A program made the translations under genes and the position numbers. This document shows positions 1 through 64,000 of a stretch of DNA of 64,000 bases, in pieces; position 1 is the stretch's first letter; each line of letters opens with the position of its first letter. The notes under the pieces were generated by a model. That model saw only the letters and a list, made by a program, of their open reading frames with translations, ran no database searches and was not told the DNA's origin. Source of the DNA: Azolla caroliniana (lineage: Eukaryota > Plantae > Polypodiophyta); assembly GCA_043228905.1 (NCBI GenBank), contig JBHGNT010000011.1, forward strand, positions 18,476,001 through 18,540,000, given 5' to 3'.

Positions 1-200
1 TAGCAGAAAGGATAAGAATTGTTCATGAAAATCATCAGTAATACGATAGATGCATGGAAGATATCTTCATATTCTTCAACAATACTCCACAAACTTCCAT
101 GTTCCCTACTGTGGGAAGTAACGAGTAGATTCTCTCTAGTATTAATGCTGAGTCTAAGGAAGGACGAGGTTCGAAAGTGCCAGATAAAGTATCTACTTAC

Positions 201-813
201 GTTGCCGCAGGGAAGACCAAGCTGCCATAGCCGCATTCTTCTCTGCTTGCTTCTTTGTCTTAGCAGGGTCTCCCATGAACCTTCTCCCTCCAACCTCCAC
301 CATGCACTTGAAGAGAGGGAGATGCTTTGGTCCGGACCTAATCGTCGTATACACAGGCAGAGATACCCCAGCTCTCTGCGCCGTTTCCTGCAACAAATTC
401 TTACAGACTCCCGTTTCGTCCTGCGGGAACATGGAGTGAAGCAGCACACACAGAATTAAGAACGAGTGAGGGAACTTTGCAGGGGAAGAAAAGATAACAT
501 TTTTGTATACGCTGATGAGAAATTAGGGTATTGGCAATGGCGATGGTGATGATCTCGAAGTCCTTACCAGTATTCGAGCAGCCAGGGACTGTACAGGGCC
601 TCGCGTTGAGAGTTTTGAGAGGGCGATCTCTGCAGCAGAATGCTCTGCTTGCCTGAGTGTCGTATGATACCCGGGGCTTTCAAACACCTCTCCATTAAAG
701 CTTACAGTAGCTTTGAACCTTGGCGCATGGTCAGGACCTTCTCTGATGCAAGTGTAGGAAGGCAAATTGAAGCAGCTCCTCTGCGCAAGCTCTTGTAGCT
801 GATTCTTGAACAT
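201..813 (-). CDS. DRB: Double-stranded RNA-binding protein (DRB2/DRB3/DRB5 type), exons 1-2; gene continues beyond the left edge
   Basis: Exon 1 is 813-568 (MFKNQLQELAQRSCFNLPSY...GPDHAPRFKATV...AEHSAAEIAL, dsRBD1) with a GT donor at 567. Exon 2 is 420-201 after a CAG acceptor (DETGVCKNLLQETAQRAG...KTKKQAEKNAAMAAW, dsRBD2), followed by a GTAAGT donor at 200. Confidence 0.93.
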
Positions 814-1426
814 CTTTTTTTTGTTTTAGGGGTCGATATTGTATGGATCAATAGAGATGGCGTCCCGCTCTGAATTGCTTAGATGCGTTGAGGCGGGCAA
901 CCAGGGAAATCAGACGGAATTGCAGAAGCGGAATCGGAGCTTCGACATAGTTGAAGATGGGAGGGAAAGTTTGAGGTAAAGAAGGGAAGCTGGGCAGTAT
1001 TATCTGGCGCCTCGAGTCAGAAGGTGGAAGGAAGGAGAGAGGAGGAGCTCCGGAGGAAGTGGCGATGGTGGTCGCGAGCTGCTCAGAGGGAGCTCTGATG
1101 GTGGCGATGGTGGAGCTCGCGAGCAATGGCCATCAGGAAGAGGGAGGGGGGGGGGGGGGGGGAGGCTATGGTGGCGGAAGGTTTTTTTGTTTCTGTGTAA
1201 GAAGGAGGGAGAAGGAGGAAGAGGAAGAGGAAGAGAAGGAAAGAGGTTCCTGCGATGTGGGCGATGTCGCCGCGAGCTCCTACAAGTAGCAGAAGAAAGT
1301 AGTAGCAGGAAGAAGAAGCAGAAGAAGAAGAAGAAGAAGAGAGAGAGAGAGAGAGATGCAGGCGCAGAGAAATGAAGAAAAAAGAGCACGAGACGCAAAG
1401 ACTGTGTGCGTGTGTGTGTGTGTGTC

Positions 1427-2065
1427 TAGAGAGAGGATGTGAATCTAGAGAGGGGATGTACGCGCACGTGAGATACACACATAGACTGAGAGTGAGATAT
1501 CAATCATCATCATCCATCCATCATCCACCATGACCTCATTCCAAACTTCTAGAGAGTAGATGCTGAGTTTTTCTTTTTTAGAGAGAGAGTCCATGTGCAT
1601 GGTACATTTGGTATGTATGTATGTATGATAGATAGATAGATAGCGCTCTCAACTCCATCACTCCTCCATACAACAAAAGAAGACTTAATTTTATCAGTTC
1701 TTTTTTTTTAATCCTTTAAGAATGAGAGAGAGCCCTTGCTTAGCACACCCTAATAATAATCAGATCGCTCCTCATTCATTCTTAGATGGCTTAGTACTAC
1801 TTACTCCCCCCCCCCCCCCCCCCACCCTAACCCACTTTAAGTGTTTTTTATTATATATATAATACACACACAAATTACTCCCGGCTCAACATTTCCCCAT
1901 TGGTCTATCCAGTAGAGAGAGGATGTGTGTGGCCACCACGCATGTAGAGAGTGGATGTATGTCCGCCCTCGCACTCCCACATCATGGATGGCATGTGGAG
2001 AGGGTTTTAAGTGTTTTCTTTTTTTTTTTGTTTTGGATTCGTTCGATTTCTAGCATTTAATTAAC

Positions 2066-2103
<38 letters not shown>

Positions 2104-2843
2104 ATTGAATCGAATTGAATGTTGGTGTGGTATGTAATATGTATAATGTATGTATGATAGAGAGTGGATATGTGCGTGTGTTGTAAAAAGTGAAGGGCCA
2201 TGATGAGGGATGCCGATTGAATGCGCAAAATGCCCCCCCCCCCCCCCTCCTTCCCCACGTTAATAAGATAATCTATCGAAAAGAAGTAAAAATAAACAAC
2301 CAAATCTTCGGTTTGAAGGAAATATAATTAAACCCCTCCACCCTTTCATTTCGATTATTATTACTGTTAGTGTGTGGTTCGCTTTTAAGATTAGAGAGAG
2401 TTTTACACTTCAATTCCAGAACTGAAAGCCCTCACCCTTATTACAATTACTTTGAATTTAAAGGAAGGGAGGGAGGGAGGGGGGGGGGGGGTGCTCTTTT
2501 TAGTTATGAGCAATTAGTCAGTCTCGTTAAATCCTTCCGTGAGAGAATGAATGTAGAGAGAGGATGTGCCCATCCAATCCATCTGTCTTAGACAGTGGAT
2601 GTGAAGCATCTCGTCATTAAAAACAAATAAACCAAAAAATAAAAGTTTTTTTATAATTATTAGTTCTTTTCTTTTCTTTTTTGTTTTAAATTCCGGAGTA
2701 TTCAATGGAATTCTCTCTACATACATATCTTTCTCATTAGCTTCTTCCCTAATTTATGTTTCTTCTTCTTCTTCTTCTTCTTCGCTTCATGAGTGCGTGA
2801 ATCTAGAGAGAGGATATGATATGCGAATCTAGAGAGAGGATAT
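1427..2843 (+). promoter_or_regulatory. Cluster of ten 14-bp motifs TAGAGAG(A/T/G)GGAT(G/A)T upstream of the DRB gene
   Basis: Copies start at 1427, 1446, 1550, 1913, 1945, 2158, 2554, 2589, 2804 and 2830, all in the same orientation and in unrelated flanking sequence. The regulatory role is inferred. Confidence 0.55.
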
Positions 2844-3672
2844 TCACCGTGTTTAATGTATGATGGATGCATGCATGTGAATGATGTTCGAGTGAAGTAC
2901 TACTACTACTACTACTACTACTCTTCTCTCTTTCTCTCAATTGCGTTTTTAAGTCCACCAAAAAAAAAAAAAACTTGGCAATTAATTACACTCCCCCCCC
3001 CCCTTTTATATACGTATGGTTATACCCATACGCAGCATACATACGTACACGCATGTACGCGTATACGTATACGTATACGAAGTATCTATTGGTCCTTTAT
3101 ATTTACGTCTCTCTCTCTCTCTCTTATGAGTCTTAGGCGCCATCCAAAATTCCTCCCCCCTTCCTTTCGTCAATGAAATTGAAGCTCTTTCTTTTCCGTG
3201 TGAGTTGTTGCCCTTTAATTCTTCATTAAACACGGCCTTTTCCCTCCCCCTTTTAATTGTATTCAAACCTCCCTTCCCTTGGGTCCCTCACCACCACAAG
3301 AGAGAGAAATGACGAAAGAAAATAGACTTTGGGTACATTTGTTATGTTGCAACTTTGGGCATCATTGGTTTAACCGTGAAGATTTTGTCGCCCATTTGCT
3401 TTATATGAGGTATCATTTGATTACCTATTGTTAGTGGAGTGGGTCTTTGGGATAATTGGAGTACAATAAACAGGCTTTTGGTTCGATTATCTTTGGTGAT
3501 TAGTTTGATCCTCACCATGGGCTAGGTTCACATTGAATTGCTCCCCAATGGACATTAGACATATATGTATCTATTTCCATTAATTGAAAGGAATTTATTT
3601 TATTTGGCAAGTCTCACATTTAAGCTTTCCAAGCACCTTGTAATGTGAAGAGTTGCCTTTAAGTCATCTAGT

Positions 3673-4164
3673 CTTTCAACAAGGGTTTACATTGCCATAA
3701 TGTTCTCCTCATTGTGGTACCGATAACATGGTTTTGGTGTTCTCCTATAGTTTTCAAACCCAATGAGTTTACATTGCCATAACACTCTCATCATTATGGT
3801 AGTGACAACACGGTTTTGGTATTCATGTAGTTTTCAAGCCCAAAGGGTTTACATTGCCAAAACATTCTCGTCATTATGGTAGTGACAACACAGTATACGG
3901 TATTCTCTTGTAGTTTTCAAACCCAAAGGGTTTACGTTGCCATAACATTCTTGTCATTATGGTAATGACAACACGATATTGGTATTCTTCTATTCTTTTC
4001 AAACCCAAAGGGTTTACATTGCCATAACATTCTTGTCATTATGGTGGTGACAACACAGTTTCGGTATTCTCCTGTTCTTTTCAAACACAATGGGTTTACA
4101 TTGCCATAACATTCTCGTCATTATGGTGGTGACAACACGGTATTGGTATTCTCCCGTTCTTTTC
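3673..4164. repeat. Minisatellite, ~6 copies of an ~80-83 bp unit
   Basis: The unit (AA)GGGTTTACATTGCCATAACATTCTCGTCATTATGGT.GTGACAACAC...TTTTCAAACCC recurs at ~3681, 3762, 3842, 3925, 4007 and 4089. Confidence 0.9.
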
Positions 4165-4314
4165 GAGTATATATAATTATACAATGAGAACAAGAGGGAT
4201 GGATTAGAGTTTAGATTTTAGTTGAGATGCGGCCAACCCCCTATCGAGGATCAACCTTGAGCTCTCCCAAAATTATGACTTCAATGCGATGATGTCTACA
4301 AAATTAACCACCCG

Positions 4315-4349
<35 letters not shown>

Positions 4350-4427
4350 AAGTGTCACCATTAAGATATGTCATTAACACAATGAGAGAGAGCTAACGAA
4401 ATAATAATGAACAAATAACCAAGTAAT

Positions 4428-4565
4428 AAGTTGTGTGTAACCAACAACAATAACACAACATCTCTGAGAGATTGTTGATTTGTTTGATATAATACCTAGA
4501 AAGAAGTTGTGTAACCAACAACCATAGTGCAACACTCAAAAGTGATTGTTTATTTGTTTGATACA
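4428..4565. repeat. Diverged ~77-bp direct duplication
   Basis: AAGTTGTGT(GT)AACCAACAAC...GATTGTT.ATTTGTTTGATA occurs twice. Confidence 0.65.
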
Positions 4566-5842
4566 CTGTCACAACACTTGCTCTATTCGATTGAATTAGG
4601 CAAGTTCCATAATGAAAAGATGAATCTAAGTTGTAGTCTTCGCGCGTTTTGTTCTTAATACTATTGAAGAAAATCTTATATAAAAAAAAGAAAAAAGAAG
4701 ATAAATCTAGAGAGATGGTGTAAGGTTCTTGCTGCTTAGCATTTACAAAAAGTGTACGCGGGCTAAATATTCATGGTACAGTTGTGCATGAGTGAACAAC
4801 TTTTTGAAGGAGTGTGAAACTTCTAAAAAATGGACAAGTTTTGGATTTTGAATAGGTAGCAACCTAAACACTAAATTGTTCATTTTGCTCAACATTCATG
4901 AGAGACGAACAATACGCAACATTGAACAAATGGTTGTGTTCAATTCATAAAGCATGGATGGGCCAGTTTCTATAGCAATGTGAAGTTTATGGAATGAGCT
5001 CTTTGGTTTAGAAACCATGGGGTAATCATAAAAGATCATTATCCTATGTGTTTGACAACTTTGTAATAGCTAATTCACTCTGAATGTGTCATCCTATTAA
5101 AATATAAGCATGTTCTTGCTTCATAGAACTTTTACATGTTTGGACGTGAAGGTAGTCTAATTGTGCTTGCCTACCATCTTCGTATGACCAAATTTGGAAT
5201 TGTCTATCATTTTCTAAATGCTTGTTATTTTTATTGCATCAAAATAATCGAGCATTTTACTACTAGCCTTAACACAAACTTTTTATGTCATATTCTTGTG
5301 AATAAAACCGTCGTCTTCTTGGCACTTGACTAACACTAAACATTTGGCCTCACATGAGAGACTAAAAAGCATATACCTTCTTGAAAGATATGACAGATCA
5401 TAATATTATAAGGTGCAACCATCAACCCTTAAAGTGTACATAGTGTGGCGAAAGATGTATGTATGTATACTGCCCAGCCAAATCAACAATCTTCATACCC
5501 ATATGTTATTGTTTCATTGTTCCTGGATAAGGTTCTACAAACCACGTATTCTCCACTAAATCCCTCATGTGTGTGGCCAAATGTAGCCAACACCTACTCA
5601 TATTTGTACTCCAAATCACCTACACATCTATCTATGGTTGCGTAATTGTATGAACACTACTAATATTAGTACTATATTTTTCGAATCAACAAAAATTAAA
5701 AATTAGATGTTCATAAAGACAAACGATTTATAAAGTTAGGAGGATAAAAAATTTACCTTGTTTGATTTTTCACATGAGATAGGCAGTATTTGAAATGCTC
5801 ATTGATGATGTGAATGTGGTAAACATAGGCATGCAATGCTGC

Positions 5843-5877
<35 letters not shown>

Positions 5878-7309
5878 CTACATTGTAACGATGTAAACTG
5901 CTTCTATTCATGGAGCTAGTCATGTGTGAATCTTCGTCATCGGTGGTGTAAATTAGTCATATGAGTTTCACACTTGCATTTACCTTCACAAATACCGTCG
6001 TCTTTATAGTAGGTGGTGATTCTAGATTGTATCTACATGTGGTCACACTATATCTAGTAATAGGTAGAAGAATGGATGATTATATTATAGGAAACCAATA
6101 TTAGTAACATATTTTACGTCAATACAAGTTAAAGATTGGATGTTCAACTAAATATGAAATGGGTTGTACAAATAGGATGACAACTATAGCACCTTGTTCC
6201 ACCTTATCAACATGATAGAGAGATTGTGTATAATATGAATGCTCAGAGTCGTATATCCTTTGTGACAACAAGATGTATGCACTTAGTAAGTTATATGGCA
6301 ATTTTCCTTATATTAAGTTGGTTGTTTCCTCCATGATGGCGAGCTTTAAAACATATGTATTTTTCTTTACATGACCCAACCATGACCTATCCATGGCCCA
6401 TGACAATGTCATGATAAATCTATGACCCATGCACGATTGTGCCATTATATCTCTATGCATGACCGTGTAGTTATCTATCAAAAACTATTCCATGTCCAAG
6501 ATTGCATTCTTCTAACCATACTAGTTTGAAATCATATTAACCAATGTTTGGTGGGAATAATGATAATTAGGGGTATTTTTATTTTATTCATGTTTCAAAC
6601 GAAAGATCAAAATAAAGAGTATTTGCTCAAATCCACACCGTAAGTGTTAATACAAGAACACAAGAGTTTTCTCTCAACAATGTCATAATAAGAATAATAA
6701 TTGCTCATGTTTGGCAAGCGATGACATTGCTCCATAACTTACAATCAGTGGTCATGCGCAAGTTTATTCTCATAGCAAAAAAAATCCTCAAATACCTCGT
6801 AAGGTTTATTTTCTCCTAGAGATGCTTTGGCTAACCACCTCGAACAAATGTATGGTCAATGCATCCCTTTTTTCTCTCTTTTTGGGAGTTGACTAGGCGC
6901 ATTTGGGGGAGTAACAAAAGCTTTATTCTTGGATTTTCCCCCAATATAAAAAAACACCCATCCCATAGTCTAATATTAAAAGACTTGTTTCTTTCATAAA
7001 TCAATCAATCAATCATTAGGGTTCACGGTTATTGACCCATGATTGTCGATGAACCAACTTAACTTAGTATAGAATTTGGATGAGTTATAGAGAATCAATA
7101 TTGACTTCAAAATTTTCATTGAGTCATGGATGTCTCATGCACTTGTATTTTAGAGGCAACGCATAATTTGAAGAGCTCTTAATTGTAGATGAAAAACCGT
7201 CCTTCGTGGAAAAATGTTCACTTCATGAGTTAAAAACTTGACTACCACTTACTCATCCCAAAAAAATTGGCCATGCCTGATGTATTGTGAATCCATTTTT
7301 GGTATGCAC

Positions 7310-7570
7310 CAAATTTTATTCCTTGAAAACATTTTCATCTCAACCGAAAGAAGAAAAACATGCCATGCATCTCCCACATTTTAAATGATATATTACCATC
7401 GTTGGTGTAAATGTTGTCTATGCACCATGGTGTGAATGTCAATGTTCTCTCAAATCATCATCATCAAGAAACACTTTCATTTCAACGTTGCTAGATCATA
7501 AGAAAAACATGGCCTTTATCTCCCACATTTTAATTACTTTATATTACCATAGTTGGTGTAAAATGTTATA
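7310..7570. repeat. Diverged ~150-bp direct duplication
   Basis: AAGAAAAACATG...TCTCCCACATTTTAA...ATATTACCAT.GTTGGTGTAAA occurs at ~7351 and ~7500. Confidence 0.7.
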
Positions 7571-8023
7571 GTGAATGACATAGTTCCCTCAATCCAAGCT
7601 CAATGTTTTATGCCACTCTCTCATATCAAGATAGTTGACATAACAAAAACACCAATTCCCAAGTCATTTTAATGGCCATGTGTAAACATATATGTAACAT
7701 GGGGCTCTTTCTTTCATGAATTTCCTCACTCACCCTTATTTTTACACACAAAACTATGTAACCACGATGGTTTCTCATCACTTTCTACCATGTTTTGAAT
7801 TGAAACCTAACCCTTTAAACCCCCTTCAACAATTCACAATTTCCAACATGTGGCAGTGAGAATTGTTGTCATGCATGGATTACAATTCTTAAAAAATGTT
7901 GTTCCCTAATAGATAAATGTTCATCCAAGCGTAGAAAATACTTCCTATATTATAATTTATCTCCATAGATCAACCATAAGGTCGTGGTATACATATATAT
8001 ATACCACGACCTTGTTGTTTAGG

Positions 8024-8088
<65 letters not shown>

Positions 8089-9909
8089 GAGAGAGAGTAT
8101 ATGTATGTCTCTATGCATGGGTGCGTTATGTTGTAACTTGTAAGTTAGCATAATGATACTTAATTGACAAATAGATTATAGTATGCAAGTAATAAAGTTT
8201 ATTATTATCTAAACTTTCGTCGACAATAGGATGTAGTATGTATGTCACATTGGTGAAGTGTGTTGTATTCCATTTTCTTTTTCCAAATTTTCGGTTATGG
8301 TACAATATTGTCCATGTTGTGATTTACGTGCAATTTATGATGCACGTGATAAGTTCGGAACCAAATGAGCATTGCTCTACACCTAATTCTTAGTCGTACA
8401 TGATCAAACTTACAACATGTTGCACTTATGATGCCTTCCACCACAAATCCATATGCGCCAATGGTAAATTTGGGTTACATTTTGGTTTTATACAATATAT
8501 ATTCCATAAAATATGCAATAGATCCAGTTGTGTGCCCCATGATTGATTCACAAGCACAAACATGTTGGATTAAGTCAAGCCCAACTATCTTATGTTACTA
8601 TGACAGTGCACAAATTGAGTATTACGTACACACTAGTTACATGTATTCTTTTGTAATCTCGTGAAAAGCTAGAACAACCAATAGGCAGGGATGAAAAGGT
8701 GTGTATACCAACACACTATACATCCTTATGTTACATGTAGGGGGGCTTAAGATTTGCATGCTTGTGGTAGGTTAAAAAAGGTTGTAAATACCCATTCACA
8801 TACATTGACAAAGTAAAACAATCTCGTTTATATGTTATATTAATATTTCAGTTTATTCTTACAATGACATTGGTTGGGGAGTTCATGTAAAGCTCCAACT
8901 ATTGTAAATGAAGAAGTATTTGAATGATCCAACTCTATTTTCATATAAGATGGTCTTGTTCGAGTTATGAATGAACTTGTCATGAAACGAGGGGTAGGCA
9001 AACATATGGTCTGGTAGACATTGATGTGTTGTTTTTGTTTTAATTGATGTCCTCCTTTTGCTAAAAATGCGAAGCGACATAGTTAATAATAATATATAAA
9101 ACTTCACCTCAAAGTGCGGAGACATGGCTAATCAAATGCCAAATGTATAAACTTGTTTGCAATGGACTTTCAAGTCTTTCTCAAGGAAAACTAGTACATG
9201 GCTGGATTAGATATTTTTAGTACTTCCTTTCTATTTGGTGTTGTTTTGATAATAAACATGAATCTTGGTAGCACAATTTATTCTGTAAATGTTGATATAT
9301 TATATATACATATTGTATCGGCTTATACTAGAGTATTGGAGTCAAACGCGTTTTGCGTTTACTGTGCCAAAAGTAATAGGTGCCAAACAAGATAACTCGT
9401 ATTTCATCGTCTTTAAACAAACATTTATTGGTTTGAGGTTGGCAATCCTCATAAATGAAAATGAACTCCTTTGCCTTTACCACAAAGTTTCACGTCAAAT
9501 AAACATGAATACATTAACTTACCTTCAACAAAACCCAATGTTCTATACTCATAAGATAAATACCATGCTTGTATGGTAGAATCAATACGAAGCTAGTAAG
9601 TTCGTGTTTCATAAGCTACAAATGTTTTCAAGTACGTGTATCCTTAACGATTACAATATAACTAAATTTTCTTACACTTCTAATATTTTGTATCCCCACG
9701 GTATATATGTTGAGCTCCTAGTTGTTCACACATTGTCCCTTAAATATCAACCCATGTAGATGAATTAGAGCTCAATAAAATTTCAAACTGAACAACTCGT
9801 GTGATTGATGGATTTATTTTGTTAGGATGAGCCACTTGAATGTGCATTATACAATTTTTTTTGGATAATATTATTGTTTTCCACCTTGAAGTGAGACTTT
9901 GACATTTTC

Positions 9910-10160
9910 TTTAAGAGCTATTTGTTCAAGTACATGATCTTAAGTTGGAATATGGAGTACAACAAATTTTTAACATCATGTTTTAAAATCACATTGTTAA
10001 TGTACACGATCATAATCTAAAAATGGAGAGTCGTAAAAATTAACACCACATTTTAAGAGCATTTTCGTTAATGTGCATGATCTCAAAGAATAATATGGAG
10101 ATTGGTGGAAATTAACGTTGTGTTTTAAGAGCCGTTGTTAATGTGTATGGTTTCAAAGCA
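9910..10160. repeat. Degenerate ~71-bp tandem repeat, ~3.5 copies
   Basis: The pattern TTTTAAGAGC...GTTAATGTG(C/T)ATGATCTC...ATGGAG...ATTAAC recurs. Confidence 0.6.
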
Positions 10161-10980
10161 AAATACAATTAATTTTAACTATGAACAAAACAACTTATGC
10201 ATCGGTTAAGATTGGATCCAATATTATGATGGTTGCAAAGCATAAAAGGCTAACAATTGTCATACATTAAAGCCAATATTGGGGCATGATTTATACACTA
10301 CATTTTCACATTGTGCGTTAGAGATTATTTGAGTTGTTTTATAAGATATTGAATTCCAACGTGCACATGAAATTAGTCTTATGACTCCTTGATGATTTCC
10401 AAGCTAGGCATGCATTGCAAGTTTCATAATGTTGAAAGTACCCAATTTATTTACTACTCTGAAATTAAGTCATGCCTTTTGTTGCCTCCCTTTGCTTTAA
10501 TCACAAATGCACACTCAAGTATGAAATATACATTAATATATTATTTTGCCTAATGGTCTATAACAATGCTCAATGCGAGGCTCAGGTTGAAGCACTCAAT
10601 GCATATTTTTTTAGTGGAACAACTTAAAAAAGTAATGTTGTTCGATACCCTTATTGAAGGCTACGTCTTACTAGGGTGCTCTTCTTCAGAGCCACCTTGA
10701 AGTTGGTTTGTTGGCAAGACGAGCAATACTAGTTAATATCAATAATTGCCAAGCTACTCATACGTAGACTAGTTTTAATCTTATTCTACGGCTCAATATA
10801 TTGTTAAAAGATAATACTTTTACCACATTTCTTCGCACTTGATCGAATAGTAGAGATGCAAGAAAATCAACATATTGGTCTACCTTTCATTATTCTACTT
10901 AATGTAACTATAGGGATTAGCCAATTATCAACACATTGAGAGAGGGAGATATAAGAAGTATATAATAGAGAGGTGAAGAA

Positions 10981-11036
10981 GTTGGGTTTCGAACCCACAA
11001 CATAGTGCTTGTAGTGCTAACAACTTACCACTAGGT
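10981..11036 (-). mobile_element. Possible tRNA-derived (SINE-head-like) remnant
   Basis: The minus strand reads CCTAGTGGTAAG (A-box-like) ... GGGTTCGAAACCC (B-box). No intact cloverleaf is present. Confidence 0.35.
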
Positions 11037-11067
11037 AAGGTAATTACGATGAGAGAGAGAGAGAGAG

Positions 11068-13935
11068 CTACCTTTGAAACAAGCACTACAAGATCTTGAG
11101 GTAAGAAGTTATCAATAGTTTTGGGTGAGGGACAAGAAACAAGAGGTATATGATCGTAACTCTGTCTCACATAAATTCTTTCATGGGTTACATGCATCTC
11201 ATGCCAGAATGAATGTGGTACGCACAGAAGTTATGGAACATTGAGTACAAATCCACAAGTAATTATTGATAATTGTATTCAACATTTTACAAAACTTCTA
11301 GGTCATGAAAGTATTCTAGACAATGATATGAAAGAAGCACGAGCAATGTTTTTTCAATCCATCAAGGGCAATGTTAGGCAACTGGTTGTGATGAGTATAG
11401 AAGAGGACATAAGAGAAGAAGAGGTGGAGTATGTCTTATCACATATTGCAAACGATAAAAGTCCAGGTTGGGATGGAATTACGAACGAGTTTTTTAAATC
11501 ATTTCTCCAGGTTGGTATGGAGTTGTGGTAACATGCCTAATTCTTGGAAGATTGGGCTCATCAAACTTATACCTAGAGTTGCTTCTCCTACTTCATTTGG
11601 TCAATGGAGGCCAATATCATTAATGGGTGGTTTATACAAGATTTTTACCAAAGTAATTGTCAATCGACTTCAAAAGGTATTACACTCTATTGTACATCCA
11701 ATGCAGTATGGATTTATTGAAGGAAGGGACATCCTTCATAACATTTAAAATGTTCAAATGGCTATGGATTATGCCAAGGCATCAAAACAATAAATTGCTA
11801 TGATACAATTGGATATTGAGAAGGCTTATGATCATGTCAATTGGTCATTTCTTGCCCAACTTATGTTTGAGATGGGTTTTGGTATAAGGATGTCTCGACT
11901 CTCATTTATGTTGGGATTAGGTGCAGTGTCACATGTCATGTTAAATGGGGGAGTGACTAAGGCAATATCATTAACAAGGTCAATGAGACAAGGATGTCCA
12001 TTGACTCCATTATTATTTGCCATTGTTACCCACCCAGATTTGGTTAAAATGCATGAGTTAGCGATATGTCAAGATATAGTGGGACTTGTTTTACCCTCAG
12101 GGAATTAGCTAATAGCTCAAGCATTGGTAGATGATTCTTTTTTGTTTCTCAAGGCGCATCCCAGTAACATAGCCAAAGCCATGGAGGTGTGGAAGGTGTT
12201 TGCCTTAGCATCAGGTTTACATATTAATATGCACAAGTCATTGTTGAATAGATGCATTGAACAAGATTTGGTTAATCTTGGTTGAAGTGGTTGAATATTA
12301 GATAAAGGGAAGATTTGTCGGCATTTGGGCTACCCGATTGGTGTGGATATTTCACCAAATCAAAGCCTAACTTGGATATCTGGGACCATAGTAGATAAAT
12401 TTATATATTGGAAGTCCCAAGCTTGGTTGTTTGGTACTCGTCTCAAAGTGGTGCAAGCAATTATGATTTTGATGATTTCATATTTTTTGCCTTTGTTATG
12501 TTGGACAAAGAAATCATTTGATCACTTGGCTCGTGCTCTTATGTATACGTTATGGGAGAAAGAGTCCAACGTTGGTATCAGTTGGGTTTCATGGCTTCAT
12601 ATATGTACCCTAAAACATTTAGGAGGAGCTGGTTTACTCAAATTGGAAGATCATTTGGTTGCTCGAAGGTTTAGTCTCTTGAAAGAGATGTGTTCAGGTT
12701 CTCAACCATGGGTTGAGATAATTTGTTATTTTGTGTAGAAAGTGGGGATACAACATGGTAAAACAAAAATTAGAACTTCATGGTGGCATGTTATTAATAG
12801 CACTCGATCATTTATATGTTCAACATTTAGTGGTCTCTTGGCAAAAAAGTTTGAAGTTGTTCAATTGGAAACCACCTGATTGTAGAAAAGATTGCAACTC
12901 TTTGCCAGCAAAGGTAATAGCATCTTCAAGATTATTACAGTGGGATGGAAAAGACAGTTTAAAGTCAAAGTTTAATAGAAGGGCAAAACTATGTTTGGTA
13001 ACTGTGGAGGATGGTATTTTAGAGTCACAGAGGCAGATGATGGTTTTTTGAACCGTGAGAAGTAGATTTCATATACCTCCAAGATATGGTCAGATTTGGC
13101 AAACAATAGTACAATTGCCTATTTTATCATCACCGATTCCACAATTGGTGGTGGTGGAACCGTGGAGAGATTGGTTTTTTGATGACAAGAAATCATTATT
13201 TGCAGTGAACACAAATGATGTTTACCATAAATTGGTTAAGGATAGAGTTTGGGTATAGAGCAAGGTTTTGGATACATGGCACATTATCCGTGGAAGTGAA
13301 TGGTGTGCTAGAGTTTTAGATGCAGGATGGAAGTCTCATCTTCCTTTACGTGCAAATGTGTTTCTTTGGCATGCTATGGTTGGTGGGTTACCTTTGGCTA
13401 GGGCTTTAAAACGAAGACACATTGGTAGCGGTACATGTGTCTTTTGTACGACGGTTGATGAAGATTCTCGACACGGGTTTATATCTTGCCATGTTACTAA
13501 AAGTATATGGATAGGTATATCACAACTGTGGGGGTCATTAACTGGAAATGTTTTGTCACCTTTTCAATGGGTTTTCATTGAAGGTGATAGAGTTTTAACA
13601 TCCCTAGAGTATAAGTTTGTGTTTGATTATTTGCGGGTATTTGGGCATGTGGTATATTTGGAACTTGCGGAATGCTTTCTTATTTGATGGGCTTTCTGGA
13701 GTATCTCAATAGATATGTAGGATAAGAGGAAAGTTGATTTGGCAATTTTCACAATTATGTTGTATGGGAGGGAACTTTGTCCCCAAATGAGTTACCTTTG
13801 TGTTGCTTTGTATTGCAGCACCTTAGAAGGTTGTCCTTGCCACATCGCTACCTTTGATGTAGTTTTGATAGCAAGTTTTTTTTGTATTATCATGTTGTTT
13901 TAATATAAACATACATTTACGAAAGAAGAAGAAAA
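11068..13935 (+). mobile_element. 5'-truncated, decayed L1-type LINE (ORF2: RT and C-terminal zinc finger) with stops and frameshifts
   Basis: Ordered motifs are DRNS..KFFH (~11150), KSPGWDGITNEFF, WRPISLMGGLYKIFTKV, QYGFIEGRDILHNI, QLDIEKAYDHVNW, MRQGCPLTPLLF, LVDD (~12124), LGYPIG, LGGAG, and zf-RVT VFLW..GGLP...CVFC....ED.RH.F..C. It ends in an A-rich 3' end at ~13900-13935 and has (GA)n on both sides. Confidence 0.92.
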
Positions 13936-14246
13936 GAGAGAGAGAGAGAGAGAGAGTTAGCTTAGTTAACAAGGCTACCAAATGGAGACCGGAAAGGTCA
14001 TGGGTTCAACCCCCACGTTCCACAATGGGATCCATGAAATTAAGAGATATGTCTATGGAGTAATAGAGACTCGTGAGACAACTAGTGTAAAATAATAGTT
14101 TAAGAACTTAACATTAGGGTACTTGGTGGAGAGGTGTTTTTGAGCAAGGGCATTGGTGGGAATAACAAAAACCTCAGGGCCACAAAAGACACTCAAATTG
14201 GGGGGGGGTCAGAGAGAGGATTATAATTTGTTTGGCTGGCCACTCC

Positions 14247-17200
14247 ATGGGGATATGGCAGAGGAGCCTCTGCTTCTCCCCCTTCTCCTCCACAGCACCA
14301 TTGATCCTTGCCCCTACTCATACGCCCAACCTTTTCAAGCCCATCATCTCCTGTAGGTTGGATGATGCAGCCAAACAAACGGTAAGCCCTCCGCAAATTC
14401 ACAGTTTTCTCTATCTTTAGGATTAGGATGAAGGTCAAGGTCAAGGTTAGGTGTAGACTTACTATCTCCGGTCAGGGTTAGGGTTATGTTACTACATCTC
14501 TTTAGGATTCAGTATCAGGGTTAATATATATATCAGGGGTAGGGTCAGGGATCGGGTTTGTATCCCACATTAGGGTTCTAGCTCAGGATTAGTATATGTC
14601 ATTTTAGAGCTAATGTATCTGTATAGAGCTTAGCATTAGGGTAAATTTTAGCTTATCCTATGTGGTTGGGGTAAGGGTTCCTCTATCTCACCTATTAGGG
14701 TTTAGGGTTAATGGTTAATCGCTCTGATTAGTGCTAGGGTTTAAATATCTTCCATTAGAATTTAGGATAATAAAATATCATTAGCAATATGATCAAAATC
14801 TCTCATTAGGGATCCTTCATGTAAATGCTTTGGTTAATAGCTTGTTTTATGTTACATCATTGCCTTGTGTGATAAGTTTCAACTCCTCTTGCTGTGTCTA
14901 GGTTGATTTCTTTGTGAGGGATGGGATGCTAGTAGGGTTGGGCACAGGATCTGGATCTTCGGCTGCCATCTCTTACATTGGTCAGAAGCTCAGTAATGGA
15001 ACCCTCCGAGATGTTGTCGGAGTTCCCATGTTAGTATTCTTATTTCATTTTCTCCGTACATTCTTATGTCTTTCAGAAAAATGAATCTTCATTTTCGGCT
15101 TACAATATGCTATCAAAAGAAAGTACTTGGAAAGAAAAACAGAGAACATATTAATGGACCCACCAAGGTTTTGTTTTGATCTAGCGCGCATCATACACAC
15201 ACATGAATAAATCTTGTTAGAAATATTGAGAATTGATTGGATAGAGATGTATATATGAAAACAAAATTTCTAGTACATACGAGAATAGTGCACAATGGTA
15301 GTCCACCCATGAACTCACACCTTAGTGCTTAGATGGGATTTGGACCAATCGACTACAAAATTAGTGGGGATAGGAAATAGTCACAGATGTAAGAGATAGA
15401 GAGAGTGGATTATATTCTTTATTCGGTCTCAGTGTCACATTAAATGTGTAGGTTAGTTGATAGTGGGGATATTCCTTCTCTGTCAACTAACTTGTCATTT
15501 AATATGACTCAGCTCCCTAGATACAAGCTAGTGGGAATTTTCGACCATGCATAGTTTCACGAAAGCTCAGGCATAGGTTTTTTACATTGGAGAATTGGAC
15601 ATGTATTTATTATACTCTTTCCCTTCAAAGAGCTATATATATTTGGCTTGTAATATGCCATCTCAAAATGTACATTTAAGAACTTGAAAAGTAGTGGTAA
15701 GACAAAGTAATCCACAATATGGAGTATAGATGATATACACAAATTTAAAACACAATTGAAAATTCATCTATTTTGTTTTCTGTGCACAAATCACAACAAT
15801 CATTTATGACAACCAAATTCACATTCATATGTTTTACTATTATTATTAGAGTCTATATCTATGGGTCTATGATGATTATGGTAAGGAGTATTGTGTTTAT
15901 AGATAGCTTAGATATGTGTAAGTACATCAAAATGCTTTGAATTAATTTAATATATGAAAATAGTGCTGTGCTATTTTTGAAGATCATCAATGGTCATTCC
16001 TAGAAAGAGTTCCAAATAGTGGGGGATAGGTTTTTTGGGTGGACTTTTATCCATGTGATCATTACACATCACTGATTGTGTTGAGTTGGCTTATGCTACG
16101 TTTCCTTCTCTGGCTCAATCAGTGATCCATAAAGGATTCTATATGAAAACCATGAGTAAAACTCCATGATATAATGGCGTGCTGTAATACAATTATTTGG
16201 CTTCATAAACTAGGCCCTTCTCCAATCTTATGTTGGTGTTATTTGAGATCTATTTCTCACTAAGCAGGTCAGGTTCAAGTGCGGTAGATGCTGCAAAAGC
16301 TGGATTACCACTTCGTTCATTTGAAGATAACCCAAAGGTAGGAAATCATGCATGTTGATATTTGATTTCGATAGAGTTTTCTCCTCTTTTCTAACCAAGT
16401 AACTTACTGCATGAGGACTTGGACTTTTTGGATGATGGAAGCTTTCTTTTCCAATTTTATAGACAATGAGGTAATTTGTTTGAAAGAAATAACTATGGTT
16501 GTCTTCCATTGATGGATTCAACATCATGCATTACTTCATGTGTGTGAACTCCCCCCGAAAACCAATTTTCATGTCTTATAGCTCGAACAATGGAAGAAAA
16601 ATAACATGAAAACACTCTTAAATACGTTTAAAAAAATACAAAAGATTAAGATTACCACAATAGAGCTTGAATGAGATATAGGTATAATGTTGTGTAAAAT
16701 GCGCGTGCTTGTGCTACTTAGCAGGTCCATGATGAACTAGGGAGGACGTGATGATGTGAGAAGACTTAACATCCCTAATGGGTTTCCCTCATGTAATCTC
16801 TTTTTTCAAGAATTAGCCCTTCCACCTAACGAGGCTCTAGGAACTCAGAGTTGAGGAGCCCTCAGGGTTGAGTTGAACAAACCTCAGAGTCAAGTAATTC
16901 TTTCTCCTCACCGGCCCTCGACTCGACTAAGCTCTCACTCTCTCTCTTTCTTTCTTTCTTTCTCTCCCTCTCGTCAAAGTGGCGCTTGCTTAAGCGGTCA
17001 GCATAGGATTAGGGCTAAGTACACCTGCTTTATACACCAAGACCAATATTAAGACCCAAAATTCTAGTCCTTTACAAGCAAATCCCTTTACAGAATAGGG
17101 TTTACAACATGATTACAAGACAATCATGATAGTGAGTATGAGAAGTGTTTACAATGGTGGTAACAAAGGTTAGGCTAGTTTAGCTAACGACGATGATCTA

Positions 17201-18077
17201 AATGTTGTGGTCTTCGACGATCCCACCTACTATTAACCACATTGCCTCTTGTTGATGTGGGGTACTTCATGTCGCTTCGAGCATCCGTCCTCGACCAATG
17301 AATTGAACCGTCTCTGAACTTCTTTTTGCTATGCTCACCCAACATGTTATGATAGCTAGGTGAAGGAGAAGAAATCCCAAAACAAAATAAGAAGAAGATA
17401 AAGGAGAGATCTGGTCTAAACTCCACTCTCACACTTAACACCCTCCCAACCCTAAACTCCAAGTAAGAAGAAGAAAAAGATGAAATCCTAAACTCACAAA
17501 ATAAAAGACCTCTCCCAACTTTCAAACACCCCAAAATACCAAAAACAACCCGAAGAGTCCTCCTTGCCCCTGTTTATAGTGAGAGAGGCGCTTACCAACC
17601 GCATGTAATGCTCACCTACACCTATTTTATAAAAAATATAAAAGGTTAGCTTCCTTATGCATTGTCTAGGACTTGAACTTTGCTGCCCTTTTTCCCACAA
17701 TTGTTAACCTTAACCATTTGTCTATAAACCTTTCCTTATTATATTAATGTTTTCATATATACATATTTACATTTTTGTGGCTGTCCCTTTTTTTCCTTTT
17801 TGTCTATATTTTACCTTTGGACTTGCCACATCACGACAACAATGTCGTGAAGTTACACACACGTGTGTGAAAATTGAGCGGGACTAACGAGGACTTGAAC
17901 TAGATCGGATGGGTTGATTCGAGTCGTAGCTTTTGGCCATTGGAAAAGTTCCACTTTGGCACTTTTGTACGTATGAAGATGTATTGATGATGTAGGTTAG
18001 GCAAGTTAGAGTATTTTTTTTATTTTGTTATAATTAACTGATATTTATATATATGATTTTACTTGTTTGTTTATAAG

Positions 18078-18109
<32 letters not shown>

Positions 18110-21100
18110 TTTATGTGTTTATATATACATGTTAAGAATGTATGCATATGCTTCTAACCCATACACTTAACGTATTCAAATATACATGTTATATATATGT
18201 ATATATATATATATATATAAATAAATAAACACATAAAATCATATATATATAAGTATATAGAAATATCAATTAACTACAAGAAATTATATAAAACTGTAAC
18301 TTGCATAACCTACATCATCCATATACCTAAGAGAGATTATTACAAGTGCTGGAAGTGACGACTCAAATCAACCCATCCTCTCTAGTTCAAGTCCTTGGTG
18401 GTCCTGCTCAATTTTCACATACACGCACGTAACTTCACGACACCATTGTCGTGATGTGATGGGTCCATAGGTAGAAATGGGGAAAAAGGGGATAAAGGGA
18501 CAATCACATAAATGTGAACATGTACATGTGAAGACTATAATATATTAACAAAAAGAAAATAGTTAAATGGTAAGGCTATAAATTGTGTAAAATGAGTGTG
18601 GAGGTCAAGTTCTAATCGGCACATAAAGGAACTATCTTTTATATATTTTATGGAAGAGGGGTAGGTGAGCATTAAATGCATTTGGTGGCGCCTCTCTCAC
18701 TATAAGAAGGGGATAAGAGGGCTCATTTTAGTGTTTGAGTTTTGGAGGTTTGTATTTTTTTGTTTTTAGTGTGTCTTTTTCGTCTTTTTCTATTTTTTCT
18801 TGCATCTTAGGGCTGTTAGGGTGTAGAGTGGGAGAGGGGAGTTGGACACCTCTCCATCTTCTTCTCTTCTTGTTTTGGGCTTTTCTTTACCGGCAACAAG
18901 CCATCACAACATGCGGGTGTGTTTGAGGGAAGAATGGAGTTTGGCTACCGATAGAGGAAGGAAGCTCAAAGTACCATGAGGACATTACATCAACAAGAAG
19001 GTGGCGTGCCATTGGTCATAGACGAGGCCTCGTCGATACCACAAAGCTTGGATCTTCATTGTTAGCTTAACCAGTCTACCCTCATTACTATTGTTGTAAA
19101 CACTACTCATAATTACCTTTGTGATTATTTTGCCATTAATGATGAAAACCGTAAAAATAAAAAGGGATTTTCTTGTTGAAAAACTTCTGTTTCGTTCTTA
19201 ATCAAGGTTCGTTGTTTTTAATTGGTGCCATTGTGGTGTGAGAGAGAGGATGGGTAAGAGTGTAACGTAGCATCGGCTAGCGAGCCCTCGACATGAATCG
19301 AGATTAGCCCTAACCTTGTTTTTAACTTGTGCCATTGTGATGTGAAAGTGAGAGAGAGGGTGAGTGAGAGTGTAACGTGGTGCCGGCTAGCGAGCCCTTG
19401 ACTCAAGTGAAACCTCGACACTGCTATCTTAGATAAAGGGGAATTTACATGAGACAACCTACGAGGGGTTTTTAAGTTTTCTCTCATGACATCTCGTCCT
19501 GTTTGGTCTAGGTTTGCCACAGTCCCGCTTGAGTAGCATGTGCATGTGCATTTATGCGGCAATGAGAGATCTTGATTGATAGTAAATGTGGATGCAAAGA
19601 ATGAGTGGTGTCTATTATGTTTTAAATTTATACTAGAATGTTGTATGATGAAATATAGATGTGAAAAAGATCGATGAGGGACATCGCTAATCTCTTTTTC
19701 ACAAAATTAGGGAATCACATATTGCCAAAGCATGTCGATATAATTCTGAGAAAGATCAAACATTTTTCAATATGTAAGTGTTAGAGGCAAACCTTTAAAA
19801 ATAAAAATGGAAAAGTATGTTCAATGGTAGCATTTATTTAGTTCTAGATCTATAACAAGTGTAGCTTAGGATATTCATAATGCAGGAAGGACGAGACTAG
19901 ATTTATGCCAAATATCTCAATTGTAGATTAGTACATACCATTGAGGAACTTGGAGCTTGGGCTCAAGAATCATAACCTCACAATTTGAGAAGAAATGTTA
20001 ATGACAAGTAAATCATGGTTTAGGCATAAGAAAGAGGCAATTGGAGAGCTTGAGATAAAAAACAAGATAAATCAAAGGGGTTACATCCTTGATCTTGCAC
20101 GTATTGGTTACTTAATTGTTTCTTGACCTAGACAATCACTTTTGGTTATTGATTGTAGAGTTGGGTATCTATATGGGCTTTGTATTCTCCTCTTCAAGTT
20201 TGCATTGAGAGAGAGGCTAGTTTGTTGTTTCCTTGAGTTTCAAAATGTGTTATTATGCCTTCCCACTAAACTACCTAGAAGATCAATCGGTTTGTAATAT
20301 TGACCCATCTACATTTTTTCCCATTAAACTTTACTCCCCCTTCAATAACTTTAAGAATGTTGTGTGTTGTTTGCCTAACTGAGTCACACCCAACTGGGTT
20401 GGAGCTTTTGTAACTAGGATTTACTATGTAGATCTTAGTTATATATGTGCTGGATAATCAATAGCATATACGTTTACGAGAGTTAAGACTCTAGATATCC
20501 CAGGCTTGATAAAGTGAGAATTTGTAATGAAAATACCTTATTTGACTCCCCTCAACTCCATCATGACTTATGAAACGGTGATTATGCTAAAAGCCAATAA
20601 AAGGCTAATGCTTTGTAAGATCCTCATTTATCAATCCTCTGTGTGTGTGTGTGTCTCTCTCTCTCTCTCTTCTTGCTCTCTTTGGTATCCCACCCCAGTA
20701 AAGGGGGGTTGGGCCCAATGCTAACATCTCCGTTAACACCAATGACCACTAGGATGAACCACATTCTTTGGATGCCGAGAGGATACCAATGGGGATAATG
20801 ATGGCATTTCAACACCGGACGATTGCATAGTAAGATGTATGCAATGATTTTGGTTATGAGCCAACATCAACGATGGTGATGGTGGTGGTATTGCTACTAC
20901 TTGATGAGCATGAAGTAATGGAAAGAGCCGATGAAGAAGTGCAAATTGATCTTTTTGATCTCCCACATCGTATGATATTATTATAAGAGTATACACTCCT
21001 TAGCAAATGAGCAAATGAATATGCTCACAATGGAGCCCATAACAAAGAGTGATAGTGGACCCAAGTTGATAGGTGATAGCGAAGCAATAGTGGATAGTTG

Positions 21101-23048
21101 TGCAAATCCAATAATGGATTGTAGGCAATGGATGGAGGAAGAGAATGAAGATGAATGGACCAAACGACGATATAGAGCAGGAGAATTCCATTGGATGTGG
21201 GAAATCTTTAAAGGAACAATTGATGTGGACATATGGTCTAAGGATAGGGCATTTGATATCATGTAAGTGGTCCATAGAAGCTTTGCCATGAGTGGGACAA
21301 GTTTTATTTGTCTAATTGAGGCGCACAATTGAGTTAGAGCTTTTGTAACTAGGTTTTTCTATGTAATTTTTAGTGACCTATGTACTTGGCAAATAATAGC
21401 GTATACTTTTATAAGAGTTAAGGCTCTAGATATCCCACTCTTTAAATTGAGGCTTTGTAATGAATACACCTTTCTAGTACTGAAACCATCCACATCCACG
21501 TCCACGTCCACATCCACGTTCACATCCACGTCCACATCCACGTCCACATCCACGTCCACACCCACGTCCACATCCACGTCCACATCCACGTCCACACCCA
21601 CGTCCACATCCACATCCACGTCCACATCCACATCCACATCCACATCCACATCCACATCCACATCCACATCCACATCCACATCCACATCCACATCCACGTC
21701 CACGTCCACGTCCACGTCCACATCCACAGCCACATCCACATCCACAGCCACAGCCACAGCCACAGCCACAACCACAGCCACATCCACATCCACACCCTCC
21801 ACCTGTTGTTTGTGATCTGCTTCTAGTAGGCTTGAGGCTTGCGTGGCTTGGCCATCGCATTTAATTATCCCACTTCCTTGTTATGTGTTTTACTCCTTTC
21901 TTTGCAGAGAAATGTGGAATTTAGTATCAAGGAGTCCAGAAGCTTAATTGGCTTAATGTAGTATAGTATTGCTATTCATGGATGTATTAGCTACACTAGG
22001 TTAATTCGAGTTTTCTTCCTTAAAAACACTTGAACCCTTTTTAGATGTATCATACATGCATGCGTTGGAGGCATTTTGGATAGCTGGTACATAGTCTTAT
22101 TAAAATTTGAGAAGTTTCTATTAGTTTTTAACACCTACTTGCCATATAAGTGAAGGTGCATGGTTTTTTTTGCCTTTGACTTGTTGTATATCCTAAGCTT
22201 TTATGCATGAATAGCTGATACTATGAATTGTTCTTTGTGATTTGAAAGAAAGTATAAATTCACTTCAAAAAATTGCAAGTGAGAGGAACTTCTTCCTGGA
22301 ATTGTCTATTCTATGTTTTGTATGTGTAAATAACTGTAAGCGTATTTTTAAGGTAAGATTGTTAGAAATATTGAGAATCGATTAAATATAAAGAGTTACA
22401 ATCATAGAGATAGATATATGAAAAAAAACTTTCTATTACTTATGAGAGTAGCTCACAATGTTAATTCACCCATGCGCTCACACCTTAGAGCTTAGATGGG
22501 ATCTGAACCAACTCACTACAAAATTAATGGGGACCGATAATAGGTACAACCATTGTGCAAGAGAGTGGATTATATTCTCTGTTTGGTGTGAGTGTAACAT
22601 AAATGTGTAAGTCAATTGATAGGAGTGGAGATATTCCTTTTTTGTTAGCTGACTTGTCATTTAATATGACCCAACTCCCTAGATACAAGCTAGTGCTAGA
22701 TACTTTTGACGACCGTTTTGACTATTTTTTGCAAATTTAACCGTATATGAAGGTTAATTTGAAAATGAAACCGCCAATCTTGACGGGCATATATTTTATA
22801 AAAACGTAAAAATAAAGATTTAAAATTTGTTAATACTGTCAAATTTTGTTGAGGCCAAAACAATAGTACATGCATTAGTAGTTACAAATTACAATTCATA
22901 GGCTATAGAATATAGTTTTATTTGAGAAAGGTAAATGTGTAAACATATGTTACGTGATGTGATAAAGGAGAAGAAGTGCTCGGACATATACATAGTGTGA
23001 AAATAAACTTAGGGCTTCTTTTATTTTCAACCCAATCCTGTCTTTTGT

Positions 23049-23080
<32 letters not shown>

Positions 23081-26000
23081 TCGCTTGCCTCTACTTCTTT
23101 CTTGATTTCTCTCTCACTCTCTCCCTTGCTTTCATCAAGTTCTTTGCTTTGATAAAGTTGTACTTTGTTCTTTCTTTCTTTCTTTCTCACTCTCTCTCTC
23201 TCACACAAGTTATAATTGATAATTGATGGAATACATCCACAACTTTGCAACTTTACATCTCTACTTCTCTTCAGTAAGTGATCTCTCTTTCCTTTCTATG
23301 ATATTGTGTCTTTGTGTTATATATTTTTTAGCAAAATATATAAAAAATAATCTAGTTCAAGACAAATTATACAAGATGTTAAATGTTCCATAAAAAATCA
23401 AGGAATTTAATAATATAATAGATATTTTTAATTATGACTACTTCTCTTATGTTATGTGATAATTAATTAGGTACTTAGATAAGGTTTTGGGTTTTGGGTT
23501 AGAGGAGTGCATCTACAACTTTGTACCTCAACAAGTACTCAATGTGTTATCTCTTTTACTCTTTCCGGTAACATACACGCCCTCTCTTTATTGTTTTAAT
23601 TGAAAGAAAGTTTTGTGGGGATTTTAATTAATATTTGGTTTAATGTTAACTTAAATATTGTCATGTTTTTAAAGTATTTTACAAAATATCTTTGTTTAGT
23701 TTTCACTTAGAAAGAATTCTTTGTTCTATTAATTCTTGTCCTCTATCAAATTCTTTTGTGTTTGTAAAATGTTCTCTATCCATAATTTTACATGATCCAT
23801 TTTTTATTGTTAAGCATAATTATGGTTCCCAAAAGCAAAAATCAACGGACCATTAGTGCAATGTTTGCATAGAAACCACAAAATGATACAAATGAGATAA
23901 ATATAAACAATGATTTAAATGAGGATATGGAATTGTTTGGGACTTATTTAGAGAGTTTAACTCAAGAGAGTTGTTCCTCTAAAATAACCAAAGAAAAGCC
24001 TAAAAGAAAATTTCGTGATACATGGAGAGATAATTTCCCATGGATACAATGCATTATGCAAGGAGAGAAAACATTGATGAAATGTAAATGGTGTGAGAAA
24101 TATGCTAGTCTTGGGCCTTGGGGTGCTGGTTATGACGGTTTGTCAAAAAAATTGGCCCTCAAAAGTAAATACATTGAATATTCGTACTAAACAATATATT
24201 ATACCCTTCTATCCATCTTTACAAATTTTATATACACGATCCGATTGTATTTCTTCAATGTGTGGCCCATTCAATGAGACTCACATTAAATAATCTAAAT
24301 GTTTTATATTCAATTGATTTCTTTAAATCTCTTTGATGAGATTTTGCTTAGAGAACCACACGAAACCTTTATTTTGCAAAACATAAGCCAAGCTTCATGC
24401 ATAGTATAGCCTTCACAATTTAAACATAAAGTGTCAACAAACCTGTAGAGTTCCATTTCACAAGCCTTTGTATCATGACCTTATTTTTACGAGCAAATTG
24501 TTGTCATTTGACGAGCAAATTTTTTGGAATACCGTTCTTATAACATGTCAAAATTGCATCAAGTTGCAACGTAATACACTGCAAGGCCCAAGACTAGCAT
24601 ATTTCTCACACCATTTACATTTCATCAATGTTTTCTCTCTTTACATAATGCGTCGTATCCATGGGAAATTATCTCTCCATGTATCACGAAATTTTCTTTT
24701 AGGCTTTTCTTTGATTATTTTAGAGGCACAACTCTCTAAATCAGTCCCAAACAATTCCATATCCTCATTTAAATCATTGTTTATATTTATCTCATTTGTA
24801 TCATTTTGTGGTTTCTATGCAAACATTGCACTAATGGTCCGTTGATTTTTGCTTTTGGGAACCATAATTATGCTTAACAATAAAAAATGGATCATGTAAA
24901 ATTATGGATAGAGAACATTTTACAAACACAAAAGAATTTGATAGAGGACAAGAATTAATAGAACAAAGAATTCTTTCTAAGTGAAAACTAAACAAAGATA
25001 TTTTGTAAAATACTTTAAAAACATGACAATATTTAAGTTAACATTAAACCAAATATTAATTAAAATCCCCACAAAACTTTCTTTCAATTAAAACAATAAA
25101 GAGAGGGCGTGTATGTTACCGGAAAGAGTAAGAGAGATAACACATTGAGTACTTGTTGAGGTACAAAGTTGTAGATGCACTCCTTTAACCCAAAACCCAA
25201 AACCTTATCTAAGTACCTAATTAATTATCACATAACATAAGAGAAGTAGTCATAATTAAAAATATCTATTATATTATTAAATTCCTTGATTTTTTATGGA
25301 ACATTTAACATCTTGTATAATTTGTCTTGAACTAGATTATTTTTTATATATTTTGCTAAAAAATATATAACACAAAGACACAATATCATAAAGAGGAGAT
25401 CGAGATCACTTACTGAAGAGAAGTAGAGATGTAAAGTTGCAAAGTTGTGGATGTATTCCATCAATGATCAATTATAACTTGTGTGTGAGAGAGAGGGTGG
25501 GAAAGAACAAAGTACAACTTGATCAAAGCAAAGAACTTGAGAAAGAAAGACAAAAAGAATTACAACTTGATGAAAGCAAGGGAGAGAGTAAGAGAGAAAT
25601 CAAGAAAGAAGTAGAAGCAAGTGGAGAGACAGGAATGTGTAAACATAACATATGTTTACACATTTACCTTTCTCAAATAAAACTATATGCTATAGCCTAT
25701 GAATTTTAACTACTAATACATGTACACTACTGTTTTGGCCTTAGCAAAATTTGATGGTATTAACAAATTTTAAACCTTCATTTTTATGTTTTTATAAAAT
25801 ATATGCCCGTCAAGATTGACAGTTTCATTTTCAAATTAACCTTTATATACGGTTAAATTTGCCCAAAACAGCTGTCAAAAGGCAACACTAGATAGTACTT
25901 ATCTTAAAGTCAATGACATATACTTCAAGACTAAGTATATCGTAAATTGCCCACAAAATATTTTTCTAGTTGACTTAATTAGTCAATCCTATTAACCTAC

Positions 26001-29000
26001 TTCGCTCTTTCCTTAATACATTGTGTCCTACTCATGTACGGTTTCCTAGATTGACACCTTATCCACTCATATGGTTGGGCTGCACAATAGCTACTTCTCA
26101 TTTTGGGGGCTATCACAAATTGTGCACTCTAAAAGTAGATATGGGGATAAATTGACAAGTTGGGGATGATCATTGATTATATCTAACAGATCTGATATCT
26201 ATTTTCATAATGCAATCTCCTTATCATCTGCAGCTAGATTTTGCATTTGATGATGCTGATATGATACAAGAAGGGACACTTTTTGCTATTATTGGACGTA
26301 AAGGTGTTGATGGTCGTGAATCTATCATAAAGGAGAAAGTAAGTTGCAACACAATTAGGATTCAGGGCCAATTCTGGCACGTCTTATATTTACTTTTGTT
26401 TTCTCCTCTCCAAATTAATTCGTTAGTTACATGTTTTCTTCCATTAAGGTCATTGCTCGATCTGCCAATCAATTTGTCTTCATTATAGATGAATCAAAGT
26501 TTGTTCAAGAGCTTAAGGGTGCCATTCCTGTTCTTATTAAGCAGGTTCATTGTCTGGATCCCATTCCTTTCTGTTTCATGTTTGCTGTTCTGAAAAATCG
26601 CTACCTTCAGATAAAATGATTAGTATATGATGATATTTTAAAGAATGCTAATGATGTGAATTTAGCCTTTTCCAAAGGCGTAGTACAATTTCATACATTG
26701 CATTTCTTCAAAAATGATCCTGAAGAATATGCCATGTTGGTTTTGGCACTTTTTCCTTTGCAGTGATAAGAAAATGTTCAATTATAAAGTTCATATTGAT
26801 ACATTCTGTTTGGTTTTAGGATAACTGGTTGGAAACTGCAGAGGAGATAGATGATTTGTTCTTAGGAGATGCTGAGGTAATTTTGTAATTAATACAAAGG
26901 AATGTACCTGAATTATATATTGTGTGCAATAGTGGCAATCGTAATCATATCTATGCTATCTGATATTGTTAAAATAATTTCTTTCTGTGAATTGCTTGTA
27001 GGTTTGGAGGCGGCCCTCATTTGGAGAAACTGGCCCTCTAGGTGGAGATTTCCCTCTTATAACCAAGGAGGGGCATTATGTGCTCGATGTATTGTTCACC
27101 TCAACAATTGTGAATCCATGTACGTCTTGTAAGACTGAGCAAAATAAGAATTTGTATGGATTATTTATGTATATAAGGAATAAGGGCGTGTGAGTTGTTC
27201 ATACAAGAGTAAAATTAAATTAACATTAGTGCTAAACCATGCTGGACTGTTGCCACCTGGGGTTGCAAAATGTTGCAGAAAGTCTCTTCGATATATCTGA
27301 AAGGCTGCTGGAAGATGCCTTCATCACGTACATTGGATCCTTGAATAACTAACCAAGACAGTAGACTCCAGAGAATCAATTCGAGTACATGAGAGATCCT
27401 AAAAGATTTACATGTCTGAAATATAAGTATATGTTATCCATGCACCTCACAAGGTTGAATGTTTTTCAATCTTGGCATGCACATCCTCTTGAAGGAACAA
27501 GTGTTGCTCATGCCTATGATGCACCTTCTAATTAGAATGGGTCTAAAGGGTAAAGCTGATGGTTAGATGAATTCCTGCTTCAAGTTGTAAGGTTTAAGAA
27601 AAAGCATGGTATTTGTGACACAAAGCAATTGAATTGCCTAAATTACAAATTCATTCTCGAAGAATAGTTTTCTGCATAGAAATAAAGTCCAGCATACCCA
27701 ACCAATATGTATATCAATCATCATTTGAGCTCTCATATAGCGAGGAATGTGAGAGCTCAAATGACCACTGATATTTATGTAGTAAAATTTGATAATTCTT
27801 TCTAATGCCTTTAATGAATTTATACTTTGAACTTTTTTTCCTTATAGGTCATTTTCTAAACTGCTAGGAACTCAAGGGTCAGATTCATTACTTATTACTA
27901 ATGCCATAGTCTCTGGGAACTTACAAGGTTCCCATGGTCTCTAGAACATTATTGACAATTATCTTGATATATCTCTATAATAAGAAAGCTTTTTTCTTCA
28001 CCCTCTATGAATTGAAGTTTGGACATTTATGAGGTGATATTGTCAACAGAGTCTAAAAGTTTATACCACCTCATCAATCCATATTATTTATTAGTTATTT
28101 ACATTAGAATAAAAACATTGTGATCGACAAAGATGGGAGTTAGAAAACATTTTCTGTGACCTTATGGGTAAATTTGGAAATATAACCATCTTTGGAGTGC
28201 ATAGGAATAGGAAGAGCATGCGATAGCATCTAGTTTAAATTATCCATGATTAGTCAGTAAGTTATTTAATTCTAGTAATGATATTCTTCTATACTGATAT
28301 TTGCATTCTTTACATTTTAATTTTTTTGAATTTATAGAATTGATATATCAAAGAGCATGCAATAGCATCTAGTTTAGATTATCCATGATTAGTCAGTAAG
28401 TTATTTAATTCTAGTAATGATATTCTTCTATACTGATATTTGCATTCTTTACATTTTTTTGAATTTATAGAATTGATATATCAATACTGGCTCACAATTT
28501 CTACACGTGGATATTTTGAAGTGAATGGCATGTGTAGCTCTTTAAATATATGAACCTTTTACCTACTATGTGGCACTGGTGTGAGTAGGGATGCAATAGC
28601 ATCTAGATTCTGGGTCATTTTTATGCATGAAGTGGTTGACATAATCTATGATCCTTGAGTTGGAAGTTAAAATTGCCACTGGCTGACTTGTGAATTCTAA
28701 TATTGACTCTCTGGCATTGTTACTCTTATGATTTGAATCATTTAATGTTTTTTCTCTCGACTATGGCTGAGTATTGCTTCTACAAATAGAATGTTTTTAC
28801 CGAAATTATGCCAATGACCTTATCTTTTTATATTCATGCAGCTGAAGTAGCAGAAAACTTGGAAGCTATAGATGGAGTTGTTGAACATGGTCTGATTCTT
28901 GAAGCAGCGTAAGTAGTAAACGTTAAAGGGTCAAATTATGCCAAAATTTTGTAACTGCTTGATCAAATATGCTTTGTAATCCCAGATATGCAGCAGCGGT

Positions 29001-29070
29001 GGCCAGTAGCGGTGGGGTAAAAATTAGAACATCATTATTCAGGAATGCTTTCACATCAATGGAACAGTAA
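14247..29070 (+). CDS. RPI4: Ribose-5-phosphate isomerase A family, RPI4-like, with predicted plastid transit peptide; 9 exons, 286 aa
   Basis: Exons are 14247-14381, 14902-15029, 16268-16337, 26234-26338, 26449-26544, 26820-26876, 27002-27119, 28842-28908 and 28986-29070. All introns are GT-AG and phases are consistent (861 nt). Motifs include [48 protein letters not shown] and IDGVVEHGL. Confidence 0.93.
14415..14770 (+). repeat. Degenerate telomere-like (T/C)AGGGTT / TTAGGG-rich tract in RPI4 intron 1
   Basis: There are many TAGGGT, CAGGGT and TTAGG words, e.g. TTAGGGTTTAGGGTTA at ~14695. Confidence 0.55.
15215..15535 (+). repeat. Dispersed repeat copy homologous to 22360-22695, with an LTR-like 5' end TGTTAGA
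   Basis: TGTTAGAAATATTGAGAAT...CACACCTTAG.GCTTAGATGGGAT...CTCCCTAGATACAAGCTAGTG is shared with 22360-22695. Confidence 0.8.
16688..19561. mobile_element. ~2.9 kb fold-back (long inverted repeat) with diverged ~1.45 kb arms and TG...CA ends
   Basis: Reverse-complement matches run along the whole length, e.g. 16700-16725/19525-19550, 17140-17220/19030-19110, 17578-17620/18660-18705 and 17845-17930/18355-18440. The apex is near 18150. Confidence 0.8.
20402..21471 (+). repeat. Two diverged ~135-bp direct repeats (20402-20539 and 21337-21471) flanking ~800 bp
   Basis: GAGCTTTTGTAACTAGG...GAGTTAAG.CTCTAGATATCCCA...TTTGTAATGAA occurs at both sites. Confidence 0.75.
21486..21800. repeat. Hexanucleotide microsatellite (TCCACA/TCCACG/GCCACA)n, ~52 units
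   Basis: Seen directly in the sequence. It explains the poly-ST, poly-VD, poly-GC and poly-WM ORFs. Confidence 0.97.
22360..26188. mobile_element. Putative solo LTR (TGTTAGA...TCTAACA, ~630 bp net) interrupted by the hAT fold-back
   Basis: There are 7-bp inverted termini at 22360 and 26182-26188, and the 5' part matches 15215-15535. No clean 5-bp TSD is present (GAT flanks both sides). Confidence 0.4.
22691..25890. mobile_element. Non-autonomous hAT-like DNA transposon as an inverted dimer (half copy on +, near-complete copy on -)
   Basis: Near-identical inverted arms lie at 22691-24120 and 24582-25890, with termini TAGTG(C/T)T...TTTTGAC. The arms encode a TTF-type zinc-finger fragment ([14 protein letters not shown]...CKWC). 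A third terminus-like sequence, GGGTGCTGGTTATGACGG, lies at 24121. Confidence 0.8.
27721..27764. other. Short hairpin with a 15-bp perfect stem in RPI4 intron 7
   Basis: TCATTTGAGCTCTCA ... TGAGAGCTCAAATGA. Confidence 0.7.
28213..28484. repeat. Recent ~135-140 bp tandem duplication in RPI4 intron 7
   Basis: AGAGCATGC.ATAGCATCTAGTTTA.ATTATCCATG...GAATTGATATATCAA occurs twice, nearly identical. Confidence 0.92.
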
Positions 29071-32000
29071 TATATGTACCTTTTGAAAGTTTCTATGTGC
29101 ATTTTTATTATCCTTGGCATTGCCTAGCAGCACTATTGCATGTGAAAGCATGATTTTTTTATAAATAAATGAGGTGCATCTGTTCAGGGTCCTGTCAGTC
29201 CGATCCACTTAAAGATAAATCCCATTGTAATACTCTCCATATTTTCGCAATCTGTAAGATGTAGAAGGGTTGCATTTCCCAAGAAGTCATGTATGTTTGT
29301 CCGAAAGTCATAATTGGGGATGGTGCACCTCGCACTTGGCTCACCATGTGGTGTGATATCCTTTCATCTGTTCTTTGGATGTATGACCTGATGAGAAAAT
29401 CCTTTTTGATCAGCAATGTCATGTTTTCTTATGTAAAGTCCACTTTGTGAGAGTAATGAGATCACATATATGTGCCGCAGATTTGGGATTTATGAATTGT
29501 CTCGATATATGTCAAGGAATTATTGTTGATGGTTTTCTGTCCAATTAGTCTTATGCTTGAAATTGCAGCAGTTTAGCCTCTTGATTGTTCTTCCTCCGAT
29601 AAGTCTTATGCTAAAAAATGTAGCAGTTTAACTTCTCTAATTTGGCCATATTTGTGCCAGCATTGTTCTCATGTTGTCTTTCTTGTATTTCTGATGATAG
29701 ACACCTTGATGGAATGGTTTGAGTAGATTGGGGATATCTTATGCACATTATACTTGCATAGTGTTAATGCAAGACAAGCTCTCAAGTTTTTGTATATTAG
29801 CAAATCTTGTGCATAGACTTTACATGAAAGGTCATATATTTGTGATGGAATAGCTGTATTAGGACAAATTTTGATTATGTTTTTCGAATTATGTAGTAGG
29901 AAGGATGATGGTTTCCAAGAAATGTATTAGAGTGCTAGCATATACAAAGATTATTTTATGTATATGTTTGGCCTTCACAAAAGGTACTTTGAAATCACGA
30001 GCTGACATTTCATTAACTGACATCCTATCCAACATGTTACGTATGATTTGATATGGGATTATTTATTGTATGCCCAATATCTATAATTGAATCGATTGAT
30101 TATTAGTGGATAGATGGATGGCATGAATGATGCAGTTCATGCATGTGACATTTGCTATTGTACGTTGTTTCTTGTGTGAGCCCCCCTCCATCTCAATGTG
30201 GCTTAGATTTATAGACTTGGAATTTGGAATCTTATTGCCTACCTTAAAAGTCCATGCTAAGTGATTTTGTCTCTTGTTAAAAATTGTATATTAACTCCAT
30301 ATCTGTAGTTGTACTAAAATAGATCGATACAACTACCATAATTTTAGATAGACTTTCCATTATACTTGATGGTTTGTTGTAGAATATCTTGAGTTCGATT
30401 AAAGCTACTCCACATCTTGTGAAATGGTAAAATATATCTAACTAAATGTTCCATCACTTAGGATTTTGTTCAAAATTTATTTAAATCTTTGCCATGAGGG
30501 TTTGATTCGTTTGATTCTTGATTTTGGCAATTCCCTTGATGTTTAAGGTTTCATAGATGAATATAGGCTGTACCTACCATTCAATCTACCACCATTCTTA
30601 GTGTGCCATTGACAATTGCATTTTTATATCCATTTGGGATACTAATATGTAGCGTATAGTTGTGTGTGCATACACACAAAGTTTTCTGCTCTCCCTCTCT
30701 AGGCTTGTATTCTCTCACTAACCCACATTTCTTTTATAGGGTTGAATTCCCCAATTGCACTAAATTATTAGACATGACCATGAGATGCGAGGATTGAATC
30801 TATGCATGTATGGTCTCTTTCTTTGTCTATATTTATTTCGGCATAGGAGTGGTTATAACACAATGCAAAATCCTTATGCAACTTGAACACTCAATACTAT
30901 GACCAAAAATTCTCTTGCAAATGCCATAGGCCATGCTTTTGATGTCCCGAAGATGTTAAAATGCAACCTTTATGGTAGATCATATTTGAACTTTGGGAGG
31001 ATATTAAAATCTATTTGTGTCTTTATCAACTTGGTGGTTTACACTGCAATATCAATGTCATAAAAATAGGAGAAGCCAAATTCAAATCTCACAGTGGGCA
31101 CAACCCCATTCTATTGATGACAATTGATGTCATGTACACACCTATCTATCTATTTTCCATTTAGGAATCATACCCATGTTGAGCATAAATGACTAATTCC
31201 AAATGTGAGGAACAAAGGGCCATACCTTTGACCTATTAGAGGAGAGCTATGTGAGGAGCCATAGGTCATGATGTTGGCCTCCAAAGCATGGCATCATATC
31301 ATCATCATCTCTCATAGGAATTTGTAGTTTTTCGACTTATGTGATATTTATTGTATATTGCCATTATATACTTGATCATGGTTCTAGTACATGCTGTGTT
31401 AAGATACTACTTATTTTTGTTTGTAAGAAATAGCATGGAATTGCCGAAAGGATGCTTTTATGTGCTCGTTGTAAGTGAAATATGATAAAGTAGGAAATAT
31501 AACAATGGAATGTAAAACTGAAATGTTGACTTCTCACTAGTGATGGGGAAGGCATGGGAAAAAGCCACTATCTCATTGGATTATGAAAAAGACAAAAACG
31601 TAGAGGCACACAAGACATTATATGAAATAATCTAGAAATAAAATATGAGTAAAACCAAATGAAGGTCAACTTGTTACATTATACCCTTGAAGAAGATAGT
31701 TTGATTTATTATTCAATCTATTAATGTTATGGTTGAAAATTTTCTTCATTGAAACCAATCGGGTGGTGAGGTCATAGCAATTGCATAATTGCCAATACTA
31801 ATTCGTTGCATCTGAAGATGACAATCAACATTACTTAAGTGAGAAAATGTTGTTGTCCAACATTACTTAACTTTGAAACTTTTGAGTAGTAACCTCTAAA
31901 GTTTTACGCACACAATCAAAATGTGAAGTTTGAGAATCGAATGTCAAAACATTATAAGTCATGATAACGGGATTGCTAGCATGCAATAAGGAAAGATCTC

Positions 32001-32989
32001 CCACTAATAGATTATACCTATTTCCACACACTCACAACAATAGAATAATAAAAATAATAATGAGGTGTGGATTCAAACTATCACCTTACGGGATGACAAG
32101 GGCGCTATAACTTAATTCTATTGTTATAAAAATGAGTTCGATGTATTATTAATGAAATTCAGTGGTTTTGGGATGTGTTGGATAATATCATAATCACAAT
32201 ATCCGTATACTTTTTCACTAAACTTCAATTTCGAAGTGAAAATAACTAAAATTTAATTGGTTGGTTAGAAACATGTTGTCAATGCATTTGTGGTTCTCTT
32301 AAGAAATTCACGATATTTTTCTTCATCTTATATGCAATTATTTAATATGTCCGGAAGAAACAATCGATGGTACAAGTGACATTTTCGTGGCCTTAAATTT
32401 CAATAAGTTTTCATACAAACAATCGATGCTATTGATTCTTTTCTTGGAAGTTTTTATACATCTCTAGTAGGTGAGAAAATTTCTTGAATGATCTATACAT
32501 ATGCTACCATATTGAAACAACCATACATATACTGACATAATGAAAACACAAAATTTGAAAGAAATATTGTAGGATTGTTTATTAAAATTATGTAATCCAA
32601 ATTGCTAAGTCAATAATCAATATTGTAGCTTTGTTTCATCAATATGATGCATATAAGGTAATAACAAAGGTATTTATAGAATATGCTAGTTGATCGAACT
32701 GAAATTTCTAAAAGTTTTTATCGTAAATAATATTTTGAAACATGAACGTGAAAAAACATCATATATTCGCTGAAATTTCTTATTGGGTGTAGTTTACCAA
32801 ATTGAATACATGTTCGATTAACTTGCTGGTTAAAACAATTACAAGTGGTGTTCACAAGCTTTCTAAAATGATCACAATAAACCTTAGAAAGTTGATAATC
32901 CCAAGATATTATTTAAGTTGAGGATTGAATGTAGTAGGCTACGTTAAGGTTTGACTAATTTGCATACTTTATTATGAACTTATGACCTT

Positions 32990-35900
32990 GTGGTTACGTT
33001 GTCGACCCAAAGTGCAACATTGTGACTTGTTTGTTTGGTCCCGTAAATTGCATGCACTTGTAAACATGAAACAATATATGTTGTCTCCACACCCCACTTG
33101 CTTGATCTAGGGACAGATAGTCATGTGGTTACCCTTGAATAGTCAATAAATACATTGTACAATGTTTATGTGATGGGTCGAAGTCTACAAAGTTGCCACT
33201 TGTTTTTGGAAGGATCCTTGTTGTGTACGAGAAGTCCACATAGATATAACACCTATTAACACTCCATAATCCTTAATCTTTTTATTAATTGTAAGTCTTC
33301 CATTGTCTCTTGATTCACTCCACTTTGATAATCACATATTTCATCAACATTTCCTTACTAGTCTTCTTTCACATATTGCAAATGATCATCCAAGTTCACA
33401 TGAAAGACTTTATCCAACAATACTACTTATCATAGAAATCTCATTATGTATATTCATAGCCACTATCCTATTAACGTGCTCCATCTTAAAGAGGTCTCCA
33501 CTTGTAAGTTTCATCTTTACATGGTGGTCACCAAAATCCACATAGAATAAGGCAATTCCTCAAATGCTTGGATATCCATGGATTGTCACTAAACATTTCT
33601 AACTTTATTGATTAGGTTTAACACACATTTGAGTCTCCATATCTTCACCAACCAGTTTGTGTACAAAATCTTTCAATGGCACCATAATACAATGTATCAT
33701 TAACAATATTTCTCTTTCTCTATTATCATGAACTATATTGATCCTCCTAAATCTAAACTGTAATGTTAATTTCTTGGATCGCGATGACATCATATGGTCT
33801 GCATGGGCACAAGAGTAGAATGCCATGCAACATTTATGCTTACTCCTACCTTGAGTTGGGATGGTTACAAACAAGCACAAACCTTCATGTTGTAAGGGTT
33901 TTACGTTGATGTGTTGAGTTACATTCATGAAGGTAGAATTCTAAGCTTCACATAAGTGACATCTTATCTTTTGTATGTTTTAGAATTTCTTGTTAAATTT
34001 CAACAATCTACTTTGGTTTTGATAGTATGTGCAATTTCCTTTTGGACATGTGACACTAGTTTGTCATAGTTAAGGAAAATGTCGTGTTTGTGTGTCTATG
34101 TGGATTAACCATCTCTAATTGACCATTCCAACATAATGTTCTTGTGATTCCTTGAGACACAAGCTATGTTTATAAAAGAGTACCCTAAACTATTGAGAAA
34201 CATATTGGATCATTGTGAAAAAGCTTAAGCTCTAGTTAAATTTAAGTGTTGCTAATACTTTCTCAACATGACATGGTTCAATTATAACAAAGGACAAACT
34301 TTTTTATTTTGACTAACCTTATAGTTCTCATAAATTTGTGTCCTTTTTTTTGCCATTTTTGACATCGTGAGATGCTTTCTCCCAAGGACATTAAAGCAAA
34401 ATAGGCAAATTTTGGTGGCTCTTTTTCCCATTTTGATATCGATATGATGCTTTGGCATCGGTGACTAGCCTTGCGAATGATTTTATAACAAAATTGTAAG
34501 GTGTCCAACCTGATTTGATTGTAGTGATTTGATCTTGAAGTAAGTCATATTCTCAATGTTTTTATTTGAGGGTTAAAAAACGATTATTTCATTCTATAAC
34601 CATATTAAAGTGTAAGGGAGAAACACGAAATAATACATTTATTCCTATGAACTAGCTTGAACAAAACTAACATGGGTTTTCTTGTTTAGCTCTTGCAACC
34701 GAAATTTCACATCGCAAAGATCACAATGTAAGTTCTCACTACCATGTCGGCAAACATGATGAGACGACTCGGTGTTGGTGACACTACCTATTTCTGTAAC
34801 CCGTGGGAATTCATGGGGGATGGTGAGTACTCCCCCATTGGATTTCCAATCATTATTCACATGATGTGTGTTAATGCAAGAAGTTAACATGTCTTGCCTA
34901 CTCTCTCGACCATGCAAAAATTGCTCCCCAAACTCATCCATTTTGAGATAGTGTGCAAATCCGCCCACACTAGTAAAGTTAATGTTGCTCGATGAAATGC
35001 CGATATGGTGCATTGGTATGCCTCGAAGTTGAATAGTTTGAAAGGGGTCCTACACAAGCCAACATAAACAATGAATTTGATTGAGCCCTAAAGATATACC
35101 ATCCTCTTCAATGTAGAGTAAAAGACCCATTATTACCATGGAGATGTCAATGGACCTAGACCTTTGATATCCAACATTTGATGCAGGAAGTGGGTCCATT
35201 TGCAAATTAGATATGTTTTTGGGTTCAAATGAAGGTGATGATGCTACCATGTTGTGGGCTTGAATCAAGCTTTTCACCCTCATGTCCATATTGTTTCTAG
35301 TGGCCATCTCATTGGATTTGCTCCTTATGTTTCCGCTATTCCACGAAATGCACGACTTTCTAGTGCCCTCTTTCTCATAAGCTAGAGAAGCTCGCCCTCG
35401 AGGAACCACTCTGACTAGTGGGCTTGACGTTGGCCTTCTTGATGGGTCATGTTGGCTTGTTTCACATTGTGTTATAAGAGAATGTTTCATCCCAGTTTGG
35501 GTCATAGAAGAAGAAGACGACGATATTGATGACTTTGACACAATCGATTTTCGTTTTGCTTCCACCTCTATGCAAGTTGCCTGTACACCTTGATGAGGTT
35601 TTGTCATGCTAGGGGAGTTGCTTCCAGAAGTTATGTTTCTTGATCTTCCCATTAGAGAAATGGAAGGGAGTTTGGATATAGTTTTGGGTAATGTTCTCGA
35701 GCTTTTCGATACTACAACATCCGAAGAGTTGCTCGCAATCAACTTAGGATTAGACATACCTAGTGTTTTGTAGGGATCTTTTGATATTCTAGTCGGTGTC
35801 ACATCGCGAGTTAGAGAACCCAATGAGGACATGATTGCACATTGTTTTGTTGGGCTTGTGGGCCGGCTAATGGACTTTGAACCCACCATTACTCTTTTGC

Positions 35901-37033
35901 TTGAAGTGTTTAAGTCGATCACACCGGACAAGGAAGCACCTGATGTGATCCGACATGATTTAAAGAGGTTCGTTGATCCATTAGCTCTTGAGGAGGGCTC
36001 TTCATCACAGGAGGGATTCACCAAGTACTGTATGATTTACCAAACAAGAACTCTTCATTTTATTAGAAGGCATTTGAGAAAACTGAGAGGAATACGAATC
36101 CATAACTTCCTTTTTATTTCCGAAGAAATGAGAGTTGATAACTTACACATGATTTTCTTGGGAGGTTATGTTGGACATTGAGTGAATGAGATTCGCAATC
36201 CTTTTCACGGGCCGGTGCGGACATCAACCTACAGGGCGAGAAATTTCAAAGCATGAGGATTAAATGGATCACACTGGTGCGCGAATCGCCGAGCAAAACT
36301 TAAATCATTGAATCGCCGAATGAAAGGAGGTTTCGATCGAATCATTTTAAAGGTGTATAAAAATGAAGAAAGATTTTGACTAGTACGAAGGATTGTTGTG
36401 ATCTTCGGGGTTTTCCGAAAGATCAATGAAGAAAACACACCCCTTAAACTGCCATTAGGATCAAGAGGTTTTGTAGAGGTGGGTATGGTGTGTGTTTGTT
36501 AGTAGTTACCAATCATAGTCATGCTCTCCCAACTCTAGTGTTGTCAAGAGATCCTCCTTCTCCTCAATGTAGCAGCTCCTGCCCAGCAGCACCTTCTTAC
36601 TACTGCCACAGCTTCTTCTATGTGACTCTATTGATGCTTCTAAAGGATCTTGACCTACCTGCCCACAAGCTGCAACCAAAGATTGCAGGAATATCAGCAA
36701 ATAATCAGGGTTAGGGTTTAGGGTTTACACATACACAAAACAGCAAAAAAGAAGACAAAGAAGAACCCCTATTCCAAACCCAAAATGCTATTTGGCTGCA
36801 GAGATTCATTTTTCAGATTGATGATGGGGATTACCGTCCAGATCATTGGCTGAACTCCCATTGGGCCCATGCGAATGGTATTTGCTGCAATTAGGGATGC
36901 TGGGATGGATGGCACTCATCTTCAACCTATTCTCATTCCCCTTGGGATGGTTAGCATTGACCTTGTGCATATCTTGAAACAGGGCAAGCTGGTCTACCTC
37001 TGATTCATCACTCTTGCATCTTCTTTGATGCAT
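32990..37033 (-). pseudogene. Decayed multi-exon coding sequence of unrecognised family (host pseudogene or TE-borne gene)
   Basis: A chain of minus-strand ORFs (37033-36806, 36700-36506, 36438-36229, 36024-35050, 35013-34645, 34508-34278, 33928-33605) has plausible splice sites (TAG|GACCCC at ~35049; GTTAGT donors at ~34670 and ~34318) plus internal stops and frameshifts. Confidence 0.4.
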
Positions 37034-38851
37034 GCTATGAAATTAATGTTGAGAGGACGAAGAGGAAGATTGATAGCAGAGATGGTGTAAATTGAAGATG
37101 AAAGATTGCAAACAGAGCTTTTTAAGGTTTGTTTAGAAATTAGATTCAAATGTGTTTGTGTGTATGCATGCATGTATGTATGTACTCATCCAATAGAAGT
37201 AGAACTAGAAAGGGAAGGAATTCTACTAACATTCCTGTTGCTAATCCTGCTGCTATCATGTGTTTATATATATATATATATATACATATGTGTGTGTAGT
37301 TTACCAAGTTACCACCAAATATAGATGGGTTTTTTTTATTATCATAGGAAACATACATAAAACATTTGTGGTGTGTTTTCATTCTCTTTATAATACAAAC
37401 AATTATATACATACATATAAATATAAAAAATATATATAATACACACACACACACACACACATACAAATAAACTCTAAATACCACACTAATCGTACATGCC
37501 ATTCCAATCCCCATGTCCCCTTCTTGCCTTGTATGTTGCCTGCCCCATAGGGCCCCCTAATTTTAGCGGAGGAGGGCCCGTGAAGGTTTGGGGCGGGGGA
37601 CCTTTTGTCGTGCCTCTTACAACACTTCTGTCTACTTCGTCCTCATTTTCTGGCTTAGATGAATACATTTACGTTTTGCGTCTTTTCTTGTCCTTTACAA
37701 ATCGGTCGAGTTTTCTTTCGCATGGATGAAAAAACTAACCGCGGAGCTTTGTTCTATAACTACTTGTCGGAGAATCCAATGTTTGATGATCATTGCGGTT
37801 CCTTATCAAAGCTGAAAATTGCCGAAGTACGACATTTCTCTTTCAGCTTTAGCTTCTAGTTTTTATTTTGTATGTCTCGCTAAAGTTATTGTGCATAACC
37901 TCAACTAAAAATACAAACAGATTTTGCAATGAGCATGTTTATATTAGAACACACCAGGAAACCCCTTGTCAACACATAACCTCTATGATATAGAGTACAA
38001 CCACATCATTGCTATGTTTTCATCTATATTGAAAGATAAAAATTTCAACAACATAAGCTTGTGAATCTATACCGATTGATTTGGTTTTCAAGACACAATT
38101 TGTTAAATGATCTAGGAAGGCATGATTTTCACAATGGGCTTTAACTACTTCATAATGTTGTTGTTTAATTGTCCATGGAATTGATGAAAGATTATGATAC
38201 AATTAAGACATGAAGAGAGAATCGTAAAGGCTTGAGCTTGAAAATTCAGACAATACTTGTTAAAACTTAGGATTGGCATTCTATTCATAAATTGTCCATC
38301 ATCACTCAAATAGCTTCTTCCCAAAGGACTAGTTTCCGCCGATTAGTTTATGGCCATCCCACTTGTCGGATTACTTTAGCACTCTTTTTATACCTATCAC
38401 CATACCTTTGAACACACATGTCGTAAAGATTATTAAAACACAACCGTCTTTAAGACAACACTATAACGTTTTCAGGTGGAAAACAAAAAAGTTATAACAA
38501 TTTACACCCTACAGATTCATCACATCGAATTGACGTGGATCACGAATGAGAGATAATTTAAACCTAGTCATAATACTTCGTTACATTTTTCTAATGGCAT
38601 CCGAGACTATCTATAGTTAAATTCAATATATGGTTTATTTAGCTATTCAACATAACCCATGCTTCAGGCCGGACGCTTGTGGTTCTGTTTTCCGTAAATG
38701 CGACCATTAGCGGGCGTCCACCAGAGTTGTGAAGCCTTTCCTTATATCACAAAAATGAAGTGAAGATTGTGCCAAATATAACACTACTTTTTAACTAATT
38801 TAACTACCACCACTAATTTAACTACATACTTCTGCTGCTGCTGCTGCTGCC

Positions 38852-41800
38852 ATGTGTGTGTCTGCCCAAACACAAAGACATATACATATGTGTATTCCAT
38901 TATCTCCAATCCTTCTAGAAGCTTCGCCCATGGCGAGGCAGCAGAAACCCAGTGAAAAGACAGACTTCCTGTGGAAACAATACTTCAAAGATCCTTCCAT
39001 GTGGTACGACCACCGCAACAACAAGGTATGTGTCTCCGTGTGTGTGTGTGTGTGTGTGTCTGTGTATGTAAAGGATCCTCCAATGTGGTATCACTACTCC
39101 GCAACAATAAGGCGTGGTGCTTCTCTGTGTGTGTGTGTGTGTGTGACAGATTAAAAACAGTTTTTTTCTTACCCGCTCAAACCACAAGCTTCGGATCACC
39201 TTCGTTTGATTTATTTTCTAAATTTTTGGCTCCTCCTTTTAAAAATTGATTTACATTCCTATTTCCTTCATAAAGAACAAGACATTCTTGTTTTTCGACA
39301 TAGAATAGCTTTGGATCTCCAGACTTCAGGCATACTATTAGGTACGAGTCTTTGTGGATCCATGGATGGCATAATCCTTCGTGGATCCTTGTTGAAATGC
39401 AAAGGAGAGCATCCTCCAATGAAGATACCAAAGAAATTCATCAAAACGAGTTTCTTTGGAGAAATCATAAGAATGATTTTGCTTTTCTGTTTGTTGCAAT
39501 GCTCAAGGATTGTGCCAAGAAGAAGGATATCTGTAAAGGAAGTAGATTACATGCTCATATCCTCAAAAAAGGATTACTCGAGAAAAGCCCTTACCTAGCT
39601 AGCTCTTTGATCAGCATGTATGCTAAATGTGGTATGCTCACTAAAGCACGAAAAATTCTTCAAGACATGAGTATTCGAGATGTAGTATGCTGGAATGCAT
39701 TGATTACTGGATATGTTGAACAAAGACAATTTCAAGAAGCAGTAGATTGCATGAAAAGTATGGTTAGTGAGGGCCTCTCGCCAAATGTGGTCACCTTCAT
39801 TTGCATTTTGAAGGCATGTGGAAATATGGGAAATGTAGAGAATGGCAGACAAATTCATGAGGACGTTGTGAGTAGAGGGTTACTAGAAGAGGATATTATG
39901 CTTGGAACCGCTTTGGTGGATATGTATGCAAAATGTGGCGCCCTTACAAAAGCACAAGAAGTGCTTGAAGGGCTTCCTGTTAGAAATATAGTTTCTTGGA
40001 ATGCCCTCATTGCAGGGTATGCCCAACAAGGGCAATGCCATGCAGCATGGAACTGTTTCAAACATATGTTACGTGATGGTCTTTCTCCAGACATAGTCAC
40101 ATTCATTTGCATCTTGAAGGCTTGTGGCAGCGCACGAGATCTTGAGAGGGGTGAACAAGTTCATGAAAAGATTGTAACTATGGGCTGGCTAGAGATGGAT
40201 ATTGTGCTTGGAAACGCATTGATTGATATGTATGCCAAATGTGGTGCCCTTGTGAAAGCACAACAAGTACTTCAAGGCCTTCCTATGCGAAATGTTGTCT
40301 CTTGGAATACATTGATTGGAGGGTATGCCCATCATGTGCATTGTCACGGAGCATTAAGCTGTTTCGAATGGATGCAAAGGGAAGGCCAATCTCCTGATGA
40401 AATCACCTTCATTTGCACTTTAAAAGCATGTGGAATCATAGGAGCTATAGATAAGTGCAAGCAAATTCATTATGAGATTACGAGTAGGGGTTTACTAAAG
40501 GAGGATATTGTGCTTGGAAATGCATTGGTGGATGCTTATTCTAAATGTGGAGAGCTTAAAATGGCCCAGGAAGTGCTTGATGAACTTCCTTGTCGAGATG
40601 TAGTCTCTTGGAATGTAATGATTGCAGGATATGCCCAGCAAGAGCAAGGGCACTATGTTTTGGATTGCTTTCAAAGGATGCAAATTGAGGGCCTTTCTCC
40701 AGATGCAATCACTTTCATTAGCATCTTGAAAGCATGTGGCAGCAGAAGAGATATAGATGAGGGCAAACAGATTCATGAAGAGATTCTCAATGCAGGTTTT
40801 CTAAATGAGGATATTTTTCTTGGCAATACATTGGTGGATATGTATGCTAAATGTGGTGTTCTTCCAAGAGCACAACAAATACTTGAAGAGCTTCCTTCCC
40901 GAAATGTAGTCTCTTGGTCTGCACTGATTGCAGGTTACGCCCAACAAGGACAAGCTCACGAAGCATTGAATTGTTTTGAATGTATGCAAAGAGAAGGATT
41001 TTCTGCAGATGAGGTCACACTAATCTCCATCTTGAAGGCATGTGGAAATACTGGAGCTATAGAGAAGGGCATCGAAATTCATGATAAACTTGTCAGTAAG
41101 GGATTGCTAGATAAGGATATCATGCTTGGCACTGCTTTGGTGGATATGTATGTCAAATGTGGTGTGCTTGCAAAAGCACAACAAGTACTTGAAGAGCTTC
41201 CTGTTCGAAATGTAGTTTCATGGTCCGCATTGATTGCAGGACGAGTGCAAAGAGGGCAATGCCGTGAAGCACTCCATTCCTTTGAACAAATGCAAAATGA
41301 GGGTGTCTCTCCAAATGTGGTTACCTTCTTTTGTATCTTGAAAGCCTGTGGCAGCACAGGAAATATAGAGAAGGGAAAGCAAATTCATGAAGTAATAATG
41401 AACAGAGGCATCTTGATCAAAGATGTTGTGCTTGGTGATGCTTTGGTGGACATGTATGTGAAATGTGGTGTGCTTGATAAAGCCCAAGAAGTGCTCGAAG
41501 AGCTTCCTGTACGGAAAGTGGTCTCTTGGAATGCACTGATTTCAGGGTATACCCAACAGGGGCAATGTCATGAAGCACTTAACTGCTTGCAGAGGATGCA
41601 AAGTGAGGGTTTTGCTCCAAATGTAGTCACCTTTGTCTGTATCCTGAAGGCTTGTGGTCACATGGGGGCCATTGATAAGGGCAAACAAGTATATTATGAT
41701 CTTGTAACTAAGGGCTTAATGGAGAAGCACATTGTGTTTGGCAATGCTTTGGTCGATATGTATGCCAAATGTGGCGCTGTTGCAAAAGCGCAACGAGTGC

Positions 41801-42333
41801 TTGAAGACCTTCCTCTTAGAAACATAGTATCTTGGAATACTCTAATTGCAGGGTATGCCCAACAAGGGCAAGGTCACGAAGCACTGACTTGTTTTGAACA
41901 GATGCAAAGTGAGGGGCTCTATCCAGATGATGTTACATTTCTCTGCGTTCTCAGTGCATGCACCCACTCAGGTCTATTAGATGAAGCACAAATGATTTTT
42001 GCCAGTATGACGCGAAGATTTGGGGTCACACCTAATGTAAAGCATCATACATGCATGGTGATCATTTTTGGATACGCGGGGCAGTTTGATGAGGCGATAT
42101 CAGTGATTAAAGTTATGCCTTCTTCTGATTATCTTGCAGTTTGGCTGGCATTGTTAGCAGCTTGTTCAAAATGGGGAAATGTAAACCTTGGGAGATTGGC
42201 ATTTGATCAGGCAATACAGCTAGAAGATGGCTGTGGGGCAGCTTATGTACTTATGGGTAGTACTTTTGCAGCTGCTGGCATGCAAGAGGAGGCAGCAAAG
42301 GTTGAAGCCATGAGACTAATATATGCTGATTGA
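38852..42333 (+). CDS. PLS-class PPR protein (E subgroup) with an N-terminal OSB-type PDF motif; 2 exons, ~1067 aa, start codon uncertain
   Basis: Exon 1 ends at 39025 (…LWKQYFKDPSMWYDHRNNK|GTATG). Exon 2 starts at 39304 (TAG|NSFGSPDFRHTIRYESLWIHGWHNPSWI) in frame with ORF 39352-42333. There are 8 repeats of xxMYAKCG at ~102-aa spacing, then P2-L2-S2 and E1/E2 motifs. Confidence 0.9.
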
Positions 42334-43194
42334 AAGAAACAGGAAAGCAATTCTGTGGGTTGGTTGATACGGTGGACTGACTATTCACGTAGTAATGTTA
42401 CAATGTGGCAGCAATAAGCCATGAAATGTCACAAGAAAACACACTTCTCGGTTATGCATCATGCATTATAAAACTCCCAAAAGATTATGAAATGCCATGC
42501 AAAGCTACAACAATATGCTTGCAAATGTAGCAGCATAACCCACAAAAAAGGTCACAAGCAGCATTCACCTTGACCATGCATTGTGGATCATAAAACATCG
42601 GAGATCTATACTGAGAGACTATGCAATTATGTTTGCAAATGTCGCAACGAGAATGCATGAAATGTCATAAGAAGCGTATTCCTCGACTCTGATTGTGTAT
42701 CAGAAAACACACAAAGTTTACACCCAAGAGATTGAATCTCGCAAAGACATTTTAGCAATGTGTGCGCGATGTGAGGGTAGTTGTCACAAGAAGCATATTT
42801 CTTGGCAACCTTTAACAGTGATGTAGATCTAGTCCTTTCGAGACACTCATTCCTAACCAACTTAGCACTTCCGACGAGTGTCGAAAGAAGCATACTTGCA
42901 AGTACTAGAGTCTTCATCCTTGGTACTTCCAAGTGTTCTTTATGATTGGCCAAACCACTATTCATGAGACAAAGAGTTGAAAAAGCTCAAAAGTTAGAAA
43001 CAAACGCTTGTTTGCTTCTAATTGCAATATTATCTGATGGATAAATTACAAGATTACTTATTGTTAAAATGATTTAAGTTAATCGCATGAAAATTAAGAT
43101 TCGGTATTGTAAAATGTAGTGTCACATTGCACACCACCTAAAATATTTAGTAGTTCCTTAGACAAAATAATTATCAAGACAAATTTATGAAATG

Positions 43195-43242
<48 letters not shown>

Positions 43243-43977
43243 AGCGCTACTCATGTTTTTCTCATATACTTCCCCCTTCTCTACTCATTCAAGCATTGTT
43301 GTGTTGTGTTCGATGCGAGCAGAATCTTGAGTTCTAGTGACCAGTTGTTTGTCTCAATATTGTAACTATTCCATGACATTCTCATAACTGCTACTCAGTT
43401 TCTTTTATGAAATAACACACACACAGACACACCTCTCCCACTCGCTACTCTAATGAGCGTTGTTGTGCTAATGTGAGGAATATACTAAGGAAGTGTTGTG
43501 ATGACCAACTATGTACTTGTCTCCATGAATGCATGCATGGATACAATGATACATATGTACAGAAGACTCATTAAACAATACAAAGGGGAATGATATATAG
43601 AGAGAGAGAGCTAGAAGCTAAGGAAAGCACGAGAAACCCAAGAGGCTGGCTGTACAAAGTCTCGCTGAAGATGTGGAATGATGGATTATGATCCGAATGC
43701 ATCAGATGGAATGCTTCTCAAAATGTTGTTACGAGCGTGAAGTGCTGAACAGAAATGCATGTATGGGTTTTTGTTTGTTTGGTAGGAGACGTCGTATGGT
43801 CCGACCGAGGTTGGTTGTTGCAGTGGAAGGATCTCATGGGGATGTTCCGCAAGTGCATTTCTTCAGATCCTCATGCAGATCTCGGACATGAGTGGCGGGG
43901 AGAGATAGCGACAGAGCGCAATCTCTTTGATGTTCATTTGAAACCCATGTTCTCATGCTGGCTATGGACTGCCAAGT

Positions 43978-46368
43978 ATGCTTTGGAGATGCAGGGTCCA
44001 CAACAACCACAGAAAGGCTTCATCAGAGATAGAGTCAAAAAGCATGGTTAAGTCCTGCAACCCTCTCTTTGCGAGTTATAGCAAAAGCAAATATCCTAAA
44101 CAACCAATGCAGTGGGATGACAGGCCGTTATCTCCCTCTTCCCACACTTGTGTCACACTTCTTAAGTCTTGTGCCAAGCTTCAAGACTTAGAAAAATGTA
44201 TCTCCATCCATAAGGACATTGTAAAGTTAGGGTTTCTAGACAATGACCTTTTTGTTGGTAGTTCCTTGGTGGATACTTATGCCAAATGTGGTTCAATTGT
44301 TAGAGCTCAAGATGCTTTTGATAACCTTACCAGACGAGAGGTTGTCTCATGGACAGCATTGTTGTCTGGATATGTCCGCCATGGCTATAATGACCAGGCA
44401 ATAGAGCTCTTTGAAAGTATGTTATTCGAGGGTATCTCGCCGAATGCTCACACATATGTTTGTATGTTGAAAGCTTGTGGAAATCTTGGATCAACTAAAA
44501 GGGTCCTAGAATTACATGAAGAAATGGAAAAGAAAAGATTGCTTGATGACAATGACCCTTTTGTTGGCTCTGCATTGATCAATATCTATAGTAAATGTGG
44601 ATTGCTTGCAAAAGCTCAGCACGTGTTCAACAAATTTCCAGTTAGAGACGTTGTATCATGGACAGCACTTATTTCGGGATATGTTGAACATGATTATGTA
44701 GAAGAAGCACTTCATTGTTTCCGGCAAATGAAATTTGAGCATGTTCAACCGAACATTGTTTCATATGTTTGTGTTGTCAAAGCTTGCACTAGTGTAGGAG
44801 CCATTGATGTTGGACAAGAAATACATGGAGAGATTGAAAGAAGGGGGTTGTTTCAAAAAGACCTTATTGTGGGCAATGTTCTAGTGGATATGTATGCCAA
44901 ATGTGGTTATCTTATCCTGGCGAAAGAAGTGTTCGACAAGCTTTATACAAGAGATGTCATCTCATGGACTTCGCTTATTGCAGGATATGCTGACCATGGG
45001 CACGAAAAGGAAGCACTCAAATGTTTTGAGAAGATGCAATGTGATAGTGTCTCTCCTAATCCCGTCACTCTTATCTCTTGTTTAAAAGCTTGTTGTAGCC
45101 TTGAAGCCATTGACAAAGTTCGAGAACTACACGGCGAGATTGAAAGAAAAGGGTTATTAGAGAAAAATGTTATTCTGGCTAACACTTTGATTGATATGTA
45201 CGCCAAGCATGGATTTCTCTCCATAGCACAAGGAGTGTTTGATGAGCTTCAGACCCGGGATGTAATCACATGGACCACACTTATTGTAGGGTATACTGAT
45301 TATGGATATGGGACAGAAGCTATTCGATGTTTTGAACAGATGCAACTTGATGGTGTTCCTCCAAACGTCGTTACTGTCATTTGTACCTTGAAAGCTTGTA
45401 CTAGCGTAGGAGCCATTCATAAGGGACAGATGATACACACAGAAATAAAAAAGCACACACTTTTAGAAAAAAATCTTGTCATTAACAATGCATTGATCGA
45501 TATGTATGCTAAATGTGGCCTTCTTAACATAGCAAGGCATGTATTTGATGAGCTTCCCATCCAAGATGGGGTGTCATGGGCATCTCTTATCTTAGGATAT
45601 GCAGAACATGGGCATGAGGAGGAAGCTCTAAAGTGTTACGAAATGATGCAAATAGATGGCGTTCTCCCCGATGCCGTTATATTCATGAGCATCTTGAAAG
45701 CATGCAGCATCATCGGCGCAACTGCCAAAGGCATTCAGATACATGCACAAATTGAAAGGCAGGGGTTGTTGGAAATGAATCTTGCAGTGGGTAATACTTT
45801 GATCGATATGTATGCGAAAAGTGGGTCACCAACAAGAGCACAGCATGTTTTTGATCGGCTTCAAATTCGGGATGTGGTCTCATGGAATGCTTTACTCACA
45901 GGATACGCTCAATCCGGAGAAAGTGACCATGTTTTCCATTTCTTTGAGAAGATGCTTGGACAAGGTATAGAACCAGACCTGGTTTCCTTTCTAGTTGTAA
46001 TGTGTGCATGTACCAGGAATGGCCTATTTCATAAGAGCAAAACATATTTTGAGACCATGACCAAAGACTATGGTATGATTCCGACCATCAAACATCAAAG
46101 TTGTATGGTTGATCTTCTAGGTCGTATGGGTGAGGTGGACAAGGCGGTCGAAATTATAAAGAAGATGCCATTATGCCCTAATCTTGTTGTTTGGCATACT
46201 GTATTAGGTGCTTCTAGATATTGGGGCAGTGCAAGCATTGGAAAACAGGCATTCGAAAAAGCCATACATTTAGATAAGAATGATGCCGTAGCGTATATTA
46301 TGATGTCCCACATCCTCGCAAGCATGGATTTTGAAGATAACAAAATGTTGAGAGCGACAAAGTTGTAA
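43978..46368 (+). CDS. PLS-class PPR protein, E subgroup, truncated in E2 with no DYW domain; 796 aa
   Basis: A single ORF has 6 xxYxK(C/H/S)G repeat units and VVSWTAL/ITWTTL P motifs, followed by P2-L2-S2 and E1 (PNLVVWHTVLGASR). Confidence 0.92.
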   Translation: MLWRCRVHNNHRKASSEIESKSMVKSCNPLFASYSKSKYPKQPMQWDDRPLSPSSHTCVTLLKSCAKLQDLEKCISIHKDIVKLGFLDNDLFVGSSLVDTYAKCGSIVRAQDAFDNLTRREVVSWTALLSGYVRHGYNDQAIELFESMLFEGISPNAHTYVCMLKACGNLGSTKRVLELHEEMEKKRLLDDNDPFVGSALINIYSKCGLLAKAQHVFNKFPVRDVVSWTALISGYVEHDYVEEALHCFRQMKFEHVQPNIVSYVCVVKACTSVGAIDVGQEIHGEIERRGLFQKDLIVGNVLVDMYAKCGYLILAKEVFDKLYTRDVISWTSLIAGYADHGHEKEALKCFEKMQCDSVSPNPVTLISCLKACCSLEAIDKVRELHGEIERKGLLEKNVILANTLIDMYAKHGFLSIAQGVFDELQTRDVITWTTLIVGYTDYGYGTEAIRCFEQMQLDGVPPNVVTVICTLKACTSVGAIHKGQMIHTEIKKHTLLEKNLVINNALIDMYAKCGLLNIARHVFDELPIQDGVSWASLILGYAEHGHEEEALKCYEMMQIDGVLPDAVIFMSILKACSIIGATAKGIQIHAQIERQGLLEMNLAVGNTLIDMYAKSGSPTRAQHVFDRLQIRDVVSWNALLTGYAQSGESDHVFHFFEKMLGQGIEPDLVSFLVVMCACTRNGLFHKSKTYFETMTKDYGMIPTIKHQSCMVDLLGRMGEVDKAVEIIKKMPLCPNLVVWHTVLGASRYWGSASIGKQAFEKAIHLDKNDAVAYIMMSHILASMDFEDNKMLRATKL

Positions 46369-47628
46369 CAAATGTTCATCTGTTATAGCACAAAGTATTG
46401 GTGCAAACACTTCCAAAAGCTCCAAAGAACTGTCTCTTAGACATCGAGGGGGATTATACTAGAGATCACAAATGGTTCCTTTTAGAGAAATGGCTATTTA
46501 ACATATGCAGTCTATGGATAGAGAAGCCAAATCATAAATGTCTCTTCAAATTTCATAGAAGGCATGATCTACCTGACGCCAATGTGTTGTGGTGGATTAT
46601 ACTTACATTGTTTTGAAACTATTTTGTGATGGAGCATATTATATCAAGCTATTCATGTGAAAAGAGATCATGGAGATGATAGGACTGAATACTAAAACAT
46701 TGGATTCATGTTTTGTAAAAATGGTTCCAGAGTCTAAACCCTAAACCTATGTACCAAAGTAAGCTATATAGACTAAAGACAATTCAGGAAGAGATATAGA
46801 CTAAAGACAGTTAAGGAAGACAATTCCTCGACAAAGGTAGCAATGGAGGAAGACTAGATACAATGAATGTACGCTGGCAAGTCAAGAACTTCAGCTATTT
46901 TGTAATTATATAAAGTAACATTGATTCTGAATTATTTATGTTCTCATGTATATGCATTTTTGGATTTACTATATTTATGATTATTCTATCTTTTCAAAAT
47001 ATAAGAGCTAAAGGTGATATTATGTTGCAGATGTTCTTTCTCTACGACATGGTCTGATGTAAAAAAACTACCCCTGAATCCACAAATAACGACTTGTAAT
47101 ACCGAAATGTGGCAATTGGTAAGTAGTAAGTACCACAATTTGGTATATTGCCATGAGTTGAAGATATTCCAAAATTTGATGGAAAGATCCACTCAGACAA
47201 TTTCTGAGATTTGGACAGATTGTGCATAATCGAAGGGGTTCTTTGGATAATAAAAAGGGTAACACTCAATGGGTAGAGTTACAATGATAGGAGTCTCATT
47301 CCATCTGGGACAAAGGAATATTTTATAGGTGGTTTTTTGAAAAGGTGGGAGTGGTTTTACTCTACACTTAGTATTTATTTAAGAAGATAGTTAGAACTTA
47401 ACCTTGATAAAAAAACAATGTCTGTACTACACTACATGTACAGCCTTAGGGCGTTCCTTAGTACTATTGTAGCATCTTTTCTTGGAAAGAAAGAAAAAAG
47501 GTGATGTTATGTTATGTTATATTATATGAGAGCTAAAGATGATGTTATATTATATTTATTATTATCCACATGACCCAATTGATCCATAGGAACGAGAGAC
47601 ATATCCCACCTTAGTCACATTTGAAATA

Positions 47629-47890
47629 CCTCACCACAATGGTATACATGCAATTTGTTATTATTATTATTATATAGACACAAAGCTACCTTACCACAAT
47701 GGTATACATGCAATTTGTTATAATTATTATTACATAGACTCAAAGTTACCTTGCCACAATGGTATACATGCAATTTGTTATTATTATTATTATATAGACA
47801 CAAAGCTACCTTACCACAATGGTATACATGGAATTTGTTGCTGTTATTATTATTATTATATAGACACAGCGTTATCTTACCACTATATAA
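47629..47890. repeat. 60-bp tandem repeat, ~4.3 copies
   Basis: CCTTACCACAATGGTATACATGCAATTTGTTATTATTATTATTATATAGACACAAAGCTA repeats with period 60. Confidence 0.95.
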
Positions 47891-48406
47891 CATTGCCATA
47901 AATATTTGGAGTATGACCAATGGGACCAAAGTGAAATTATGGAGTCAATGAGTGATCCCTGGTGCTCAAGAATTTTACTTACAAACCTTACAAAGTTACA
48001 ATTGAGATATGAACTGTCAAATCTCTTGCCCCTAGAATAATATGATAGATATTGATGTCTTGCATACATATTTGGACATGTAAATATTCTATATCACTTT
48101 TTTAGTGCTAGACTTGGATAAAGGGAGTGAGGGGAGTGTTGGAAAATGTTATAATGGTTTCACTTTCAATGGATAAATGTTGTACAGTCTAGTCAACCTT
48201 CATCAATTCCTTCCACACAACTTGCATTTGTAGAATCCCTTAGGAATGTGTGCTTGTCGTTGCCATTTTTCCCCACGTAAGTGTTTTGGTTTTTCCAAGT
48301 TGCAAACATCGTACTGTAAATGAGCAAAATATTTCAATCAAAATTATAAATAGTTGAACTAAGTTCATTACCTTAAGATTATTTCTAATTTCATGAATAG
48401 TATGCA

Positions 48407-48575
48407 GGGATTAGGAGATGATATAACAAATATTTCTAATTGAATTAGGGAAGAAAATGTTAGAAGAGACAAATAAAGATTCAAATAGAAGGGGATTAGG
48501 AGATGATATAACAAATATTTCCAATTGAATTAGGGAAGAAAATGTTAGAAAAGACAAATAAAGATTCAAATAGAA
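48407..48575. repeat. ~85-bp tandem duplication
   Basis: GGGATTAGGAGATGATATAACAAATATTTC.AATTGAATTAGGGAAG...GATTCAAATAGAAG occurs twice. Confidence 0.93.
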
Positions 48576-49475
48576 GCTCGACATTAAACGAGATAGTGTC
48601 TTTTGATATTATGGGTTTTTGTATTTTAATAATAACATCTATCAAAGACAAAATGTGACATTAGAAAGGGTTTTGAGTGCGCATTAAGACAAAGCATATG
48701 AAAAAAGGTATTGTCTTTTTTAGGATAATAAAAAGGAGAGCACAAGAACTCATGAAGATAACATATAATGACCAAATTGTTTTGGTCAATAGCTAAAAAA
48801 CATCAAGAAAATTCTGTTTTGCATCTTACAAGCTTTAAGCTACTTTCTTGAATAAGGTGGACTATAACCTGGCCCGTTTACATAGTTAATCCACTTAAAA
48901 AAGTATCAAAATTTTATATTATGATCATGCTTCTCTACTCATATCACTTGGATATGTTAAAGTTTTCAGACTCAGAATGCAAAACACAAGCAATTGACAC
49001 TTAAAAAGCAATTTCTTCGATGTGAGGAGTATGGTTCCAACACCAAAATGAGAACCATACATTATGTACAAAAGCTCAAAGTCCAATCACAATGTATAAC
49101 CCAACCCCCATGTACGAAACCTACAAATATAGCTAGGACATGGGTAGGATGACCATATATTTGATATTTGGAAGTTCAAAATCAATTTCATCTTTTCATG
49201 GTTCACGTTTTAGAGTCATCATACATGGAAACAACATTTTAGTAGGTTTAATTGAATTCTTAAAAGTAGCAAGAGACTCTTTCTCATCTTAAATTTTTCT
49301 CTTAACTTTTCGGGTGAGTTATTCCATAATGTCAAGTTTTTTTTTAGGTGTTGGAAAATCATCATATCTTGGTTCATGGCTCGAATTGGACAAGATGCAT
49401 ACAAAAGGCTTTTTTAAATTTTAAATTTAACGATTGGACACACAATCACACCTGTATATATGTAAATTTACACAC

Positions 49476-50133
49476 TCATACATCCAAAAGACACCCATGG
49501 TACACACCAAAATACCTCAATTGGATACGAAATTGATTCGTTGAAGGTTGGGGCGGGTAGTAAGGACCTTCATCAAATCCTTCACATATCACTTCACCAG
49601 ACTCATCGTGGTAGCACACAATGCCTTTGCTCTCATCGGAGAATACCTGTTGTTGGCAACACTTACTACCATTATATACATCTACTTGTATCATATGAAA
49701 GGTAAAACCATTATTTCAAACTTTGTCACTAAAGGAAGTAATATAGTGTTTATATGTTTGTTACTAGACAAAACCAACCAAAGCATGCCCATTTTTTTTG
49801 TGTAGTTTGTGTATCTCTACGTTAAAAAGCAGACTCATTTTGAAGGGTTTGAGAAAAAACTCCCACCAATTGTGTGGTCGTCAAAATAGGCTTGGGGACG
49901 ATCAGAGTCGATAGTCGTGACCTTCGTCGAGACATTATTCCGGCGGGACCATGAGTTGCCATTAATTGTTGATCATGAACCTCTGAATATTGCTTTGCAT
50001 TGAATGAAAGGCAAGGATCCATTGGCATTGATGAGGATGATGAAGAAGAAGAGGAGGAAGAGGAGGAAGAAGAAGAAGAAGAAGAAATAGAGAAATAGGA
50101 AGCAAGATAAGAGCTGCTTCTAAGGAGAGCCAT
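49476..50133 (-). CDS. Small conserved plant protein of unknown function (GIVCY-x-DESGEVICEGFDEGP motif) with a Ser-rich transit-peptide-like N-terminus
   Basis: Exon 1 is 50133-49867 (GT donor) and exon 2 starts at 49646 (CAG|VFSDESKGIVCYHDESGEVICEGFDEGP). The 3' end is either the stop at 49476 or a splice at 49529 to a last exon ending at 49219. Confidence 0.7.
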
Positions 50134-52245
50134 CTCTCTCTCTCTCTCTTTCCCTCTCTCACTAACTCTCTCTCATATATATACATATCATTTTAAATCC
50201 ATTTTATTTAATATCTTAATTCAAAATCCTTTACTTTATTTATTTATGATGTCATGAGGAGATATAGCTCTTTTCTTTGACCTGTTCCTCCTTGACCCAT
50301 CCCATCCCCCAACACGTAAGTGTAGTGTCCCTATGGACATATCCATAATGTGGCGTGGCCCCCCTCCCCCCATTATCGAACCTTAACTGAAAGTTCATTC
50401 GTATGTCATTGTTAACAGATTTCTTGTTGACATTGATCATCAATCAATGAACCACTTTGTATACCATATGTCTATCGTTGATCTCGATGAACCTTGCATG
50501 CCAATGCACTTCATTAGTCATGCTTTTTCTCAAATCCATCATCATAGAATAATTTAATCAAACATCGTCGCATGTGGCGTCGCCCATTATCTTAAGTCTT
50601 TACTACTATTAGGCCATATAGTATACCACAAATTTAGGAGCCATCCACCTCCTCTTGAGTCGAGTTGTCCCTATTGTTGAGTTGTGAGGCTTGGTTTAGA
50701 AGTGACAATCGATAACATTTTGACATGTGAGTGAGCCATCTTAGTATGTTTGGAATTTGTTAATGGCATCCATAAGAAATTCTAATCATTAAACCATGGT
50801 GGAGGTTCGCTCCTTCTGATAACATGCATTTGTGGTCAATGCAATTTCTATGTTTGGTAACCTGTAAACCTAATGCTAAACAATATAATTGGAATCCTAC
50901 TAAGCTTTCTCGATACACTTACGTCATAAATCAAGCTAGTGCCATCTCCAAGGCATGTGTGGGAATATTAAAAGAAATTTTATAATATATTCCACATTTT
51001 GTCTTTTAGGCATTGTTTCTTTAAAATTAGCATAGCCAATTCTCAACACGTTTGAACTAATAGGGCTTCTTGGGTGGGTCTACACATGGACTACTTGCCA
51101 TGATAGATGAAGAACCTTATCAACTTATGGGTCAAATACATTGAACCTATGTGAAAGCATTTGAAGTTTTGTGCCCATTACATAGGTTCCAAACATTACT
51201 TTGATCACCTACCTCATTTTCTGGGGAGTAACGTGATGATAGTGACACATGGGATTTTTGAGAAGAAAGATTCGAGATGATTCGATACTTTATTGACGAT
51301 GGAGAATATATTGTTGAGATTTCACCACCAAATGTATTCTTATAAAGCTCAATATTGGACAATCTTCTAAAAATATAGTTCCCTTCCGTCATCATGATTC
51401 AAAGGATTCATACCTACTGGGAAAATAGTGATCTTTTACTTCGAAGGGGCAATCATTCCGTTCTTCTAGTTGTCGTGTTAATACAACAAAAAACACGTGC
51501 ATCGTAACTGCCTTACACGTTATCCCATATTCAAAAAAATGTATTATTATGCGCAACTGCCAGATGTTTCGGACATACAATATATTACTGGATGGACACA
51601 CATGGAATAGAATTTTCTCTACGAAGTTGGTGGCCCAAAAACTCTAGCATTATGAGGCGGGTGGGCTTAAGGTAGCCCTCAAAGACATAATTCAGAATAT
51701 GAGGATCATTGAATAGTCTTGTCGAGCATTGAATGTGAAGTGGGTATTCACATGCATATGTAGAAGACATTTTGGATGGCTAAGAGTGTCATGGCCTATT
51801 TCCCCTCTTTAATGCTATGCATGGTTTATTGATATTTGTATTTATGTGTGGCATTATAGATCAAGTAATCATGTGCAAGTATGAACGAGGCACAATGGTG
51901 TCTACAATTAGGACTTAGTGAAAGACATGTGAGGTATAGCATATATGCATATTGAAGTATTCTTGTAAAGTCACATTAAATTATATTATAGAAAGTAAGA
52001 TTGCATACTATAATCAATAGGAGGATTGGAATATTGCATGGTAATGATCCCAATAATTCATTAGTTTGCAATGTTTTTTGACAAGTCGAGGATTGGACCT
52101 TGACCCATTGCCAATATAATGTGAAATATGCATATCTCAAACGATCCAACACATTCACGTTGGTGTTATAAGAACTCCACAAACTTTCTAAACCTAAATC
52201 AAAGTTCCTAAAGGTGAGTTGTGATCTCTGAAGTTATTAGCCTTA

Positions 52246-52285
<40 letters not shown>

Positions 52286-52392
52286 TTGATGGTTTATACC
52301 ATAGCATCAAACTCATAAAAATTGAGAGCATTGAACTTCTATCCTCACCATGGACTAGGCCCCGTCTCATGGATCGCAATCAATCTCCCATA

Positions 52393-52662
52393 GATGTTAA
52401 AAATATATCTCTCTTTCTCTCTCATGCTCTTAATTATGAATTGTTTGCATGGTCTATGATATGTCATTCTTACTAGCCTCATCCAATAGCCTTGGCCCCT
52501 ATCTCCGAAACCTAGAGACCAAGTTTTCTTTGATGTTAAAAAGATATCTCTCATACTCTTAATTATGAATTGTTTGCATGGTCTATGATATGTCATTCTT
52601 ACTAGACCTCATCCAATGGCCTTGGCCCCTATCTCCAAAACCTAGCGACCAAGTTTTCTTTG
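52393..52662. repeat. ~130-140 bp tandem duplication
   Basis: GATGTTAAAA...TTAATTATGAATTGTTTGCATGGTCTATG...GACCAAGTTTTCTTTG occurs twice. Confidence 0.92.
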
Positions 52663-54206
52663 GTTTTGCTCTTTTCGTTGAAGAAATGTGTCAATTTGTG
52701 GAAATCATTCTTTTAGGAGTAAAACAGAAGTACCAATGCTTGAGGCTCAAAACAAAAATATTCATGTTGCATAGCACAAATTTTACAACCACATGATCAT
52801 GTTAGTACATCAGAATATTTCAATCATCTAATATTTGTGAAAAATGCTTTCACAATGCTTTTGGCGAGTAGTGTCAACTCTCTTCTTTCTTGTGCTTTTT
52901 GGATAGCTTGCGATACATTCCTGTCACACCCTTCACAAAGAGGAATCCATGACAAATCCCAAAGAGAGAATCATGCATAAATTGCTACATAATGGGCATA
53001 AATAAATCAATACATTATCAAATTGAATAATCAGTTTCAAATTATTCCCTCGATAGTAAATTTATGATATTGATTAGGAAAAATAACACTATTCTAAATG
53101 GAACCAAGCCATTTCATGATTAAATAAGGCTTAGAAAAAGGCAAACCTTTCATATTCATTGGTTATGTGGACTGGTAGCAAAATACCATGTTCTTGTTAT
53201 AAAAGGCTAGTGAGATGAATTAATCATAAAATACCATGTTCTTGTTATCAAAGGCTTAAAATAAAATGTCATATTTGAAAAAGGAGAAGAAAGAAACACC
53301 ATAAAAGTTTTGCAATTTTGCCCTTTCGATTTAAATTTAGATCGCATGGTCTTGTCACATATACGTCTAAATCTTGAGGGACATTTAATTATAAAACAGG
53401 AGACTCGGGGTTTATAGGTAAAAAAAACTATTTCCATGCGTCACAAAATGGCTCAAAAGCATATCTTCAAGGAATCATTATAGAAGAATAATTTGAAATC
53501 ATCACATAGATATGCATACAAGAAAGTAAAAACTGAATATAGACTTTTCTTCTGACTTGAGCATTAAAAACCATTGCCAAAATCACTACAGCTCCCTTTG
53601 GCCTGTCAGCATGCTAAAAATATACGGGTGACCAATAACTTTGCTACAAGACTGAAGTTCCACATTGCTACATGACTTTATTACCTTAAAATGCTGTATA
53701 AGGTCATAAATACTAGGGATTGGAGCTTATTCATACAATAATAGAACATTCGTTCATCTTTCTTCTGCGCCAATAGAATTAGTGCAGCCTATGCAGATTT
53801 ACTTGGATGAATAAATCCTTAGGCATTGTTTATAGCCTTCGTCCTAAACAAAAATCAATAACATTGTGTACACTTTTGTCCATTTTTTAATGGATCTTTG
53901 GCTTCTCAAATGACACCAGCAGACACATTAAGCATCATCATAAAGCAAGATGCTGATGACCTTCAACAATTGGTCAAGAGCTGATCATGTGTATCTAGAC
54001 ATATCATGGGTTTCCATTCAATCAATAAACAATTGACCTGGAGAAAATGTGATATATTTACATTTCGATTGATATAGCCTTTACATAGGATTACAATGGA
54101 CTTTGAACTGTTACATTTTTCTTAAAATAATGACAATACTAATCTCTTCCCTGATATCTTTTCATCATTTTGAAAGATTTGTGGGAATTAATACCAATAA
54201 GTAGTC

Positions 54207-56526
54207 CTAGCAAATGCACCTACCATACTCAAATTTGTGAATTTGGTTTGCATCAGCAACTAGAATTCTGCGCTGCTCCGTCATTGACATGAATTTAATG
54301 ACAGAATGACAATCACCACAAATACGAAGCTTCATTGTGACGTGTATAGGCACACCTTCATGAGTATTGATCAATGCACATGCAATTGCAAGTTGTACGC
54401 TGTGGTCACACAGCATATTGTTCTTTTCTTCATCTCGAATAGTTTGCTGTAACGAAAGAAATCCTTGGGAATAGCCCTCTTCTGATAATTTTTCGTGAAT
54501 TTCCTTTAGCTTCACATATGCACTATGACAATGGCTCTTATTTTCAAAGGAATGCACATTTCTACTGCTATCGGTCCATCGACTCCAGCCCTGTATCTTC
54601 CATGCCTTATTTTTAACTCTCCAGGCTTCAACTGCATCTGCCTCTGTTTGCATGCCAGCTGCTAAGTATATGTTTTCCATGCAAACATATGCTCGAACAC
54701 ACTTTTCATCCAATTGTACTAATCGCTCAAATGTCCATCTCCCAAGCTTCACGTTCACCCATTTGTGACAAGCACCCAATATGGCTAGTAATAGTGGAAG
54801 ACTTTCAGAAGATGAAATTTTGTTGAGCAACATTTTCGCCTTGTCAAAGTGGCCTGCTCTGCTGAAAAGATCGACCATACAAGTATAGTGTTCTAGTGAT
54901 GGAGTTAGTTGATGGGTACACATTTCATCGAACAGCCTTTCTCCTTCCTCCATCAGACCTGTATGGCTACATACAGTCAGCAGAACAAGGAATGTAACCA
55001 GATTCGGTACAATACCTTCTTTTCTCATTTTTGCGAGTAGGTCCAAAACTATGTATGATTGACCTAACTGAGCATATCCTGCCATAAGAGCACTCCAAGA
55101 AACCACATCTTGAACTTGAAGCTGTGAGAATACTTCTTGTGCTTTATCCAATGCACCACATTTGGCATACATGTCTACCAAAGTAGTACCAAGCACAACA
55201 TCTTTTAGCAACAACCCTTGTCTTCTTACCTCAGCATCTATGTCTTTCCCGACTTCTAGACACCCCACATTGCCACAAGCTTTCAGAATGCATACATAAG
55301 TTATAGAATCTGGCCGTACTCCTTCACCTTGCATCTGCTTGAGACATTTCAAGGCTTCTTCAACAAGACCATGCTCAACATATCCTGTGATGAGTGTACT
55401 CCATGACACAACATCATGAGTAGGAAGCTCATAAAATGTTTCTCGTGCTTTCCCAAGTGCCCCACACTGTGCATACATGTCAATCAATGCAGTACCTAGT
55501 ACTATGTCTTTTTGCAATAATCCTTTCTTTCTTAACTCGGCATCGATGCCTTTCCCAGTATCAAGATCTTTCAGCATTGTGCAAGCTTTCAAAACACAAG
55601 CATATGTTATTGCATTCGGATAAATCCCCTCACCTTCCATCTCATGGAAACATTTTAAGGCTTCATAACCAAGCCCATGTTGAACGTACCCAGCAATAAG
55701 AGCAGTCCAACACACAACATTGGGGACTGGAATGTATTCAAGTACATTCCTCGCTTTCTCAAATGCACCACATTTTGCATACATATCAACCAATGTGGCC
55801 CCAAGCATAACATCTTTCTTTAAAAACCCTACCTTCCTAACCTCAATATCGATATCTTCGCCAATCTCAAGAGATCCTAGACTTCCACATGCTTTCAGCG
55901 CACAAAGATAAGTCACAGCATCGGGGCAGACCCCTTCATCTTGCATGTGTTTGTAGCATTTTAGAGCTTCATGGTTGAGTCCAAGCTGAGAGTATCCCGA
56001 CATAAGGATGGTCCAAGATACCACATCTTGTATTGGAAGCTGTTCAAATACTTCTCTTGCTTCTCTCATCGCACCACATTTAGCATATGTTCTTATAAGA
56101 GCCGTGGTCAGATACACATCTCGAGAAATCAATGCTCGATCAAGGAGGTCCGAGTGTATCTTCCTCACCTTTACAATATTCTTTTCTTGGCCACATGTCT
56201 TGATGAGGTTCAAAAGAGAATTTCTATCTTTGAACAGTACTTTAGGCAACTCTTCCACCATCTTGGATGTAAATTCTTGAATGGCTATGCCTTTAGACAT
56301 GGCGTTGCTATGCTTGGCTTCTGAATCAGGGTTTCTTTTCTGTACGAAAATTGGCGGTGATGGAAATGCAAAGCATCAAACGCAGACGAGAAGAGGAGTT
56401 CTCGACGCTTACCTTGCGAATGAGATGCTCCATAAACGCGGAGGGGCCTCGGAGGGAGACCTGATGGCGCAGGAATGTCGCATCTTTGAAAATGGTGGAA
56501 GAAGAAGAAGAAGAAGAAGAAGCCAT
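54207..56526 (-). CDS. PLS-class PPR protein with E1/E2 and a variant DYW (WW-like) domain; 2 exons, ~748 aa
   Basis: Exon 1 is 56526-56413 (MASSSS...EHLIRK|GTAAGC), followed by a 73-nt intron ending TTTCGTACAG. Exon 2 is 56339-54207, in frame with the 697-aa ORF. There are 4 YA(K/Q)CG units, and the C-terminus reads AWKIQGWSRWTD..VHSF...EEGY...HSVQLAIA...RICGDCH...IHKFEYGRCIC. Confidence 0.92.
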
Positions 56527-56812
56527 GGCGTGAAGCTTTGCAAGTTCTCTTTCAATCTCTTTCAATCTGTGGTGGAAAGATATATTAATGTCTTTTAAGA
56601 CCAAATTTGGCCCATGAGACAAAATTGAGTAATAGTAATAGAGACCTAAGAAAATCAGGTTTCGATCCCAATACCTAAAGATTAGTAATCTATCAACTTA
56701 TCACTAAGCTAAACTAATTACGAAAAAGTTTTAAAAGTGGGCTTTTACGTGGCATCTTGAGAGTGTGGTTATTGAGAAGCTCGGCAACTCTAACAAAGTT
56801 TCACATCACTCA

Positions 56813-57270
56813 TGTTAAAGCTAGATCCTAATGTAAGCATGAGATAAGGAAATATATTATTAGAAAATAGAGTGGAGAGAGGGAAAGAAGGGTGCACCGA
56901 TCCACCCGACCACCCCCGAGCGGAGGGATCAAGCCGGACTCGAGCCTCGATCGGCGTCCCATACCACCGTCGTGGCATCGAACCGTACCTGGTACCGGCA
57001 CGCTCGCTTCAAGAGTTGATCACCACGAGGACAAAGTCTCGACGTAGTCGATAATGTGTCAAAATGAGGGTAGTTGGGCCTCATATTTATAGCCAAACCT
57101 AGGGCCCCCATGCAATTCACACTTGGCCTTAATGGGTTGTCTCAATCCCAAGGATTAAAAGTAATCCTTCCCTTCTTTACACTCTCGTTTAACCCTCACA
57201 CTTTATTCACATGTATAGAATACTACGATATAATCTTACCACAGGATATTATATCGCCATGCCCGTAACA
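56813..57270. mobile_element. Solo LTR (458 bp)
   Basis: Termini are TGTTA...TAACA. The flanks ACTCA / ACTAA form a 5-bp TSD with one mismatch. There is an internal TATTTATAG (TATA-like on the - strand). Confidence 0.65.
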
Positions 57271-59021
57271 ACTAACAAGAACAAACAGAACAGTTTTGGG
57301 GCTCCCTTTGTGTTATGGGCATGACCATATAATATCCCGTGGTAAGTTTTACCGCAGTATTTATACATTCTATAATTAATAGAAGTATGGGGCAACCATT
57401 TTGTGCATACCAGTTGGCAGTGATGTATAGGAACAAAGTAGGATGTGATCTCTTGCCAACCAATAGCTCTCGAAGCTTTTTCATGTTCCTCAAATATTTT
57501 GATTTTTGGAGAAGTTTATCCTCAAATGTTTCAATTCAAGAAACACACTAAAGAGATACATACAACTATCTATCCAAGTGTCCCAAAACTTGTCTCGTAG
57601 TTTTCTACCCAATAAGCTCATGCACGTGATGTCCATCACATTATTGTCATCAATGGCAAATCAACTCTAAACTTCAATATTCCACTTTGTTGCCTAATCA
57701 CTTTATAGCTCCTCAAAAATCCTTTAAAGACACTAGTTGAAGTTGGATAATGTTTTACTATGTTGATTCTAGTTATACAAAGGTACACGCCATGTCCTAC
57801 CTTATCAAGATGCCAACCTTCAACCACCACATCTTCTCCCATGTCAAGTTTGCAATATTCATAAACTTGATGTCATACATGCATCAAAACTAATAGCCTT
57901 TTTTTCTAATGGCTCTACCTTGATTTATGTATAGTTTGGCAATTTTCATAACTCAATGTACATGTTACTCAAAAATACAAGCACATCATTGCTTTACAAC
58001 CAAATAAATCTGATTTTACCAACACTACGCACATATACATGCCACCAAATCATTAAGGTATTTCTGGTTTATAATCATGTTTTCACTTTGCACACTATGG
58101 AAAAGTTTTGATGTGAAAATTTGCAATGATTTTTCTAGATTCCTTTTCATTCAAAGTCATTAGAATCATTGACTTGACAAGGTTTGCAACCCTTTCCAAT
58201 TATCTTCCTCAATTATGATCTACATTCATATAATCTATCTATCTATCAACATATTAAGGATTGACTACAAATAAAAAGAAACACATGCAAACATGTGTGG
58301 TTAACAATATTGATGCCACAAATTCTCTCATCTTATTCTCGAGCATAAGATTTCTTTGAGATTCCCTTTCACATGTATCACATCTATCTATCTTGCTTTG
58401 GTTAAGCAAGCACTCTTAACCTCCTTATCATCCACAACCACCTTTAACTCATATATCAATATTGCTATTATCTTGACAAAACACACGCCAGCTTAAAGAC
58501 AACATTCAAAATATACATCTGCAATGCAACTATTACAAACACGATATGAATTGTTGTTAGAACCTTTTAGATATAACCACACCTACCCATAAGCTAATTC
58601 TTAAAAACAATAATGTACCAATTCACCTTTTACATTACAGTTGCATAAGTTCTATGAACATAGTACATCATTGACTCACCTTCTACAACCTCATGTTTCT
58701 CAGTCGGGAAGCACAATCATACAAGATCACAAAGAGTATCTAGTTTAGAGTATGTGGACATTAAAAAGGCTTGGTGTCCTAGCACTTTGGCAATATATAA
58801 TTTGCATTGATTACTGAGCGGTTAACAATAAATGTCTGCAAGAAGCAAAAGTCACAAGATAACAAAACGATACCAAATTGACTTCATTCAGCAGTATATC
58901 ACTTGTATCTATTACTAGATGCTTAGACAGAAGCCTTCAAGAAGCAAGCCAGACGCTATAGCAAACAACAATGCACCAAATCTACACCTTCACAACATCC
59001 CAAGAGTAGTTTCTTCAATCT

Positions 59022-60701
59022 TCACGGCTTACAATAGAGCCTATCTTTACCTCCATCTCCAACAATCTCAGCTCGCACTGTAATTTCGTCCCCAACCTTG
59101 AAGAGCCTGGATAGAAGGGGGATGCCACCCATGCATTCGAGCTGTGAGCATGGCAAAAACCCTTCTCTCCCATTGGGTAATTTCATAAAGTACCCCACGG
59201 TATTAATTTCTTTCACAACTCCTTGCATTGTACCTTCATCGCCCTTCTTATACATTTTTGAGTAGTCAAGCTGAAAATTCCTTTCTTCCTCTTCAATCTC
59301 AAGAGCTCGTTGTCGGTGACTAGCTTCCCTTCGATATTGCTTCATTCGCATCTTTGCTTCTAAATTGTAAGGCCTCCGTCGTACTGAAGAGTACTGCTGA
59401 TACATGTCTGGCTCTGGATCCTAATTAAAGGTTTGCATACACGAGAGATCCATCAGATGAAACTCAATAACATAACTATTTACCATATCCAGTTACACAA
59501 TTCAATCATCAGATGAAGCTCAACTGCATGTTTAATACATAGTCACACAAGTTACCCATTAGATAGAACACAATGGCATATTTAAAGCAACCAATTACAC
59601 GAGCTCAATGGTGTCCCCTAATACTACCCATTGCATGAAGATTAATGGCACATTTAACAGATGTAATTATGCATAATGATCATCAGATGGAACTCAATCA
59701 CATGTTTGACACTCCAAATGTGACGGTCCATCCTTTTCGAACTCTAATATGGCATATTTAACATATCAAGGTACACAAGTTATCCATCTGATGGATCAAA
59801 ATGGTATATCTCGAGCATCCTATTACACAGGTCATTCATTAGATGAAACGCAATGTCCCATTAAGCTAATCCAAGTGCACAATTCATTCACCAGATGGAT
59901 CTCACTGGCATCTTTACATATCTGTTCCCACTATTTTTCCATCAAATTCATTAGATGAAACGCAATGTCCCATTAAGCTAATCCAAGTGCACAATTCATT
60001 CACCAGATGGATCTCACTGGCATCTTTACATATCTGTTCCCAATATTTTTCCATCAAATGGGGCTGGATTGCATATTTAATATGCAAAAAATATATTGAG
60101 GCATGCGTCTGTAACCATTAAATAGTAAAAATCAAAACATACACACATACATACATCAAAGGTTGCACTTGAAGAAGCCTGTTGTGGTTGAGGAGTCGAT
60201 CGATTCTCTTGACTTCCATCTGTAGAGAAGCTCATGTTTCCATGTGGACTGATTCCTCCCCATCTGTGCAGAGGAAACATTAACCCACCAGGAGCCCCAG
60301 CATTGAGGCTAGGGTTGGGATTAAGACAGGGGTTAGGAAGAGACCTTAATCCGCAGCCAGACAGAAACCTACGCGACGAAATCGATGATGTGATCCAATG
60401 GAGAGACTGCATCACACACGCACGCACACAAAAAAAAACATTTTAATCGAAGGTGTTAGGAAGAGATCTTAATCCACAGCCCGACAGAGATCTGCGGGAC
60501 AAAATTGACGATGCCATCATCCAATGGGGATGACTGCACCGCCGGAAAAAGAAGACCAAATCAGTGTTTAATGGTTTTGCTTCGAAGTTTCGAGAGGTTC
60601 GGTTGGACTGCAACAAGAAAAGATGGTCGAAAGCTTTCCTACGAATCTACAGAGCAGAGGGTGGGAGGAATTACCTGGCGAGAAGGGGCGAAGCGTGCCA
60701 T
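59022..60701 (-). CDS. S1-domain (OB-fold) RNA-binding protein, probably mitochondrion-targeted; 3 exons, ~225 aa
   Basis: Exons are 60701-60675 (MARFAPSRQ|GTAATT), 60406-60155 (Arg/Ser-rich presequence-like) and 59420-59022. The S1 signature is GVVKEINTVGYFMKLPNGREGFLPCSQL...LFKVGDEITVR. Confidence 0.8.
59837..60059. repeat. ~112-bp near-perfect tandem duplication in the S1 gene intron
   Basis: CATTAGATGAAACGCAATGTCCC...TTTTCCATCAAAT occurs twice. Related CATCAGATG(A/G)A.CTCAA words occur at ~59451, 59506 and 59681. Confidence 0.92.
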
Positions 60702-62139
60702 CGGCAGATTACGACAGGAAGAAGAGAAGAAGAAGAAGAAGAAGAAGAGCAGGTCTGACTAGGGCTTTTCGAGGGTTTAGTTATTATGTGAAGCTCTAGA
60801 AAAATATAAGGGGGAGGGGTATTTGGGTAAAACAATATTTTGTTCCCAACAAACAAATGCATGTGTATATATATATATATATATGTATGTACTACACACA
60901 TGACTCGGGTGCGATATATCGCCCGGAGACATCTCAAAAATGGTTCGTCGATGTTCGATCGATCACCAATACTTGTCATCGGAAGGAAACGGTTTGATCC
61001 ATTGCTTGTAGCTTGACATTTAGGTTTCCATTGCATGTCATTTAACCCGTAACACAATCATCGGTTGCTTCATAAACCCTAAACCTCGAGGAGAATGAGG
61101 TTCAAAGATCCCTGAGTTTGAAGAAACCAACTTTGCTCATTGGAAAAATGAAAATATGTGATGTTCTGATTCAGAGGCACGATGGAGATCGGTTCACGAC
61201 AATAGACCCACCAATGTGGAAGTTGAAGTGTGGTTGAATTTGGAATGACGATCATGAGCTAACTAAGCCCTAACCCCCCTACTCTTGTATGTGTGCTAAA
61301 CGTCTTTGCTAATAAGAAGTGGTGTATAATTTGTCTCTTATCTTCTTTGTTTATTCATCTATTTCTTTGTATATAATATACTCGAATGCATTGGCAAACA
61401 TTCTTTTTCGTATGAATGCAAACGAATGCGTATGTTATCAAAACATTGTTGTGTTTTTTTTTTTTACACTTTTTACATTAACTTTCTTGCCTTAAAAAAT
61501 TTACCTTGTAATAAATAAAGATACAAAGTATGGTATTTACCATACTCGAATTATTGAAACATTCTCGAAATGTGAATGCACATATGGTACATATGGTTCA
61601 TGCTATGAGAGAGAGAGACAGAGAATGTACATGTGTGAAGCAAGAGAGAGTGAGTGTAAACACTAATCACTAGGGTTAGTTAAGTTGGTAGCTCAAGAGT
61701 GACTGACAATCACTCAAGCCCCGTTCGCTACCAATAGGGTATACGCCAATCCGAACCCTTGGCACAATGATATCGGTGGTATGTATAACTCCATCAATTC
61801 ATAATGTGTTCCACTGTTGTGCACGCTAAAGACACACAATGCGCATATGGATCTAGAGTTGTGTATCAAAAATTTCTTCCTTTGTTGGAACCTCAAAGAG
61901 GTAGTGTATATAAAGCAATTTAATGGGATCATAAGGAGGAAATGGTATACATGCTTAAAGTATAGCTAATATAGCCTAAAGTAGGCACCTCAACAATGGT
62001 ACTAGAAGTTTGACTTGTTTGTGAAGTTGAATAATTTTGTTGTGACGAGAAAGATTTTTGCTTTTACATCAAGAGGCGTACACACAACAACGTAAACCTC
62101 GTTAGAGTATATATAAATGGCATGCTAATTGGGGGAGGT

Positions 62140-62700
62140 ACATTGACGTTTGGGCTTTGAAGCGAAAGTTGAGTGAAATTTTGGCCTGATGGACGTAGAA
62201 GAGGTGAACCATATCTTAGGAATCTGGATTTCCCAATAGAAGAATAATTGGCATACTTACTTATCTCAATGTGAGGATATAATCAAAGTGCTATAGTAGT
62301 TCCATATGCATGTACAATATGGAATCCACATTGAGGTATGTTTTTTGTTTTACTAGTGAATCAATATCATGTAGATCAAAACCTCAAGAGTATGCAATCA
62401 TTTCAATAATGGATGTACATTTTAGCCAACCAAGCATGCTAATTTCTTGCCCAGTACCATATATAAGAATAACCCACCAATGTCCAACTCTTCATTGTCA
62501 TAGCCATAGTGCCGACCTCCTTCACGTTAGCAAGAAATGTAGACTCTCACAGAAAATCAAAACACATAGAAATATATCACCACTTTTTTTGAAATTGCAT
62601 CTAGAAATTATAGACCACTTCGATTAAAATGATAACAAAGGAGATCATTGCAAACATATTTACAAAGGTACTACTCACAACTCACTTTTACAAGTGTTGT
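62140..62700 (+). mobile_element. Decayed Ty1/copia pol fragments (RT end and RNase H)
   Basis: LMDVEEVNHILGI...YLSQ..IIKVL resembles copia RT MKDLG..ILG..LSQ. PTLHC...H.KSKHIEI.HHF...IANIFTK resembles copia RNase H (KHIDIRYHF, ADIFTK). Confidence 0.75.
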
Positions 62701-64000
62701 CAATGAGAAATGCGCTAATTCATCAACATGTTATTTGTTGATCCATGTATCATGGAAACGAATACTTGGATTATATGAAACATTTTTAAATGGCAATCCA
62801 AAAATGTAAAATATGTGTAGAATACTTTAGAGTATCCTAAAACGTATTCTAAACATAAAATACACATTTTTTAACAACTATCTCTTGAATGTAGATACCT
62901 ACACAAGCCATGTGTAGATGGAGTTCTTGCAAATATGTATGTAGATGGGCATTGTATAATCTCGTCCACGTGAGGCCTTGTGGTGGAAAATTGTTGTAAA
63001 TAGGACATTAAGGTAAAAGGCTAGTCTCTAGACTACTGTGAACTCTCCAATCCTAACATATAAGGAAGAGAACTAGGGCTTCTAAAGGGACAATTCTTGT
63101 GTTGATGGTCATATGGGGAAGTAACTAATTGCAATGTATTTTCCAATTGAATTTGACCACCATATTTTTTACGTGTTGTCTTCCTCTTTACCAATGTGTA
63201 ATTATCCTTCTTGCTCCTTACTAGACTTCAACAAATTGCACTATAACTATGTTGAGTGTGGTGTCTTTGTCGAGGACCGCTAAAACTCCCACAACATGGG
63301 CATATGACATCCTCGTCACATGTCACGGTTTTCTTGTTGAAGTGGGTTCCCTTCATGTCTTCATCCTAGCAAGTAATTTATGATGGTTTTTTGTCCTCGT
63401 AAAAGTCACAATAGTTAAAAATCCATCTATGTATGACTCAATGAGATCAAATGATAAGCTTTTCTCTTGCATTAGCTTTTCCATTTGGGTATTGGTGAGA
63501 CAATTCATACGATTAACGCCTTAATGACTATGTTCAATGCAATCTATATTTGAATCAATTAACGATGTCACCACCCAAACCTACAACTAATTGACAACTC
63601 CAAAAAGGGCTATCATCAACCAGATGACAAATTGCATACGAGTTGCTCCTTCAAGCTTTATGAATGCTTTGGATTTCTGGAAGCTCAATTGGATGTAACC
63701 TTTACAATAAAAGTGTCATGAATTGTTAGAATAATGATCTAAAAGTCAAATATATGAAAAGCATTATGAATATTTTGGGTTGTGGAATTTGAAAGCACGG
63801 TTTTTTAAGATAAAAGGGACTTTGTGTTATAATTTCAAAGTCAATAATTCTTTAAGGTTGATCAAAAATGAATTTGAGTTGCGGAAGGAATGTGTTTCAT
63901 AATAACATGCATTGTATCCGTGTGAATGGGTTGAAATATTGTCAAATTTAAAGCTCATGCAATAACCAATATTATTACTTGGATTGAACTCTGAAGACCA

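Follow-up and report, generated by a model that had tools for sequence, protein, structure and literature searches.

A putative PLS-class PPR gene with an intron-split N-terminal PDF motif related to that of OSB proteins

The 64 000-nucleotide stretch of DNA analysed here (the window) contains, at about 38930–42333 on the plus strand, a gene in which a PDF motif, to judge from its sequence a true homologue of the PDF motif of OSB proteins, is split by an intron and lies ahead of a PLS-class PPR array. We regard this structure, a spliced PDF + PLS-E gene, as very probable. The gene appears to be nuclear and to belong to a fern; its closest proteins are those of Adiantum and Ceratopteris (about 40–58 % identity). 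The features of the region are as follows.

About 38930–42333, plus strand: PLS-PPR gene with a split PDF motif, one of three PLS-PPR genes in the window.
38930–38962, plus strand: short leader; its most probable start codon is ATG 38930, and ATGs at 38888 and 38852 are in frame as well.
38963–39025, plus strand: first half of the PDF motif (exon 1); 28.7 bits with the PPR-linked profile, 23.3 bits with the OSB-only profile.
39026–39303, plus strand: phase-0 GT-AG intron of 278 nt within the PDF motif, placed by its splice sites; codon position as in L003, L006, L007 and L008.
39065–39149, plus strand: decayed tandem copy, within the intron, of 38981–39062 (exon-1 end, donor and GT repeat), found by local alignment.
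39304–39405, plus strand: second half of the PDF motif (start of exon 2); 23.9 bits PPR-linked, 18.4 bits OSB-only; aligns to the Pteridium transcript protein P0218.
39406–39474, plus strand: variable linker between the PDF motif and the first PPR repeat; pLDDT <50 in the corresponding stretch of an Adiantum homologue, and poorly aligned to P0218.
39475–42129, plus strand: PLS array of 26 repeats (L-S, seven P-L-S triplets, P2-L2-S2); Pfam PPR_2 E 5.6e-134, with a 102-residue period.
42130–42333, plus strand: E1/E2 region and stop; Pfam E_motif E 0.0044, below the cut-off, with clear alignment to the E regions of relatives.

A splice from 39025 to 39304 had been proposed in a preliminary description of this DNA, and the proposal holds. 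The intron is of the GT-AG type and in phase 0, with the donor AAG/GTATGT at 39025/39026 and the acceptor ACATAG/AAT at 39303/39304; seven AG sites lie in 39240–39345, and the one ending at 39303 is alone in keeping the frame. The translation of exon 1 ends in FLWKQYFKDPSMWYDHRNNK and that of exon 2 opens with NSFGSPDFRHTIRYESLWIHGWHNPSWI. Exon 2 has 1009 open codons, running to a TGA at 42331–42333. Since a stop codon in the frame of exon 2 lies immediately 5' of it, splicing is the one way in which the motif can be made whole. The first ATG of exon 2 is codon 32, downstream of the motif. In the spliced product the PDF motif is N-terminal, in frame and upstream of the 26 repeats, the position originally claimed for it, and is followed by about 975 residues.

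For scoring of the motif, each exon alone and 3388 six-frame pieces of the window were compared with PDF profiles. Against a profile built from nine PPR-linked motifs, intronless Adiantum copies among them, exon 1 gave 28.7 bits (E 1.9e-7, positions 2–22) and exon 2 gave 23.9 bits (E 6e-6, positions 27–56), the next of the 3388 pieces being at E about 1. The claimed homology with OSB proteins is borne out by an OSB-only profile of 163 motifs, all from SSB-bearing OSB proteins, with which exon 1 scored 23.3 bits (E 7e-6, positions 3–25) and exon 2 scored 18.4 bits (E 2.4e-4, positions 29–57); the next match was at E 1.3. For every full-motif PDF profile the two exons were the best two matches among the 3388 pieces, collinear and complementary, and a chance match was therefore rejected. 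In a 124-motif alignment the five invariant columns (W, D, R, W, W) are all kept here, as are seven of the eight near-invariant columns (including W, K, P-D-F, L and P); the eighth carries I for V. The OSB-type motif has the signature W..FF..P..WWDNR..K...PDFKHK....LW.....P.W; the window copy departs from the consensus in having DHR for DNR and FRHT for FKHK.

Neither of the exon halves, nor any of nine intact PDF motifs, was assigned to a Pfam family (best E 0.11), and a word search with residues 1–42 of exon 2, too divergent as a query, gave no match. The PPR-linked profile matched 1099 cluster representatives at E<=0.001. A local profile found an SSB-like domain on 69 of the matches examined, including OSB3 of Amborella and of Canna, and the Pfam SSB domain was seen on nine of ten matches scanned, in some cases below the cut-off.

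The intron within the motif is ancient. A phase-0 intron after W.D.R..K is also present in PDF-PPR genes of Diphasiastrum (L003), Sphagnum compactum (L007) and S. tenellum (L008) and, at the identical codon, in an OSB gene of Rehmannia (L006). In addition, OSB, moss and lycophyte genes have a phase-1 intron upstream of the PDF exon. Adiantum genes and four Pteridium transcript assemblies have PDF + PLS frames that lack the intron; P0218, the protein of one of these assemblies, aligns with exon 1 and with exon 2, each separately.

These comparisons bear on whether the halves are joined at all in this species, or whether exon 1 is untranslated or non-genic and its match due to chance or a relic. 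The transcript check covered the contigs of four runs, none of them on record as RNA, with the repeat 39026–39154 masked; among these no contig carried the 39025/39304 joint. One RNA-like contig, covering 38832–39025, follows the window as far as 39025; the 101 letters beyond this point fail to match 39304–39334. Because the repeat from 39026 was masked and the contig tail departs from the start of exon 2, this contig may come from unspliced RNA or from genomic DNA. The intron position common to moss, lycophyte and OSB genes, and the position of the first ATG of exon 2 past the motif, also argue against unjoined halves, and we consider that reading highly improbable. A contig from a related organism has indels at 39254–39279, in the intron, and none in the exon part that follows.

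The intronic duplicate at 39065–39149 is identical to 38981–39062 in 64 of 82 paired columns, with two gaps. It is frameshifted and its donor is changed to GC. Its use as a working exon was rejected on account of the frameshift and of the upstream intron, which would be about 49 nt long. The duplicate could disturb the mapping of reads at the 39025/39304 junction.

Downstream of the linker, the 26 repeats carry mostly canonical residues at their code positions. The TGA that ends the E region occupies the site at which relatives have the Trp opening the E+/DYW extension. Pfam found no DYW match, and tblastn found no remnant beyond a few codons after the stop. A self-sufficient editing enzyme was rejected on the grounds of the stop at 42331–42333 and the lack of a DYW domain. 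Of the PPR editing factor put forward at the outset, the PLS array stands; without a DYW domain the protein would be at most a specificity factor. By its repeats and tail (P-L-S leading to P2-L2-S2, E1/E2, no DYW) the predicted protein belongs to the E subgroup of PLS-class PPR proteins. In Salviniales ferns DYW is present on few PPR proteins, and it has been proposed that these factors act in trans (PMC12548569).

The layout is not confined to this gene. A PDF motif, whole or in part, accompanies PLS repeats in at least 33 proteins from Sphagnum, Diphasiastrum, Adiantum, Ceratopteris (partial) and Pteridium, the last as transcripts. Some members have two or three PDF motifs and some a full DYW domain; P0226, P0088, P0107 and P0218 are annotated merely as hypothetical or PPR proteins. 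A unique, recent fusion was rejected on the presence of the layout in mosses, lycophytes and ferns: it is that of an old, multi-copy family across these three groups. No seed-plant member was found among the best 150 of the 1099 profile matches.

Among the best 120 PPR homologues, 15 score on the PDF motif, several of them on the second half alone. This low count is due in part to annotation that starts in exon 2. In Adiantum, two genes (L004:6001-6013 and L005:6001-6165) are annotated from inside or near the second motif half. At L004 the acceptor is at the conserved position and no first half was found within 6 kb upstream. In several close relatives no more than a partial or decayed motif is present, and it may therefore be optional. 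The PDF motif of the window gene might likewise be inherited and dispensable, spliced and translated yet inert; the protein would then be a normal PLS-E factor, or a paralogue in decay within a large family. The half motifs or remnants that the closest homologues often carry, and the absence of a first half within 6 kb upstream of the acceptor of P0001, are in keeping with this, as is the loss here of the DYW tail, with a stop at the conserved Trp position. The summed PDF score is also lower than that of the intronless Adiantum copies (about 53 against about 100 bits), from which the profile was partly built. Nevertheless, this gene has kept all the invariant residues, both its splice sites and its frame, whereas the adjacent intronic duplicate has decayed, and the motif has been retained from mosses to ferns. 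We think a dispensable motif possible, on the unlikely side.

The history of the family was examined with trees of the motif. A first tree, of all 124 motifs, gave no resolution. A tree of 29 PPR-linked and 50 OSB motifs (63 columns), from which tandem-PDF proteins and fragments were left out, needs two label changes; the tree grouping the PPR-linked motifs lies 20.8 log-likelihood units above the quick free search, with a p-AU of 0.74. A single ancient fusion is not rejected by this test, and 63 columns cannot prove it. Because of the shared introns and the tree, the simplest account would be one DNA-level capture of exons from an OSB gene before the split between mosses and vascular plants.

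The PDF motif is found in other settings as well. P0122 and its relatives have up to ten tandem PDF motifs and no SSB or PPR domain. One tandem-PDF protein is from the dinoflagellate Effrenium voratum, which places the motif outside green plants also.

Folding was carried out on the PDF motif of the intronless Adiantum homologue P0107. It is predicted to form a small, autonomous alpha/beta domain (pLDDT 89), and the linker to the repeats is of low confidence (pLDDT <50). Its best matches by shape in the ESM Atlas had TM 0.80–0.85 and comprised three clusters of PPR proteins and one of SSB/OSB proteins (TM 0.83 for the latter, model against model). Among solved structures there was no PDF relative by sequence, and by fold the best Z for the P0107 model was 2.8, with Foldseek E>5. 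Two unnamed clusters of phage proteins in the ESM Atlas also resemble the shape of the model (TM 0.63–0.68); a search of PHROGs gave no sequence match in support of a phage likeness.

With the OSB proteins AtOSB1-4 the window gene shares a homologous motif of about 50 residues and its internal intron; a like fold is predicted for the motif of the homologue P0107. OSB2 is PTAC9. OSB proteins have one to five C-terminal PDF motifs and an OB-fold/SSB domain; the window gene has a single, N-terminal motif joined to a PPR array, no SSB domain in a Pfam scan of both exons and no clear transit peptide. Membership of the OSB family was rejected on the lack of an SSB domain and on the N-terminal rather than C-terminal position of the motif. 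The PDF motif is reported as the ssDNA-binding part of OSB proteins (PMC6451138; PMC13393729), that of AtOSB1 being reported as sufficient for ssDNA binding (PMC6963530), and OSB proteins bind as tetramers (PMC6451138).

PLS-E editing specificity factors, which receive DYW in trans, provide a second comparison. Like them, the window gene has P-L-S triplets, P2-L2-S2, an E region and canonical code residues and is devoid of DYW; it adds to these an N-terminal domain, predicted to be folded, that is encoded across an intron. The unnamed PDF + PLS proteins, some with E or DYW tails, share its domain order and, in moss and lycophyte genes, its intron; they differ in that some have two or three PDF motifs, a full DYW domain or, in P0295, a transit-peptide-like leader, and several Adiantum copies are intronless. 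Accessory domains described in PPR proteins are RRM (PPR4), SMR, NYN, LAGLIDADG, CBS and SAP (PMC9459714), and a 2026 survey of editing factors describes RRM-, MORF- and RanBP2-PPR fusions and does not mention OSB (PMC13386178). Such proteins likewise combine a PPR array with a second module that binds nucleic acid or a partner. The fusions listed there are mostly P-class or sporadic, whereas the PDF + PLS layout recurs in the PLS class with a module known from DNA maintenance; searches of both surveys by term gave no PDF or OSB fusion (PMC9459714, PMC13386178).

A 2026 survey of the OSB family makes no mention of PPR (PMC13393729). A search of the literature, from which most subscription papers fell outside, found no description of a PDF + PPR architecture. 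This agrees with the earlier statement that the architecture is uncharacterised as far as is known, and it is probable, not certain, that it has not been described before.

The start of the protein is less sharply defined. The ATG at 38930 is followed by GC, like the MAG or MAA starts of fern relatives, and the PDF motif begins 11–14 codons after this likeliest start. In a single contig (depth 5) of a relative a base is missing at 38865, which would break the frame from 38852. The leader is 13–39 residues long, depending on the ATG chosen, and by eye shows no clear transit peptide, as is the case in most fern members; the leader of the moss member P0295 is transit-peptide-like by eye. A pyrimidine-rich TAG at 38917–38918 (plus strand), located 19 codons upstream of the motif's first Trp, is a candidate phase-1 acceptor. 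Distance and phase are as in the Rehmannia OSB gene, which may be coincidence. Such an acceptor may permit an upstream exon; the contig over 38832–39025 runs across it.

Taken as a working protein, the product could act as follows. The gene family would have arisen by a DNA-level fusion of the PDF-coding exons of an OSB gene with a PLS-PPR gene, a route suggested by the shared introns. The 26 repeats would read one organellar RNA sequence; sequence-specific RNA binding by the repeats is established for PLS proteins as a class. Since there is no DYW domain, any editing would need a deaminase supplied in trans. The PDF motif, as predicted on the homologue, would fold independently at the end of a flexible linker and, as OSB biochemistry suggests, would add a sequence-independent grip on single-stranded nucleic acid. 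The motif is taken here as a single-strand anchor because the OSB PDF motif is reported to bind ssDNA and the PPR-linked copies are basic (mean net charge +2.1, against +1.2 for OSB motifs; the window copy has +2). Points against an anchor are that OSB proteins are tetramers and a single, monomeric motif here may bind weakly, that there is no clear transit peptide, that 15 of the best 120 homologues score on the motif, and the departures from the consensus. The reading as a PPR specificity factor to which a non-specific anchor for single strands is tethered has in our view about an even chance of being correct. The anchor might hold ssDNA at nucleoids or transcription bubbles, as put forward in the preliminary description, or RNA just 5' of the PPR site, and we regard each as about half as likely as the anchor reading as a whole.

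Alternatively, the PDF motif could be a protein-contact module instead of a binder of nucleic acid, and serve to dimerise the PPR protein, to dock it on OSB or nucleoid proteins, or to bring in a DYW donor. Trp, Pro and Phe make up most of the invariant residues, OSB proteins are oligomers, and the average charge of tandem PDF proteins without SSB is neutral to acidic (mean -0.6), all of which would suit such a role. Yet the sole activity reported for the motif is ssDNA binding, the basic charge of PPR-linked copies equals or exceeds that of the OSB copies, and the motif also occurs on members with a DYW domain of their own, so that it does not serve to replace a missing DYW. A contact role is accordingly doubtful. 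For the anchor reading, a broader extension would be an old class of PLS-PPR proteins of seed-free plants that carry an ssDNA module from organelle DNA maintenance and are held at nucleoids or transcription bubbles for co-transcriptional editing, or, in DYW-bearing members, act at R-loops. This is speculative, and we think it rather unlikely.

Surveys of PPR genes would miss PDF-PPR genes, because the PDF motif lacks a Pfam model and predicted genes frequently begin in exon 2. The N-termini of many fern PPR genes are probably mis-annotated, as the PDF + PLS family indicates. With this family one could ask directly whether transcription at nucleoids and organellar RNA editing are coupled, and also by what means PLS proteins acquire affinity for RNA where a lineage has no MORF helpers; the module to delete or swap is a single 55-residue domain. 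The window copy, which has neither DYW nor a clear transit peptide, is not the member of choice for such tests.

Two further PLS genes lie in the window. That at 56526–54210 (minus strand) has a likely 73-nt phase-0 intron (56412–56340) near its start, and its DYW-like tail reads HSV at the catalytic HxE position. A decayed PDF motif in this gene was rejected, its N-terminal pieces scoring on none of four PDF profiles. The third, at 43978–46368 (plus strand), encodes 796 aa in a single frame, with no PDF motif and no DYW match; its leader is more transit-peptide-like. At 35050–36036 (minus strand) there is a Ser-rich open frame of 328 codons, with shorter frames on the opposite strand, which is possibly the antisense of a transposon remnant.
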